Below, one piece after another: positions 1-64,000 of a DNA stretch of 64,000 nucleotides. Both the position numbers and the translations under genes were made by a program. Below the pieces are notes generated by a model, which ran no database searches, had not been told where the DNA came from, and was given only the letters and a program-made list of their open reading frames with translations. Source of the DNA: Sphyrna mokarran (Eukaryota); NCBI GenBank assembly GCA_024679065.1, contig JAGIQG010000007.1:29326001-29390000 (forward strand). The letters are read 5' to 3'. Every line of letters begins with the position of its first letter. Positions within the stretch are counted from its first letter, which is position 1.

Positions 1-213
1 CAAATTGTCCCTAAATTAGACCTCCCTTAATCTGGTGCACATATAATTCTCTAAATTTGCACACTATATTATAATAAATAATATAAATTTATAATAAACA
101 AAAGTCATAAGTAGAAGGAAGATTGGAATGAGGCACTCACTGAGTGTTAAAATGGCGGCGTGGGCTTATTGGGCCAAAGGGCCTGTTTCCTGTGCTGTGT
201 TGTTCTTTGTTAT
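1..213 (+). mobile_element. 3' tail of a CR1 of the long-3'UTR (V-domain) type, or a related SINE tail
   Basis: caaattgtccctaaatt...tggcggcgtgggcttattgggccaaagggcctgtttcctgtgctgtgttgttctttgtt resembles 42601-42745 and 51566-51702. Confidence 0.6.
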
Positions 214-215
214 TT

Positions 216-1225
216 ATGCCAAATGCCTTTTCACCATTCTGTCCATCTGCAATTCCACTTTGAAGGAACTATGAACTTGTAACCTTAGATCTCTTTGTTC
301 TATAACTCTCCCCAGTGCCCTACCATTGAATCAGTGCAGAATTTATTGAGTTAATCTACCAAAATGCATCACCTCGCATTTGTCTATTATACTTCATCTG
401 CCATTCGTCAGCCCACTGGCCCAATTGATCAAGATCCTGTTGCAATTGGAGATAACTTTCTTCATGTCTACTATGCCACCAATCTTAGTGTCATCTGCAA
501 ACTTACTAACCATACCTCCTATATTCTTATCCAAATCATTAATATAAAATGATAAATAATAGTGGACCCAGCACTGATCCCTGAGGCACACTGCTGGTCA
601 CAAGCCTCCCGTTTGAAAAACAACTCTCTTCAACCACTCACTGGCTTCTGTGAAGAAGCCAATTTTGTATCCATTTAGATACCTCACCCTGGATCCCTTG
701 AGATTTAACCTAATGCAACAACCTACCATGCGGTACCTTGTCAAATGCACTGCTCTCATCTACCTTCTTGGTTACCCCTTCAAAAAACTCAAACAAATTT
801 GTGAGACATGATTTTCCACTCAAAGCCATGCTGATTGTCCCTAATCAGTCCTTGCATCTCAATGTCTATAAATTCTATCTCAAAATTTCCAACAATTACC
901 CACCACAGATGTGAGGTTCACTGACCTATATTTCCCACGCTTTTCCCTGCAGCCCTTTTTAAACAAAAGCACAACATTTGCCACTCTACAGTCTTTAGGC
1001 ACTTCACCCGTGACTATTGATGATTCAAATATCTTGGCTAGGGGAGCCACCGCAATTTCCTCCCTAGCCTTCCACAACGTCCTGGCATGCACTTCTTCAG
1101 GTCCCGAGAATTTATCTACCTTGATGCAGTCTAAGATTTTCAGCATCTCTTTCACTGTAATACGTACACTTCTCAAAACATCACTATTTATTTCCCCAAG
1201 TTCCTAACATCCAGGTTTTCTTCAA
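216..1225 (-). mobile_element. CR1 LINE ORF2 (RT) fragment, decayed
   Basis: ORF peptides YINDLD...SKFADDTKIGG and RVANVVLLFKKG are CR1 RT motifs. Confidence 0.9.
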
Positions 1226-2004
1226 CATGTTATAGCTCCTGGTAATGAGATCAAAAGACAATATGACTGAGAAGTTTAAAACAATGAAGGGGATTAATCT
1301 AGAATGACTCTTCCCTCTTTCAAGAAATGAAGAATAATGTTTTATTATCTTCAGTTTGCATTTAACCAGTTAAACATCACTTAGGAAGAATGTCTACCTC
1401 CCCCAAATCCCATAGTTGCACAATCAACAGACACTCACAAAAAGGGAGATAGATGTTTACATTGGAAGGAACAGTATTAAGGAATCTATGGAGAGATGGA
1501 ATTTATGATACAAAAGATTGAATTGCATTGCTAATAAAATGGTGAAGCAGATTCAGGAAGTATTTTCCTGTTTCCTTACACTTCTAAAGTAGAATTAGAA
1601 GGTTAAGAGCTATAAAACCCTGTATTACAGTTCACTTAAATGATTGCAATGCATGCATTTTAGCAAGTTGTATGACAAAATACAGGTAATGTCTCAGATT
1701 CAGCTACCTGAAAACTGATGATGTCCAAAAACTGGACATTTTTACATTGCCATGCAGGAATTTTAATTATTATTAGACAAGTTAAATAACTTACTGGCTT
1801 GTTTAACCAGGTCCTGCATTGTCACAGTAACTAGCCAACTACTCATGGACTTCATGATTTATCAATGTAAAGATCAACCCTTGATCCCACCAGACCCAGT
1901 TCAGCCTGAACCACCCCATCCAAAAACTGGCAAGGCCCAAAATCCAACGTGGACTTGTTCCTAACACTGTATGAGTAGCTAGGAATTCACAATCTGTATT
2001 TGAA

Positions 2005-2310
2005 AAGAAACAATCAGCTTTCATTTATATAGCATTTTGCATATTCTCAGAATGAACAAAAGCACTTCACAGGTAATGAGCACACCACTGGAGCTCCCTA
2101 TTCTCCTTCAAATAGTGCCAATGGATACATTCACTTGAACAGGCATATATGGCCTTGGTTTGAAATCTTATCACAGATAGTACGTTGGAAAATGCAACAT
2201 TGTTTCAGTCCTGCAATGATTTGCCTAGATTAAGAGTTCAAGTCCTGAAGCACAGTTTAAGCATACAATTTTCTGACTCAAATGAGAGTCCTACCATGGA
2301 GGTCAGTGAT
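2005..2310 (-). mobile_element. Old tRNA-derived SINE (SacSINE1/DeuSINE-like), decayed
   Basis: Antisense L2-like tail (tttcatttatatagc) and antisense head remnants (ttctgactca...gagagt). Similar relics at ~14850-15040 and ~62600-62800. Confidence 0.45.
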
Positions 2311-2875
2311 ACTCTTCATTCATTATAGGTTCAGGTCCTGTATCAGATCCGACAAAAAAAATTACCTTGTGTATTCTCTTTTGAATATGAATCTGGTGGA
2401 ACTATTGTGTATTTGGGATTTTCTGTTCAAAATCCCAGTTATTCTAATTTTTTTCTCTCTATAATTTAGCTCCCCATCTCCTAGCAGAATCTGTCTCATC
2501 TTGTATTTGTTTATCCAGGATAACATATTTTGAAATAAAAGATTCACAATGGCAAATCCCAGGCTCAGTCCACCATCTCTGTAGCGCAATGTTGAAGTAT
2601 TGATGATAGTGAATTATGATTGCAGTCCTTGGTAAAGACTTTGGGAATAATTGTACCATACAAGGTACTATAGAATGGCCAAACTCATCATTCACGAGAA
2701 AATAATCCTTTGGATGCTGTATACTGACCTGAAAATAATAACTTTAATGTCATCTGCTTCTTAATTCTCAAAAGACACAACTTCAATCATCCTGTCTTGT
2801 GATTCAAAAAGGATTATGAAACGATTTAATTTTGTGTACCCAATTCTGCTGAGAACTGATTTTTTTTGAGTAAGA

Positions 2876-2995
2876 ACTCAGTAAGAATTTAGCAACACCA
2901 ATTATTAATCCAACCGATTTATTTGATAGTAAAAAAGCAAGCTTTCAACACTCTTGTGTCTTCCTCAGGGAAGTGCAGTGTTCTTGCCTGCAGTG
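2876..2995 (-). mobile_element. Penelope-like element (PLE) terminal fragment with hammerhead core
   Basis: 13-bp TSD tttttgagtaaga (2863-2875, 2996-3008). Minus strand reads CTGAGGA-A-GACAC-AAGA-GTGTT-GAAAGCTT. Shares ccaaccgatttatttgatagtaaa with the 53148 element. Confidence 0.65.
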
Positions 2996-4619
2996 TTTTT
3001 GAGTAAGACAGAGGTTGTTTTGCTATACTGCCTGATATTGCTACATTGCAGCATTTCTACAATAAGAATATCCAGAAATTGAAAAACATGATCTAGATAT
3101 TTACAAACCACTCATTCAAGCTTTCAGACACTTACAGACAAACAATTCAATCATTTTACCAACACCATATTTGGATGATAATACACCATATGGACCAGAA
3201 AGACTCCAGGTTTTACTTCTAATTTATGCTCAGTTGATTTATCTCAGCCAGAATTGACATTACAATTATCCTTAACAGTACCTAGCTGGCGATAAATGTT
3301 ACATCAGTTCTCACTCATTAATATCAAATGATTCCTGCTTAAAGATGTAAGCCCATAAAATAGACTTTAGATAGAGGCTAGATTAAAAATGACTAATGTC
3401 CCCATTCTCGGTAAAATGGATGCTGTGGACATTCTGTGGAATTGACAAATGAGTTGGGGTCTACACTTAAATATGAAGAATGGCTCCTTGAGGGATATCC
3501 AACCAGCTGCACACAACAATGAGTCAAAGTATTCAAGAAAGCATGAAGAAAATGAAGAAACAATGGAAAATATCTTGATTACAGAAGAATGCTTTTTGAA
3601 TAATAAGTGTCAAACCGTTCAAAGATTCAACACATAACTATGGGGTCAAGACCACCATAAAAGACCTACCATAATGCACAATTCCAGGATCACATTTTTA
3701 TTCCCATTCGGCCAGAGATGTTAGAAAGAGATCCTGTAAATGGAGGGAAAAAATTATGAACATAAACATAAGTATAATCTAAAGCCAGAATAAAAAGAGA
3801 TTCTAAGAAAACAAAAAGCCTTATGAAAACATTACCATGCAATGCTAGAAAAAAAACATTGTTTAGAGTGAATTTATTCTGATTCAAAAATCAAACATTA
3901 AGCATTTGAGGCTAACTATAACAAAATTATAGACAAAGGTTATGTGGTTTTTACACTTTGTTTAACAGGATAGAATTTAAGATCAGCTACTGCTTAGTTT
4001 GCAGTTATATAGTTTAGTCTCTACACAATTACAAGATCGATTTATAATTGTTAGGAGTTTAGTAGTACTTGAACCTTTTCTATAGTAATTTTTTTACTCT
4101 AACAGCTTTACAACCTTGCTTTCTTTTAGCGTTTACTGGTTTTAAATGTTAAAGGTAAATTAAGTGATATTAAAATCTACTTGATTCATTTACCTTTGCA
4201 ACTGAAGACCTTTTAAGGGTTACACATCCACTGCCTCTGACGAATGCCACATTAGTCAAGTCTGTTTGCCTCTAAAAAGCTTTAATTGCTTCCAGCGGAG
4301 GATTCATTTAGGTAATTCTCATAAAAATTCCAAAGTGCACTAGTGAAAAAATGCTTAGACAAGATGAAATGCTGATCACATTCTTCAAATATTCACTGCT
4401 CAGTAGTGTATTTTCAAAGGCCAACAATATGGACTTTTTTGTTTTTTTTTAAAACATCATTCAGGTATATTTCTGTATAGACCTCAAGACAAACTGATTG
4501 TTTTTTAAAAGAAAATTTTAAAAAGACAAAAATATGTTTTCCCTGTTTAAAATATTTTTGTGGATTTATTTGGCGTTAAGAAAATATATCGAAGTTACTG
4601 ATATGTCACACACAGCAAG

Positions 4620-5211
4620 TTTGTTGTTTTTCTCAAAACTTTATTTGTATCAAGCAAGAATAGTCAATGTCTTTGATCTCAACACTACAGAATATCTGGA
4701 GACTTCAGTTACAAAAGAATACAACTTTACTTGGCATTTGGAGTTTACTATTGTTTAAGTAAAAGTTTACAAGGGATAATGCTCTAACACAAACTAAACT
4801 TAAAAGTTCAAACCAAAACTTTTTAACAAAAACTAAAAGCAAAACAAAAAAAACATTGATGTGAACTGAATTTGTGTTTACATTTTAAGTGATCTACATT
4901 ATCAAACCTAGTTTGGTAATAGATTTTTAAATGGCTAGTTAAAACTTAAAAAACGTGTTAATCCTGTTTACTTGTTTCCAACAAAGCACACAAGATCAAA
5001 GTCTTTCTTCCCACCCATCTACTTCCAGAGATCAAATAATCTCTTCATCCAAGGATTAAGGACTTCATACAAGAATTCAGAACTGGTTAAACAGATCTGT
5101 TGTAGTTAAGAAAAAAAAACTTTTATATAAAATAACCAATTACTTTTAACAGCGTACATCACTGCAGAAACAGTTAATTGATGATTGTATTTCACAGAAT
5201 AGATGATAGGA
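4620..5211 (-). other. KHDRBS3: KHDRBS3 3'UTR (AU-rich, many UAAA/UUAA motifs)
   Basis: Repeat-free sequence between the stop codon and AATAAA; the end is inferred about 20 nt after the poly(A) signal. Confidence 0.7.
4640..4645 (-). terminator. Polyadenylation signal AATAAA with GU-rich downstream element
   Basis: tttatt on + at 4640-4645, followed on the minus strand by CTTGCTGTGTGTGAC (~4605-4619). A second AATAAA lies at 4565-4570. Confidence 0.7.
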
Positions 5212-5312
5212 TCAGTATCGTGGTGCATAGGGGTGCTCCCTGTATGCTCCTTTTGGTGCTCTTGCTGGAGGAGCTTTCATCCGTGAGTTGGAGTTCGTCC
5301 ACTCTTCTTGAC
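5212..5312 (-). CDS. KHDRBS3: KHDRBS3-like (SLM2/T-STAR) terminal coding exon: (G)QEEWTNSNSRMKAPPARAPKGAYREHPYAPRY*
   Basis: Manual reverse-complement translation. Acceptor ...ccacaatag|GTCAAG with AG at 5313-5314 and an upstream CTAAT branch-like motif; stop TGA at 5212-5214. Matches the Sam68/SLM C-terminus (GQEEW...KAP..R..KG.YREHPY..RY); WTNS favours KHDRBS3 over KHDRBS1/2. Confidence 0.88.
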
Positions 5313-7289
5313 CTATTGTGGTTATTACAGAGAAACAATCTGCATTAGCACAAACAGCCCACAATAACATTCATTGGAAATTTTGATGGTAAGCTACAGA
5401 TTTAAAATTATTTGACAGATTAACATTGTACAACAAAGGTACAGCTTTAAATGATTGTCTTTGAAAAACTACATTTTAACCAAAACACAGAATTCTCCAG
5501 GTAACTGCTTTAATGTTCTAGAACAATATTTGTAATTTCTGCATCTTGGATCAGCTCTTTAACAACTAAAGCTAAACCAGTGAATAATGTCAATCATAAT
5601 TATGCTAAGTAGGTAGCCAAGTGCTAAGTTGAAGCCAAGTGCATTTTTCTTAAAATGTATATTCACAAAATTTAAGCATAATAAACCTTTCAGATCTCTA
5701 GTAGATCTGATCAAGATGTGCTGGAATGTGAGAATTTTGCATTTGATGTTATACAGTTTTGTAATAACCAGAATTTAGATGGAACTAGACTCCAGGGAAG
5801 AGGTTTGAAGATAACTTGGCTGAGTAGTCAGAGTATCTGATCTATAAATTTGTGATTTTGCTGCAAGTCCTAATCAAATTGTACGTCGTTAAAGCGTGCC
5901 TTGAAAAGTAGAAATACCTACTCAAACAAAGTTGTTTTAGCACCGTTTGTTTTATTCTTGATAATGACACTGAATTCCCTCTTCAAAAGTCTTCTAATTG
6001 GGATGTGGAGATTTCACATGTGAAATGGAACCCAAATGAGTCTGACATAAGAGTGTGCAACTCTCATTTGTCATTGCATAGGAAAGCTTTCAAAATCTGA
6101 TTAATTCAAATATTCTTGTTTAATATTTGTAATTTAAATAACTTTTTGCATATTACCATATAAATATATCTACTGTGAGCACAGAAATAGAAGAAAGCCA
6201 TTCAGTTCTCAACTCTGTTAATCGGATTGATCACTAGTTGCTCTACATTTTAACTTTATTTACCTACCTGGTTCCATATTCTTCACTACCCTTGCCCAAC
6301 AAAACTGTCAACATTAGTTCTGAAGTTTTCAATTGACCTAAGCTCAAAAGGTTATTAGATTACCTTTGTATGAACAAATGCTTCCTCTGACTTTACCTCA
6401 ATAGTGAGATATTTAGAAGAACTCGTATGAAAATTTCAATTTCTAGCGCATTATTTTCCCATAACTGCTGGCCTGTGCTGCATTCACACACAAGGCACAG
6501 AACGTGTTTATTTGAGAGTTTTGTTTTCTTAAATAATTACTATTTTACCATGAGCACAAGAGTTTGGTGAAATCATATGAACCATAATAGCAGATGCTCT
6601 GAATGCAGAATTCACCAACTGCTATTCTCCCAGCTTCATTTTTCCCATAACTCCGCACAGTTTTCCTTTCCAGGTAATAATCCAATTCCCTCTTGAATGC
6701 CTCGGATAAACCTGCCTTCTCCTCAGACCCAATCTTAACCTCCAACTGGGTGAACAGCTAGTAGGGTAGGAATGGACAATAAATCCTAGCCCAGCCAGTG
6801 ACTCTTACAGCCCATAAATGACTAAAAAGTCTGGAAATTTCTTGACACCTGTTACCTTTAAAAAGGCTCCTTTCGTTCTAGGCAGGCCACGGCAAGATGC
6901 AGGCAGAACCTGGCTGGGATGCGAGATGGAGGTGGGTCTACCACCGCTAGATGGAGGGGAATTGCTGTACTTAAATTAATACCATCAAAGCACACTGAAA
7001 TTTAAAGGTGTTCCTCTCCAGGACTCAATTTTGAATGAGACAGAAAAACTTAATGATCATGATTCATCAGGCAATATAGTAGTTTCTATTTTGGTGCAAT
7101 CCAGGCACAAATTGAACAGGTTTTCTGAAATGGTTCAAGACTATGCTGGAACCTATTTGCATTATCACAAATATAAAATCTTCTGCGAAGCAGTGTAATT
7201 GGGCAATATTTTTAACATAAGAAAATTATTATATGCTAATTTGGCACAGTTCTATTAATATGTTTGCAATTGGATTTATCACAAATTAA

Positions 7290-7747
7290 TAAAGAATTAC
7301 AAGGATGTTGCCTGGATTGGGTGGCATGCCTTATCAGGCTAGGTTGAGGGAGCTAGGTCTTTTCTCCCTGGAGAGACAAAGGATGAGAGGTGACCTGATA
7401 GAGGTTTATAAGATGTTGAGAGGTATAGATCGGATGGATTCTCACAGGCTATTTCCCAGGGCTGAAATGGTCACTACAAGAGGACACAGGTTTAAGGTGC
7501 TGGGGAGTAGGTACAGAAAAGATGTCCGGGGTAAGTTTTTTAATCAAAGGGTGGTGGGTGAGTGGAATCAGCTGCCATTGGTGATGGTGGTGGAGGCGAA
7601 CTTGTTGGAGTCTTAAAAGAGATTTCTGGATAAGTATATGGGATTTAATGGGATTGAGGGTTACAGATAGGCCTAGTAGGTAGGGACATAATCAGTGCAA
7701 CTTGTGGGCAGAAGGGCCTGTTTGTGCTATAGTTTTCTATGTTCTAT
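7290..7747 (+). mobile_element. 5'-truncated CR1 LINE (3' end of ORF2 and tail)
   Basis: ORF 7305-7616 (LGLFSLERQRMRGDLIEVYK...TRGHRFK) and ttctatgttcta tail. Same subfamily as 31895-32492. Confidence 0.92.
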
Positions 7748-7964
7748 TTCAAGAATGCATAGTCCACTAGCTTTGAGTTTCACCATCTGTGATATTAAAT
7801 ATCTGAAAATGACTTAAAACTCCACTGAATCATTTCAATGATGTACACCAGTCAGTTTCTTAATAACTTAAAAAATGCCTTTTAGAGCTCATGTGCCTTG
7901 AACAGAGCTTAAAATTAAGAGAGTCTCCTTGAGTGCATTTTCTTCAAACTAGAACAAAGGATTG

Positions 7965-8252
7965 CAGAAAAAAAGCAAGTATCATTAATAGTGACCACAT
8001 AATCACTAGCAACTGTTGAGAAAATCCATTTGGCTGACTGACACCGTTTGTTGAAGGAAATTTGCTATTCTTACCCAGTCTGGCTTTCATGAAATTCCAG
8101 TTCCAAAGCAATATGCTTGATTCTTAAATGCCTGCTGAAATGGTCTAGCATGTCACTCAGTCATCAAGAGGTGGTTCACCACCACTTTCACCAGGACATG
8201 TAGAAACAGACAATAAATGACGGTCACCCACAGCCTGTGAATGAATAAAAAC
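7965..8252 (+). mobile_element. Partial shark tRNA-SINE, same family as 32608-32944
   Basis: gaaggaaatttgct...ctgaaatggtctagc...caataaatg...gaatgaataaaaa aligns by eye to the 32608 copy. Confidence 0.55.
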
Positions 8253-10959
8253 TTGATTTGCATTGACATTTAACATTTTGATCTTTTGTGCTGGTTTGGC
8301 TGACTTCAGGTGAGTTCGCTTGAAATTCTAACCCTTCATGTTCCCCCCATCCCTTCACAATACTGTAACATTCAGCTTTGAGTTCTATTTAAAACTTGTT
8401 AATAATAGAGAATAATTTAGAATTGAAGAAGATAGAATTTTGAAAATGGGAAGTATTTTTCTCGTTCCTGGAAACGAAGAGACAATGCTTTGTTGTATTA
8501 TTTGCCTATATTTTCATTCATAACCAGCTTAAGATCAAATTAGAGGTGAATATCATTAAATGTTTGTTACACAGTATTAATCAACTACCCAACTTCATAC
8601 TTTCTTTCAGTGGGTTCATGTTTACTTCTGCAAGTTTAAAAACAAAGTTATTAATGCATGCAGAATCTATCAAGCCAATCTAATGCTACTGGCACTGTAC
8701 TACAGGCTAGTATTTTGTAAGCTGAAATTTCTCTCAATGAAAAATGGAGGAATGTGTTTTTCTTGTTAATTAATGATACATGGGAATGTGCTGTTTTGAA
8801 ATATAACATTTTCAAATACAATTTAGTGCAGGTTTGTCCAATACAGTCCAAAGGCCAGTTTGTTTTCCAGGAGGCTGTTCTATGTACTCACTGGAGCCAC
8901 TATTCAAAATGCCAGTAAGACAGATAAATGGAGCATCCAGATATCTTAGAAGTGCTGCCCCCAACCTGCAAACGGAAGCTCCTGAAGGTAATAACCCCCT
9001 TTCCTTCCTGCCCATTGAAAACTATTCTTTAAAAAAGTGGTTTCCCCATTTCTGTGCTTTATTGCACGGGTGATATATTAGGTGAGTCAACTGGCTTGTT
9101 AACAAGCCCAGTTGATCTTTGATTATTTACTGAAATATGACAAGTGTGCTGCTGATTTTGGCAGCTCCTTATTATGGGGGGAGTGAATGCAGAGGTGGTT
9201 GGGAAGATGGAGAAGCGGCCACTTGCCTATTTTATATGATCCCTTGCCAAAAACATGCTCAATGGCTGTATGAAAAATGCTGCCCTTTGTCTCTTCAGTC
9301 TGTCTTTCAACCAGTATCATCAACTTGCATTTAATACCACGTTCTTTCATTTCAGGTGTGGTTTTTTTAATGGTTTTGAAAGTTTACCTTTACCATGCTT
9401 TCTGTCTTGTCTTTATATGCTAACCATTTCCTAAAATAAGCTGAACCTTTACATTTACTGCAGTGCTCACTGTGTCTGCTGATTCTTTGCTAGAGGGAAT
9501 CTAAAACAAACTTTTCTGTATTGACTTCTGCTTTGAATGCTATTTGATTAAACCTATTATGTGTTACCTGCTGTTTGCAACTATTTGCCAACTGTTAACA
9601 TAATAGACCTAACAATTTAAATTTTCATTTAATGAGACTGGAGGACCAACAGAAGATAGTACAGAAGGCTGCAAGAATTCGTCAAATTAGTTGAAGCACA
9701 AGAATTTTAAATGCCTTACAACCACAAACTCTGTTGAAGGATAGCATGAGTAGCTTCTGAAAACTAATCAGGAGGTATTTTATCCCAGTTTGTTGTACAT
9801 AAATTACAGATGTTTATTTATCCAAGATTTAACTTTTATTAAAGCAACATTCTAGGGAATGCCCAATTATCGACATAAGTGGAGGTTTAGATTTATTTTC
9901 TTTCAAGAATGACTTTGTGGCTTTTCAAGATCAAGATGTTATTTCCTTTCTATCCAAGTGATTTTACTTATGCATTCTAATCATTACACTTGCATAATTG
10001 CCAGAGATTGGAAATAAAGTAGTTAGTAATATGAAATGGTGACAAGTTTACTGAATCAAGCAACATTGCAGAGATTTACAGTAATATGAACCACTACACA
10101 AACCAAAAATTAAAGCCTGTTACTGAAGGAAGAGTTGTCCTTAGACTTTTTCCCTAAAATATAAATCTTATTCTTATAGCACTCCAACCCTAGAATAATT
10201 TCTAAATCTATCATTCCTGCTAATTCTGCTTTGTAATACTGTAATAAAGTCATAAATATGTAATTTACTGTTATAAATTTAGATGCCAATGTACTTTCAG
10301 GTTAACAGTCTTTGTAATCACTATATTCAGAAAGGTTTTTTTGATGAATGGATGGTTAGCATTCACTATTTTCTAGATGGCACAAAGGCATAATCAAGTT
10401 GATATATCATCTGATAAATATTTTGTTCTCATCTATACAACTGAATTTCCAGGAATCATTGGATAGTTTTTAAGGAGTGAATTGGTCAATTTTCATCCGT
10501 CTTGCTGGGATCTGATGTAAATGTAACATCTCCAGCCAACCTGGCTGGTATCAGCAAAGAAATCAAACTCAGGAGCTACTATTCTGAACAGCTTACATAA
10601 TAAAGGATCAGAAAAGACCATGTGGCTCATTATTACTTCCCTAGTTCAACTTAATTAATGTATTTGGCTCTATTAGTTCAATTGGCAGATTATCACATTA
10701 AAATGTGCCTTCTAGCAAATTTGAAACAAATGACTAAGAACTTAATTTATTTAGTCTATTCAAACCTCTCCGAGCTGCCTCTCTAGACTGTAGAGCCCAA
10801 ATATCATCAATCTCTTTCAATCCCACTGTTACAAAAGCTGCCTACTGCAGATGCTGGAAATCTGAATAAAATAGAAAATAAAGGAGATACTCAGCATGTC
10901 AAGAGGCACCTGTACAGAAAGATAAAGTAGTCACAGTTCCAGATGATCATAGGATGATC

Positions 10960-11241
10960 CTCTGTTTCAGGGCTGACTGGCGTTGATTCAATGTGAAGAT
11001 CATCACAGAAGTCTGAAGACACACCCAGACTCAAGAACTGCTTCTCTCTGTTGCCATCAAACTTTTGAATGGACCTACCTCACATTAAGTTGATCTTTCT
11101 CTACACCCTAGCTATGACTGTAATATCACATTCTGCACACTCTAGTTTTTTCTCTATGAATGGTATGCTTTGTCTGTATAGCACAAGAAATAATACTTTT
11201 CACTATATATCAATACATTTGATAATAAATCAAATCAAACC
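10960..11241 (+). mobile_element. Rex1/Babar-type LINE 3' end, inserted in a decayed PLE-like terminus (10832-11310)
   Basis: cagactcaagaactgcttc...aataaatcaaatcaaa tail, matching the antisense copy at 16021. Flanks ctgcagatgctggaaatctgaa / ttaacatttcagtcaatgacctttcat resemble PLE ends. Confidence 0.55.
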
Positions 11242-12532
11242 TCAGGCATGAGTAAGAAGACAGGCCTTCATCAATAACTGTTAACATTTCAGTCAATGAC
11301 CTTTCATTTCAATCAGTGGATCATAGTTTACAAGTGAAGATGAGCAGAGGATGGTATGAGGCACACCTCTGGAGAGTTTGCGTTGGAGGTCACAGACTCT
11401 TCCAAGCTCTTATCAGACAGGCTGAACTTAAGCGGCCTATGAAGCAGCTGACTGAGGGCCAGCAGCATAGTGCACGTTATTGGCAGCCATGTCATACACT
11501 TTGCACAATATCAGAGAATGGAAGAGTCACAAACCATTGAAAGGATGTTATCCATTCATAAAGTAACTATTCTCTGGATTTTGAATCACAGCACAGTGAT
11601 TAGTCTCCATATGCCCTGATGACAGTCATGCAAACGACAGATGACATTTCTCCTGTTGTAAACAGGATGATAGCTATATTAACCATAGCCACCAATCTTG
11701 TCAAAGCTTCACTACTGCAAAAGGTAGCACTGATGTGCTTGGTCCAGAAGGACAATGTTAAGGAGGGAAATGGAAGTGGAAAGTGTTTTTACAACTCATC
11801 CACAGTTCCTCTGCCTATTTCCCATCAGTACCAATATGGTGTCTATTCATGAATAAGTGCAGGTGCAGTCTTTGATGGGCCTTCAGACTCCAATGCTAAA
11901 GATTGGCTGCAAAGGAAGAATCAGAGCAATTAGCTACTGCTCCTGAGGTTGCATTACATAAGAGCACAAAGAGAGGTTCTGTAGTTCAGTGAGGTTATGC
12001 AAGTGTGTTTACTTCTGTTAATAAATGAGGAAAAATTAAACTATTTAACACATACATCAACATGGTTATCTGCTGCTTGATAATGAATACAAAGACAAGA
12101 TTGGTACATGCGCAACTGATAAGTGGATAGCTGCAATAAGTGACTAATTGAGGCTTTGCTACTCAGGACATCCAAAGTGTGCGCTCTGGTGTTAGAAGCC
12201 CTATCTTCAATTTCTTCTTCCTTCATTCCAACGCAGTCCTTATCAGATGTAGTTCTAAGCAGCCTGTTCTTCCAGCACATTTACTTTTACTAACTAGTAC
12301 TGATCAGTCCATACACCTGAACTGCATTTTATGCATCGATGATTTGCTTGTGATAAAATTTGGTTGTCATATGACTCATAGTGCAGCATCTTTACAGATC
12401 ACTGGTGGGGTTCCTCAGAGATATCATTAGCCAGCTTTGAAGTGGGTTTTCTTTATTACCTAGTAGCAATTCTTTTAAGGTTAATACCAAGTAACAACAG
12501 GTCGGGAAAGTTGCTGCGCTCTAAAAATGAAG

Positions 12533-12745
12533 CTAGACCAAGAAAGATTGGCAGATTTCCTTTCCTAAAGACCTTAGTGAACCAGATACGTTTTTACAAC
12601 AATTGACATCGGTTTCACGATCATTAGACTTCAAATTTAATGGAACGGAAATTTCATTTCTGGGATTTGACCCTGTATTCTTAGATCTTGCCTTGAACCT
12701 TTGGATGAGTAGTATAATGACAATACCACTATAACACACCACCTG
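12533..12745 (-). mobile_element. Shark tRNA-SINE 5' half
   Basis: Antisense of the head and middle of 32608-32800 (ggcagatttcctttcctaaag...tagtgaaccaga...caataccacta). Confidence 0.6.
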
Positions 12746-12919
12746 TTGATGCTGACTGCTTCAGGGGAGACAGATACCCTGCCATGTGTTTCTCCTATTC
12801 TTCAAACTTTCTCCAAACACACCTTTTGTCTCTTCATTTATCCTATTTATGCCCTGCACTATCATTTAACCTTTATTGCCATCTACCTTATCACAGATCT
12901 TCCCCTTTCCTGCACATGG

Positions 12920-14430
12920 AAACATAGAAGAAAGGAGCAGGAGGAGGCCATTTGGCCCTTCAAGCCTGCTCTGCCATCCATTACAATCATACTGATCATG
13001 CAATTCAAAAGCATAATCCTGATTTTCCCCATAAACCTTGATCCCATTTGCCCTAAATGCTATATCTAGCCACCTCTTGAATACATTCAATGTTTTAGTG
13101 TCTACTACTTCCTTTTAAATGAATTGCACAGGCTCATCATTCTGAGAAGAGCTGCCTTCTCACCTCCAAGCTAAATGGTCTACCCTGAATCCTCTGATTA
13201 TGACCCTAGTTCTCGACTCCCCCACCATATGGGAATATCCTTTCTGCACCTACACTATGTAGTGCTGTGTAAGTCTCTATGAGGTCTCCCCTTGCCCCCA
13301 AATTCATCTGAACTCTAGTGAAAACAATCCTAACCCTGTCAATCTTTCTTCATGCATCAATCCTGCCATCTCCAGAATCAGACTGGTAAATCCTTGCTCA
13401 CACCCTTGAGAGTAAAAATATCCTTTCTTAGAAAAGACAACCAAAACTGTGTGCAATATTCTAGGTGTTGTCTCACCAAAGCCCTGTATTCCTCCTGCAC
13501 TCCCTCCTCCTGTACTCTTGCAATGAAGGCCCAGCATGTCATTTGCCTTCTTCACTGTCTACTACACCTGCAAGTTTACCTTCAGTGACTGGTGCACAAG
13601 GATACCCAGATCTCACTGCACACTCCCCCTCTCCCAAATTACAGCAATTCAAGTAGTATTCTGCCTTCTTGTTTCTGCTTCCAAAGTGAATGACATCACA
13701 TTTGTCCAAATTATACTGCACCTGCTATTAATTTGCCACTCAACCAACTTGTTCGGATCATTCTGAAGGATCTCTGCATCCTTGTCACGGTTCACCCTCC
13801 CACCCAACTTGGTATCATCTGCAAACTTTAACATGTTACATTTTGTTCCCTCATTCAAATCGTTAATATATATTGTGAATAGTTAGGGTCCCAGCACTGA
13901 TCTCTGTAGTACCCCTTCAATTACTGCTGGCCAATTTGAAAAGCACCATTAATTCCTACTCTTTGCTTCCTCTCTGCCAACCAGTTTTCTATCCGTCTCA
14001 ATACACTTCCCCCAATCCTATGCACTTTAAACGTGCACGATTATTCCTTGCAGGACTTTGTCAAATGCTTTTTGAAAGTCCAAATATACCACATTGACTG
14101 GTTTTCCCTTGCCAACTCTACTAGTTGCATCTTTAAGGAATTCCAACAGATTTGTCAAGCATGATTTCTCCTTCAGAAATCCATGCTGATTCTATCTGTT
14201 CCTGCCAGTTTTCTAAATGCTCTGCAGTAAAGTCCTTGATAATGGACTTGAGAATTTCTCCCACTACTGATGTTAAGCTTACTGGTCTGTAATTCCCTGT
14301 TTTCTCTACCTCTTTTTTGAATATTGGAGTGACATTAGCTATCCTCTAATCTGTAGGGACTGTTCCAATCTATAGAATCCTGGAAGATGACCACTAATGT
14401 ATCCATTACTTATAGAGCCACTTCCTTAAC
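12920..14430 (-). mobile_element. CR1 LINE ORF2 3' half, decayed
   Basis: Peptides LKFADDTKLGG, KCDVIHFG and EERLTGLGLFSLEFR. Confidence 0.9.
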
Positions 14431-16020
14431 TGCCTCTGTACTTGCTTATTTTTTTCCATTATTAAGTAACTGACGTGAAATATTAACTTTGTTTCTCTTC
14501 CAAACAAAATATCAAATTTCTAAGCATTCCCAGCATTTTGGTTTTAACTTCCAGCTTCCATTTTGTTTTTATCCTTGCACCACGTTCATGCTAATGTCCT
14601 GTCTGAACACCTCCAAGCTGTACAAAAGTGTCCCCCAACAAGCTCTCACCAAACTGTTTCCCAGAGAAAACTGCTAAGCGAACAGAGATTTCATTCACGA
14701 GGACCCCTGACTTCAACCATCCCTCTAAAATGCCACTCCATTATGTTGACATTTCACTAATAAGTTTCCAGAACGTGGAGAAACACAATCAAGAGAAATT
14801 AATTTCAAATCACACAATTACTGCCAAAAATAACAAAAGAGAAGCTTAATTTAAATATTACAATTATGTCCAAGCTTCCCCAAAGTGAGCAACTCATTGT
14901 TTGATATTCACCACTCTTAAAACAGAAACATGTGTGCATGTGACAGTCTAGGATAAGATTTCATAAACTTCAAGTGAGACTTGAACTGAAAAGTTATGAC
15001 CCAAAAGAAAAAGAGAGCTACAACTGAGCCACAGCTGACATGAGGGTACATGTAGTTCTCCCACATTGCCACCATTAGTCTGAGGCTCCTCATTTTTAAA
15101 AGCCTGTATCAGTACCAATTAATCTGTATCTCCAAGGTAGATCCCAAAGCCATCAAGGAATCAAAACTGCATATTAACTGGCTAATTCCCTTTGAGAGAG
15201 TCTGCAGACTTCACATTGCATTATGTGGACTGCAGATTGCTAATACCCTGCAAGATGACACAGGCTGAAAGAGGACTACAGCCATGAGGTCTTGCAAAGC
15301 GTCAGACAGCTCTTGAAGTCCTCGTCTCTACTCTACTTATCACAGCAGAGAGAGACAGAACATCATGCTTCAGAGATGTCTTCTGGGTCATCCTTGCACC
15401 TGTACTCTGGTTAGATACTGAAGCAGAGAGGTACACACAACCAAACTGGAGTGCTAAATCTAGAAACTGCAAGGGATAGAGCACAATATTACATATTCAG
15501 GATGATTATCTTCCACTAACATGTCTTTCTTAAGAGACTTGTTGTTGAAAAGGACCTATAATAAAGAGAAAAGAGCAAGAGTTAGGATGGCAAATAGAAG
15601 CTGGACATTTAAACTTCTGTGAATGCAACATGCTGAGGTGAATGAAGAATTATAAATAATATACAAACACTGTACTCAGGTAGCTAACCTTGACTTGCTC
15701 ATAAGAGGTCATTGTTCATCATGACTTCTTGCTCAAGTTCCTTACCCAGGTCCCAATCTTGGTTCTCTCACTAACACTGTGCATGGTCTTCTCTGCGGAA
15801 AGAGACGTTGAGAGTTAGTAAATGGCTGGTGAGAAGGTAAAATGAATAAATGTAGGACTCATGAATATAGTGTATGTGCTAAAAGGTGGAGAAGCAGCAA
15901 AATGGAACATAGATGGGGAGGTATTGAATTTAAAATCAAATGAGTGGATTATATGGAGGCTTGTTGGGAACAGTTAACAGCTATGCATGTATTAGGATAC
16001 ATGACAAGTGAACATGTGAT

Positions 16021-16812
16021 ATATTTGATTTATTATCGTCACATCTTTTAGTATAAAGTGAAAAGCATTAATTCTTGCATGCTGTACAGATAAAACATAC
16101 TATACATAGTGAAAGGAAGAGAATGCAGAATTTAGTGTTACAATCATAGTTACGGTGTAGAGTAAAATCAACTCAATGCGAGATACAAGCTGATTTTGAA
16201 TCAGTTAGTACTTATCCTGAGACTTCTGTATCTTTTTCCCAATGGGAGAAGATGGGAGAGAATATGTCCGGGTGGGCTCCTTGACTATGCTGGCTGCTTT
16301 TCTGAGGCAGCAGAAAGTGTAGACAGTGTCAATGGATGGAAGGTTGGGTCAAGTGATGGATTGGGTATCATTCATGACCCTTTGTAGTTTTTTTGTGAAC
16401 TTGGGCAGAGCAGGGTCCATACCAAATTGTGATACAACCAGAAAGAATGCTTTCCATGGTGCACCTGTAGAAGTTGGTGAGAGTTGTAGCTGACATGTCA
16501 AATTTCCTGTGACCCCCAAGTAAGTTGGTGGGCTTTCTTAACTATAGCTTCTGCATGGAGGGACCAGAACAGGTTGTCTTTGGTATCTAGGTTTCAGGGT
16601 TGAGTGTGGGGCTCGGGAGATGAAGTTAGCTGGGGACTTGTTGTGGCAATAGGCGAATTGTTATGGATCCAGGCAGTCTGGGAGGCAGGAATTAATTTGT
16701 GCCACGACTAACCTTGCAAAGCACTTCATAATGATGGATATCAGAGCCACCGGATGATAGTCATTAAGGCATGCTGCCTAGCCTTTCTTTGGTACCAGGA
16801 TGATGGTCATCT
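16021..16812 (-). mobile_element. Rex1/Babar-type LINE fragment
   Basis: Antisense tail tttgatttatt at ~16025. Minus-strand TIILVPKK and Y.PVAL....MKCF.RLV-like motifs near 16700-16810. Confidence 0.65.
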
Positions 16813-17497
16813 GGTCATATGGAAGGCAAAAGAAGGGGTGGGTGCATTTAGATTGAGAAAGGGCAAGTGCTGCAATGTGCCTTGTCACTTTATACTGAAT
16901 TAGATGATGCAGGGGAGTGGTTTTGAAACTGTCAAGTAAGGATAAAGACAGAAGTGATGTGGAGTGAATTTCAGAGAAGAACAGTTGTACTCACCCTTGT
17001 TGCTCTAGTGAGGCCATTAAATTTTACTTTTACATGACTGCAGTTTCTGAGGTAATGCCACTCGCACTATCCGGGTCAAACACCTCCATCCAAATTTCTG
17101 ATGGTTGTAGGATTCTCTTACAGTTGTTGGAGAACATTATCTTCTCTCCTTGACCTGACTTTCTCATCAGGAACTCAAAGGATGAAAAGTAGAAACAGAC
17201 TCATTTGAGCTCCCATTTCATGCAAAATGAAACAAAATGAAAGAGGAGAATCCAGTTTTAGATAAGCATTGGGTACCTTGCCCAGAACCTGAAAGCACAT
17301 GGGGCAGCAAAAGCACAAACACTGGCAAAGACTACTTGGGCCAAATAGTCCCTTTCTAAAATATAATTTTTAAGTAATATGCTTTATATGTAACAGTTAA
17401 TGCAAAATTCTCATGTAGTAAAATACAAACAATAATTTGTTGCAAAGTTTGAGTCTCACATTAATAAAATTGCATCACACATCAAAGTATTACTCAC

Positions 17498-17556
17498 CAT
17501 ACGATTCATATGTCTCCTGACTGGTTCCATGACCATAATCATAGTAATCAGATGCG
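17498..17556 (-). CDS. KHDRBS3: KHDRBS3-like penultimate exon (59 nt): (S)ASDYYDYGHGTSQETYESY(G)
   Basis: Acceptor ctctcttccacag| and donor |gtgagt. Phases 2 and 1 join in frame with the flanking exons. YYDYGHG is the Sam68/SLM tyrosine-rich motif. Confidence 0.9.
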
Positions 17557-17986
17557 CTGTGGAAGAGAGTTAAGAATCAGACAAGTATTCAGGCAACGCT
17601 AGGTGAGAGCATAGTAATTTTCTTAACATGCACATTGTAACTGATGCTTATGTTTTCCTAAATAGTAGAGGCCAAATAGCTAAACAGAAAAAAATTGGCA
17701 ACATCACTGGGCTTACATTTTTAGTAGAAATCTATCCAGATTTCAATGAGGCTCGAACTGGGGACCTCTACTTACCGCAGGTTAGCATGGTGCCAATCTG
17801 GTAGTTCCAACCTGTGCCAAGCCATTTCCTCTCTTCCATGGGCTATACTTATCTTTATGTACCTGGGGAGACCCCCATGACAGGTTCATATCAGTGTGAA
17901 CTTGCTGTAAACTTGCTGCTTGTTTTGAAGCTATATGGCAAGGTAGTCCAGATATAGTCTTGGGGAGATATTAAAATGCTTCTATT

Positions 17987-18292
17987 TGGGGCAGCATGAT
18001 GGTACAGTGGTTAGCACTGCTGCCTCACAACACCAAGGACTCGGATTCAATTATGTGCTCAGGCCACTGTCTATATGAAGTTTGCACATTCTCCCTATGG
18101 ATTTCCTTCAGGTGCTCTGGTTTCCTCCCACAGGCCAAAGATGTGCAAGTTAGTTGGATTGGCCATGATAAATTATCCCTTAGTGTCAGGTAAATATGTG
18201 GGGTTACAGGGACAGGGCCTGGGTGGGATCATTGCTGGTGCAGGCTCAAAGGGGCAAATGGCCTCTTTCTGCACTCTGGGGACTTTATGATA
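17987..18292 (+). mobile_element. V-SINE (HE1-like) with tRNA head, V-domain and CR1-like tail
   Basis: A-box tggtacagtggttagcac; V-domain gtttgcacattctccc...ggtttcctcccaca.ccaaagatgtgca...ggccatg.taaatt. Confidence 0.8.
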
Positions 18293-20207
18293 AAGCAGGT
18301 TTAGGTGATGAGGGGCGGGGAAGATTCAAAGTTGCATTCTTGTTAGTGAGAATTGCAACTTCCAAATTTTGAGCTCTCACCTGCAACCTCACAAATGGCA
18401 AACACAGGCTCAAGGTTCTGGCCCATCTTTCCCTAATGTATTTTAAAAATATCAAACCAGGAGAAAAACAAATTTGGTGCATTGATCAACATGTTTGATT
18501 CTATTCTATGACTGCACTATTTTTGTTTTTAGCTCATCAGATGAGGTATCAACAACTGGCAAAAAAAACATAACCCAAATTAATTGGGCTTGGGGAAAAA
18601 GAGGTATTCATTCTACCCAGTGTTACATTACATTATAATAAACATAATTGAGCTTTGAATGTCCATAATTAATGTGAAAGTTTAACTTAACCATTTTAAT
18701 CAATACAAATAATCTATTGGTGTGAACTTGATTACTTTGTAACTATATTGGATGGATTTCTTTCCAAACAAACAGTCAGGAAAGATGTTGGCAAAATTCC
18801 TTCATTTTAAAAAACAGAAACAATAAGAAACACCGTGCTGCATATTTGAACAGTTCTGCAAAATAACTCCTGACGTGATTCTCAGACTTCCATAAATTGT
18901 GCTCATTTTGACCTCAAACAGTCTGGTATCCTGCAAAGCTGTAATGCATTTGCCACTGAGAAATTACATTATTCTATTTATTCACTCAATACCTGAAGCA
19001 AATGAAATACACCAAGAAATACTGTCAAATTATCTTTTGTACATGAATACATCAGGAGATGGGGATATAGAGCTCAAAGCTTTCTGGTAACATGGCAACA
19101 AGTGGAGAATACAAAATCATGGAAACAATCAGGTTACCAAAGCCACAGAATATGCTGGATAAACTCAGCATGTTCGGTGTCATCTGTGGAGAAAGCCACG
19201 TAGCTAATTGCAGAACAGCATATGTTGTTTTGAAAACTGGAATATTTGTCTGGCTTTTCAGGTGAGGTGGAAAGGCTCGAGAAAGTTTGGAATCAGAAAA
19301 GTCTGTCTATCCAGTTCATATAGTATCTCTTTGGAGAGAAATCCTTGTGCCTCAACATTAATGGGAGGGCAGGATTGGTGAAGGGCTTAAAGTAGGAAAT
19401 GCTACAGCTGTAAATACTCAACAGGATAGCTAAGCATCTGTGGACAGAAAAGAGTTAACGTTTCAGATAGATGACTGTCATCTTAAATTCTGAACCATTG
19501 GCCTAGGTCTCCAGATGATTTTACCCGAGACGATGCCCTGGGAGATCTGTTAGAAGTCCCAACACAAGGACTTCACAGGATTAGTCCAGGAAGTTTGAAC
19601 TATCAAGTGACAACCCCAGTCTGTCCCAAGCCCTCTGAAAAAGTCTCCAAATTGGAGATTCTGGAGTGTTCTGACTCACTAACCAGAATCGTTATCTAGG
19701 AAATATTGGGCAGGACAATTCCTTATGTAACTCCTGGCTATCTATACATCTGGGTATGGCAATCCAATGGTGATTGTCATTCCTCAGAAAGAGTTAAATC
19801 CCTTTCCTGGCTTGCTGAGCATTGCATCATTTTCTGCTTTTATTTCAGACATGCAGTTTCCACAGTATTTTACTTTTACAAAGGTGAGAAGTCACGTGTG
19901 GGCAAGAGGATCCTGCCAAAACTGAACAGCAGGTATAAAAAACACCTTGCTAACTACTGCCCAACAGCTAAACAGCCACTGACTATTTATCAAATGAGAG
20001 AAAAGAATAAAATTTCAGCACATCAGGGCACTAACAGGAAATCTGTGGGAACAGTGTGTGGAAGGAGAGTTTTGCAGGAAAACAGTAATTCCAGTAGCCA
20101 GTGGCTAAAACATAGACCATCAACTTTCTTCACGTCAACGTGATTTTGAAGTTTTGTATTTGCGAGCTGCACTCAGGAAAATCTAATACGAAGTTCTAGC
20201 AGCCAGT

Positions 20208-21316
20208 TAGAACGTAGAACATTACAGCGCAGTACAGGCCCTTCAGCCCTCAATATTGAGTCGACCAAGGGAACTAATCTAATGACCCAGGAACGTAAAC
20301 TATTCCAATATTATCCATATGCCTATCTGACTACCATTTGAATGCCCTTATAGTTAGCAAGTCCACAACTGCTGCAGGTAGGGCATTCCACGCCCTTACT
20401 ACTCTCTGAGTAAAGAGCCTGCCCCTGACATTCGTCCTATAATTATCAACCCTCAATTTAAAGCTATGTCTCCTTGTATTAGCCATCACCATCTAAGGAA
20501 AAAGGCTCTCACTGTCCACCTTATCTAATTCTCTGATTATCCTGTATGCCTCAATTAGGTCACCTCTTAAGCTTCTTCTCTCTAATGAAAACAACTTCAA
20601 GTCCCTCAGCCTTTCCTCATAAGACCTTCCCAACATATCAGGCAACATCCTGGTAAACCTCCTCTGCAGCTTTTCCAATACTTTCACATCTTTCGTATAA
20701 TGTGGCGACCAGGACTGTATGCAATACTCCAAATGCGGACACACCAGAGTTTTGTACAGTTGCAACATGATCTCATGGCTCTGAAATTCAATCCCTCTAC
20801 CAATAAAAGCTAACACACCGTACGCCTTCTTAACAACCTTATCAACCTGGGTGCAAACTTTCAGGGATCTATGTACACGTACACCGAGATCTCTCTGCTC
20901 ATCGACACTACCAAGAGTCCTTCCAGTAGCCCTATATTTGTAATTCTGTTACTCTTTCCAAAGTGAATCATTTCACACTTTTCCGCATTAAACTCCATTT
21001 GCCACCTCTCAGCCAGCTCTGCAGCTTATCCATGTCCCTCTGCAAACTGTAACAGCCATCCGCACTGTCTACAACTCCTCCGACTTTGGTATCATCTGCA
21101 AATTTACTAACCCACCCTTCTAAACCCTCATCTAGGTCATTTTTATAAATGACAAACAGCAGTGGCCCCAAAACAAATCCCTGCGGTACACCACTAGTAA
21201 CTGAATTCCAAGCTGAATATTTCCCATCAACCGCCACCCTCTGTCTTCTATCAGCTAGCCAATTCCTGATCCAAACTGCTAAATCACCCTCAATCTCATG
21301 CATCCATATTCTTTGC
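20208..21316 (-). mobile_element. 5'-truncated CR1 LINE
   Basis: ORFs 20493-20816 and 20968-21402 (SGVPQG.VLGPLLF, SKFADDTKVGG, HLEYC.Q.WSP); tagaac tail at the left end. Confidence 0.93.
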
Positions 21317-22739
21317 TGGTTGTTGATGACAACCAGCAAAGAAATATTTCTTAAAATATATTTATGGAATTTACAATCAGGAAGAATAGGAGTGGTTCCC
21401 AAATATGGGTTCCAGTTTGCTGATGGCTGTTTCCACTCCCTCCCCTGCGAAAACTTTCCTTTCCAATCTCAATTGTTGCAGATACCTCTCCCGCATCTAT
21501 CTTGTCCCAAACTGCTTCAACAACCTGTCCGGATTACTTTTACATTCCTGTCTTCTAAGTCACCAATCCTCTACACCTTTGTGTTTAAGGGTCACTGCAA
21601 TGCCAACCTGCAGCAGCTCGCCCTTCAAACTGTGCTTCACTTGAAAGATGCACATTGCTGAGCAATTCAATGTAAATGTCACCCAAGGTGTGATAGTCAG
21701 GTGCAAAGAGATACTTCCCGTGTCTCACATCTACCAAAATGGATTTGTGCCAGAAGTTGTCAACAAAATCCTGATGCATTCCATATATTTGATATAAGGA
21801 CACGTATAAAATGGATTAGCTCAGACATGAAGAAAACTTCTGAGGTCCGCAATTCCTCATCAGTGGAAATTCTATATAGAATGTAAGTGTCCGGTTAATG
21901 TGTTCAGGTTCTGATGAAATTCCAGATTTCATTATGAACTGGTAACACTCCTACGCATCTCACATGGGAAAAAAAAATCAAGAACTCACAAGTTATCCAT
22001 TATTCAATAACGCATTATATTGTAAAGCTGGGATGTTCAAGATTACCTAAAGGAGACTGGAGACAAAGTCTTTCAATCACTAGCTATCCGAATTCCCTGG
22101 TACACTATAAGCAACTTTATTATTAAAATTTGGTCACTCTTTCTGCAGCTGTTTGGGTTGTTAACATGTTTTGCTTGCCCTTAGCAGCTGTCAAAACCAC
22201 CAACAAGCTTAAACAGTAATGTAGAATTCTTCACTGTTACTGACACAAGGTGACTGGCTGACAGCTTGTCATGCATTTAAGCCTCTGGTGAGGTTATCAA
22301 TGGAGTCCAGCCTGTCTTCGGTACAGCTCAAATATATGGTATTCAGCCAGATTTTCAACTCAGAACAAATAATATTTTAAAACGAAGACACTAATTCAAA
22401 AAAAAAAGTGGATGCTAATTTTTTTTTAAACGCTAGCCATTGTACCATATACAATTTGCATATAAATACAATGACCTACCATCTTATGATTTATGTAAAT
22501 GTAAGGAAATAATTATAATTTTACATTCAAACAGTGAGCCAAATTGTTCTGTAGTGTGATATATCACTGTGCTGTTTCGTTCAAGTCGTAAATGGCATTT
22601 GGAATTTCCATGTGGACTTGTTCCACATTTTCTTTTGGATGACCACAGTTGCATATTAGGGTATTCATAATTTCTCATTTGTTCATCAAATATCTATATC
22701 TGTCATAATCTGGGAGAATGCAATTTAGAACATGAGATA

Positions 22740-23560
22740 ACACAGGCAGCCAGGCAGTTTGGGTCTGCTTGATGGTTCCAGTGATAAGCCACTGTGAAAC
22801 ATGCCATTAGACACTACCAAGTATAATAACTTCTGGTCCATCCTGCTGCATAGTAATTGGCTCCAGACTATACAAAAGGTATTTCTGATGTATAAAGCAC
22901 TCATGCTGATGTTGGCTAGTTCCTAGACCATACTGTCCTTGTCTCTGACATGGCAACTATTCTTCAGATAACTGTGCAAGGTGAGTGTGTTCCAGATACA
23001 GTCAAGATAAGTCAGAGTGTGGTTAATGTGGTACAGTCCTGCTGCAAAGGTCACTTTCAAGGTATACTTAGCATTCCTATAAGGTGGAATGCAGTGACTG
23101 TTGTTTTATGGTGTTTGGTCTCAGTTTCCTGTATGGTGTTTAGGTCCCTGTTTAAGATTAACTTGGTATTATTGGAAGGTTGCTGCCTGCATTGCCAGGG
23201 GAATGTCATTTAGAAATGCAAATCTGCACAACTTCAATTCATGACTTTTCGCTTGCACAGACACACTTAACATATTGATGAGGGTATGAACTTCGTTGCA
23301 GAGTGCTGTTGAGGAACCTGAGCAAGTTGACTTGATCACCTAAATGAACATGTGATCCAAAGCAAGAATAGAATTTTGAAGAAGGGATGATCTTTGTGAA
23401 CTTCAGAATCAGTCTTTGAAACTGACTGTATCATATGTTGATGATAGGTCTACAAAAGCTGCAGTGATCTTGGATTTCCTTTGGAATCCTGCCTGGATGT
23501 ACACTGCAGGAGACAAACCTGGTTGCAGCAATTGTGATTAGGCTGGAATTTCACTTGTTC
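22740..23560 (-). mobile_element. Highly decayed non-LTR RT fragment, Ingi/Vingi-like
   Basis: Minus-strand remnants LNRDL...KTTVTAFHL...VWSRN...GANYYAAGW recall the Ingi/Vingi SKT..SAFHL / AEYCAPVW pattern; many stops. Confidence 0.45.
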
Positions 23561-25224
23561 TTTAGAAATCAATGAATTACAGGGTCAATTCTCTGAAAGA
23601 AAACATGCTCCAGCGGTTTGTAAGTCACACGCAGGATTGATACCCGATCTATAGTTTCCCAGTTGAAAGTCATAAATCAGAAAGTAATAACATAACAGAT
23701 CAGAAATTGCTTAAACATTGGACCAGGGCGAAAATTCATAGAGGCAACCTGCAACATTCAACAGTCTCCCCATCTGAATGCATATTCCAGTCTCTGAGTA
23801 ACATTATCAAATCTGGTATCAAATTCTAGCATATGCTGTAAAATCTAGTCATGGTAAATATTAATGTGTTTTCTCTAAATTATGCATGCGTAATGCATTT
23901 ATAGGGGAAAAATATCAGAAAATGGTAAAATTCACTGTTTGCAGACATGGATGGAACACAGACAAAAACTTGTATCAAAAGGAAAATGATATTGAACTTT
24001 TACATGAAAGTTGCATTTAGTAGTTTTGATAGATTTTTATAAGAGAGAAGTTTGAAGTGACAATAACTATCATTCAGTTCAGTATCTAATTTATTGGAGA
24101 TATATCATAAAGCCTGGAGGCCTGTTGCAGCTGAGCCCATTCCAATTTCTGTCAATCTTGTCCGTAATGTTTTCCAACATTTCATTTATATGTCTGTGGT
24201 GTCTAATAAAAAACAAAAAGATCAAAGAAAAAACTCCTGTCTCACTACTGGCTGCCAAACAAACAATAATTGGACTTCTTAAAAACTAACAAAATGAAAA
24301 TAAAAGCTTTTCTGAATTTTACTCTGCCACTGAAAAACAGTCACTTATTTTAAGCTTCTACAATTTTTTTTCCCATAACGTAATCATCCTTGTCAGGTAA
24401 ATATTTCATGGAAGGTCCTAATTTTAAAACCGATGTTATATTTTTGACTAGATTTAGTTACATGAACATACTTAAAATCATTTAAATAAATAACAATTTA
24501 TTGTCTCAATCTATGAATGATTGACATCAATATCCCTCCTCAAAAGAATAGTGCTCAACTATTTTATCTTAAAAAGAATTTTACACTATTCTCTTTCTTT
24601 CCCATAATCAATAAAACTTGTTGAATTTGGAGCAAAGGTCAACTTTAAAACATTATTTTCAAGAAGCAAGTTTCTGCTTCAGCTATATAATGCTTTCTAT
24701 ACAAATAAGTGATTTAGATTAAACTTAGAAACTGTTCATATTTAACTTTTACAATAATACTTCAGATCTGGATGGATTTGGAACTAATTTTTTGGAATGT
24801 GGTGGAACTGCATGTTCATATTTAATCCATCTAACCTGCCTTCCAGTGAGAGATCTCAGTACATGAAATAACCCTGTAGCCAGCAGACACCTACTCAGTA
24901 ATGCTTCATCCAATGAATCCAACTAATTTTCTTAAATTCCCTGGAGTAGAGCTCTGTGTTTTGTGCAAATTGAGCACACAATAAAAGCGCTAATGAGATG
25001 CTGGCTTTGGAACCATCTGTTGAAATAATAGATGTTGAGGATTTCCAGGATCTTTCATTTTTATTTGCGAGAAAGGAGCGTGGCAAATTCAAGCACTCTT
25101 CATTTGGCTAAGCATTCTACTTATTGTCCCCATTTCATCCAGCTTTCCTGCAGTCCCAGAATTTATCCTGCTGCCTTGACTGCAGTACAGCAAAATCAAA
25201 ATAAAAAAAAACTCAATTTTGGAT

Positions 25225-28050
25225 CTGAGGTCAAGAGACATTTCAAACTTAAAGGACTGAAAAAATATATTGGTATGATTAGAACAAGTCAACGTGGTTG
25301 TATGGAAATTCAGTTTGACAATATTATTATATTTTTTAAGAATGTAATGAATTAGTTAGATAAAAGGAAGCTAATAGATGTAGCACACCTGGCTTTCCAA
25401 AAGGTATTTGATATGGTGCTAACAAAAGATTAATAGGCAAGACAAGGGCTCATGGGGCTGGTCAATAGTGAGAAAATAAAAAGTGGGCACAAACTGGGGA
25501 TTTTTCAAGATTACAGACTGATTGGTGGATTACCACTAGGACCATCGCTGGCGCTGTAGCTGTTTATGATTTACATTACTAATTAAAAGACTGAGAATAA
25601 CACATCAATGTTTGCTGATGTTACAAAGGTGAAAAGATGAGCTGTGGGGAAGACAGAGCTGCTACAAAGAAATGCAGACCAGCAAAATGACTGGGCAATA
25701 AAATGCAGGATGTAGGAAAGTGTGAAGTTATTCATTTTGGCTGCAAAAGTTAAGTAGAATATTATTTAATTGATGTGAAACTTGTAAATGTTGATATTCA
25801 GAGAGACGGGTTTGCTCATACAAGGAACACAGAAAGTTAGCATGCAAATATGGTAATTATGGAGGCAATTGGCATATTGGCCTTTACTGAAAGGGGATTG
25901 GAGTACAGGAATACAGTATACAGGGTTTTAATGAGATTACATCTTGAATAACACTTGTGGTTTTGTTCTCCAAATTGAAGGATGGATACACTTACATGAG
26001 AGGCAGAACAGGAAAAGTCCACTAATCTTGTCCATGAGATGAGCAGGCTGTCCTATGATGAGAGACTAAGTAAAACAGACCTATATTTTCTGGTATTCAG
26101 AAGGATGAAAGGTGATGTCACTGAAGCATACAATACTCTGAAAGAGCTGGATAGAGGAGATGCTGAGAGATGTTTCTGATGTCAGGGAATTTAAAACACA
26201 GGGATAAGGAGGATGTGCTAGATATTCTTGAGGGTTTGAAGTTAGATAAGTCCCCTGGGCCAGACGGGATTTACCCTAGGATTCTCTGGGAAGCGAGAGA
26301 GGCGATTGCAGAGCCTCTGGCTCTGATCTTCAGGTCGTCGTTGGTTACGGGTATAGTGCCGAAAGACTGGAGGATAGCGAATGTGGTCCCATTGTTCAAG
26401 AAGGGGAATACAGACTTCCTGGGAATTATAGACCGATGAGTCTTACTTCTGTTATGGGCAAAGTATTGGAAAAAATTATTAGGGATAGGATTTATAGTTA
26501 TTTAGAGAGTAACGAATTGATTGGGGATAGTCAGCATGGTTTTGTGAAGGGTAGGTCGTGCCTTACTAACCTCATTGAGTTTTTTGAAAAAGTGACCAAA
26601 GAGGTGGATGGGAGTAAGGCAGTTGATGTGGTATATATGGACTTTAGTAAGGTGTTCGATAAGGTGCCCCATGGAAGGCTTCTGCAGAAAATGCAGATGT
26701 ATGGGATTGAGGGTGATTTAGCTAATTGGATTAAGAATTGGCTAGCAGATAGAAGACAGAGGGTGGTGGTTGATGGGAGATATTCATCGTGGAGTTCGGT
26801 TACAAGTGGTGTACCTCGGATCTGTTTTGGGGCCCCTGCTGTTTGTAATTTTTATAAATGATCTGGATGAGGGTATTGAAGGATGGATTAGTAAATTTGC
26901 GGATGACACCAAAATCGGAGGAGTGGTAGATAGTGAAGAGGGGTGTTATAGTTTGCAGAGAGACTTGGACAAGTTGCAGAGCTGGGTCGAGAGGTGGCAA
27001 ATGGAGTTTAATGCGGAAAAGTGTGAGGTAATTCACTTTGGCAGGAATAACAAATGTGTAGAGTATAGGGCTAATGGTAGAACTCTTAATAGTGTTGATG
27101 AACAGAGGGATCTTGGTGTATATGTGCATAGATCCCTGAAAGTTGGCAATCAAGTCGATAAGGTTGTTAAGAAGGCATATGGAGTCTTAGCTTTTATTGG
27201 TAGGGGGATTGAATTTCGGAGCCGCAACGTCATGTTGCAACTGTACAAAACTCTAGTGCGGCCGCACTTGGAGTATTGTGTACAGTTCTGGTCCCCGCAT
27301 TATAAGAAAGATGTGGAGCATTGGAGAGGGTACAGAGGAGGTTTACCAGGATGTTGCCTGGTATGGAGGGCAGGTCTTATGAAGAGAGGCTGAGGGATTT
27401 GAGGTTGTTTTCGTTAGAAAGGAGGCGGCTAAGAGGAGACCTTATTGAAACATATAAGATGATTAGAGGTTTAGATAGGGTGGACAGTGATAGCCTTTTT
27501 CCTAGGATGGAGAAAGCTAGCACGAGGGGACATAGCTTTAAATTAAGGGGTGATAGTTATAGGACGGATATCAGAGGTAGGTTCTTTACCCAGAGGGTGG
27601 TTAGGGAGTGGAATGCCCTGCCTGCGGCAGTTGTAGATGCGCCAAGTTTGGTGGCGTTTAAGAGGTTAGTAGATAAGTTTATGGATGAAAAGGGAATAGT
27701 TTAGGTTAGAGGGTCATTGCTTTTTCTTAATTGGGCGGCGCAACATCGAAGGCCGAAGGGCCTGTTCTGCGCTGTAATGTTCTATGTTCTAAAGTCTTAG
27801 GATAAGAGACCAATTATTTAGAATCGAGGGGAGGAGGAATTTCTTCACTCAAAAGTTTGAGAGTCTTTGAAACTTTCTTCTTCAGTGGGTTGAGAACTCT
27901 CTGGCATTGAATATTTGAGGCTTGGAGAAACAGATTTTGCTCTCTCAGGAAATCAAGAAATATGAGCAGCCAGTGGGAAAATAGACAACAAGAATACAAA
28001 AAAAAAGGAATAGACCAAATGACCAGTTGAGTCTGCTCTGCTGTTCAATA
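25225..28050 (+). mobile_element. Old CR1 (host) interrupted by a young CR1 at 26201-27790
   Basis: Decayed RT motifs (tttgctgatg..acaaag, aagtgtgaagttattcattttgg); the host resumes after 27791 (agtcttaggataagag...ttcttcactcaaa). Confidence 0.75.
26201..27790 (+). mobile_element. Young CR1 LINE (subfamily A), 5'-truncated, RT nearly intact with a few frameshifts
   Basis: Consecutive ORFs 26170-27704 (KSPGPDGIYPR, SQHGFVKGRSCLTNL, DFSK.FDKVPH, FADDTK, HLEYCVQFWSP); tail gttctatgttcta. Confidence 0.95.
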
Positions 28051-28364
28051 CAATCATGATCTTGAGTTTCATGTATTTTCCTCCATTCTGGGGTAGCTTA
28101 AGTGTGGACCTTAGATGAGGATCAATGTCATTAGGATCTTTAACTGAACCAGCGATGCAGGAAGGGCACCAGCAGAGATGAACAGGAGCACCAACAACAA
28201 CTTTCTCATCAAAGGCTTGTGGTTCCATAGAGAGAAAAAGGTGTGCAAAAGTTATCTGCATTGGATGTACTGACAGGGAATCATCGCCATAACACATCAG
28301 CTGTCGTTTTTGCAGTGGTTCTTTAAAGAGTTCAGTTGAAACAGATTCATCACACCTGCTTGTG

Positions 28365-28870
28365 CTATATATAGTCAGAGGTTTACAGCATGGAAACAGT
28401 GCTTTCAACTCAACTTGTCCATGCCGCTCTTTGTTTTGAAACCACCCTTGGCTCATATCCCTCTTAATCATGTAACTGTCTAAACTCTTTTTAGACAAAA
28501 TTGTATCTGCCTCTGTTACTACCTCTGGCAGCTTATTCCAAACTCACCACTGTGTGTGTGAAAGAATTGCCCTTCTGGACTCTCTTGTATTTCTCCCCTC
28601 TCACCTTAAACCTATGCCCTCTAGTTTTAAACTCCCCTAACTTTGGGAAAAGATATTGACTAGCTAGTTGATCTGTGCCCCTCATTATTTTATAGACCTC
28701 TATAAGATCACTCCTCAGCCTTCTGTGCTCCAGGAAAAAAAGTCTTAGTCTATGCAGCCTTTTATAACTTAGACCATCAAGTCCTGATAATAGCATCTTA
28801 ACAAATCTCTTCTGCAGTCTTAGTTTAATGATATCCTTTCTATAAATAGGGTGATCAGAATGGTCAGAAC
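28365..28870 (-). mobile_element. CR1 3' fragment
   Basis: ORF 28533-28952 LEHRRLRSDLIEVYKIMRG...TRGHRFKVRG. Confidence 0.85.
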
Positions 28871-28976
28871 ACCTAGCAGTCACATATAAAAGATCCTTCT
28901 GGAGAGTACCAGGATCTCGAATCATAAAAGGATTATGGCAAACATTCTTCACTTCATGTCAGTGCCAATTCTCTGC

Positions 28977-30620
28977 AAGAACATAGAACTTTACAGCGCA
29001 GTGCAGGCCCTTCCACCCTCAGTGTTGCACTGACCTGTGAAACCAATCTAAAGCCCATCTAACCTACACTATTCCAATATCACCCATATGTTTATCCAAT
29101 GACCATTTAAATGCCCTTAATACTGGCGAGTCCACTACTGTCGCAGGCAAGGCATTCCATGCCTTTACGAGTCTGAGTAAACAGCCTATCTCTGACATGT
29201 CATATATTGATCACTCCTTATTTTAAAGCTATGTTCCCAGTGCTAGCCATCTTCATTTGAAGAAAAAGGCTCTCACTGTCCACCTTATCTAATCCACTGA
29301 GCATCTTATATGTTCTATTAAGTCATCTCTTAACTTCCTCCTCTCTAATGAAAACAGCCTGAAGTCCCTCAGCCTGTCCTACCGTATCAGGCAACATCCT
29401 GGTAAAATCTCCTCTACACCTTTTCCAATGCTTCCACATCCTTTTTATAATGCAGCAACCAGAATGGTACGCAATACTCCAAGTACGGCCGCACCAGAGT
29501 TTTGTACAGCTGTAATATGACCTCATGGCTCTGAAATTCTATCCCTCTACCAATATACGCTGACACATTGTACGCCTTTTAACAACCCTATCAACCTGGA
29601 TGGCAACTTTCAGGGATCTATGCACATGGACACTGAGATCTCTCTGCTCATCCACACTATCAAGTGACTTACCATTGGCCTAGGACTCTGTATTCCTGTT
29701 ACTCCTTCCAAAGTGAATCACTTCACACTTTTCTGCACTAAAGTCCATTTGTCACCTTTTAGCCCCACTCTGCAGCTTACCTATATTCCTCTGTAAGCCG
29801 CAACATCCTTCCGCACTGTCCACAACTCCACCATCTTTAGTGTCATCCACAAATATACTGACTCTTCCTTCTACGCCCTCATCCAGATCATTTATAAAAC
29901 TGAAACAGCAGTAGCCCCAAAACAAATCCTTGTGGTACACTACTAGTAACTGAATTCCAGGATTAACATTTCCCATCAACCACCACCTCTATCTTCTTAC
30001 AGCTAGCCAATTTCTGTTCCAAACCGCTAAATCGCCCTCAATCCCGTGCCTCCATATCTTCTGCAAAAGCTTACCATGGGGAATCTTATCAAACGCTTTA
30101 CTGAAATCCATATATACCACATCAACTGCTTTACGTTCATCCAGCTCTTTGGTCACCTTCTCAAAGAACTCAATAAGATTTATGAAGCATGACCTACTCT
30201 TCATAAAACAGTGTTGACTACCTAAACAAATTATTCCTTTCCAAAACTTTGCCGGCAACAGAAATAAGATTCAATCGTCTATAATTACCAGGTTTGTCTC
30301 TATTCCCTTTCTTGAATAAGGGGACAACATTTGCTATCCTCCAGTCTTCTGGCACTATTCCTGTAGACAATGACAACCTAAAAATCAAAGCTGAAGGCTC
30401 AGCAATCTCCTCTCTAGCTTCCCAGAGAATCCTAGGATAAATCCATCCAGTCCAGCGAACTTATCTATTTTCATACTTTCCAGGATTGCTAACACCTCCT
30501 CCTTATGAAACTCAATCCCATCTAGTCTAAGCCTGCATCTCAGTATTCTCCTCAACAACATTTTTCATTAATATTTACACAGGAAAAAGACATTCATTTA
30601 GCACCTTCTCTATCTCTTCG
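28977..30620 (-). mobile_element. 5'-truncated CR1 LINE
   Basis: ORFs 29323-30258 (VDVVYMDFSKAFDKIPH, FINDLDEG); agaacatagaac tail. Confidence 0.92.
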
Positions 30621-30672
30621 GAATTAACTAGTTCTATTGCTCTCATTTCCCATAACTCTGCAAAAGTTTCTT

Positions 30673-30771
30673 GTGATGTGGAGGTGCTGGCATTGGACTG
30701 AGCTAAACATAGTAAGTCTCACAACACCAGGTTAAAGTCCAACTTTAACCTATTGTTGTGAGACTTCTTAC
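30673..30771. mobile_element. Short PLE-derived fold-back element
   Basis: 10-bp TSD aaagtttctt (30663-30672, 30772-30781). Hairpin agtctcacaacaccaggttaaag-tccaa-ctttaacctattgttgtgagact; same terminus as the 46964 and 53148 elements. Confidence 0.7.
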
Positions 30772-31639
30772 AAAGTTTCTTTCTTCAGAGACTTATTGAA
30801 CTTCTCTTTGAAAGGCACAATTGAATCTATTGCCACCACACGCTCTATCAGTACATTCAAATTCTAATCACAACATGTAAAAAACCCTTTTCCTCATGTC
30901 ACCTTTGATTCTTTTTCCATTCAGCTTGGTGTTCTCTAATTCCTAGTCTTAGTCAATGGTAGTAGTTTTTCCCTAGCTGTGCTGTTTGCACCTGTCATGA
31001 TAACCAAGAGAAAAATTAAATAATACCTCGAAGGTTATAAATTTCTGGATATTACCCAAGTCACATGAAAAGTAGTACAGGCATAAGCATATTAGGAAGG
31101 TGAACAAGTGATTGAAGGAATGGTGAGGGAAAGAGGATGTCGTTTCATGCGATTCTGGCATCAATTTCAGGGGAAGGTGGTACAATACCATTGGAACTGG
31201 TTGCAAACTGGGCCAAGGATCAGACAGTCACAAAGATTTTGAATGAGGAAATAGGTAATGGCTCAAGTGAAAATTAGTAGCATAAAAAACAGTTCACAAA
31301 CAAACGAATCAGTGGAGTAACATAGAAATTGTGCTAAAGGACACTGGAATAAAAAAGAATAATTAAAAGATATGAAATAACTAAACAAGAAAGAAATAAC
31401 AAACAGAAGTAAACTATTAGAATGGAAGACCAGATTAGGATGTGTGACCTAAGTGAGTATTCTTGAACAAATTCAATGAATTTCAGATGCAAATTCAAAT
31501 TGGAAAGCATGACATCATACAGAACAGAATTTTTGAACTGTGCCAAAGATGGGGCAGGAGCAGGGGAAGAGGTGGAAAATTCCTGGCTTGTCCACACCAC
31601 TGGCCTACACAGGAACATACCAGTCTGTTTTGGCATTCA

Positions 31640-33560
31640 GTAAGATCATGGATTGATTGGGTGTGGTCTCAATTTTACTTCCCTGTCTGCTCACATAACC
31701 CATGGCTTCCCTGACTGTCAAACATCTGGCTAACTTTGCCCTGATTAGGTTCAAATGGTCCAGTCTCCATTGCATTCTGGCGAAGAGAATTCTATAGGCT
31801 CATGCCCTCAGAAAACATTTCCTCCATCTTAATCTTAAGGAGGGAGACCTCTTATTTTACTCAAGTATGTATACAAGTTCCAGTCTCCCCCACAAATAGA
31901 ACATAGAACACTACAGCACAAACAGGTCCTTCGGTCCACGAGTTGCGCCGATCACATCTATACCTACCAATATCTATAACCCCCTATCCCATTAGTTCCC
32001 ATATATTCATCCAGAAGTCTTTTAAAAGACCCCAGCGAGTTCGCCTCTACCACCACCGACGGCAGCCGATGCCATTCACTCACCACCCTCAGTGAAAAAC
32101 TTACCCCTAACATCCCCTCTGTATTTGCTTCCCTGCACCTTAAATCTGTGTCCTCTTGTAGCGACCATTTCAGCCCGGGGAAATAGCCTCTGAAAATCCA
32201 CCCTATCTATTCCTCTCAACATTTTATAAACTTCTATCAGGTCGCCTCTCAACCTACGTCTCTCCAGGGAGAAGAGTCCCAGCTCCCTCAACCTATTTCA
32301 TAAGGCATGCCTTCCAATCCAGGCAACATCCTTGTAAATCTCCTCTGCACTCTTTCAATAGCTTCCACATCCTTCCTATAGTGAGGCGACCAGAACTGCA
32401 CACAGTATTCCAAATGGTGTCTGACAAGGGTGTTATAAAGCTGCATCATTACCTCCCGACTTCTAAACTCAATCCCTCAATTAATGAAGGCAAATGGAAA
32501 AATCCTCTCAATAACTACATGGTCAAATCCTCTCAGGATCTCATATTTCAATAAGATCACATCTCACTTGTGTAAACTACATAGGATTATTCCAGGGATG
32601 AGTTGAGTGGGGAGGTGATAACCTAGTGGTATTATCATGAATTATTAATCCAGAAACTCTGCTAACGTTCTGGAGACCCAGGTTTGAATTCTGCCATGGC
32701 AGATAAAAAAAAAACTGATGACCCTGAAACCACTATTGATCGTCAGGAAAAATTGATCTGGTTCATTAATGTCCTTCAGGGGAGGAAATCTGCTGTCCTT
32801 ACTAGTCTGGTTTACATGTGACTCTAAAGCTACTGCAATGTGGTTGATTCTCAACTGCCCTTGGGCAACTAGGGATGGACAAATAAATATTGGCCCAGCC
32901 AGTGACACCCATGTCCCACAGATGAATAAGGAATTCAAAAAAAAGTCTCCATACTGCTTCTAATGCAATTACATCCTTTTAGAAATGAGATCAAAACTGT
33001 ACACAGCATTCTAGATATGGACCCACCAATGCCTTGTAGAGTTTCAGTAAAATTTCCCAACTTTTGTTTTCTAGTTGCCATAAACACCATTCCATTTGTC
33101 TTTCTAGTTATTTGCTGTACCGACATACTAATCTTTGTGTTTCATGTCCCAGGGCACCTGATCCCTCTGTATCAGTGTTCTGCCTTCTCTCTCTCCATTT
33201 AAATGGGTGACTGCTTTTTCATTTTTCCTGCTAAAATAAACTCAAATTATCCTACATTATATTCCACCTGCCAAATGTTTTATCCGCTCACTTAAATTTC
33301 TACATCCCTTCACAGAATCTCCACTTTTTTTCCACAAGTTGCCTTCCTACCTACCTTAGTGTCACTGACACATTTGGCTGGAGCCTCATCCAAATCATTT
33401 ACGCAGACTGTAAATAGCTGAGGTCCCAGCACTAATCCCTGTGGCACTTCACTAGTTACAACCTACCAACCCAAAAACAATCTATTTATCCCTAATCTCT
33501 GATTACTAATGGCTTAGCGGTCCTTTTATCCATGCTAACACATTACCTTCTACATTATTT
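31640..33560 (-). mobile_element. Old CR1 host containing a younger CR1 (31895-32492, -) and a SINE (32608-32944, +)
   Basis: Decayed CR1 RT and tail sequence on both sides; nested ORF 32076-32291 LGLFSLERRRLRGDLIEVYK. Confidence 0.75.
32608..32944 (+). mobile_element. Full-length shark tRNA-derived SINE
   Basis: A-box-like tagtggtatt, B-box-like ggtttgaattc, A-rich 3' end; other copies in the window. Confidence 0.7.
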
Positions 33561-34434
33561 AGCAGAGGAGGTTTGAAAGGCATGATGGCCACTTGCTCAC
33601 CAGTGGTGCTTGGCCTATGTAGGCAATAATGGGACCTATGAGGCCAAAGTCCTGAAGAAAACTGATATCCTGGCTAATGGGCACATCAATGTCCAATACA
33701 CCCGCATCATTTTAAACTGCACTCTCAGCAGCTGATATACCAAGTTGAGTCCAGCTGCAGCCATAGTTTGTCCTGTGCAACAACTCCTTCCTCCACAATG
33801 GCAATCAAGTAGCTTTGCCCACTTCTTGCTTTTGAAATGATTTCACAGGGCCTTCACTTTGAACCCCTCTTTCACCTAACTACGTTGGCAGCTCCCACCT
33901 TGGAATGTGGGGCTGCCAACATGTCAGCGCAGGAAGGCTTTCTGTGAGCCCTCCAATCTCAGGAGTCTCAGCCACCAAATCAAAAATCATCTTCTGGACC
34001 TTGCTGTCAGAATGTATGGTTCTTGACCTGCATATCTTTCCTTAAGCAAGATTAGGACCTTGAACAGAAATTCAGACCATGGTTGCAGAACAGCCAGGAC
34101 TGGAACTAAATATTACAGATTTTAAAGTCTACAGAAATGATAGGAAAAATGATGGTGGCAGAGGAATAGCCTTAGTCATTAATGATGAAATCACTTCAAT
34201 GTTAGGAGCACATATTGAGATAAACAGGCAATAGGTACTTTTGCAGATGATTAAGAAATATTAAAAGATTAAGGACTGTGTAAGATTAAGTTCCTCTGAT
34301 AGTAACTGCAAAGTGGTAATTGTATAGATTCAGAAATTAGACAAGGAAACAGCAAAGGCAAGGGGGTTGGAGTAGAAAATTTTAATTTCAATTTTGATAG
34401 GGACTAGCAATCTAGCACATGGCAGAAAATTAAG

Positions 34435-35130
34435 ATGGTAAGATAATAGGAGCAGAATTAGGCCATTTGGCTTACTGAATCTGCTCCGCCATTCAATTAT
34501 GGTTGATAAGTTTCTCAATCTCATTTTTCTCAACACCCGCCCCCCACGCCCCCCGTCCACACACAAAACCCTTGATCCTTTTACCAATCAAGAAGCTATT
34601 TCTGTCTTAAATGTACTCTCAATGACCTGACCTTCACAGCCTTCTCTGGCAATGAATTCCGTAGATTTACCACCTTCCGAAGAAAATCCTCCTCTTCCCA
34701 GTTTTAAAGGGTCATCCCTTTACTGAGGCTGTGCCCTCGGGTCCTAGTCTCTCCCACTAATGGGAACATCTTCCCCACCTCCACTCTATCCAGGCCTTTA
34801 ACTATTCTATAAGTTTCAATGAATTCCCCCCTCATCCTTCTAAGCTCCATTGAGTATAGGCCCAGAGTTCTCAAATGCTCTTCGTACATCGAGCTTTTTG
34901 TTTCAGGGATCATTCTCACGAACCTTCGCTGGACCCTCTCCAAGATCAGTATATCCTTTTTCAGATATGGGACCCAAAATTGCTCGCAATCTTCCATGTG
35001 GTCTCACCAGAACCTGAGAATCCTAAACTATGACTATCACGAATCCTTTTGCACTTCTGAATTCTCTCCCCATTTAGAAAAAACTCTACATCTTTATTCT
35101 TCCTACCAAAATGCATAACTTCACACTTTA
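34435..35130 (-). mobile_element. CR1 3' fragment
   Basis: ORF 34704-34997 QFWVPYLKKDILILERVQRRF...TRGHSL. Confidence 0.85.
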
Positions 35131-37044
35131 GTTAATATCTGGTGTCAGACCAGGGGGCTGGTGCTCCAGGTTAAGGTCCTCCTCACCTGTCTGTTTGCAG
35201 TTGTAGTCACAGGTCAGCCATAATTGGTGGCCTTGTTGCTGATTCTATTTTTTAATTTAGTTAAAAAAAAATGTAGAGAAGCATCTCAAGAAGAACTGTA
35301 CTTTTTCTCATCTTAAATGGCATACTGCTGCTTCTTTCCAGGGATCTTCTATTGCTCCACCAGCTTTGAAAACATGGTTTGCTGTCCGTAATTGGATAGC
35401 AAGCCTGACCCAAGACCAGTAGCTAGTCAATTCAGAGGAAGTGACTGCTGGATGACTTTTTCCACCATACCTCCTGCCTCCTGCTCACAGTACAGATTTG
35501 AGATAGATCTTCGTCAGGTGTCAATCCAAACTCTTGCCCTATGTTTTCTGATTTAGGCAAGGCTGAATGCAATACAATGGCACATACGATTGCCATCAAT
35601 AGCAATTCTTATTAAATGGCAAAAGGTCAATTGGCCAAAATAAACAAACTTCCATAAACATCTAAAGAGGTAACATAAAACTAAAAGAAAAATGATTTAA
35701 AAAGGTGTAGATCCTGTCAAGTCAGGAAGATACAAATAACAAATCTCATGCATGTAATTTTTTTTTGGTTTAAAATACAATTTACAGATCTCAAGAAGCC
35801 ACATAGCAGAAGCAATAACCCGGCCTACATAAACTATTGAGTGAAGACAATGGAACCAACAGTTTGACTAACTGTACACTACATGGTACTTGTATTTGGC
35901 CTTATAAAATAGACAAATAAGAAACTGAATTGAAAATACTTTAATCTTTTGGATAATGTGTTTAAGTCCTGCAATTTGATGAGTCCAGGATAATGCACGC
36001 TCAACTATACAAACTACTTGAAATTTTCATTCATCACTAAGAATTAGAATGCACTTTAATTTCTAAATTAGGAGCAGCGCTTAATTAATAGTGTAGCTCA
36101 TCAATTTCAATGGAAGCAAAATTGGGTGAGGTACAGCATAAATGACTAATCTGTTGCCTTCAATTACTTACCAAGCACAACAATACAAATGGACTGTAAT
36201 GTCTTGTACGCATCCAGCATAGTTTAATTTTTGAGATTTGAATTGATATAAAATATTTGCATATTAGGTATTCACAGTTAATCAGTTCCAAAATACTACT
36301 GCAGAATTACTGGAGCAGAAACCTTTGGGAGATAGAACTCTCAGTCTTAACCTAACAATAAATAGATTATTTGCATTACATGATGGTATTGCTGACCAAG
36401 CATTCAGTGCAAATAAAACTCCAGATATCTTACAAGGTATTGTCAACAATCCTCTTTCGCTAGCATGCTTATTTTTTGCAGCATCTGTTAAAAGCATGAA
36501 TGGGTGACTGTAAGTACCTCTGTATTCAGCCCAGCACTATTAAGCAGATGGTCCTGCTATACCCAAATTATGTACATCTCCCAAGTGCTCTGCATTTTGA
36601 TAATATAGATATTTCAAAATTCCTCTGCGACTGATGATTCATCTTTGCTCTAGAGTATTTAGAAAAGTTTGCATGCCAGACACTACTAACAACACTCTAC
36701 TTTCTCTTGCATATAAACATGTGAAAATGAAGACCTAGTCTACAAATGTTTTGTTAATATAACAAAGTAACATGTGGTGATAGCTTGACTGTTTTTAATG
36801 CATTGCATGTTATTAAACATCAAAACTCTACTTTTCTAAATAATCGCTTTCTCAGAATCCTGTCTCCAGTGAAACTGATTTCATCTAACTCAAGCCGACA
36901 AATATAAATCTCAATGTTACAAGAAACAGATAACTCTGTTCTCCAAAGGAGAACATAGATATAGAATTCAGGAAAAGGACAGTGAGGTTCTTGAATAGTT
37001 GGCATAGGAAGTGAGGAGGTTTTTTTAAAAAAGAGTTTGTAGTT

Positions 37045-37308
37045 ACAATTTAAAGTTTGTTTATTAGTGTCACTAACATTGCAATGAAGTTACTGTGTAA
37101 ATTCCCGAATCGCCACACTCTAGCACCTGTTTGGGTACACCAAGGGAGGATTTAGCATGGTCAATGCAGCTAACATCTTTTTGGACTTGGGAAGAAACTG
37201 GAACACTAGGAGGAAACCCACGCACACACGGGGAGAATGTGCATACTCTGCACAGAATCAAATCCGGGAATCAAATCAGTGCTAACCACTGTACCATCTT
37301 GCTGCCCA
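37045..37308 (-). mobile_element. V-SINE with non-CR1 tail (cacagtaacttcattgca...taataaa)
   Basis: Antisense V-domain ggaggaaacccacgcacacacggggagaatgtgca; head gtgctaaccactgtaccatcttgctgccc. Confidence 0.8.
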
Positions 37309-37507
37309 TTGGAGGTTTTAAGGGGCTTAGAAATGGACAAATTCCCAGGCCCAGATCAGCTGCATCCCAGAGGACTAGACAACAGCTAATGTGTTTCCAC
37401 TTCTCATCCAACAGAGATGGCAGTGGAGTATTCTGGGAGAAGTCAGCTCACTGATGGGTGAGTAGTGGCAGGATCCCTCTAATGATAAACAGGAGGAACA
37501 GCATCGA

Positions 37508-37795
37508 ACACAGGTGGTATGGTGGCACATTGGCTGTCTCATAGTGCCAAGGACCTGGGTCCGATTCCCCACTTGGGTCACTGCCTGTATGGAGTCTACA
37601 CAATCTCCCCATGTCTATGTGGGTTTACTGCAGCTGCTCTGGTTTCCTCTCAGTCCCAAATACGTGCTGATTAGGTGCATTAGCCATGCTAAATTCTCTG
37701 TGTACTCGAGCAGGTGCTGGAGTGTGGCGACTTGGGGATTTTCACAGTAACTTCACTGTAGTGTTAACGTAAGGCTATTTGTGATATTAATAACT
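37508..37795 (+). mobile_element. V-SINE, same subfamily as 37045-37308, head-to-head with it
   Basis: ggtggtatggtggcaca...ggtttcctctcagtcccaaa...ggattttcacagtaacttca. Confidence 0.78.
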
Positions 37796-39294
37796 AAACA
37801 ACAACAGCAGAGAATTCTGGGGGAAGTCAGTTCAGTTACCTCAACTGAAGCGGCTAAAGAACACCTCCAGTGATAAACAGGAGGAATAGTACCCAACAGC
37901 TCTTCTATAAACATTAATATTCTGTGATGTAAAGATTCCAGAGCGACAAAGAGTAGAGGCCTCAATGATTGCCATATTTTGAAATAGTGCAGATGCTGTG
38001 TAGAGGTATTAATATAATGGGAGAATTAAGGACAGGCAGAATGCGAATGAAAACACTGTTGGCAGTTATGGTTATTAAAGCAGAAGACAAAACCGAAACA
38101 AAAATAATAGGGTAAATAGCTGTTTTGGGTATGATTTACGACAAACTTTTCAGCTCAGAAGGCAAGATCCTTGAAATGACACATGTCATAGAGAATAATG
38201 ATGCAACAGATCAAACTATTGGTCAAAAGGAATTTTAGTCCTGTGATGAATGTATTAGAAACAGATTCCTTTAACTGTCATTAGATCATACTTCACAAGT
38301 ATGTGAAAAGGAATACAAAAGTACTTTAGGTTTAGTGATGACAGTTCATTGATGTCACAAAAGAGAGCAATAATTCCATGGAGAATTGCTAAAGCAAAAT
38401 ATTTTAAGTAATAATGCAGTCTCTAATCAGTAAAAACAAAAATCCATGAAAAGGCAAAAATAAAATTTAGAGTGCCTGGTAAGGAAAATAGTTTTGGAAA
38501 GTGAGTTGATGTGCAGTTTACTGAGTCAGGACATTAATATCTTCCTTTAACAAATCCTCGTTTAACATAGGTTAGACATATAACATGTATCAATAGCATC
38601 AAGTGACGGAAGTAAGACTGATCTGAAATAATAATCCTCTTTGTTGATTAAATCAGAGAAAAAAATTGTCAGGGTAACACACAGTCAAAGCTCAAAAATC
38701 ATACTAACAGATGTAGGTGTGGTTAATAAAGACTATACAAGGCTAACATAAGAGATCATGCAATGCAATAAAGTTGTAAAATGTATTGGAGGATCCTACC
38801 ATGTTTTACTGCAAGTTTTCTGTAGACACATGGTGACTGTCAGATTTAAAGCAATGGGAGTAAGACCTGGCAGCCAGGAAGAAAACTTGCTTCTGATGAA
38901 TTCAGAAACATATGAAAACATGAACTTCATGGTTACGAAACACTGTTTTAGCAAAAGACTGAAAGAAATCATGTGGTGATTGATGAAATGTGTAAAATTT
39001 AATCTGATCAACCAGACATCATGTTGATGAGCATTCACTATTCATGCAAAGAATTCATTCCAGATGCTTGAATATCATCGCTATCAAACAGTTAATGGGC
39101 AAAAGCCTAGACTGCCTCAATGCTGCATAGTAGTCATCCTGCTCTAAAAAGTATTACAATTCAGTTCTGTTTTTCTGCACGTTTGAAAGATTTACATGCA
39201 AGTAGATGGGTGATAAGACTGAAGTGTCTGAAAAAATCCAGAGAACACTAGCAGCTTTAGGATACATTAGCAGCTTTTGTCTACTTTAGGATAC

Positions 39295-42200
39295 AGATGG
39301 AAAAGGATGCTTGTTGCCCTAGGGGCAGGGTGCTGAATTGGGGGAAGGCTAACAACAGTCAGATTAGGCAGGAACTTATGGAAACTGATTGAGAACGGTT
39401 GTTCGAGGGCAAGTCCATGCTAGGCAAGTGATAGTCTTTGAAGGGAATACAGAAAACGTTGCAAGTAAGATATGTGCCGGCTAAGAGGAAAGATGGGAAA
39501 GGAAGGATTAGAGAGCCGTGGATTACTAGGGATATTGAGGACTTGGTTAGGAAGAAAAGAGAGGCGTATTTTAGATCAAAACAGCTGGGAACGGAGAGAG
39601 CGTTGGAGGAATATAGAGAAAGTGGAGAGAGCTCAAACGGGGAGTTAGAAAGGCAAAAAGGGGGCATGAAATGGTTTTGGCGGATAGGATTAAGGAAAAT
39701 CCAAAGGCTTTTTACTCCTATGTTAGGAATAGGAGGGTGGTTAAAGGAAAAAAAAAAAAATCGGACCTCTTAGGCACAGAGGAGGGGAACTGTGCTTAAA
39801 GCCTGAGGGAATGGCGGAGATCCTGAATGAATACTTTGCGTCAGTATTCACGAAGGAGAGGGGCTTGTTGACTGGTCCTGAGTTTGAGGGAGCTGTGGAC
39901 CAGTTGAGGGAGGAAGTGTTAGAGCTTCGAGGTAGCATTAAAACTGATAAATCTCCGGGGACTGTTGGCATTTATCCCAGGCTGCTCAGGGAGGTGCGAA
40001 GTGAATTTGCTGGGCCTCTGACGCAAATCTTTGTCTCTTCTTTGGACACAGGTCGGGTCCCAGAGAACTGGAGAATAGCTAATGTTGTACCGTTGTTTAA
40101 AAATGGTAGTAGGATTAACCCTGGAAATTATAGGCTGGTGAGTTTGACATCAGTGGTAGGGAAGCTGTTGGAGGGGATTCTTAAGAGATAGGATGTATAG
40201 ACACTTAGAGCGTTGTGATCTGATTAGGGATACGCAGCATGGCTTTGTTAAAGGGAGGTCGTGCCTTATGAATCTGGTAGAAATTTTTGAGGAGGTGACG
40301 AAAACGGTCGACGAAGGGCGAGCCGATGATGTCGTCTATATGGATTTCAGTAAGGCGTATGACAAAATCCCTCATGGGAGGTTAGTTGAAAAGGTCAAGG
40401 CTAATGGGATACAAGGACAAGTAGCTAGATGGATAAGTAACTGGCTTGGTAATAGGAGACAGAGTAATAGTGGAAGGGTGTTTTTCTAGCTGGAGGTTGG
40501 TCACTACTGAGTGACTTGGACAAGTTGCAGAGCTGGGCCGAGAGGTGGCAAATGGAGTTTAGTGTGGAAAAGTGTGAGGTAATGCACTTTGGCAGGAACA
40601 ATAAATGTGTAGAGTATAGGGCTAATGGTAGGGCTCTTAATAGTGTTGAGGAACAGAAGGATCTTGGTGTATGTGTCAATAGATCCCTGAAAGTAGGCAG
40701 TCAAGTGGATAAAGTTGTTAAGAAGGCATATGGAGTCTTAGCTTTTATTGGTAGGGGGATTGAATTTAGGAGCCGCAGCATCATGTTGCAACTGTACAAA
40801 ACTCTAGTGCGGCCGCACTTGGAGTATTGTGTGCAGTTCTGGTCGCCACATTATAAGAAAGATGTGGAGGCATTGGAGAGGGTACAGAGGAGGTTTACCA
40901 GGATGTTGCCTGGTATGGAGGGCAGGTCCTATGAAGAGAGGTTGAAGGATTTGAGGTTGTTTTCGTTAGAAAGGAGGCGGCTAAGAGGGGATCTTATTGA
41001 AGCATATAAGATGATTAGAGGTTTAGATAGGGTGGACAGTGATAGCCTTTTTCCTAGGATGGAGAAAGCTAGCACGAGGGGACACAGCTTTAAATTAAGG
41101 GGTATGAGTTATAGGACGGATATCAGAGGTAGGTTCTTTACTCAAAGAGTGATTAGGGAGTGGAATGCCCTGCCTGCAGCTGTTGTAGATGCGCCAAGTT
41201 TGGTGGCGTTTAAGAGGTTAGTTGATAAGTATATGGAAGAGAAGGGAATGGTTTAGTTTGGAGGGGCATTGCTTTTTATTTTGGTCGGCACAACATCGAA
41301 GGCCGAAGGGCCTGTTCTGTGCTGTATTGTTCTATGTTCTATGTTCTACTGATGGGCTGCAGGGCTCGTTATTGGGACTTCTATTTGTAATATATATAAA
41401 TGACTTGGAAGAGGGAGTAAGTGGAGTGATCAGCAAGTTTGCAGATGATACAATGATGGCTGGACTTGCGGATAGTGAGGAGTATTGGCAGGCGATGCAG
41501 CAGGACATAGATAGGCTGATAACTTGGGCAGATAGATGGCAGATAGAATTCAATCCTGATAAATACGAGGTGATGCATTTCGGGAGAAAGAATGTTGGGG
41601 GGAGGTACGTGATAAAGGGTAGACTATTAAGAGTACAGAAACGCAGAGGGACCTGGGGGTGCAGGTGCACAAGTCTCTGAAGGTGGCAGAGCAAGTGGAG
41701 AAGGTTGTGAAGAAAACATATGGTGTGCTAGCCTTTATAGAAAGGGATATAGAGTACAAGAGCTGGCCTTTAATATTGCAGTTGTATAAAATGTTGGTTA
41801 GATCTCATTTGGAATACTGTGTCCAGTTCTGGTCGCTTTACTACCGGAAGGACGTGGAGACTCTGGAAAGAGCGCAGAGGAGGTTTACCAGGATGCTGCC
41901 TGTTATGGAAGGTCTGAGTTACCCAAAGGTTAGGCAAATTGGGGCTGTTTTCTTTAGAAAGAAGTAGACTTGGAGGAGATCTAATAGAGGTGTACAAGAT
42001 TATGAGGGGTATAGATAGAGTAAACAGGGTTAAGCTTTTTCCTAGGATGGACTCAAATAGCACGAGGGGTCACGGGCTTAGAGTGAGGAGGTAAGGTATA
42101 ATTTGCATGCTAGAGGGAGTTTTTTCACACAGAGTGATGGGGGTATGGAATGCGCTGCCAAGTAAAGTGGTGGAGGCAGACACTCTGGAGTTATTTAAGA

Positions 42201-42745
42201 GTTACTTAGATGGGCACATGAACAGAATGGGAATGGAAGGGTATAGAAAACTGATTTAAAATAGGGATCATGAGCCTTCAGAGTCCCTGTGAAGTGTGTG
42301 AACAGACGATGATATTGATGTATTTGTTTTTATCCTACAGGTGCTTTGGTGCATCTTGTTGTCTAACAAGGGGCATACACGTGATGAGTCGTGAGAGGGT
42401 TGCTCTTGGATTTTGAGAATATCCTAGTGCTTCACGTCATTAGTGTACGCTTGATCTGTACGCTGTGCTATGCGGATACATGGATTTGGGCCTGTGTCTG
42501 TGGGAGTTTGCGCATTCTTCCCGTGCTTGCGTGGGTTTTCTCCGGCTGCTCCGGTTTCCTCCCACATCCCAAAGATGTGCTCTTAGGCTAATTGGCAGAA
42601 CAAATTCTCCCTAAATTGTCTCAAATTTGGTTTCAATCCATACATCTATAAACACAGACAGGGATCACAGGTAGAAGTGGGAACATCGAGGTGGCAGCAC
42701 GGGCTCATTGGGCCTGTTTCCCGTGCTGTTTTCGTTCTTTGTTCA
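39295..42745 (+). mobile_element. CR1 LINE subfamily B (long 3'UTR with V-domain), interrupted by a subfamily A copy
   Basis: ORF2 pieces 39438-40489 and 41350-42250 (LNEYFASVFT, QHGFVKGRSC, SKFADDT); 3'UTR similar to 51230-51702. Confidence 0.9.
40511..41345 (+). mobile_element. Young CR1 subfamily A, nested
   Basis: Uninterrupted 246-aa ORF 40516-41256; 7-bp TSD ctactga (40504-40510, 41346-41352); (ttctatg)n tail. Confidence 0.95.
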
Positions 42746-44255
42746 CTAGGGCTTCATATAAGGCTATTTGACAACTTAAATGAGGAGGTTTGATATTATA
42801 AAAAAGAGGGGTTAATTGGAGTGGTAGGCCCAAATAGCAGGTTGTGAAGATTATACCAGCACTTAAAAACATGGTAAGCAAACCATATGTTTATTCTTTA
42901 ATAAACCTGGAATCATATACAGAATCTTGCATTCTGCATAACTAATTGAAGTAAATACGAGTTACCTTGTACCTCAAATGCTCTTTTGTGATTGAAGGCC
43001 TAGAGGAATAGAATATAGCCCAATCAAGAATGGCAACGTGAATGGCTATGACAAGCCTGACAGAGCTATCACATCCGACGGTCAATTATGATGAGTGGAT
43101 ATATCGATGACATATACTCTGAGGAGTCTAGCAAATGGAAAGATACAACAATTGTGGATTGGGAGGAAAAGCCACCGATATATTTGAATATTGGCTGAAT
43201 ATTCAGGGTGATGACCAAGAGATTTAGTCTATAAGCCAGAAGAGTGGGATGGAAGAATAAAAAATAATGAAGCACAGTGCAAGTAGAAGATGGGTCTCAA
43301 TTTTTGTATCAGAAAACAATTAAGTAAAACTCTCTGAAAGTATACAAGGGTGATCTCACGGGCATAATAAAGTGCAAGGAGAGGCTGGAACTTTATTCAC
43401 CAATAAAACAAAGTCAAGGAACACTCTTGGGATTGAATGAGAAGTAGATGTTCTCATGTTCTTGAGGTTTTGGTGGCTGCCAATAAACACAAGGATAACC
43501 TAAGAGGAAAAGCAAAGTTAATTAGATAGTTGTTTATTTTAGATAGAAGTTTATTTTTAAGTTCCAGGTAAGAGGCAACCAACTTTGTCATTTGGGTAAA
43601 TTTGTATGAAATAGCTTCTTGAAAATGGGATTTTGAAAGCAAAGGTAGGGCAAGTTGCGAGGTGTTTTTGAAGAGTGGCAGTTGTTAGAGAGCAGACTTT
43701 CCCATGGCTGGAAAAGTCTTCTTTAGCTTTTTTTGCATACGTACTCTTGACTGAATTAATTGACATAAAAGCCGCATTTCTAAGGATAATGCTTTTCAGA
43801 AAGAAGTAAGTATTTCTGGAACGGTTTTAAGAGGTAACAGATACAGAGGTAAAACCACGGAGACTAAATAAATATGTGCATGACTCACATGATATACCTA
43901 GATTGGTATTTTTCAACAAGCTCTGTTTTGGTGAAAAGACACTGGGGCTAATTTTACCAAAAAAAATTCTTAGTGCTGAACGGATGTAAAAATGGAAGAG
44001 AATCATGCTATTTTTTGGGCGAGCTCCCAGATGCGATTATATGGCACTTAAAAAAAAAGCAAATGATGATTCTCATCATTAGGAGGAGGGAGTAGAGCCT
44101 ATTTACAAGAGGATGCCACTGCTGAGCTTTCGGTCATGCACTGTGCAGTGTAATCTGTCATTCTTTTCCATCCCCTCAATTCCCTGACTGCCACCCTAAT
44201 TCTCACAGCCCCCCAACCCAGCTTATTGCCACTCTCTCCCCAGATCCACTCCCTT

Positions 44256-45040
44256 TAGAACACAGAACATAGAACATAACAGCGCAGAACAGGCCCTTTG
44301 GCCTTCGATGTTGCGCCGACCAATTAGTAAAAAGCAATGACCCTCTAACCTAAACCATTCCCTTTTCATCCATAAACTTATCTACTAACCTCTTAAACGT
44401 CACCAAACTTGGCGCATCTACAACTGCAGCAGGCAGGGCATTCCATACCCTTACCACCCTCTGGGTAAAGAACCTACCTCTGACATCCGTCCTATAACTA
44501 CCACCCCTTAATTTAAAGCTATGTCCCCTCATGCTAGCTTTCTCCATCCTAGGAAAAAGGCTTTCACTGTCCACCCTATCTAAACCTCTAATCATCTTAT
44601 ATGTTTCAATAAGGTCTCCTCTTAGCCGCCTTCTTTCTAACGAAAAAAACCTCAAATCCCTCAGCCCCTCTTCATAAGACCTGCCCTCCATATCAGGCAA
44701 CATCCTGGTAAACCTCCTCTGTACCCTCTCCAATGCCTCCACATCTTTCCTATAATGCGGGGGCCAGAACTGTACACAATACTCCAAGTGCGGCCACACT
44801 AGAGTTTTGTACAGTTGCAACATGATGTTGAGGCTCCGAAATCCCCCGACCAATAAAAGCTAAGACTCCATATGCCTTCTTAACAACCTTATTGACTTAA
44901 TTGCCAACTTTCAGGGATCTATGCACATATATACCAAGATTCCTCTGTTCTTCAACACTATTAAGAGTCCTACCATTAGCCCTATACTCTACACATTTGT
45001 TATTCCTGCCAAAGTGAATTACCTCACACTTCTCCGCATT
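44256..45040 (-). mobile_element. Young CR1 subfamily A
   Basis: ORF 44350-44853 nearly identical to the 27321 and 40516 peptides; agaacatagaac tail. Confidence 0.95.
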
Positions 45041-45399
45041 GGTCGATTGCTGCCCTGATCGCTATGCCCAAACCCCCCCAGCCAGTCCTCTATGCAGAGT
45101 ATCCGTCCTGTGGAGCTCCCCTCCCTCCCCAACATAGGGAAGAGGGGGTGGCCTTAGATCCCACAGTGGGGAACCGCCTGGCCCTGCCCCTGAGCACCTG
45201 GTGGGGGGTGGGTCTTCCAGTTGGCAGAGACCATACGTGATCCTCAAAGGTGAAGATCTCTACTGGCGGGCAGGCAAGAACAGTTGAGCCTGGACATGAG
45301 GCTGAGTTCACTGGCAATTTAGCACTGTTAACATTTTGAGGTGCAAAAAACTTTGATAAGCCAGCAAGAACGCCCCCATTGTTTTCAACCAAAAGCAGA

Positions 45400-46340
45400 T
45401 CTAGCAATGTTTTATTTGTATCATGCATGTATGTTAACAGAAAGTGTGATGAATGCATGATGTAGTACCAGTAACAGAGATATGGTTTAAAAATGGTGTG
45501 CACAGAGTGTTTCACATTGAAGGGTACAAGTGTTTTGTAAAGACAGAGGGAAAATGGATATCCTTGAGGGTGGCAAATTTAGAATCTACAGAATCTATTT
45601 GGAAAGAGTTCAGAAGCAGGAAAGGTATGAGCAAACTACTGGGAATATTCTACAGATCGCGAAATAGTGAGTGCATGCAAGAGAGAGTATGCATGTGAGT
45701 TGCATATGTGCTCTCACACATGAGAAGAAAATCTGCAAGGGAAATGCAGAAACGCAAGCACTATAGAGTGGTGTTGTTGTGGGACTTTAATTATCCAAGA
45801 CAACAATTGGGTTACGTTAGAGAAAGGTTAAAAAAGAAACAAATTATGAAATTAGTTCATGAGAATCTCCTAGAACATTATATTCCTGTCCAAACACGAA
45901 GGAGGCACAGCTGGATTTGGTGCTGTCAAACTAAGTGACTCAAACTGATCAGGAATCAATACAAGAAAAATTCAGTAAGGATGAACATATTAGGCTTAGA
46001 TTAGTCATGCAGAAGAATAAAGAATGTAGAACCTCTAAACTGGAGGAGCACTAATGTCATTGAGGTGGGAGGTGATCTGGCCAGCATAAAATGGAACAAA
46101 TCTGACAGAGGAAACTGCAGCTTTAAAGAGATGACTTTTCAGGTACAAACTAGATACATTCTAACAAAAGGAAAAGGTAGGCAACCAAGGCCACCAACCT
46201 TCAGTAAAGAAATAGAGTATATAATGAAATAAAAAGAGGGTGTATATTGCAAGTCAGGCAAATTCTTCCAACCCAGAACCATGGTAATTACCATGATTTG
46301 AGCTGGGAAGGGAAAAATAAATAAAACTGTCAAAGAGGGA
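45400..46340 (+). mobile_element. Decayed CR1 ORF2 endonuclease fragment
   Basis: VTEIWF...STESIW.E...LLGIFYR and WDFNYP motifs in ORFs 45453 and 45708. Confidence 0.7.
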
Positions 46341-46599
46341 AAGAGAGAATAGAATAGTAGTTAATACACCATCCATTATTTCTACCATCTTTCCTTCCAT
46401 CCATACTATGTCAGTATCCAATTGCTTAGTAAATGCCAACTTAAAGTACTCATTAAAAAAGATTCTAGCCTTGTTGTATTTCTGTCTCAGGTGTTAAATA
46501 GTTGCCAGCAATATTGCTGAAAAAAGGAACACGTTACTAAGATCTTGAAATCCAAGGCAAAGGTGCACAAGTTCTCAAAGAGGCTACTCTACCCTGAAT

Positions 46600-47530
46600 A
46601 TACTGTCAGCGTTCCAGACCAAGGAATACCTTCAGCGACAAAAGGATCAACGCTCTCATGTCTGTAAAGAGTTTGGTTTGAGGATCAGTAAGATTATTGT
46701 CATGCTGCAGGATGATGCCATTTATTATTAATAAAAATATGACACTGGAGGTTATTGATGGATTAACATATCTAGGCTCCACAACACCAGCACTCTGCCA
46801 CTTGGATGCTGAAATAAACACACACTTAGCAAAATAGTAATTATTGTGTCTGAGTGACAAAGTCTGGAAATAACAGCAACCTAACAGAAAACAGGGAAGT
46901 GTGAGTCTACAAAGCCTGTTTTCTCACTGAACTCCTGTGCAGAGATGCAATCTTGACAACATATTAAGAAAATTCACAACATCAGGTTAAAATCCAACAG
47001 GCTTATTTGGTAGCAAAAGCCACTAGTTTTAAGAGCGCATGCTGCCTCTTCGTCAGGTGAGGACTTTAACCTGGTGTTGTGAATCTTCTTACTGTGGTTA
47101 CCCCAGTCCAACACCGGCATATCCACATCACAACATACACTAGCCAGGAGAAAAGACTGAACAGTTTTATCCTTCACTATCTCAGCTTACCATCACCAAC
47201 AAAGGTCCTGGAGCATACCAATTCCATCACTATACACATATTGCTCTGTCAACAATGTCAGAACTGAATCAGCCATATTCATTGGGTGTACCGCTGTCAT
47301 CCCATACAAACAGTTTTTTCCACAGTCCCTGAGTCAAGACCTCCTGAGCATCCACACTCCCATTACAAGGAGATTTACAAGCAAGATAGGAAGATGGTGG
47401 GCACTGACAACAACAGGGAGACAATTGTGACTTCTGGAGGTTAACTGAATGGAAGAGGCAAGCTGGCTAAGACCCCCTAGATGTTTGCAAATTCTCAGCC
47501 TACTGTCTTCCTCTGCAGTAAATATGGCAT
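46600..47530 (+). mobile_element. Decayed RTE-clade LINE RT fragment, interrupted by a PLE element
   Basis: TYLGSTT...LDAEINTHLAK and TTYTSQEKRLNSF.L motifs typical of RTE ORFs. Confidence 0.6.
46964..47129. mobile_element. PLE-derived fold-back element with decayed hammerhead
   Basis: 8-bp TSD acaacata (46956-46963, 47130-47137). Inverted arms cacaac..caggttaaa / tttaacctggtgttgtg. Minus strand CAC-CTGACGA-A...TAAAACTAGTG. Confidence 0.72.
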
Positions 47531-47534
47531 ATCC

Positions 47535-47632
47535 ATTCGCCTGACAAAGGGGCAAATGCTGAAAGTTTGCGAGTTTACTATCAAATAAATCAGTTGGACT
47601 TAAACCTGGTGTTGTGAGACTTCTCACTGTGC
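47535..47632 (+). mobile_element. PLE terminal fragment
   Basis: cctgacaaagg...gaaagtttgcgagtttactatcaaataaatcagttggacttaaacctggtgttgtgagacttctcactgtg. Confidence 0.6.
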
Positions 47633-50347
47633 ATATCCTCTCATGCCAGAGTTGGGCTTCTGAGCCACATCAGAAAATGCTTAACATAGGTTGACATATG
47701 CTATACAAATTGACAAATGCTTAACATAGGTATAACTATCTTATAAGATGCAAGGATACCACTGTTACAATGACTCAGAACTAGCCACTTATGCAGGTAG
47801 TGGAAGTGAAGACAAACAATGCTTTCAAAAGGAAACTAAACTTGCTGGGCTATAGCGATAGAATGGAGTATCCATGTGGTTCTGGTCACCTTACATGCAT
47901 TCAAAGAAGATTCACGAGGCTGATTCCTGGGATGATGAGTTGCACCTATACTATTTGAATTTGGAAGAATGAGAAGTGATCTTACTGAAACATAAGAACC
48001 TGAGTGGCCTTATCAGAGTAGATGCCAGGAGGATGTTTCCCTTCATGGGAAATTGCTGGTAAATTTTCTGGTTTACAAATTGCTGGTGGAAATTTGAAAA
48101 TCCTTCAGATCTAAACAAGGTAAAATGAGGTCCCTTAATGGGGCTAGCGAGAAGATGAATTTAGGGCAGTTAATAAGCCAGTCCAGACCTTTTTTTTTTA
48201 AAAAAGAGGTAGAGACTATAAAAACTTGTCAGCATGTTAGCACAGAGTGCCATTTTGCTCTGGGTATTTGGGAGTTATGTATGACAGAAGAAGATGGAGA
48301 GAGAAGAAGATGTGTCCTGTTTTCTCTTTAGATGTCAAGGCAGGAGTACTGAACATATCCGTGTGATATCACAGGTAAGTGACTGATACCGAGCTCTTTT
48401 CTCTTCTACCTTTCTGACTTTGGAAGTGAAGACTAGATAAAGAAACAAGAATTGCAGAAAGTAAAGATTAGTGATTTAAATAAAGACCAATTTAAATTCT
48501 AAATTAAATAAATTTTAAACAAAATAGGGATGCAGGACCACGTGATGTGCTGTAGCGACAACATGTGAAAACTGGCAGACCCCAATGTGGTTCATAGCCA
48601 CCAGGTCTGCAGCAAATGTTGGTTGCTTGAGAAACCTCAGCTCAGAGCTAGTGAGCTGGAGTCTGAGCTTTGGACAATGCAACGCGCCAGGGGGAACAAA
48701 AACAATACAACACAGGAACCATCCTTTCAGCCCTCCAAGCCTGCGCTGCTCATGCTTCTAACTAGACTATTTGTTTGTATCCTTCCATTCCCAGTCTGTT
48801 CATGTGGCTATCCAGATAAGTTTTAAACGATCCCAGCGTGTCTGCCTCTACCACTTTGCTTGGCAGTGCATTCTAGGCCCCCACAACTCTCTCTGTAAAA
48901 TACGTCCCTCTGACATCTGAGAGCAAGAGTTACCTGGATGTTACGTTCCAGGAGGCAGTCACACTCCTTAGATTAACTGCTTTAAATTCAATAATCAGAG
49001 ACAGGTGAGTGTGACTGTCAGTGTGGCAGGTAGAGGCATCCAAGAGTTAGCACTGTCAAAGCCTCAGCCCTTGTCACTGGCCAACAGGTTTAGATTTTGG
49101 TCTCCTTGTGCAGATGAAAATGGGGACTATAGGGAGGATGAGCAAATTGACCACAGCACCATGGTTTTGGGAGCTATTCAAGTGGGGGGGAGAAAAGACA
49201 AATATAATTGTATAGTCAGGGAACAGACATTGTATTCTGGCTGCGGAGAATAGTCTCGAAGGCAATGCCACCTGCCCAGTGGCAGCGTTTGGGGACATAT
49301 GCTCTGGGCTAAACAAGATTTTGTAGTGATTATGTGGGTACCAATGACGTAGGTAGAAAGAAGACGGACGTTACATAAGGAAGTTTGAGGAGTCAGGCAA
49401 TAGAAAACAGAACCATTCAGGTTATAATCTCTGGTCTATCATCTGAGCCACATGCAAATTGGCAAAAGGTATATATAATTAGACAGATGAATACACAGTT
49501 TAGAAGACTAGTGTGGGAGACGTGAGTTTTGACTCATGGGGCACTGGCATCAAAACTGGGGAAAGTAGAGCCCTTAACTCTTGGATGGTTTACATCTGAA
49601 CTGTGCTGGGACAAGTATTCTTTTGGACTATATAAATAAGAAAGTAGACAGGTTTTAAACTAAATTATGGGGTTGATGGACCAGTTGCACGAAAAATTAG
49701 GAAGTCAAAGGTAGGAGTACAGATTAATAATGAGTCTGAGTGTCAACAGAAAGCAAAGAGTAGTGACAGATCATATGAAAGTCATGTTGCACCAAGGCCT
49801 CATACAAGAAGAGAGAAATTGGATAATTAAAAAAAGGCTTTGTATCTAAATACATGAAACATTTATGAACAAGTGTAGCAAATTAACAGCACAAATTGAG
49901 ACAAATGGGTATGACTTAATGGTGAATATGAGACGTGGTTGTGGAGAAAGCAGGTTTGGTAATCGAATGTACATGGTACTCAAGTATTTTGAATATACAG
50001 GCAGGAAGGAAAAAGAGGTGGCGTAGCTTTGTTAGTCAAGGATGTGATCCGTACTGTTATGAGAAATGTTACAGACAGTGGAGTCCCCAGATGTAGAATC
50101 AGTTTGAATAGAAATAAGAAATAGCAAGTCCCTGGTGGGAGTAATCTATAGGCCCCGAAGCATTAGTTCTGCAGTGGCACACAGTATAATCCAAGAAATA
50201 CTGAGGGCATGTAAGAAAGATACGGAAATGATCATGGGTGATTTCAATATGCATATGGACTGGAAGAATCAAATTGGCAAAGATAGCGTCAAGGGACAAT
50301 TCATTGAATGGATTTGTGATTTTCTTTGGAGCAGTATGTTATGAAAC

Positions 50348-51702
50348 AATATATGAAAGCAATATATAAATGACTTGGAAGAGGGAGTAAGTGCAGTGAT
50401 CAGCAAGTTTGCAGACGATACAAAGATGGTTGGACTTGTGGATAGTGAGGAGCATTGTCAGGCAATGCAGCAGGACATAGATAGGCTGGTAGCTTGGGCA
50501 GACAGATGGCAGATGGAATTCAATCCTGATAAATGTGAGGTGATGCATTTTGGGAGAAAAAATGTAGCGGGGAGGTATATGATAAATGGTAGACCTATTA
50601 AGAGTATAGAAACGCAGAGGGACCTGGGGGTGCAGGTGAACAAGTCTCTGAAGCTGGCAGAGCAAGTGGAGAAGGTTGTGAAGAAAGCATATAATATGCT
50701 AGCCTTTATAGGAAGGGGTATAGAGTACAAGAGCTGGCCTTTAATGTTGCAGTTATATAAAACGCTGGTTAGACCTCATTTGGAATACTGTGTCCACTTC
50801 TGGTCGCCTTACTACCGGAAGGACGTGGAGACTCTGGAGAGAGTGCAGAGGAGGTTTACCAGGATGGTGCCTGGTATGGAAGGTCTGAGTTACGAGGAGA
50901 GATTAGGCAAATTGAGACTGTTTTCCTTAGAAAGACGTAGACTTAGAGATCATCTGATAGAGGTGTACAAGATTTTGAAGGGGATAGATAGAGTAAACAG
51001 GGCTAAGCTTTTTCCTAGGATGGACTCAAATAGCACGAAGGGTCACGGGCTTAGGGTGAGGGGGGGTAAGGTATAATTTGGATGCTAGAGGGAGTTTTTT
51101 GACACAGAGGGTGGTGGGGGTATGGAATGCACTACCAAGTAAAGTGGTGGAGGCAGGTACTCTGGAGGTATTTAATACTTAGATGGGCACATGAACAGAA
51201 TGGGAATGGAGGGGTATAGAAAACTGATTTAAAATAGGGATCATGTACTTGTTTTTATCCTACAGGTGCTTTGGTCCATCTTGTTGTCTAACGAGGGGCA
51301 TACACGCGATGGGTCGTGAGAGGACTGCTCTTGGACCTTTTTCGAGAGTATGCTACTGCTTCACATCGTTAGTGTATGCTTGACCTGGACCATCTGATGG
51401 GCAACACGACAGCACAGTGACTATAGCTGTGCTGTGCAGATACATGGATTTGGGCCTGTGTCTGTGCGAATCTGCGCATTCTCCCCGTGCTTGCGTGGGT
51501 TTTCTCCGGGAGCTCAGGTTTCATCCCACATCCCAAAGATGTGCTCTTAGGTTAATTGGCAAAACAAATTCTCCCTAAATTGTCTCAAATTTGGTTTTTA
51601 ATCCATAGATCTATAAACATGGACAGTGGGAACATCGAGGTGGCGGCGCGGGCTCATTGGGCCGAAGGGCCTGTTTCCCATGCTGTTTTGTTCTTTGTTC
51701 TT
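50348..51702 (+). mobile_element. CR1 subfamily B copy nested in the old CR1
   Basis: 233-aa ORF 50375-51076; TSD tgaaac (50342-50347, 51703-51708). The host reading frame QYVMK|LTTE*AILDL is restored on removal. Confidence 0.93.
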
Positions 51703-53047
51703 TGAAACTGACCACAGAATAGGCTATTCTAGATTTGATATTACATAATAAGTTAGAGCAAATAAATTGTGTCATAGTTGAGGATCCTTTAGGGAAGAAT
51801 GATTGTAATGTGTTAGAATTTCAAATTCAGTTTGAGGGTAAGAAACTGGAGTCCCAAAGTAACGTTTTGAATTTAAACAAAGGAATTACATAGGCATGAG
51901 GATAGATTTGGTCCTCGTGGACTGGTCAGAAGACTATAAGGTAGGCCAGCTGATGAACAGCAGCAGATATTTGAGATATTTTTGTCCTCCCAACTAGAAT
52001 ATATTCCAGAGAGGAGGAAAGGTGGTTAAAAGGGAGGAAAAAAATCTACCATGATTAAGCAAGGAAGTTAAGTGTAACAAAGACAAAAACTTAGGCATGC
52101 TGAATTGCAAAGGCCAATGGCAAATTGGCAGATCAGGAGGCTTTTAAAGATCGACAAAGAACCACTAAAAATAATAAAAAGAGCAAAGATAAATTATGAA
52201 AGAAAATTAACACAAAATATAAAAACAGATAGAAAAAGCGTCAGTAAGTATATAAGGAAGAAAACAGAAGATTAATTTGTTCCTTGGAAGAATCAATTGT
52301 GGGGAATACAGAAACGGCTGGGACATTAAAATAATATTTTGTTTCAGTTATCACAGTGGAGGACATGAGTATTATCCCAATAGTAAAAGAAAAAGCAGAG
52401 ATCATAGAAAGGAAGGAACGTAGAACTATTGTTATTACTAAGGAAAATGTACTGAGCAACCCTGACTGAAGGTAGTTGAGTGCCGAGGGCTTGACGGCCT
52501 CCATCCTAGGATCTTAAAGGAAATGGCATTGAGATAGCGGATCCATTGGTTCAATATTCGAAAATTTCTTGCATGTGGGAATAGTTCCAGTGGATCAGAA
52601 AAATGCCAATATAACCCACCTTATTCAAAAATGGAGAAAGGCAAAATGTAGGAAACTTCAGGCCAAATAGTTTAATATCTGCTGTGAGAAATTGTTAGAA
52701 TCCATTCCAGAGCAAATAATAACAGGACATTTCGATAATCAAAATGCAACCCATCAGAATCAGTGCAGTTTTATGAAGGGTAAATCATGTTTAACTAATT
52801 TACTCGAGTTCTTCAAAAATGTAACAAGCAAATGCATATAATGGTGATCATGTAGGCATTTGTTAAGGTGCCACATACAAGGTTAGTTCATATGAAATTG
52901 GAGATAATGTATTAGTTTTGATAGACGAGTGATTAATCAACAGAAAGCAGGGAGGCAGGATAAGTGGGTCTCAGGTTGGCAAGACATTACTAGTGGGTGC
53001 CACGGAGTTCTGTCCTTGGGACCCAATTATTTGCAATCTACACTGTA

Positions 53048-53605
53048 GGGGCTGCTCTGTGGCAGATGGTTACCACTACTGACTGACAGCACCAGAGACC
53101 AGGGTTCAATTCCTGGCTTTGGTCACTGTTTATGTGGAGTTTGCACAGTAAGAAGTCTGACAACACCAGGTTTAAATCCAACCGATTTATTTGATAGTAA
53201 ACTCAAGCTTTCAACCTTCTGGTCTTCATCAGGTGAATGAGGTTTCTGGTCTCAAACAGCACATATAACAGCACATACTGTTGGATCGGCTGGATTTAAA
53301 CCTGGTGTTGTCAGACTTCTTACTGTGTTTACCCAAGTCTAACGCCGGCGTGTCTACATTATGTGGAGTTTGCACATTCTCCCCATGCTTGCGTGGTTTC
53401 CTTCGGAGCTCCAGTTTTCTCCCAAAGATGTGCAAGTTAAGTGGCTTGGCCATGCTAAATTGCCCTGGCCACGCTAAATTGCCCCTTAATGTCAGGGAGA
53501 CTAGCTAGGGAAAACGCACAGGGTTATGGGAATTGGCCTTGGTGGGATTGTGGTCACCTCAGGCTCGGTAGGCCAAATGTAAGATTGTATGATTTTATGA
53601 TTGTA
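53048..53605 (+). mobile_element. V-SINE (HE1-like) nested in the old CR1, itself split by a PLE element
   Basis: Head with B-box agggttcaattcc; V-domain resumes at ~53360. Confidence 0.8.
53148..53358. mobile_element. PLE-derived fold-back element with hammerhead core
   Basis: 18-bp direct repeat ttatgtggagtttgcaca (53130-53147, 53359-53376). Inverted arms cagtaagaagtctgacaacaccaggtttaaatcca / tggatttaaacctggtgttgtcagacttcttactg. Confidence 0.8.
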
Positions 53606-56600
53606 TATTCATGACATGGATGCAGAGATCATAAGTATTATAGCCAAAGTTATAGATAACATTAAAATATCCCACTATCACAATCCCAGTAAATTGAGAT
53701 AATGAATAAAAAATTTACAAATCAATATTGATTGACTAAGTGAATGGGACAACACTTGGCAGATAAAGTTGAACGTGAATTTAAAGTGTGAGGTTATCCA
53801 TTTTGGTAGGAAAAATACAAAGACAAATTATGATCTAAATGGAGAAAAGCTTCATAGTTCTTCAGTGCAGAGGATCTGTGTGTTCTTATACACCAATTGC
53901 AGAAAACTAATATGCAAGTACAACAGGTAATAAAAGGAAGACAAATAGAATCTTGGCATTTATTGTTAAAGGAATAGAATATAATAGTGAAGTATTGCTG
54001 CTGCTGTACTAAGCATTAATGAAACCACACTTAGAATATTGTGTACAGTTTGGCCCCTTTGAGGAAGGATGTGTTTGCATTGAAGGCGATTCACTAGATA
54101 GATTCCAAGAATGAAGGTTGACTTATGAACAGAGATTGATCTTTTGTTCCTGGAGTTCAGAAGAATGAAAGGAGATGTAATTAAAATGTACAAGATGATA
54201 AGGGGGATTGACAAAGTGGAAATGGAGAGAACGTTTCCTCTTGTAGGGCAATCTAGAATGCGAGGTCGTTGTTTTGGGATAAGGGGTAGCAGATCTAAAA
54301 CAGATACAAGCAGAAATTACTTCTCTCAAAGGATTGAGAGTTGGTGGAATTCATTACCCCAAAATGTGGTGGATGCCTGGACTCTCAGTAACCTTAAGGA
54401 AGAAGTGAATAGATTTTTAATTTGTAAGCGTTTAAAGGGCTTTGGTGAATGGCAGGTAATTGGAGTTGAGGAGAAAAAGAGAGATCAACTATGATTGTAT
54501 TAAAAGGCAGAGGAGGCTCGAAGGGCTGAATTGCCTACTCCTAGTAATTATGTTTCTTCCGGGAGAAATCTAGAACTAGGTAGCACAGTTTCAAAATAAA
54601 GTTTCAGATGCAGATAAAGAAAATTTCTTCTCTCAGAGGACTGTTGAGTGCACTTCCCCAGTAAGCAGTGGAGGCTGGGTCATTGAATATATTAAGTTCA
54701 GAGGCAGACTGATTTTTGAATGACAAGGATGTCCAAGTGTTAGGGAGAGGAAAAGAATTAAGGTCACATCACATCAGACATAATTTTATTTACAAATGGC
54801 CTACTCCTGCTTCTATTTCTCATGATTTATGTTTTTATAAATGGGACTCACTACATTATTCCAATGAGCTTATGCACAAAAAGTACATAATCATATTCAT
54901 TTTTAACAATCCTAAATAGAGTCTTACCACTCCCAAAGTGGCTATCCATAAGAATTCACCAAGACCTCCTCTCACTTGTTCTAATCCGCATGCTCTTACT
55001 CCTTTTCTTCCAAAATCCCACTTCAGTAGAGGCGGCTGGGGATTTAAATGGCTGAGAATCGTGAATGAATGAACACTGGCCTGACTTCAGTCGCACCCCG
55101 TCGAAGATGGGAAATGCCAGGTTCAGTAATGGATTGTTAAATTTATCATTTCTGGGATTTTTGTAATATTGTTGTTTCTCTTTGTGATGAAAATCCTGGC
55201 CACAGAGAATGTTTCCACTTGCGAGGGAGAATAGAACTACAGCCCATCAAAGTAAGACAGTCAGCATGAAGTCAAGTAAGGAAATTCAGAAAAAATGTGG
55301 TTACCCTTAGAAGCAAGAAGATGATACTTGCTACTGCAAGCAGTGATTGAAGCAAATAGCATATATACATTTAAGGTGATGTTAGAGAAGCCAGTAAGGT
55401 AGAACAGAAAAGAGGGTTTTGCTGATGAAATTAAAACAAAGAAAGATAGAAGGAGCCTTAAATGGAGCATAAACACCAACCGGAACTGGAATACAACAAA
55501 CATAATACTGTTCTACCATGTATTTTTACTAATAGATACCATAATCCTCAGAGGGTTAAGTCAAGAATATGAATTCATCACAAAAAACTGTTCACGAAAA
55601 CAATCAAAATATTTTCCAGAGTTAATTAACTTGCTGACAAATCTGGTTTTATAATGGCATACTGCTGAAATGTGCAACATGCAGGCCAAAAAAAAAGTTT
55701 GCGAAAATTCCAGTTATAGCATGCTCACTTCACAAAATATCCATTTTTTTCATGAAGTTGATTCTTGCACAATCAATTCTATAGCTCCAAAGTAAATACT
55801 TCATGTTCCAGTGTACTTTACTCAGCAACTAGGTTTACTGTCAACAAGTAGCTTTCTTTAAAAACACAATCACATAGCACAGGAGGGCATTCAACTATTT
55901 GTACCTATGCCAATTCCTTGAAAGGCTTAACGAGTTGGTCATACTCCCCAGCTTTCTCTCCACTTTTCTTTTTCAGACATCCAATTTCTTTCTTAATGTT
56001 GGTATTGAATTTGTTTCCACCACCCCTTCAGGTGGTGGAAACAAGAGTTTCACTAAGAACAATATTTTGCTTCTTTCCTTTTATTCATACAAGTGTTAGT
56101 TGTTTGCCTGCAGTTTACCCAAGATTGTATTTGGGAAAAGAAGCAGGGAGGAACTGAATAAAAGTACAAGTAAGTGGTTGCAGCACCACTGACTAGCTGA
56201 ATATAGTGTACATTATGTGAATACCTCCAGGAAAAAAAAACATAGTTTCATAAGGTTAGAGGTATAAAAGGACTACCTTAAGGTGGCACTTGATTATTAG
56301 ATTTATTGCCTATTGTTGTATTGGTTGTCTCATGGAATCACTTTAGTTTTTTTATTTACTTAACAGATATTAAAAGTGACGGTACAGCAGCAATACAAAG
56401 GCAATAAAATGGCATCTCATGCACTTATCCTCTATCAATTTACCATGGAGGGTAAGCACATGTTGGAAAGAAAACCAAATTGAAAATCTGCCTGCAGTGT
56501 TCTCGCAAGAACTGTGAAAAATCTTATTTCTTTCAAGATGTTCACGTTGTTCAGTCATGACTATTTAACCAACTGCATTTTATGCTTTCATTACGAAGGA

Positions 56601-57193
56601 CAACTACCATTATGATATAGCTTCTGTAATTCCACACTGATAACTTTCTGCTTCTCAAGACACATGCAACAGAACTTTCTTTTATGTACAACAATAACAA
56701 TAACTATTGAAAAAAATTGGTGACGTGCTAGAGGGCAGGTGCTTAATCCATTGATTTTTACTTCTACACAGCTCAGAAGGAACAATCGAACTGAATGTAG
56801 ATTATTCAAAAAAACTGTTCCTATTATCATGGATCAAATAACATTCTTCTTGGAAATCTTGGTGGTTAAAATTTCACTTGTGTTTACTAGAATGTGGTTT
56901 CTCCCTCTATCAAATTGAATAGGAGGAAAATTATTGGCAGACGTGCCATTTCTATTCTCAAACACCATAGGAAATATCACATTTTAATATCAATTGCTAA
57001 ATTTCTCAATTAATGTATAATTTTCTTCAATTCTTTTCTTGTTCACTCTCTTTCCCAAACTGATCATTCACAAATCAAGGGTAATAACTCCTACAATTTG
57101 ATTTAATATTTTACCTCACAAATCCACACTGAATTATGTCCCAATCATCCACAAGTTAAAAATCAATGTTTGTGGCTATGTTGAATAAGTTAC

Positions 57194-57276
57194 CTCTGGC
57201 CTTGATTGCTGTAGTTGTTATCATACGAGTCATAACCTTGATCTTCATAACTTGTTCCGTAGCCATCACCATATGC
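57194..57276 (-). CDS. KHDRBS3: KHDRBS3-like tyrosine-rich exon (83 nt): [27 protein letters not shown](S)
   Basis: Acceptor ctttcctttgaaacttcag| and donor AG|gtaact. Phases 0 and 2 join in frame to 17556. Resembles the SLM2 [22 protein letters not shown] segment as recalled. Upstream exons lie beyond the window. Confidence 0.88.
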
Positions 57277-58127
57277 CTGAAGTTTCAAAGGAAAGTAGTG
57301 ACTATATTGTGTAAAAAGATTATACTCAAATATTTTCCAAAGTAAAGCTAGCTTTACTAATAAGCATTCAATTATCCAGTCAAATCCAAACAGAACAGTA
57401 AATTATAATTTTGGAACTGACCTTGTACCACAATTAAACGATGAAGGAAAATAAAGAAAAGAGGTGAAGTTGAGTCCAGGTGACCTTTTGTCAAAGCTAA
57501 GCTTCCTGCATCCACAGTAATTTGTTTTTACTCAATACGTTTGTCCAGCTTTTTTCCTTTCACTTAGAAAGTATCGTGAGAAATGCTCTGTGAGTATAGG
57601 CAGCCTTACAGTACCTTGCCTGTGGTCATGTCAGTTTAAATAGTGAGGTTTGCAGACTATCAGAATAGAGCACTGATGTCTGCGTACACAATGCAATACT
57701 GACCATTGGATAAGAATTATTTTGGGAGCAAAGTCATCATCCCTTCTCCTCAAATTGCATTATCGCCGAGATCAAATATTGTATTCTGCACAGTTCATGT
57801 GACATTGAATTCTATGTTTACAATGACTTCATTTATAGTCAAATGACAAAAATCTATAGAAAATTATACATGAATATTCGGTTCAGACTTCATTCACTGC
57901 TTTAAGCCAAGTCAAAATCTGAGCTAATGAATGAATGTTTCCACCATCTATATTACAAGTTGATTTGAACAATTCCATTGCAACAGTTTAAGTCCAAGCC
58001 CAAAGCAAATTGCATTCATTTTTACAATGATGGGTCTTGAAGGTCACACATTAGGTGACTGCAACAACTAAAGAGAAATCCTCAGGCATTTCAGACAGAC
58101 AAGAGTGGAGTATTTCCATTTATAAGG

Positions 58128-59390
58128 AACACAGCATAGAACATAGAACATTACAGCACAGAACAGGCCCTTCGGCCTTCGATGTTGCGCCAACCAATAT
58201 AAAAAGCAATGCCCCTCCAAACTAAACCATTCCCTTCTCTTCCATATACTTATCAACTAACCTCTTAAACGCCACCAAACTTGGCGCATCTACAACTGCT
58301 GCAGGCAGGGAATTCCACTCCCGAACCACCCTTTGGGTAAAGAACCTACCTCTGATATCCGTCCTATAACTATCACCCCTTAATTAAAAGCTGTGTCCCC
58401 TCGTGCTAGCTTTCTCCATCCTAGGAAAGAGGCTATCACTGTCCACCCTATCTAAACCTCTAATCATCTTATATGCTTCAATAAGATCCCCTCTTAGCCG
58501 CCTCCTTTCTAACGCAAACAACCTCAAATCCTTCAACCTCTCTTCATAGGACCTGCCCTCCATACCAGGCAACATCCTGGTAAACCTCCTCTGTACCCTC
58601 TCCAATGCCTCCACATCTTTCTTATAATGTGGGGACCAGAACTTCACACAATACTCCAAGTGCGGCCGCACTAGAGTTTTGTACAGCTGCAACATGATGC
58701 TGCGGCTCCTAAATTCAATCCCCCTACCAATAAAAGCTAAGACTCCATAAGCCTTCTTAACAACTTTATCCACTTGACTGCCTACTTCAGGGATCTATTG
58801 ACACATACACCAAGATCCTTCTGTTCCTCAACACTATTAAGAGCCCTACCATTAGCCCTATACTCTACACATTTATTGTTCCTGCCAAAGTGCATTACCT
58901 CACGCTTTTCCACATTAAACTCCATTTGCCACCTCTCGGCCCAGCTCTGCAACTTGTCCAAGTCCATCTGCAAACTATAACACCCCTCTTCACTATCTAC
59001 CACTCCACTGACTTTAGTGTCATCTGCAAATTTACTAATCCATCCTTCAATACCCTCATCCAGATCATTTATAAAAATTACAAACAGCAGGGGCCCCAAA
59101 ACAGACCCTGAGGTACACCACTTGTCACCGAACTCCACGATGAATATCTCCCATCAACCACCACCCTCTGTCTTCTATCTGCTAGCCAATTCCTAACCCA
59201 CTTAGCTAAATCACCCTCTATCCCATACATGTGCATTTTCTGCAGAAGTCTTCCATGGGCCACCTTATCAAACGCCTTACTAAAGTCCATATATACCACA
59301 TCAACTGCCTTACCCCCATCTACCTCCTTAGTCACTTTTTCAAAAAACTCAATGAGGTTAGTAAGGCACGACCTACCCTTCACAAAACCA
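58128..59390 (-). mobile_element. Young CR1 subfamily A
   Basis: ORFs 58384-59437 nearly identical to the 26436-27704 and 40516 peptides. Confidence 0.95.
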
Positions 59391-60696
59391 GGTTGACATA
59401 TCTGTACTGAGGCAACATAATGGAGGCTGGGAGGCACAAGTAATTACCAAAGGCTCTATATAATTTTCTGAAGTTTAAAGTCATAGCTGGAAACAATAGT
59501 TAACATTTCAATATAAAGAAAATTTCCTGTGAAATCTAAAATCAAAGTTATGTAGCTCCTGTATGCAATCATACTAGTGTTTATCTGCATCAACAATACC
59601 TTTCTCTCAGTATATAGGCAACTAAAAACCACTTTCTGCTCCTATAAAGATACTTAGTGAAAAGTTAACGAAGAATGCTGACAAGCAAGATCTAAACAGA
59701 GGGAGCAAGTCAGAAAAAGGAAAGTAGACCAAAAGCCGACTAATGAATCTACAATGAGTCTACAAATTATAAATTTGGAATATTAAAGTCAGAAAAGACC
59801 ATAGAATAGAAAAGAAATTGCTCACTACCATTGCTTTCTCAGTTTTAAAATAAAAACCATTAGATATCTCACGTGGTTCCTCACAGGGATTATGCATTTA
59901 TATAGCATCTTTTGGTCTTCACTCTAATGGTGCTCAGGAGTTATTAGGATCAATGGTATTCTGCATATCATCCATAAAGTACACTACCTGTGGACCATGT
60001 CCTGCCACTTCAGAAGCAGAAATGGAAGCATGGAAAAACATAGGTGTTACAATTTCAGAAAGCTAATTTATAATCAGAAACTTAAAATAAGTATTTGATT
60101 GAAATCTTTTGCTATGCACTACTAAATCTTGCTATTCCTACTATTTAGCTAACATTATTACAACATTGAACTGTTTGTTCCAGGCACAAGAGTTTCCTCA
60201 GACCTGACACTTTACCTAAAGGTAAAAGTTACTGTCAAGTAGAAATTGAAAAGGAATTGTAATATAAAGTACTACTTCCGACAAGTTTAGTCTGGGAGTA
60301 AGCAGCCAACAAGAAGAATATACTAATAGCTCTTAACTGCAATAATGCAATTACTGATCAGACAGATCGCTGAAAATACCTCATACTGGTGATGGATCTA
60401 ACCTGCATGTAAATTGAAAATCACTCAATTCATTACAATTCATATTGACTAAGTATATCATGATTGATATTTAACTTTGTTAAAATACCTCCTGATCACC
60501 ATCAATTCCTTCAGTCCTCATCTATAGGTTTTCACTATTATTTTCCATTGTTCCTAATTATTCAGGCATTTAATTCAACTTTGGTTTAATGTTGCAGCTA
60601 ACATCAATTCACTATGGTCTCAAAAACAAGACACAACTATGACCATTGATGGAAACTTTAAAATTATTATCCAGTTATTTGGTAATACAGAACTTC

Positions 60697-60874
60697 AGTA
60701 TTTCAGGAAAGAGACATTCTGTCAAAGCTTTTTATCTTGCATTCACCAGGACAGTTCACAAGAATATATCATAATAAAAATATTGTGCAATTTTTACTAT
60801 TAGCATTTCTGTGAACTGTCCTGGTGAGTACAATATATAAAGCTTTTACAGCAGGTCTCTCTTTCAGCAATACT
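60697..60874. repeat. Fold-back (inverted repeat) element with a hammerhead-like motif in each arm
   Basis: Perfect 18-bp inverted repeat tcaccaggacagttcaca (60743-60760) / tgtgaactgtcctggtga (60810-60827) within ~65-bp imperfect arms. Confidence 0.75.
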
Positions 60875-62109
60875 CGCTCACAATTACCTTTGTCATACTC
60901 ATAACTTTTAAAAATACAATATTCTATGTGGAATCTTTGAATTGACTTTTTTTTTAAAGTGGATAATATGCTTTAAAAAAAATGGCTGCCAGAGGTCAGA
61001 TGACCTTGTTGTGTATTTGAAGAACCTACTCATTGTCCAGCTACGCCCTATAGGGCAGATAAACTCATGCTCCACTTAAAAGTTTACTCATCTCTTTAAA
61101 GTCATCAAACTGTTGAAGAAGCTGTGTGGGTTCTATTGTCTTGCAGTGAGCTAATCAATAACACAATAACTGAAAGAATAATGGATATGGAATGCAAATG
61201 TTACACTTCAGAAAACTATATCTGATAAAGAAAAAACCTGTATTGACCATGTGACAGCAGCTATCTTTCATAACCAACCTTAAATAAGGTTTGCTTTTAC
61301 AGTTAAAAGAGCAGCAATAGCATCTGTGCCTGAGAAAGACCCAAAGACTGCAAACTTAAGATCCATCAAAACAGCTAACCAATTTTCTTGTAACACAACA
61401 ACAAGAAATCGGCTTTATGACACGCAAAATGTCCATCACTTCGAGAAATTCTCAAAACAACTTCTGCATATGACTTTGCCTTTGACGCATTTAAACTGCA
61501 GGTGTTGAAGAAAACCATACATCAGACCTGCAATGTACTTCTTCCAAAGCAAGGCACCCATGTGAATTATAAACTATTTTTGATTTGGGAACTCTAAAAG
61601 TGCACTGTTGTCTTGTCTCCAAATGCACTTTCCTCATGTCTTTGTATGCATGATTGAGTAGGTGGGTGCCACAGCATTCTTATGCGCCGCAAACTACACA
61701 GTGCATACCACAAACCATGCACTACCATGTCAAAATATTTATTGATTATAAACATTTGTGAAGGGGACATGGATTTCAACAGTTCTCTCATCCAATTAGT
61801 AACACCACTAAAATGTTTGATTGTGCCAATAAACCTGAAGGGGAGTTTTTGCAATAGTATACTAACAAAATAATGGCTATTTCACTGTAAAACAACTGGT
61901 TTTTGACAGAACTGAAGCTAATGTGTAAAATAACTTAGGTTGATTGAATTAACTTGCAGATATTCTCCAATAACATGAATGCTATTAAAAACCGTACTGC
62001 AATAAATATCAATGTGGAACATTAACCAATAGAGTACCAAGGGCAATTCCACTACGCAAAATTGATGTTATATATTGCTCTGACTATTTTTCCCAAAATG
62101 CAGCCCAAC

Positions 62110-62380
62110 TATTTGTATTTATTTATGAATTTTAATGCAATAGAATGTTCCAAGTTACTTTACAGGGGAAGCAAAATTTGGCAAATAACTCCGTAAGAAT
62201 ACGCTAGGTCAGAAGACCAAATCCTTAGGCCTAAGAGTTAGGTTTAAGTTATACCTTAAGGGAGAAAACTGGGTAGAGACAGAGATTTAGGGAGGGATTA
62301 CAAAGTTTGGGCCTAGGCAGTTGAAGGCTGGCCAACAATAGTGGAGCAATTAAAATTGGGGATGCTTAATTAAGATATGG
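62110..62380 (-). mobile_element. L2-clade LINE 3' fragment
   Basis: atttagggagggattacaaagtttgggcctaggcagttgaaggc resembles an antisense L2 3' end; tttatttattt tail. Confidence 0.5.
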
Positions 62381-64000
62381 ATGAAATAAAAATCAATGAG
62401 AAACTTATTAACATTTTAGATTAGACCTGGAGAACTTAAACAAAGAAATTTAAAGAACCAGCAATTAAACCCTTCAATATAGTAACAGCTTCATAGCCAA
62501 CTAGATTTAATGCATAGTACTTCAAGTAAAATAAAATGAAGCAGCCATTTTGAACATTACAAGGTTCCTTAAACTATAAGGAGATGAAATGATCAGGTGG
62601 GCAATCTTAGTGAGGTTGATTAAGAGTGAGAGATTAGCCTGGACACTAATATATGGGATCTCAGTATAATATTTCCATACTATAATGTCTTTCCAAATGC
62701 CGGTGTCTCCAATAGTGAAGCACTCCACTGAAGTGGCAACATATTTGCATCATTAACTGGGGCTTGAATCAACATTTTTGACTCCCACCAAGGCTGAAAC
62801 CATCAGCTTAGTAGTAGTACAAAGCAAATAACGTACAGCATTTTATTTTGGCAGTGGAGGTGATATAGGGGTCACTTGCAACCAAAAAAATCACTAATCA
62901 GGAGATAAGGAAATGAGAGCAGACAAGGAATGAAGAGACAAGGTGATGCAAACCAGAGGAATCATTTATTTGACTATGATAGAAGAGCAATACTTGAAGA
63001 TTTGCATGGATGATCATTAGGTGGACTGTTTTGTCCTGGGTGATGTTGAGATTCTGCTTTGTTGCAATTCTGTTTGATTTGGTGATCTAGAGCTTCCATG
63101 TAGGTTGACTAATTATTAATGCGGAATGCTATTGTGTATTTCCATGCTTGTCTACCTTTCTGCACAAGTGGTGCTGTCATTCACAAAGATGTTCCTGCAA
63201 CACACCATTTGAGGGTTCATAAATCTTGCACTGCTTGACAGCCAAAGTGCAACCTCTATTTTGGAGCCAAGCCATTCTCCAATACAGATATTAGATAGGA
63301 TTCTCCTTTGTTTTTGGAGACATATTAATGGTTAATTATAGCAAGTTATTATTTAACTAAATCTTTTCATGTCAGAGAAGAACAAAGGGGGGAAATAACT
63401 ATTAAATGGGAGTTTTAATAAATTGGTCACTGGTGATCTTACTTTGCGCCCCACTGGCCATGGGCAGAGCAAATTGATAAGATTGCGCAAGAACCGAGAA
63501 ATCAGGCTTGCACTTGATTTTCACCTTTCGCAATCTTACAGATAATCGGGTATCCACCGCAACCAGCCTCACACCAGAGATGGATGTGAGGCTGAATATT
63601 TAAATTTAAGAGCCTGGGATGTTATCGACCAGGCTCACTTACCTCTATAGCCTCAATGAGAGGTTGTCTCCAGCAAGACCCACAGCTGATCTCCAGCAAT
63701 GGAGACCAGTTGTGATGGACTTGCCAATAGAAACTGAAGTCATTGAGGCCTCCTAGGGAAGTTGGGATGTTTCCCCTTGGGCAGTGCCAGTTTGGCACTC
63801 TGGCAGTCATTTTATACCTTTTATTACTTGGTAGAGAGGACTGATTTTTCATTTGTGAAGGGATCACGACAAGAGGGCATGGATTTAAAGTAATTGGCAA
63901 AAAAAGCCAAAGAAATGTGAAAAAACTTCATCATGTAACAAGTGGTTAAGGTATGAATGTCAGAGAATATCTGAGGCATATTCAATTGTAGCCTTCAAAA

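Follow-up and report, generated by a model that had tools for sequence, protein, structure and literature searches.

Does the last coding exon of a shark KHDRBS3 gene contain an internal 5′ splice site by which SLM2 would route its own message to NMD? We addressed this question in a 64,000-nt stretch of the Sphyrna mokarran assembly (contig JAGIQG010000007.1, C1326:29326001-29390000), hereafter the window, and in the 2.77 Gb genome to which it belongs. The circuit itself is already known, and no new mechanism is revealed here. In mouse Slm2, exon 9 contains an internal 5′ splice site whose splicing partners are the non-coding exons 10 and 11 (Ehrmann 2016, PMC5199341); its use depends on SLM2 and peaks where SLM2 is abundant, with human and chicken described as alike. 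The resulting alternative end 2 is stabilised by cycloheximide, while the effect of UPF1 on SLM2 itself is inconsistent; Sam68 has the same loop, which is UPF1-dependent and accompanied by a drop in protein level (PMC5199341). SLM1 (KHDRBS2) is repressed by SLM2 via splicing-coupled NMD (Traunmuller 2014, via PMC5199341 and PMC11077083), and SLM2 also controls Sam68 (Farini 2024, PMC11077083). Among the SLM2 CLIP peaks listed for mouse Khdrbs3, 5 of 12 fall in the 3′UTR (PMC10066595 supplement). The initial annotation of this locus had cited the feedback on mouse Khdrbs2 and Khdrbs3 and had left out Sam68/KHDRBS1, which has the same loop.

Judging from protein identities, the gene in the window is KHDRBS3 of a cartilaginous fish. 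KH exon 3 of the shark gene is identical to human KHDRBS3 (PDB chains) at 39/39 positions and scores lower on KHDRBS1, exon 4 has 100% identity to a protein named KHDRBS3 (Mustelu...) that ranked above those of other cartilaginous fishes, and the last coding exon is identical at 33/33 positions to the KHDRBS3 (Mustelu...) protein P0001, all of which bears out the gene and the taxon initially named. The window does not reach exons 1-6, which are situated upstream of it, and the terminal coding exon begins at 5312 on the minus strand (Table 1).

Table 1. Positions within the window of the KHDRBS3 exons, the candidate splice sites and the candidate poly(A) signals
Feature	Position	Strand	Basis
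KHDRBS3 coding exon 7 (83 nt, tyrosine-rich)	57194..57276	-	Sam68-YY match; AG/GT ends read; tblastn of P0001
KHDRBS3 coding exon 8 (59 nt)	17498..17556	-	Sam68-YY match; ends read; phases link exon 7 with exon 9; tblastn
Exon 9a (169 nt: the final coding segment and the 68 nt of UTR behind it; form predicted when the internal donor is used)	5144..5312	-	coding part 33/33 against P0001; 5144 end inferred
TGA stop codon	5212..5214	-	sequence read
Candidate internal 5′ splice site AAA/GTAATT (GT 5143-5142)	5138..5146	-	weak; same GTAAT core in 4 other KHDRBS 3′ ends
UAAA/UUAA-rich stretch (1410 nt), 3′UTR in the stable form and predicted intron in the decay form	3734..5143	-	motif density
Two proximal AATAAA hexamers (4645-4640 and 4570-4565), candidate poly(A) signals for the stable end	4565..4645	-	sequence pattern
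Distal AATAAA with a U-rich run behind it; candidate poly(A) signal lying 145 nt ahead of predicted exon 10	3873..3878	-	sequence pattern
Predicted non-coding exon 10 (64 nt): AG 3735-3734 with 15/16 pyrimidines; donor ATG/GTAGGT, GT 3669-3668	3670..3733	-	ranked first among 8 exon-like pairs in 3.9 kb
Candidate acceptor for a last non-coding exon 11, whose first base would be 1993	1993..2010	-	pattern only

The C-terminus encoded by the shark gene (window 5215-5310, minus strand) is three residues longer than in the lungfish, bichir, marsupial and turtle proteins, reading NSNSRMK...YAPRY where those have NSRHK or NNRHK...YARY or YSRY. In one shark KHDRBS3 isoform, about 9 additional residues stand between exons 1 and 2 (P0001 residues 31-39), which suggests a micro-exon within the Qua1 dimerisation domain. 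Several shark RefSeq proteins have 2-4 accessions each, for which alternative UTRs are possible; 5′ and 3′ alternatives being indistinguishable there, these were not counted.

Past the stop codon, the minus strand reads AAA/GTAATT (the slash in donor sequences marks the exon-intron boundary), with 68 nt between stop and junction. Direct reading upheld the initial annotation on the TGA, the GT at 5143-5142 and the 68-nt gap, with TGTGAAATA and GTACGCTGTTAAAA/GTAATT present exactly as it had written them, and likewise on its claim that a donor-like sequence lies in the last coding exon more than 50-55 nt past the stop. Donor strength was judged by pairing in register with the U1 5′ end of the same genome and acceptor strength by pyrimidine counts. 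The candidate lacks G at both -1 and +5 and forms 6.5 of 11 U1 pairs, the joint best of the 12 GT sites that lie within 150 nt of the stop; a GT at 5136, 7 nt downstream, pairs equally well and has T at +3. Because 234 of 3000 dinucleotide-shuffled versions of the window UTR also place a GTAAT core 55-100 nt past the stop, its occurrence in one gene proves little. With a profile built from the four other KHDRBS donors, GT 5143 came only 3rd among the 93 GT sites between 3700 and 5211, and 20th among 3357 across the scanned window. Judged alone, it makes a weak candidate for a splice donor.

The window donor rises above chance because the same core stands at 63-82 nt in four other KHDRBS 3′ ends. 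Three KHDRBS loci were found in the shark genome: the window gene, one on C816 and one on C1104. The C816 gene matched KHDRBS1 or 1-like proteins in 5 of its 7 top protein matches and 2-like proteins in the other 2, so that its KHDRBS1 label rests on protein names; TMEM39 is on the same contig, yet 45 Mb distant, which is weak synteny. By elimination the C1104 gene is taken as KHDRBS2, an assignment that also leans on sequence features and gene size which we take to be typical of that gene. CAA/GTAATAGT lies 82 nt past the stop in KHDRBS1 and 78 nt past it in KHDRBS2, and in both cases it pairs better with U1 (7.5 pairs) than any other GT site within 150 nt of the stop, among 12 GT sites in KHDRBS1 and 10 in KHDRBS2. 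AAGTAAT occurs a single time within the first 3 kb past the stop in each of the three shark paralogs and is their longest common word over the first 120 nt (57 of 3000 shuffles); a 14-mer around it is common to KHDRBS1 and KHDRBS2, not to the window gene (1 of 3000 shuffles). BLAST of the window UTR against either paralog detected no shared block.

The remaining two 3′ ends came from a DNA-pattern scan of metagenome contigs, which yielded two spliced mRNAs (L043, L044), both KHDRBS1-type; for the one tested, the KH domain scored 196.7 bits on KHDRBS1 versus 160.1 on KHDRBS3. Both look like bony-fish khdrbs1. They carry AAC/GTAATTT at 63 nt and AAA/GTAATTT at 68 nt past the stop, and both are unspliced across the donor-like site. 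In another metagenome scan, which used the last-exon alignment, 0 of 105 pattern matches were confirmed as other vertebrate loci. Overall, the first GTAAT core stood 63-82 nt past the stop in 5/5 KHDRBS 3′ ends (68, 78 and 82 nt in shark KHDRBS3, KHDRBS2 and KHDRBS1; 63 and 68 nt in the two mRNA contigs), which are related sequences and not independent trials. The shuffle rates for this placement in the four 3′ ends outside the window were 149, 222, 324 and 150 per 3000. The letters kept in all five are those of the donor core, from -2 to +5, with one base excepted.

The initial annotation had overlooked a candidate acceptor exon 1.4 kb from the donor, inside the window. Our scan for acceptor-donor pairs returned 8 pairs in 3.9 kb of the window and 6 pairs in 8 kb for each paralog. 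The top-ranked window pair is predicted exon 10, and its top-ranked counterparts are a 53-nt unit 2113 nt past the C1104 stop and a 60-nt unit 3204 nt past the C816 stop. Density of UAAA/UUAA falls at or just before the predicted small exon in all three paralogs, and the predicted distance from stop to second junction is similarly composed in each: 68+64=132 nt for KHDRBS3, 78+53=131 nt for C1104 and 82+60=142 nt for C816. No convincing alignment was found between predicted exon 10 of the window and either paralog exon. In 306.5 kb of control sequence (intronic, antisense and downstream), a strict rule gave 3 matches and a loose one 11, for a probability of at least one chance exon-like unit per 4 kb of 0.04 (strict) or 0.13 (loose) per gene; because the thresholds were fixed after the candidates had been seen and the strict setting recovers no real KHDRBS1 exon, these background figures are only descriptive. 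Predicted exon 10 contains an AATAAA (window 3697-3702, minus strand) and could therefore serve as a terminal exon. Further acceptor-like sites follow it, including one at 3433, and none is singled out for exon 11. Beyond predicted exon 10, in the downstream direction, GTCAGT directly follows the CAG in which a T-rich run ends (window 2723-2740, minus strand), an acceptor-donor overlap of the recursive-splice-site type.

Annotated isoforms of other vertebrates have a comparable spacing. For the 7 khdrbs rows considered in the S3 Table of PMC7310861, where distance runs from the stop to the farthest 3′UTR intron, human KHDRBS3 ENST00000521461 has two 3′UTR introns and 117 nt, and zebrafish khdrbs1a ENSDART00000125633 (Ensembl; 11 exons) has two 3′UTR introns and 121 nt. 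Subtracting from the latter the 63-68 nt of the mRNA contigs leaves 53-58 nt, which matches the predicted exon sizes. Four other khdrbs3 rows of that table do not fit (human 50, 82 and 4237 nt; mouse 544 nt), and the zebrafish khdrbs1b row gives 206 nt; the same table has no row for zebrafish khdrbs3 among those considered, and khdrbs goes unmentioned in the main text of that paper. The accessible text of PMC3595034, PMC6909182, PMC5062968 and PMC11062102 likewise held nothing on the mammalian junction, and the primers given in PMC5199341 do not fix the position of the mammalian donor.

Between the donor and predicted exon 10, UAAA/UUAA motifs reach 4.1 per 100 nt, compared with 1.4-1.7 in KHDRBS3 introns; the corresponding donor-to-exon densities in the paralogs are 3.4 and 2.9 per 100 nt. 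We counted 45 non-overlapping (58 overlapping) motifs from the donor to the predicted exon-10 acceptor, and 17-19 non-overlapping (21-23 overlapping) up to the first AATAAA sites, so that the 18-20 motifs counted in the initial annotation hold only if the UTR stops at those sites. Against dinucleotide shuffles the window excess is borderline (58 versus 48.6 +/- 5.9; reached in 71 of 1000), whereas that of the paralogs is clear (7 and 1 of 1000). Between stop and donor, KHDRBS3 has 3 motifs in 68 nt and none in the coding part, hence 3 in the 169 nt of exon 9a, and the paralogs have 0 in 78 nt and 1 in 82 nt; shark KHDRBS3 is not depleted of UAAA/UUAA between stop and donor, whereas depletion is reported for amniotes.

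The downstream regions of shark KHDRBS1 and KHDRBS2 have two collinear non-coding blocks in common. One, of about 98 nt and 77% identity, surrounds an AATAAA (C816, 1833-1929 nt past the stop; C1104, 619-715 nt) and also aligns with the mRNA contigs (L043:1840-1945, L044:2068-2175); the other, of about 210 nt and 72%, lies between the AATAAA block and the predicted exon 10 counterpart (C816, 2470-2670 nt; C1104, 1299-1505 nt) and may be part of the switch. The poly(A) block of shark KHDRBS1/2 and the mRNA contigs was sought in the window gene and not found there.

Taken with its surroundings, GT 5143 is probably the shark equivalent of the internal 5′ splice site by which SLM2 would route its own message to NMD. 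The initial annotation had proposed this reading for shark SLM2, and it has since gained from the position of the core, from a small predicted exon in three paralogs and from a spacing like that of human and zebrafish, its match to the mammalian donor being indirect. Because the layout is common to KHDRBS3 and its two sister genes, sharks likely have a self-limiting switch of this kind, and because shark KH exon 3 is identical to that of human, the same RNA-binding preference is expected. We take the regulatory steps from mouse and human work and the anatomy from the shark sequence. When SLM is low, the weak donor would be ignored and cleavage would occur at an AATAAA (4645, 4570 or 3878), giving a stable mRNA. 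When SLM is high, SLM dimers would bind the UAAA/UUAA cluster, hexamers included, dampening cleavage and helping U1 snRNP to stay on the weak donor, in the manner of Sam68 at mTor intron 5. Position 5144 would then be joined to 3733, and the message spliced on to the last exon (acceptor-like sites at 3433 and 1993). The two junctions would stand 68 and 132 nt past the normal stop, beyond the rule of about 50 nt, and a message with full-length coding capacity would be destroyed.

The mTor precedent for this step is close in some respects only. At mTor intron 5, Sam68 brings U1 snRNP to a sub-optimal donor via U1A (Subramania 2019, PMC6486544), and UUUUAU/UAAA sites beside the donor overlap a poly(A) signal (PMC6486544). 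The shark site resembles it in its sub-optimal donor, in the motifs downstream (TTTTAT and TAAA lie at most 25 nt from GT 5143) and in a competing poly(A) signal. It differs in that splicing of mTor intron 5 is productive, whereas that of shark KHDRBS3 would be destructive; moreover, the mTor effect was shown for Sam68, not SLM2, and its motif spacing is unlike that in the shark.

Among other accounts of the same sequence, the donor could be spliced at a low, constitutive level or serve an alternative 3′ end, without SLM feedback or efficient decay, which we consider unlikely. The AATAAA at 3702 inside exon 10 could end the message there, the UAAA/UUAA excess of the window gene is borderline, exon 11 has several acceptor-like candidates, and many transcripts with 3′UTR introns are described as escaping decay (PMC13223760). 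Even with exon 10 as the last exon, however, the junction would lie 68 nt past the stop; the RNA-binding exon is identical to that of human, and all three mammalian paralogs are regulated in this manner (PMC5199341, PMC11077083). It is slightly harder to credit that the donor is a silent remnant or has some other role, such as a protein- or microRNA-binding element, its position conserved while it stays unspliced and the exon-like units being due to chance or dead. Such a reading would suit a weak donor without G at -1 or +5, a window UTR without a block shared with the paralogs, exon-scan thresholds set post hoc and two mRNA contigs that are unspliced at the site, but the letters conserved in the five 3′ ends are those of the donor core itself. 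A top-ranked exon-like unit of 53-64 nt where the UAAA/UUAA zone ends in each of three paralogs, and a spacing near that of the annotated human and zebrafish isoforms, speak against it as well.

That the switch is real and works through another donor strikes us as very improbable. Two sites come into question: CAA/GTAAAC at 4971, 240 nt past the stop, where ACAAGTAA is the longest word common to the three shark paralogs within 300 nt, and GT 5136, which equals GT 5143 on U1 pairing. Both human junctions lie at most 117 nt past the stop, a span into which 240 nt cannot fit, and on that comparison the 4971 donor was ranked low; GT 5136 has T at +3, and the GTAAT core and the 63-82-nt position fit 5143 alone.

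With GT 5143 as the preferred donor, shark KHDRBS3 can be set beside the known members of the family. It is like SLM2 alternative end 2 of mouse, human and chicken in being the orthologous gene, with a donor-like site in the last coding exon, a UAAA/UUAA-rich region downstream, a small non-coding exon (predicted in the shark) and a second junction at 132 versus 117 nt; it is unlike it in that this is a cartilaginous fish, in which the switch is predicted from genome sequence, and in that UAAA/UUAA is not depleted between stop and donor. Zebrafish khdrbs1a ENSDART00000125633, an annotation only, is also alike, with two 3′UTR junctions and 121 nt there versus 132 nt predicted in shark KHDRBS3. 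Sam68 alternative end 2 joins a cryptic donor in terminal exon 9 to non-coding exons, and shark KHDRBS1 resembles it with a candidate donor at 82 nt and a predicted 60-nt exon; unlike the window gene, the shark KHDRBS1 UTR has the 14-mer and the two longer blocks in common with KHDRBS2. For the SLM1/SLM2 system, published primers name exon 9b and exon 10 (PMC5199341), to which the candidate donor at 78 nt and the predicted 53-nt exon of shark KHDRBS2 would correspond. Repression of SLM1 by SLM2 is cross-regulation, whereas the proposal for shark KHDRBS3 is self-regulation.

Shark KHDRBS3 thus appears likely to be a further member of the known KHDRBS switch. The initial annotation had suggested that the circuit may date to the jawed-vertebrate ancestor, which is too young and is not new: the Discussion of Ehrmann 2016 (PMC5199341) considers feedback likely in the ancestral gene whose triplication gave rise to Sam68, SLM1 and SLM2, placing the loop before that triplication. 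Three khdrbs genes are reported in every vertebrate examined, lamprey included (PMC5758493). Since that paper and the 11-exon Ensembl isoform of khdrbs1a both precede us, the evolutionary point is not ours; what is new here is predicted exon 10 and the putative three-part layout common to three shark paralogs. A literature search, with subscription papers and the supplements of PMC11077083 and PMC13223760 outside its scope, found no paper on the KHDRBS loop in sharks. If true, our reading would give cartilaginous-fish sequence support to a loop older than the Sam68/SLM1/SLM2 split, so far inferred from mammals and chicken. The loop is a dose control of neurexin-splicing regulators; its conserved feature would be the weak donor core, set at a constant distance past the stop, and exact predicted junctions are now named for three shark paralogs, such as window 5144 to 3733 for KHDRBS3.

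A broader proposal is possible, if rather doubtful. All three vertebrate KHDRBS genes might keep one switch from before the genome duplications, made up of a weak AA/GTAAT donor without G at -1/+5 about 65-80 nt past the stop, a UAAA/UUAA sensor overlapping poly(A) signals, and a decay exon of 53-64 nt. With a KHDRBS1 that looks more SLM-like than mammalian Sam68, sharks might then retain the ancestral symmetric state in which each paralog senses the summed dose of the three; the hierarchy in the mouse brain, where SLM2 dominates, would have arisen later. Mammalian Sam68 has a long N-terminal arm. In shark KHDRBS1 (C816:45887567-45917445), a coding exon begins near MATEKYLPEL and the KH exon is SLM-like; because the long arm seems absent, this gene may be nearer the ancestral state.

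Repetitive sequence was noted at both loci. Downstream of shark KHDRBS1, at a distance of 17 kb, runs a long open reverse-transcriptase-like frame (C816 from 45870290 downward), and in the window a decayed repeat at about 350-1260, by eye a CR1-type LINE, has many further copies at 65-72%.
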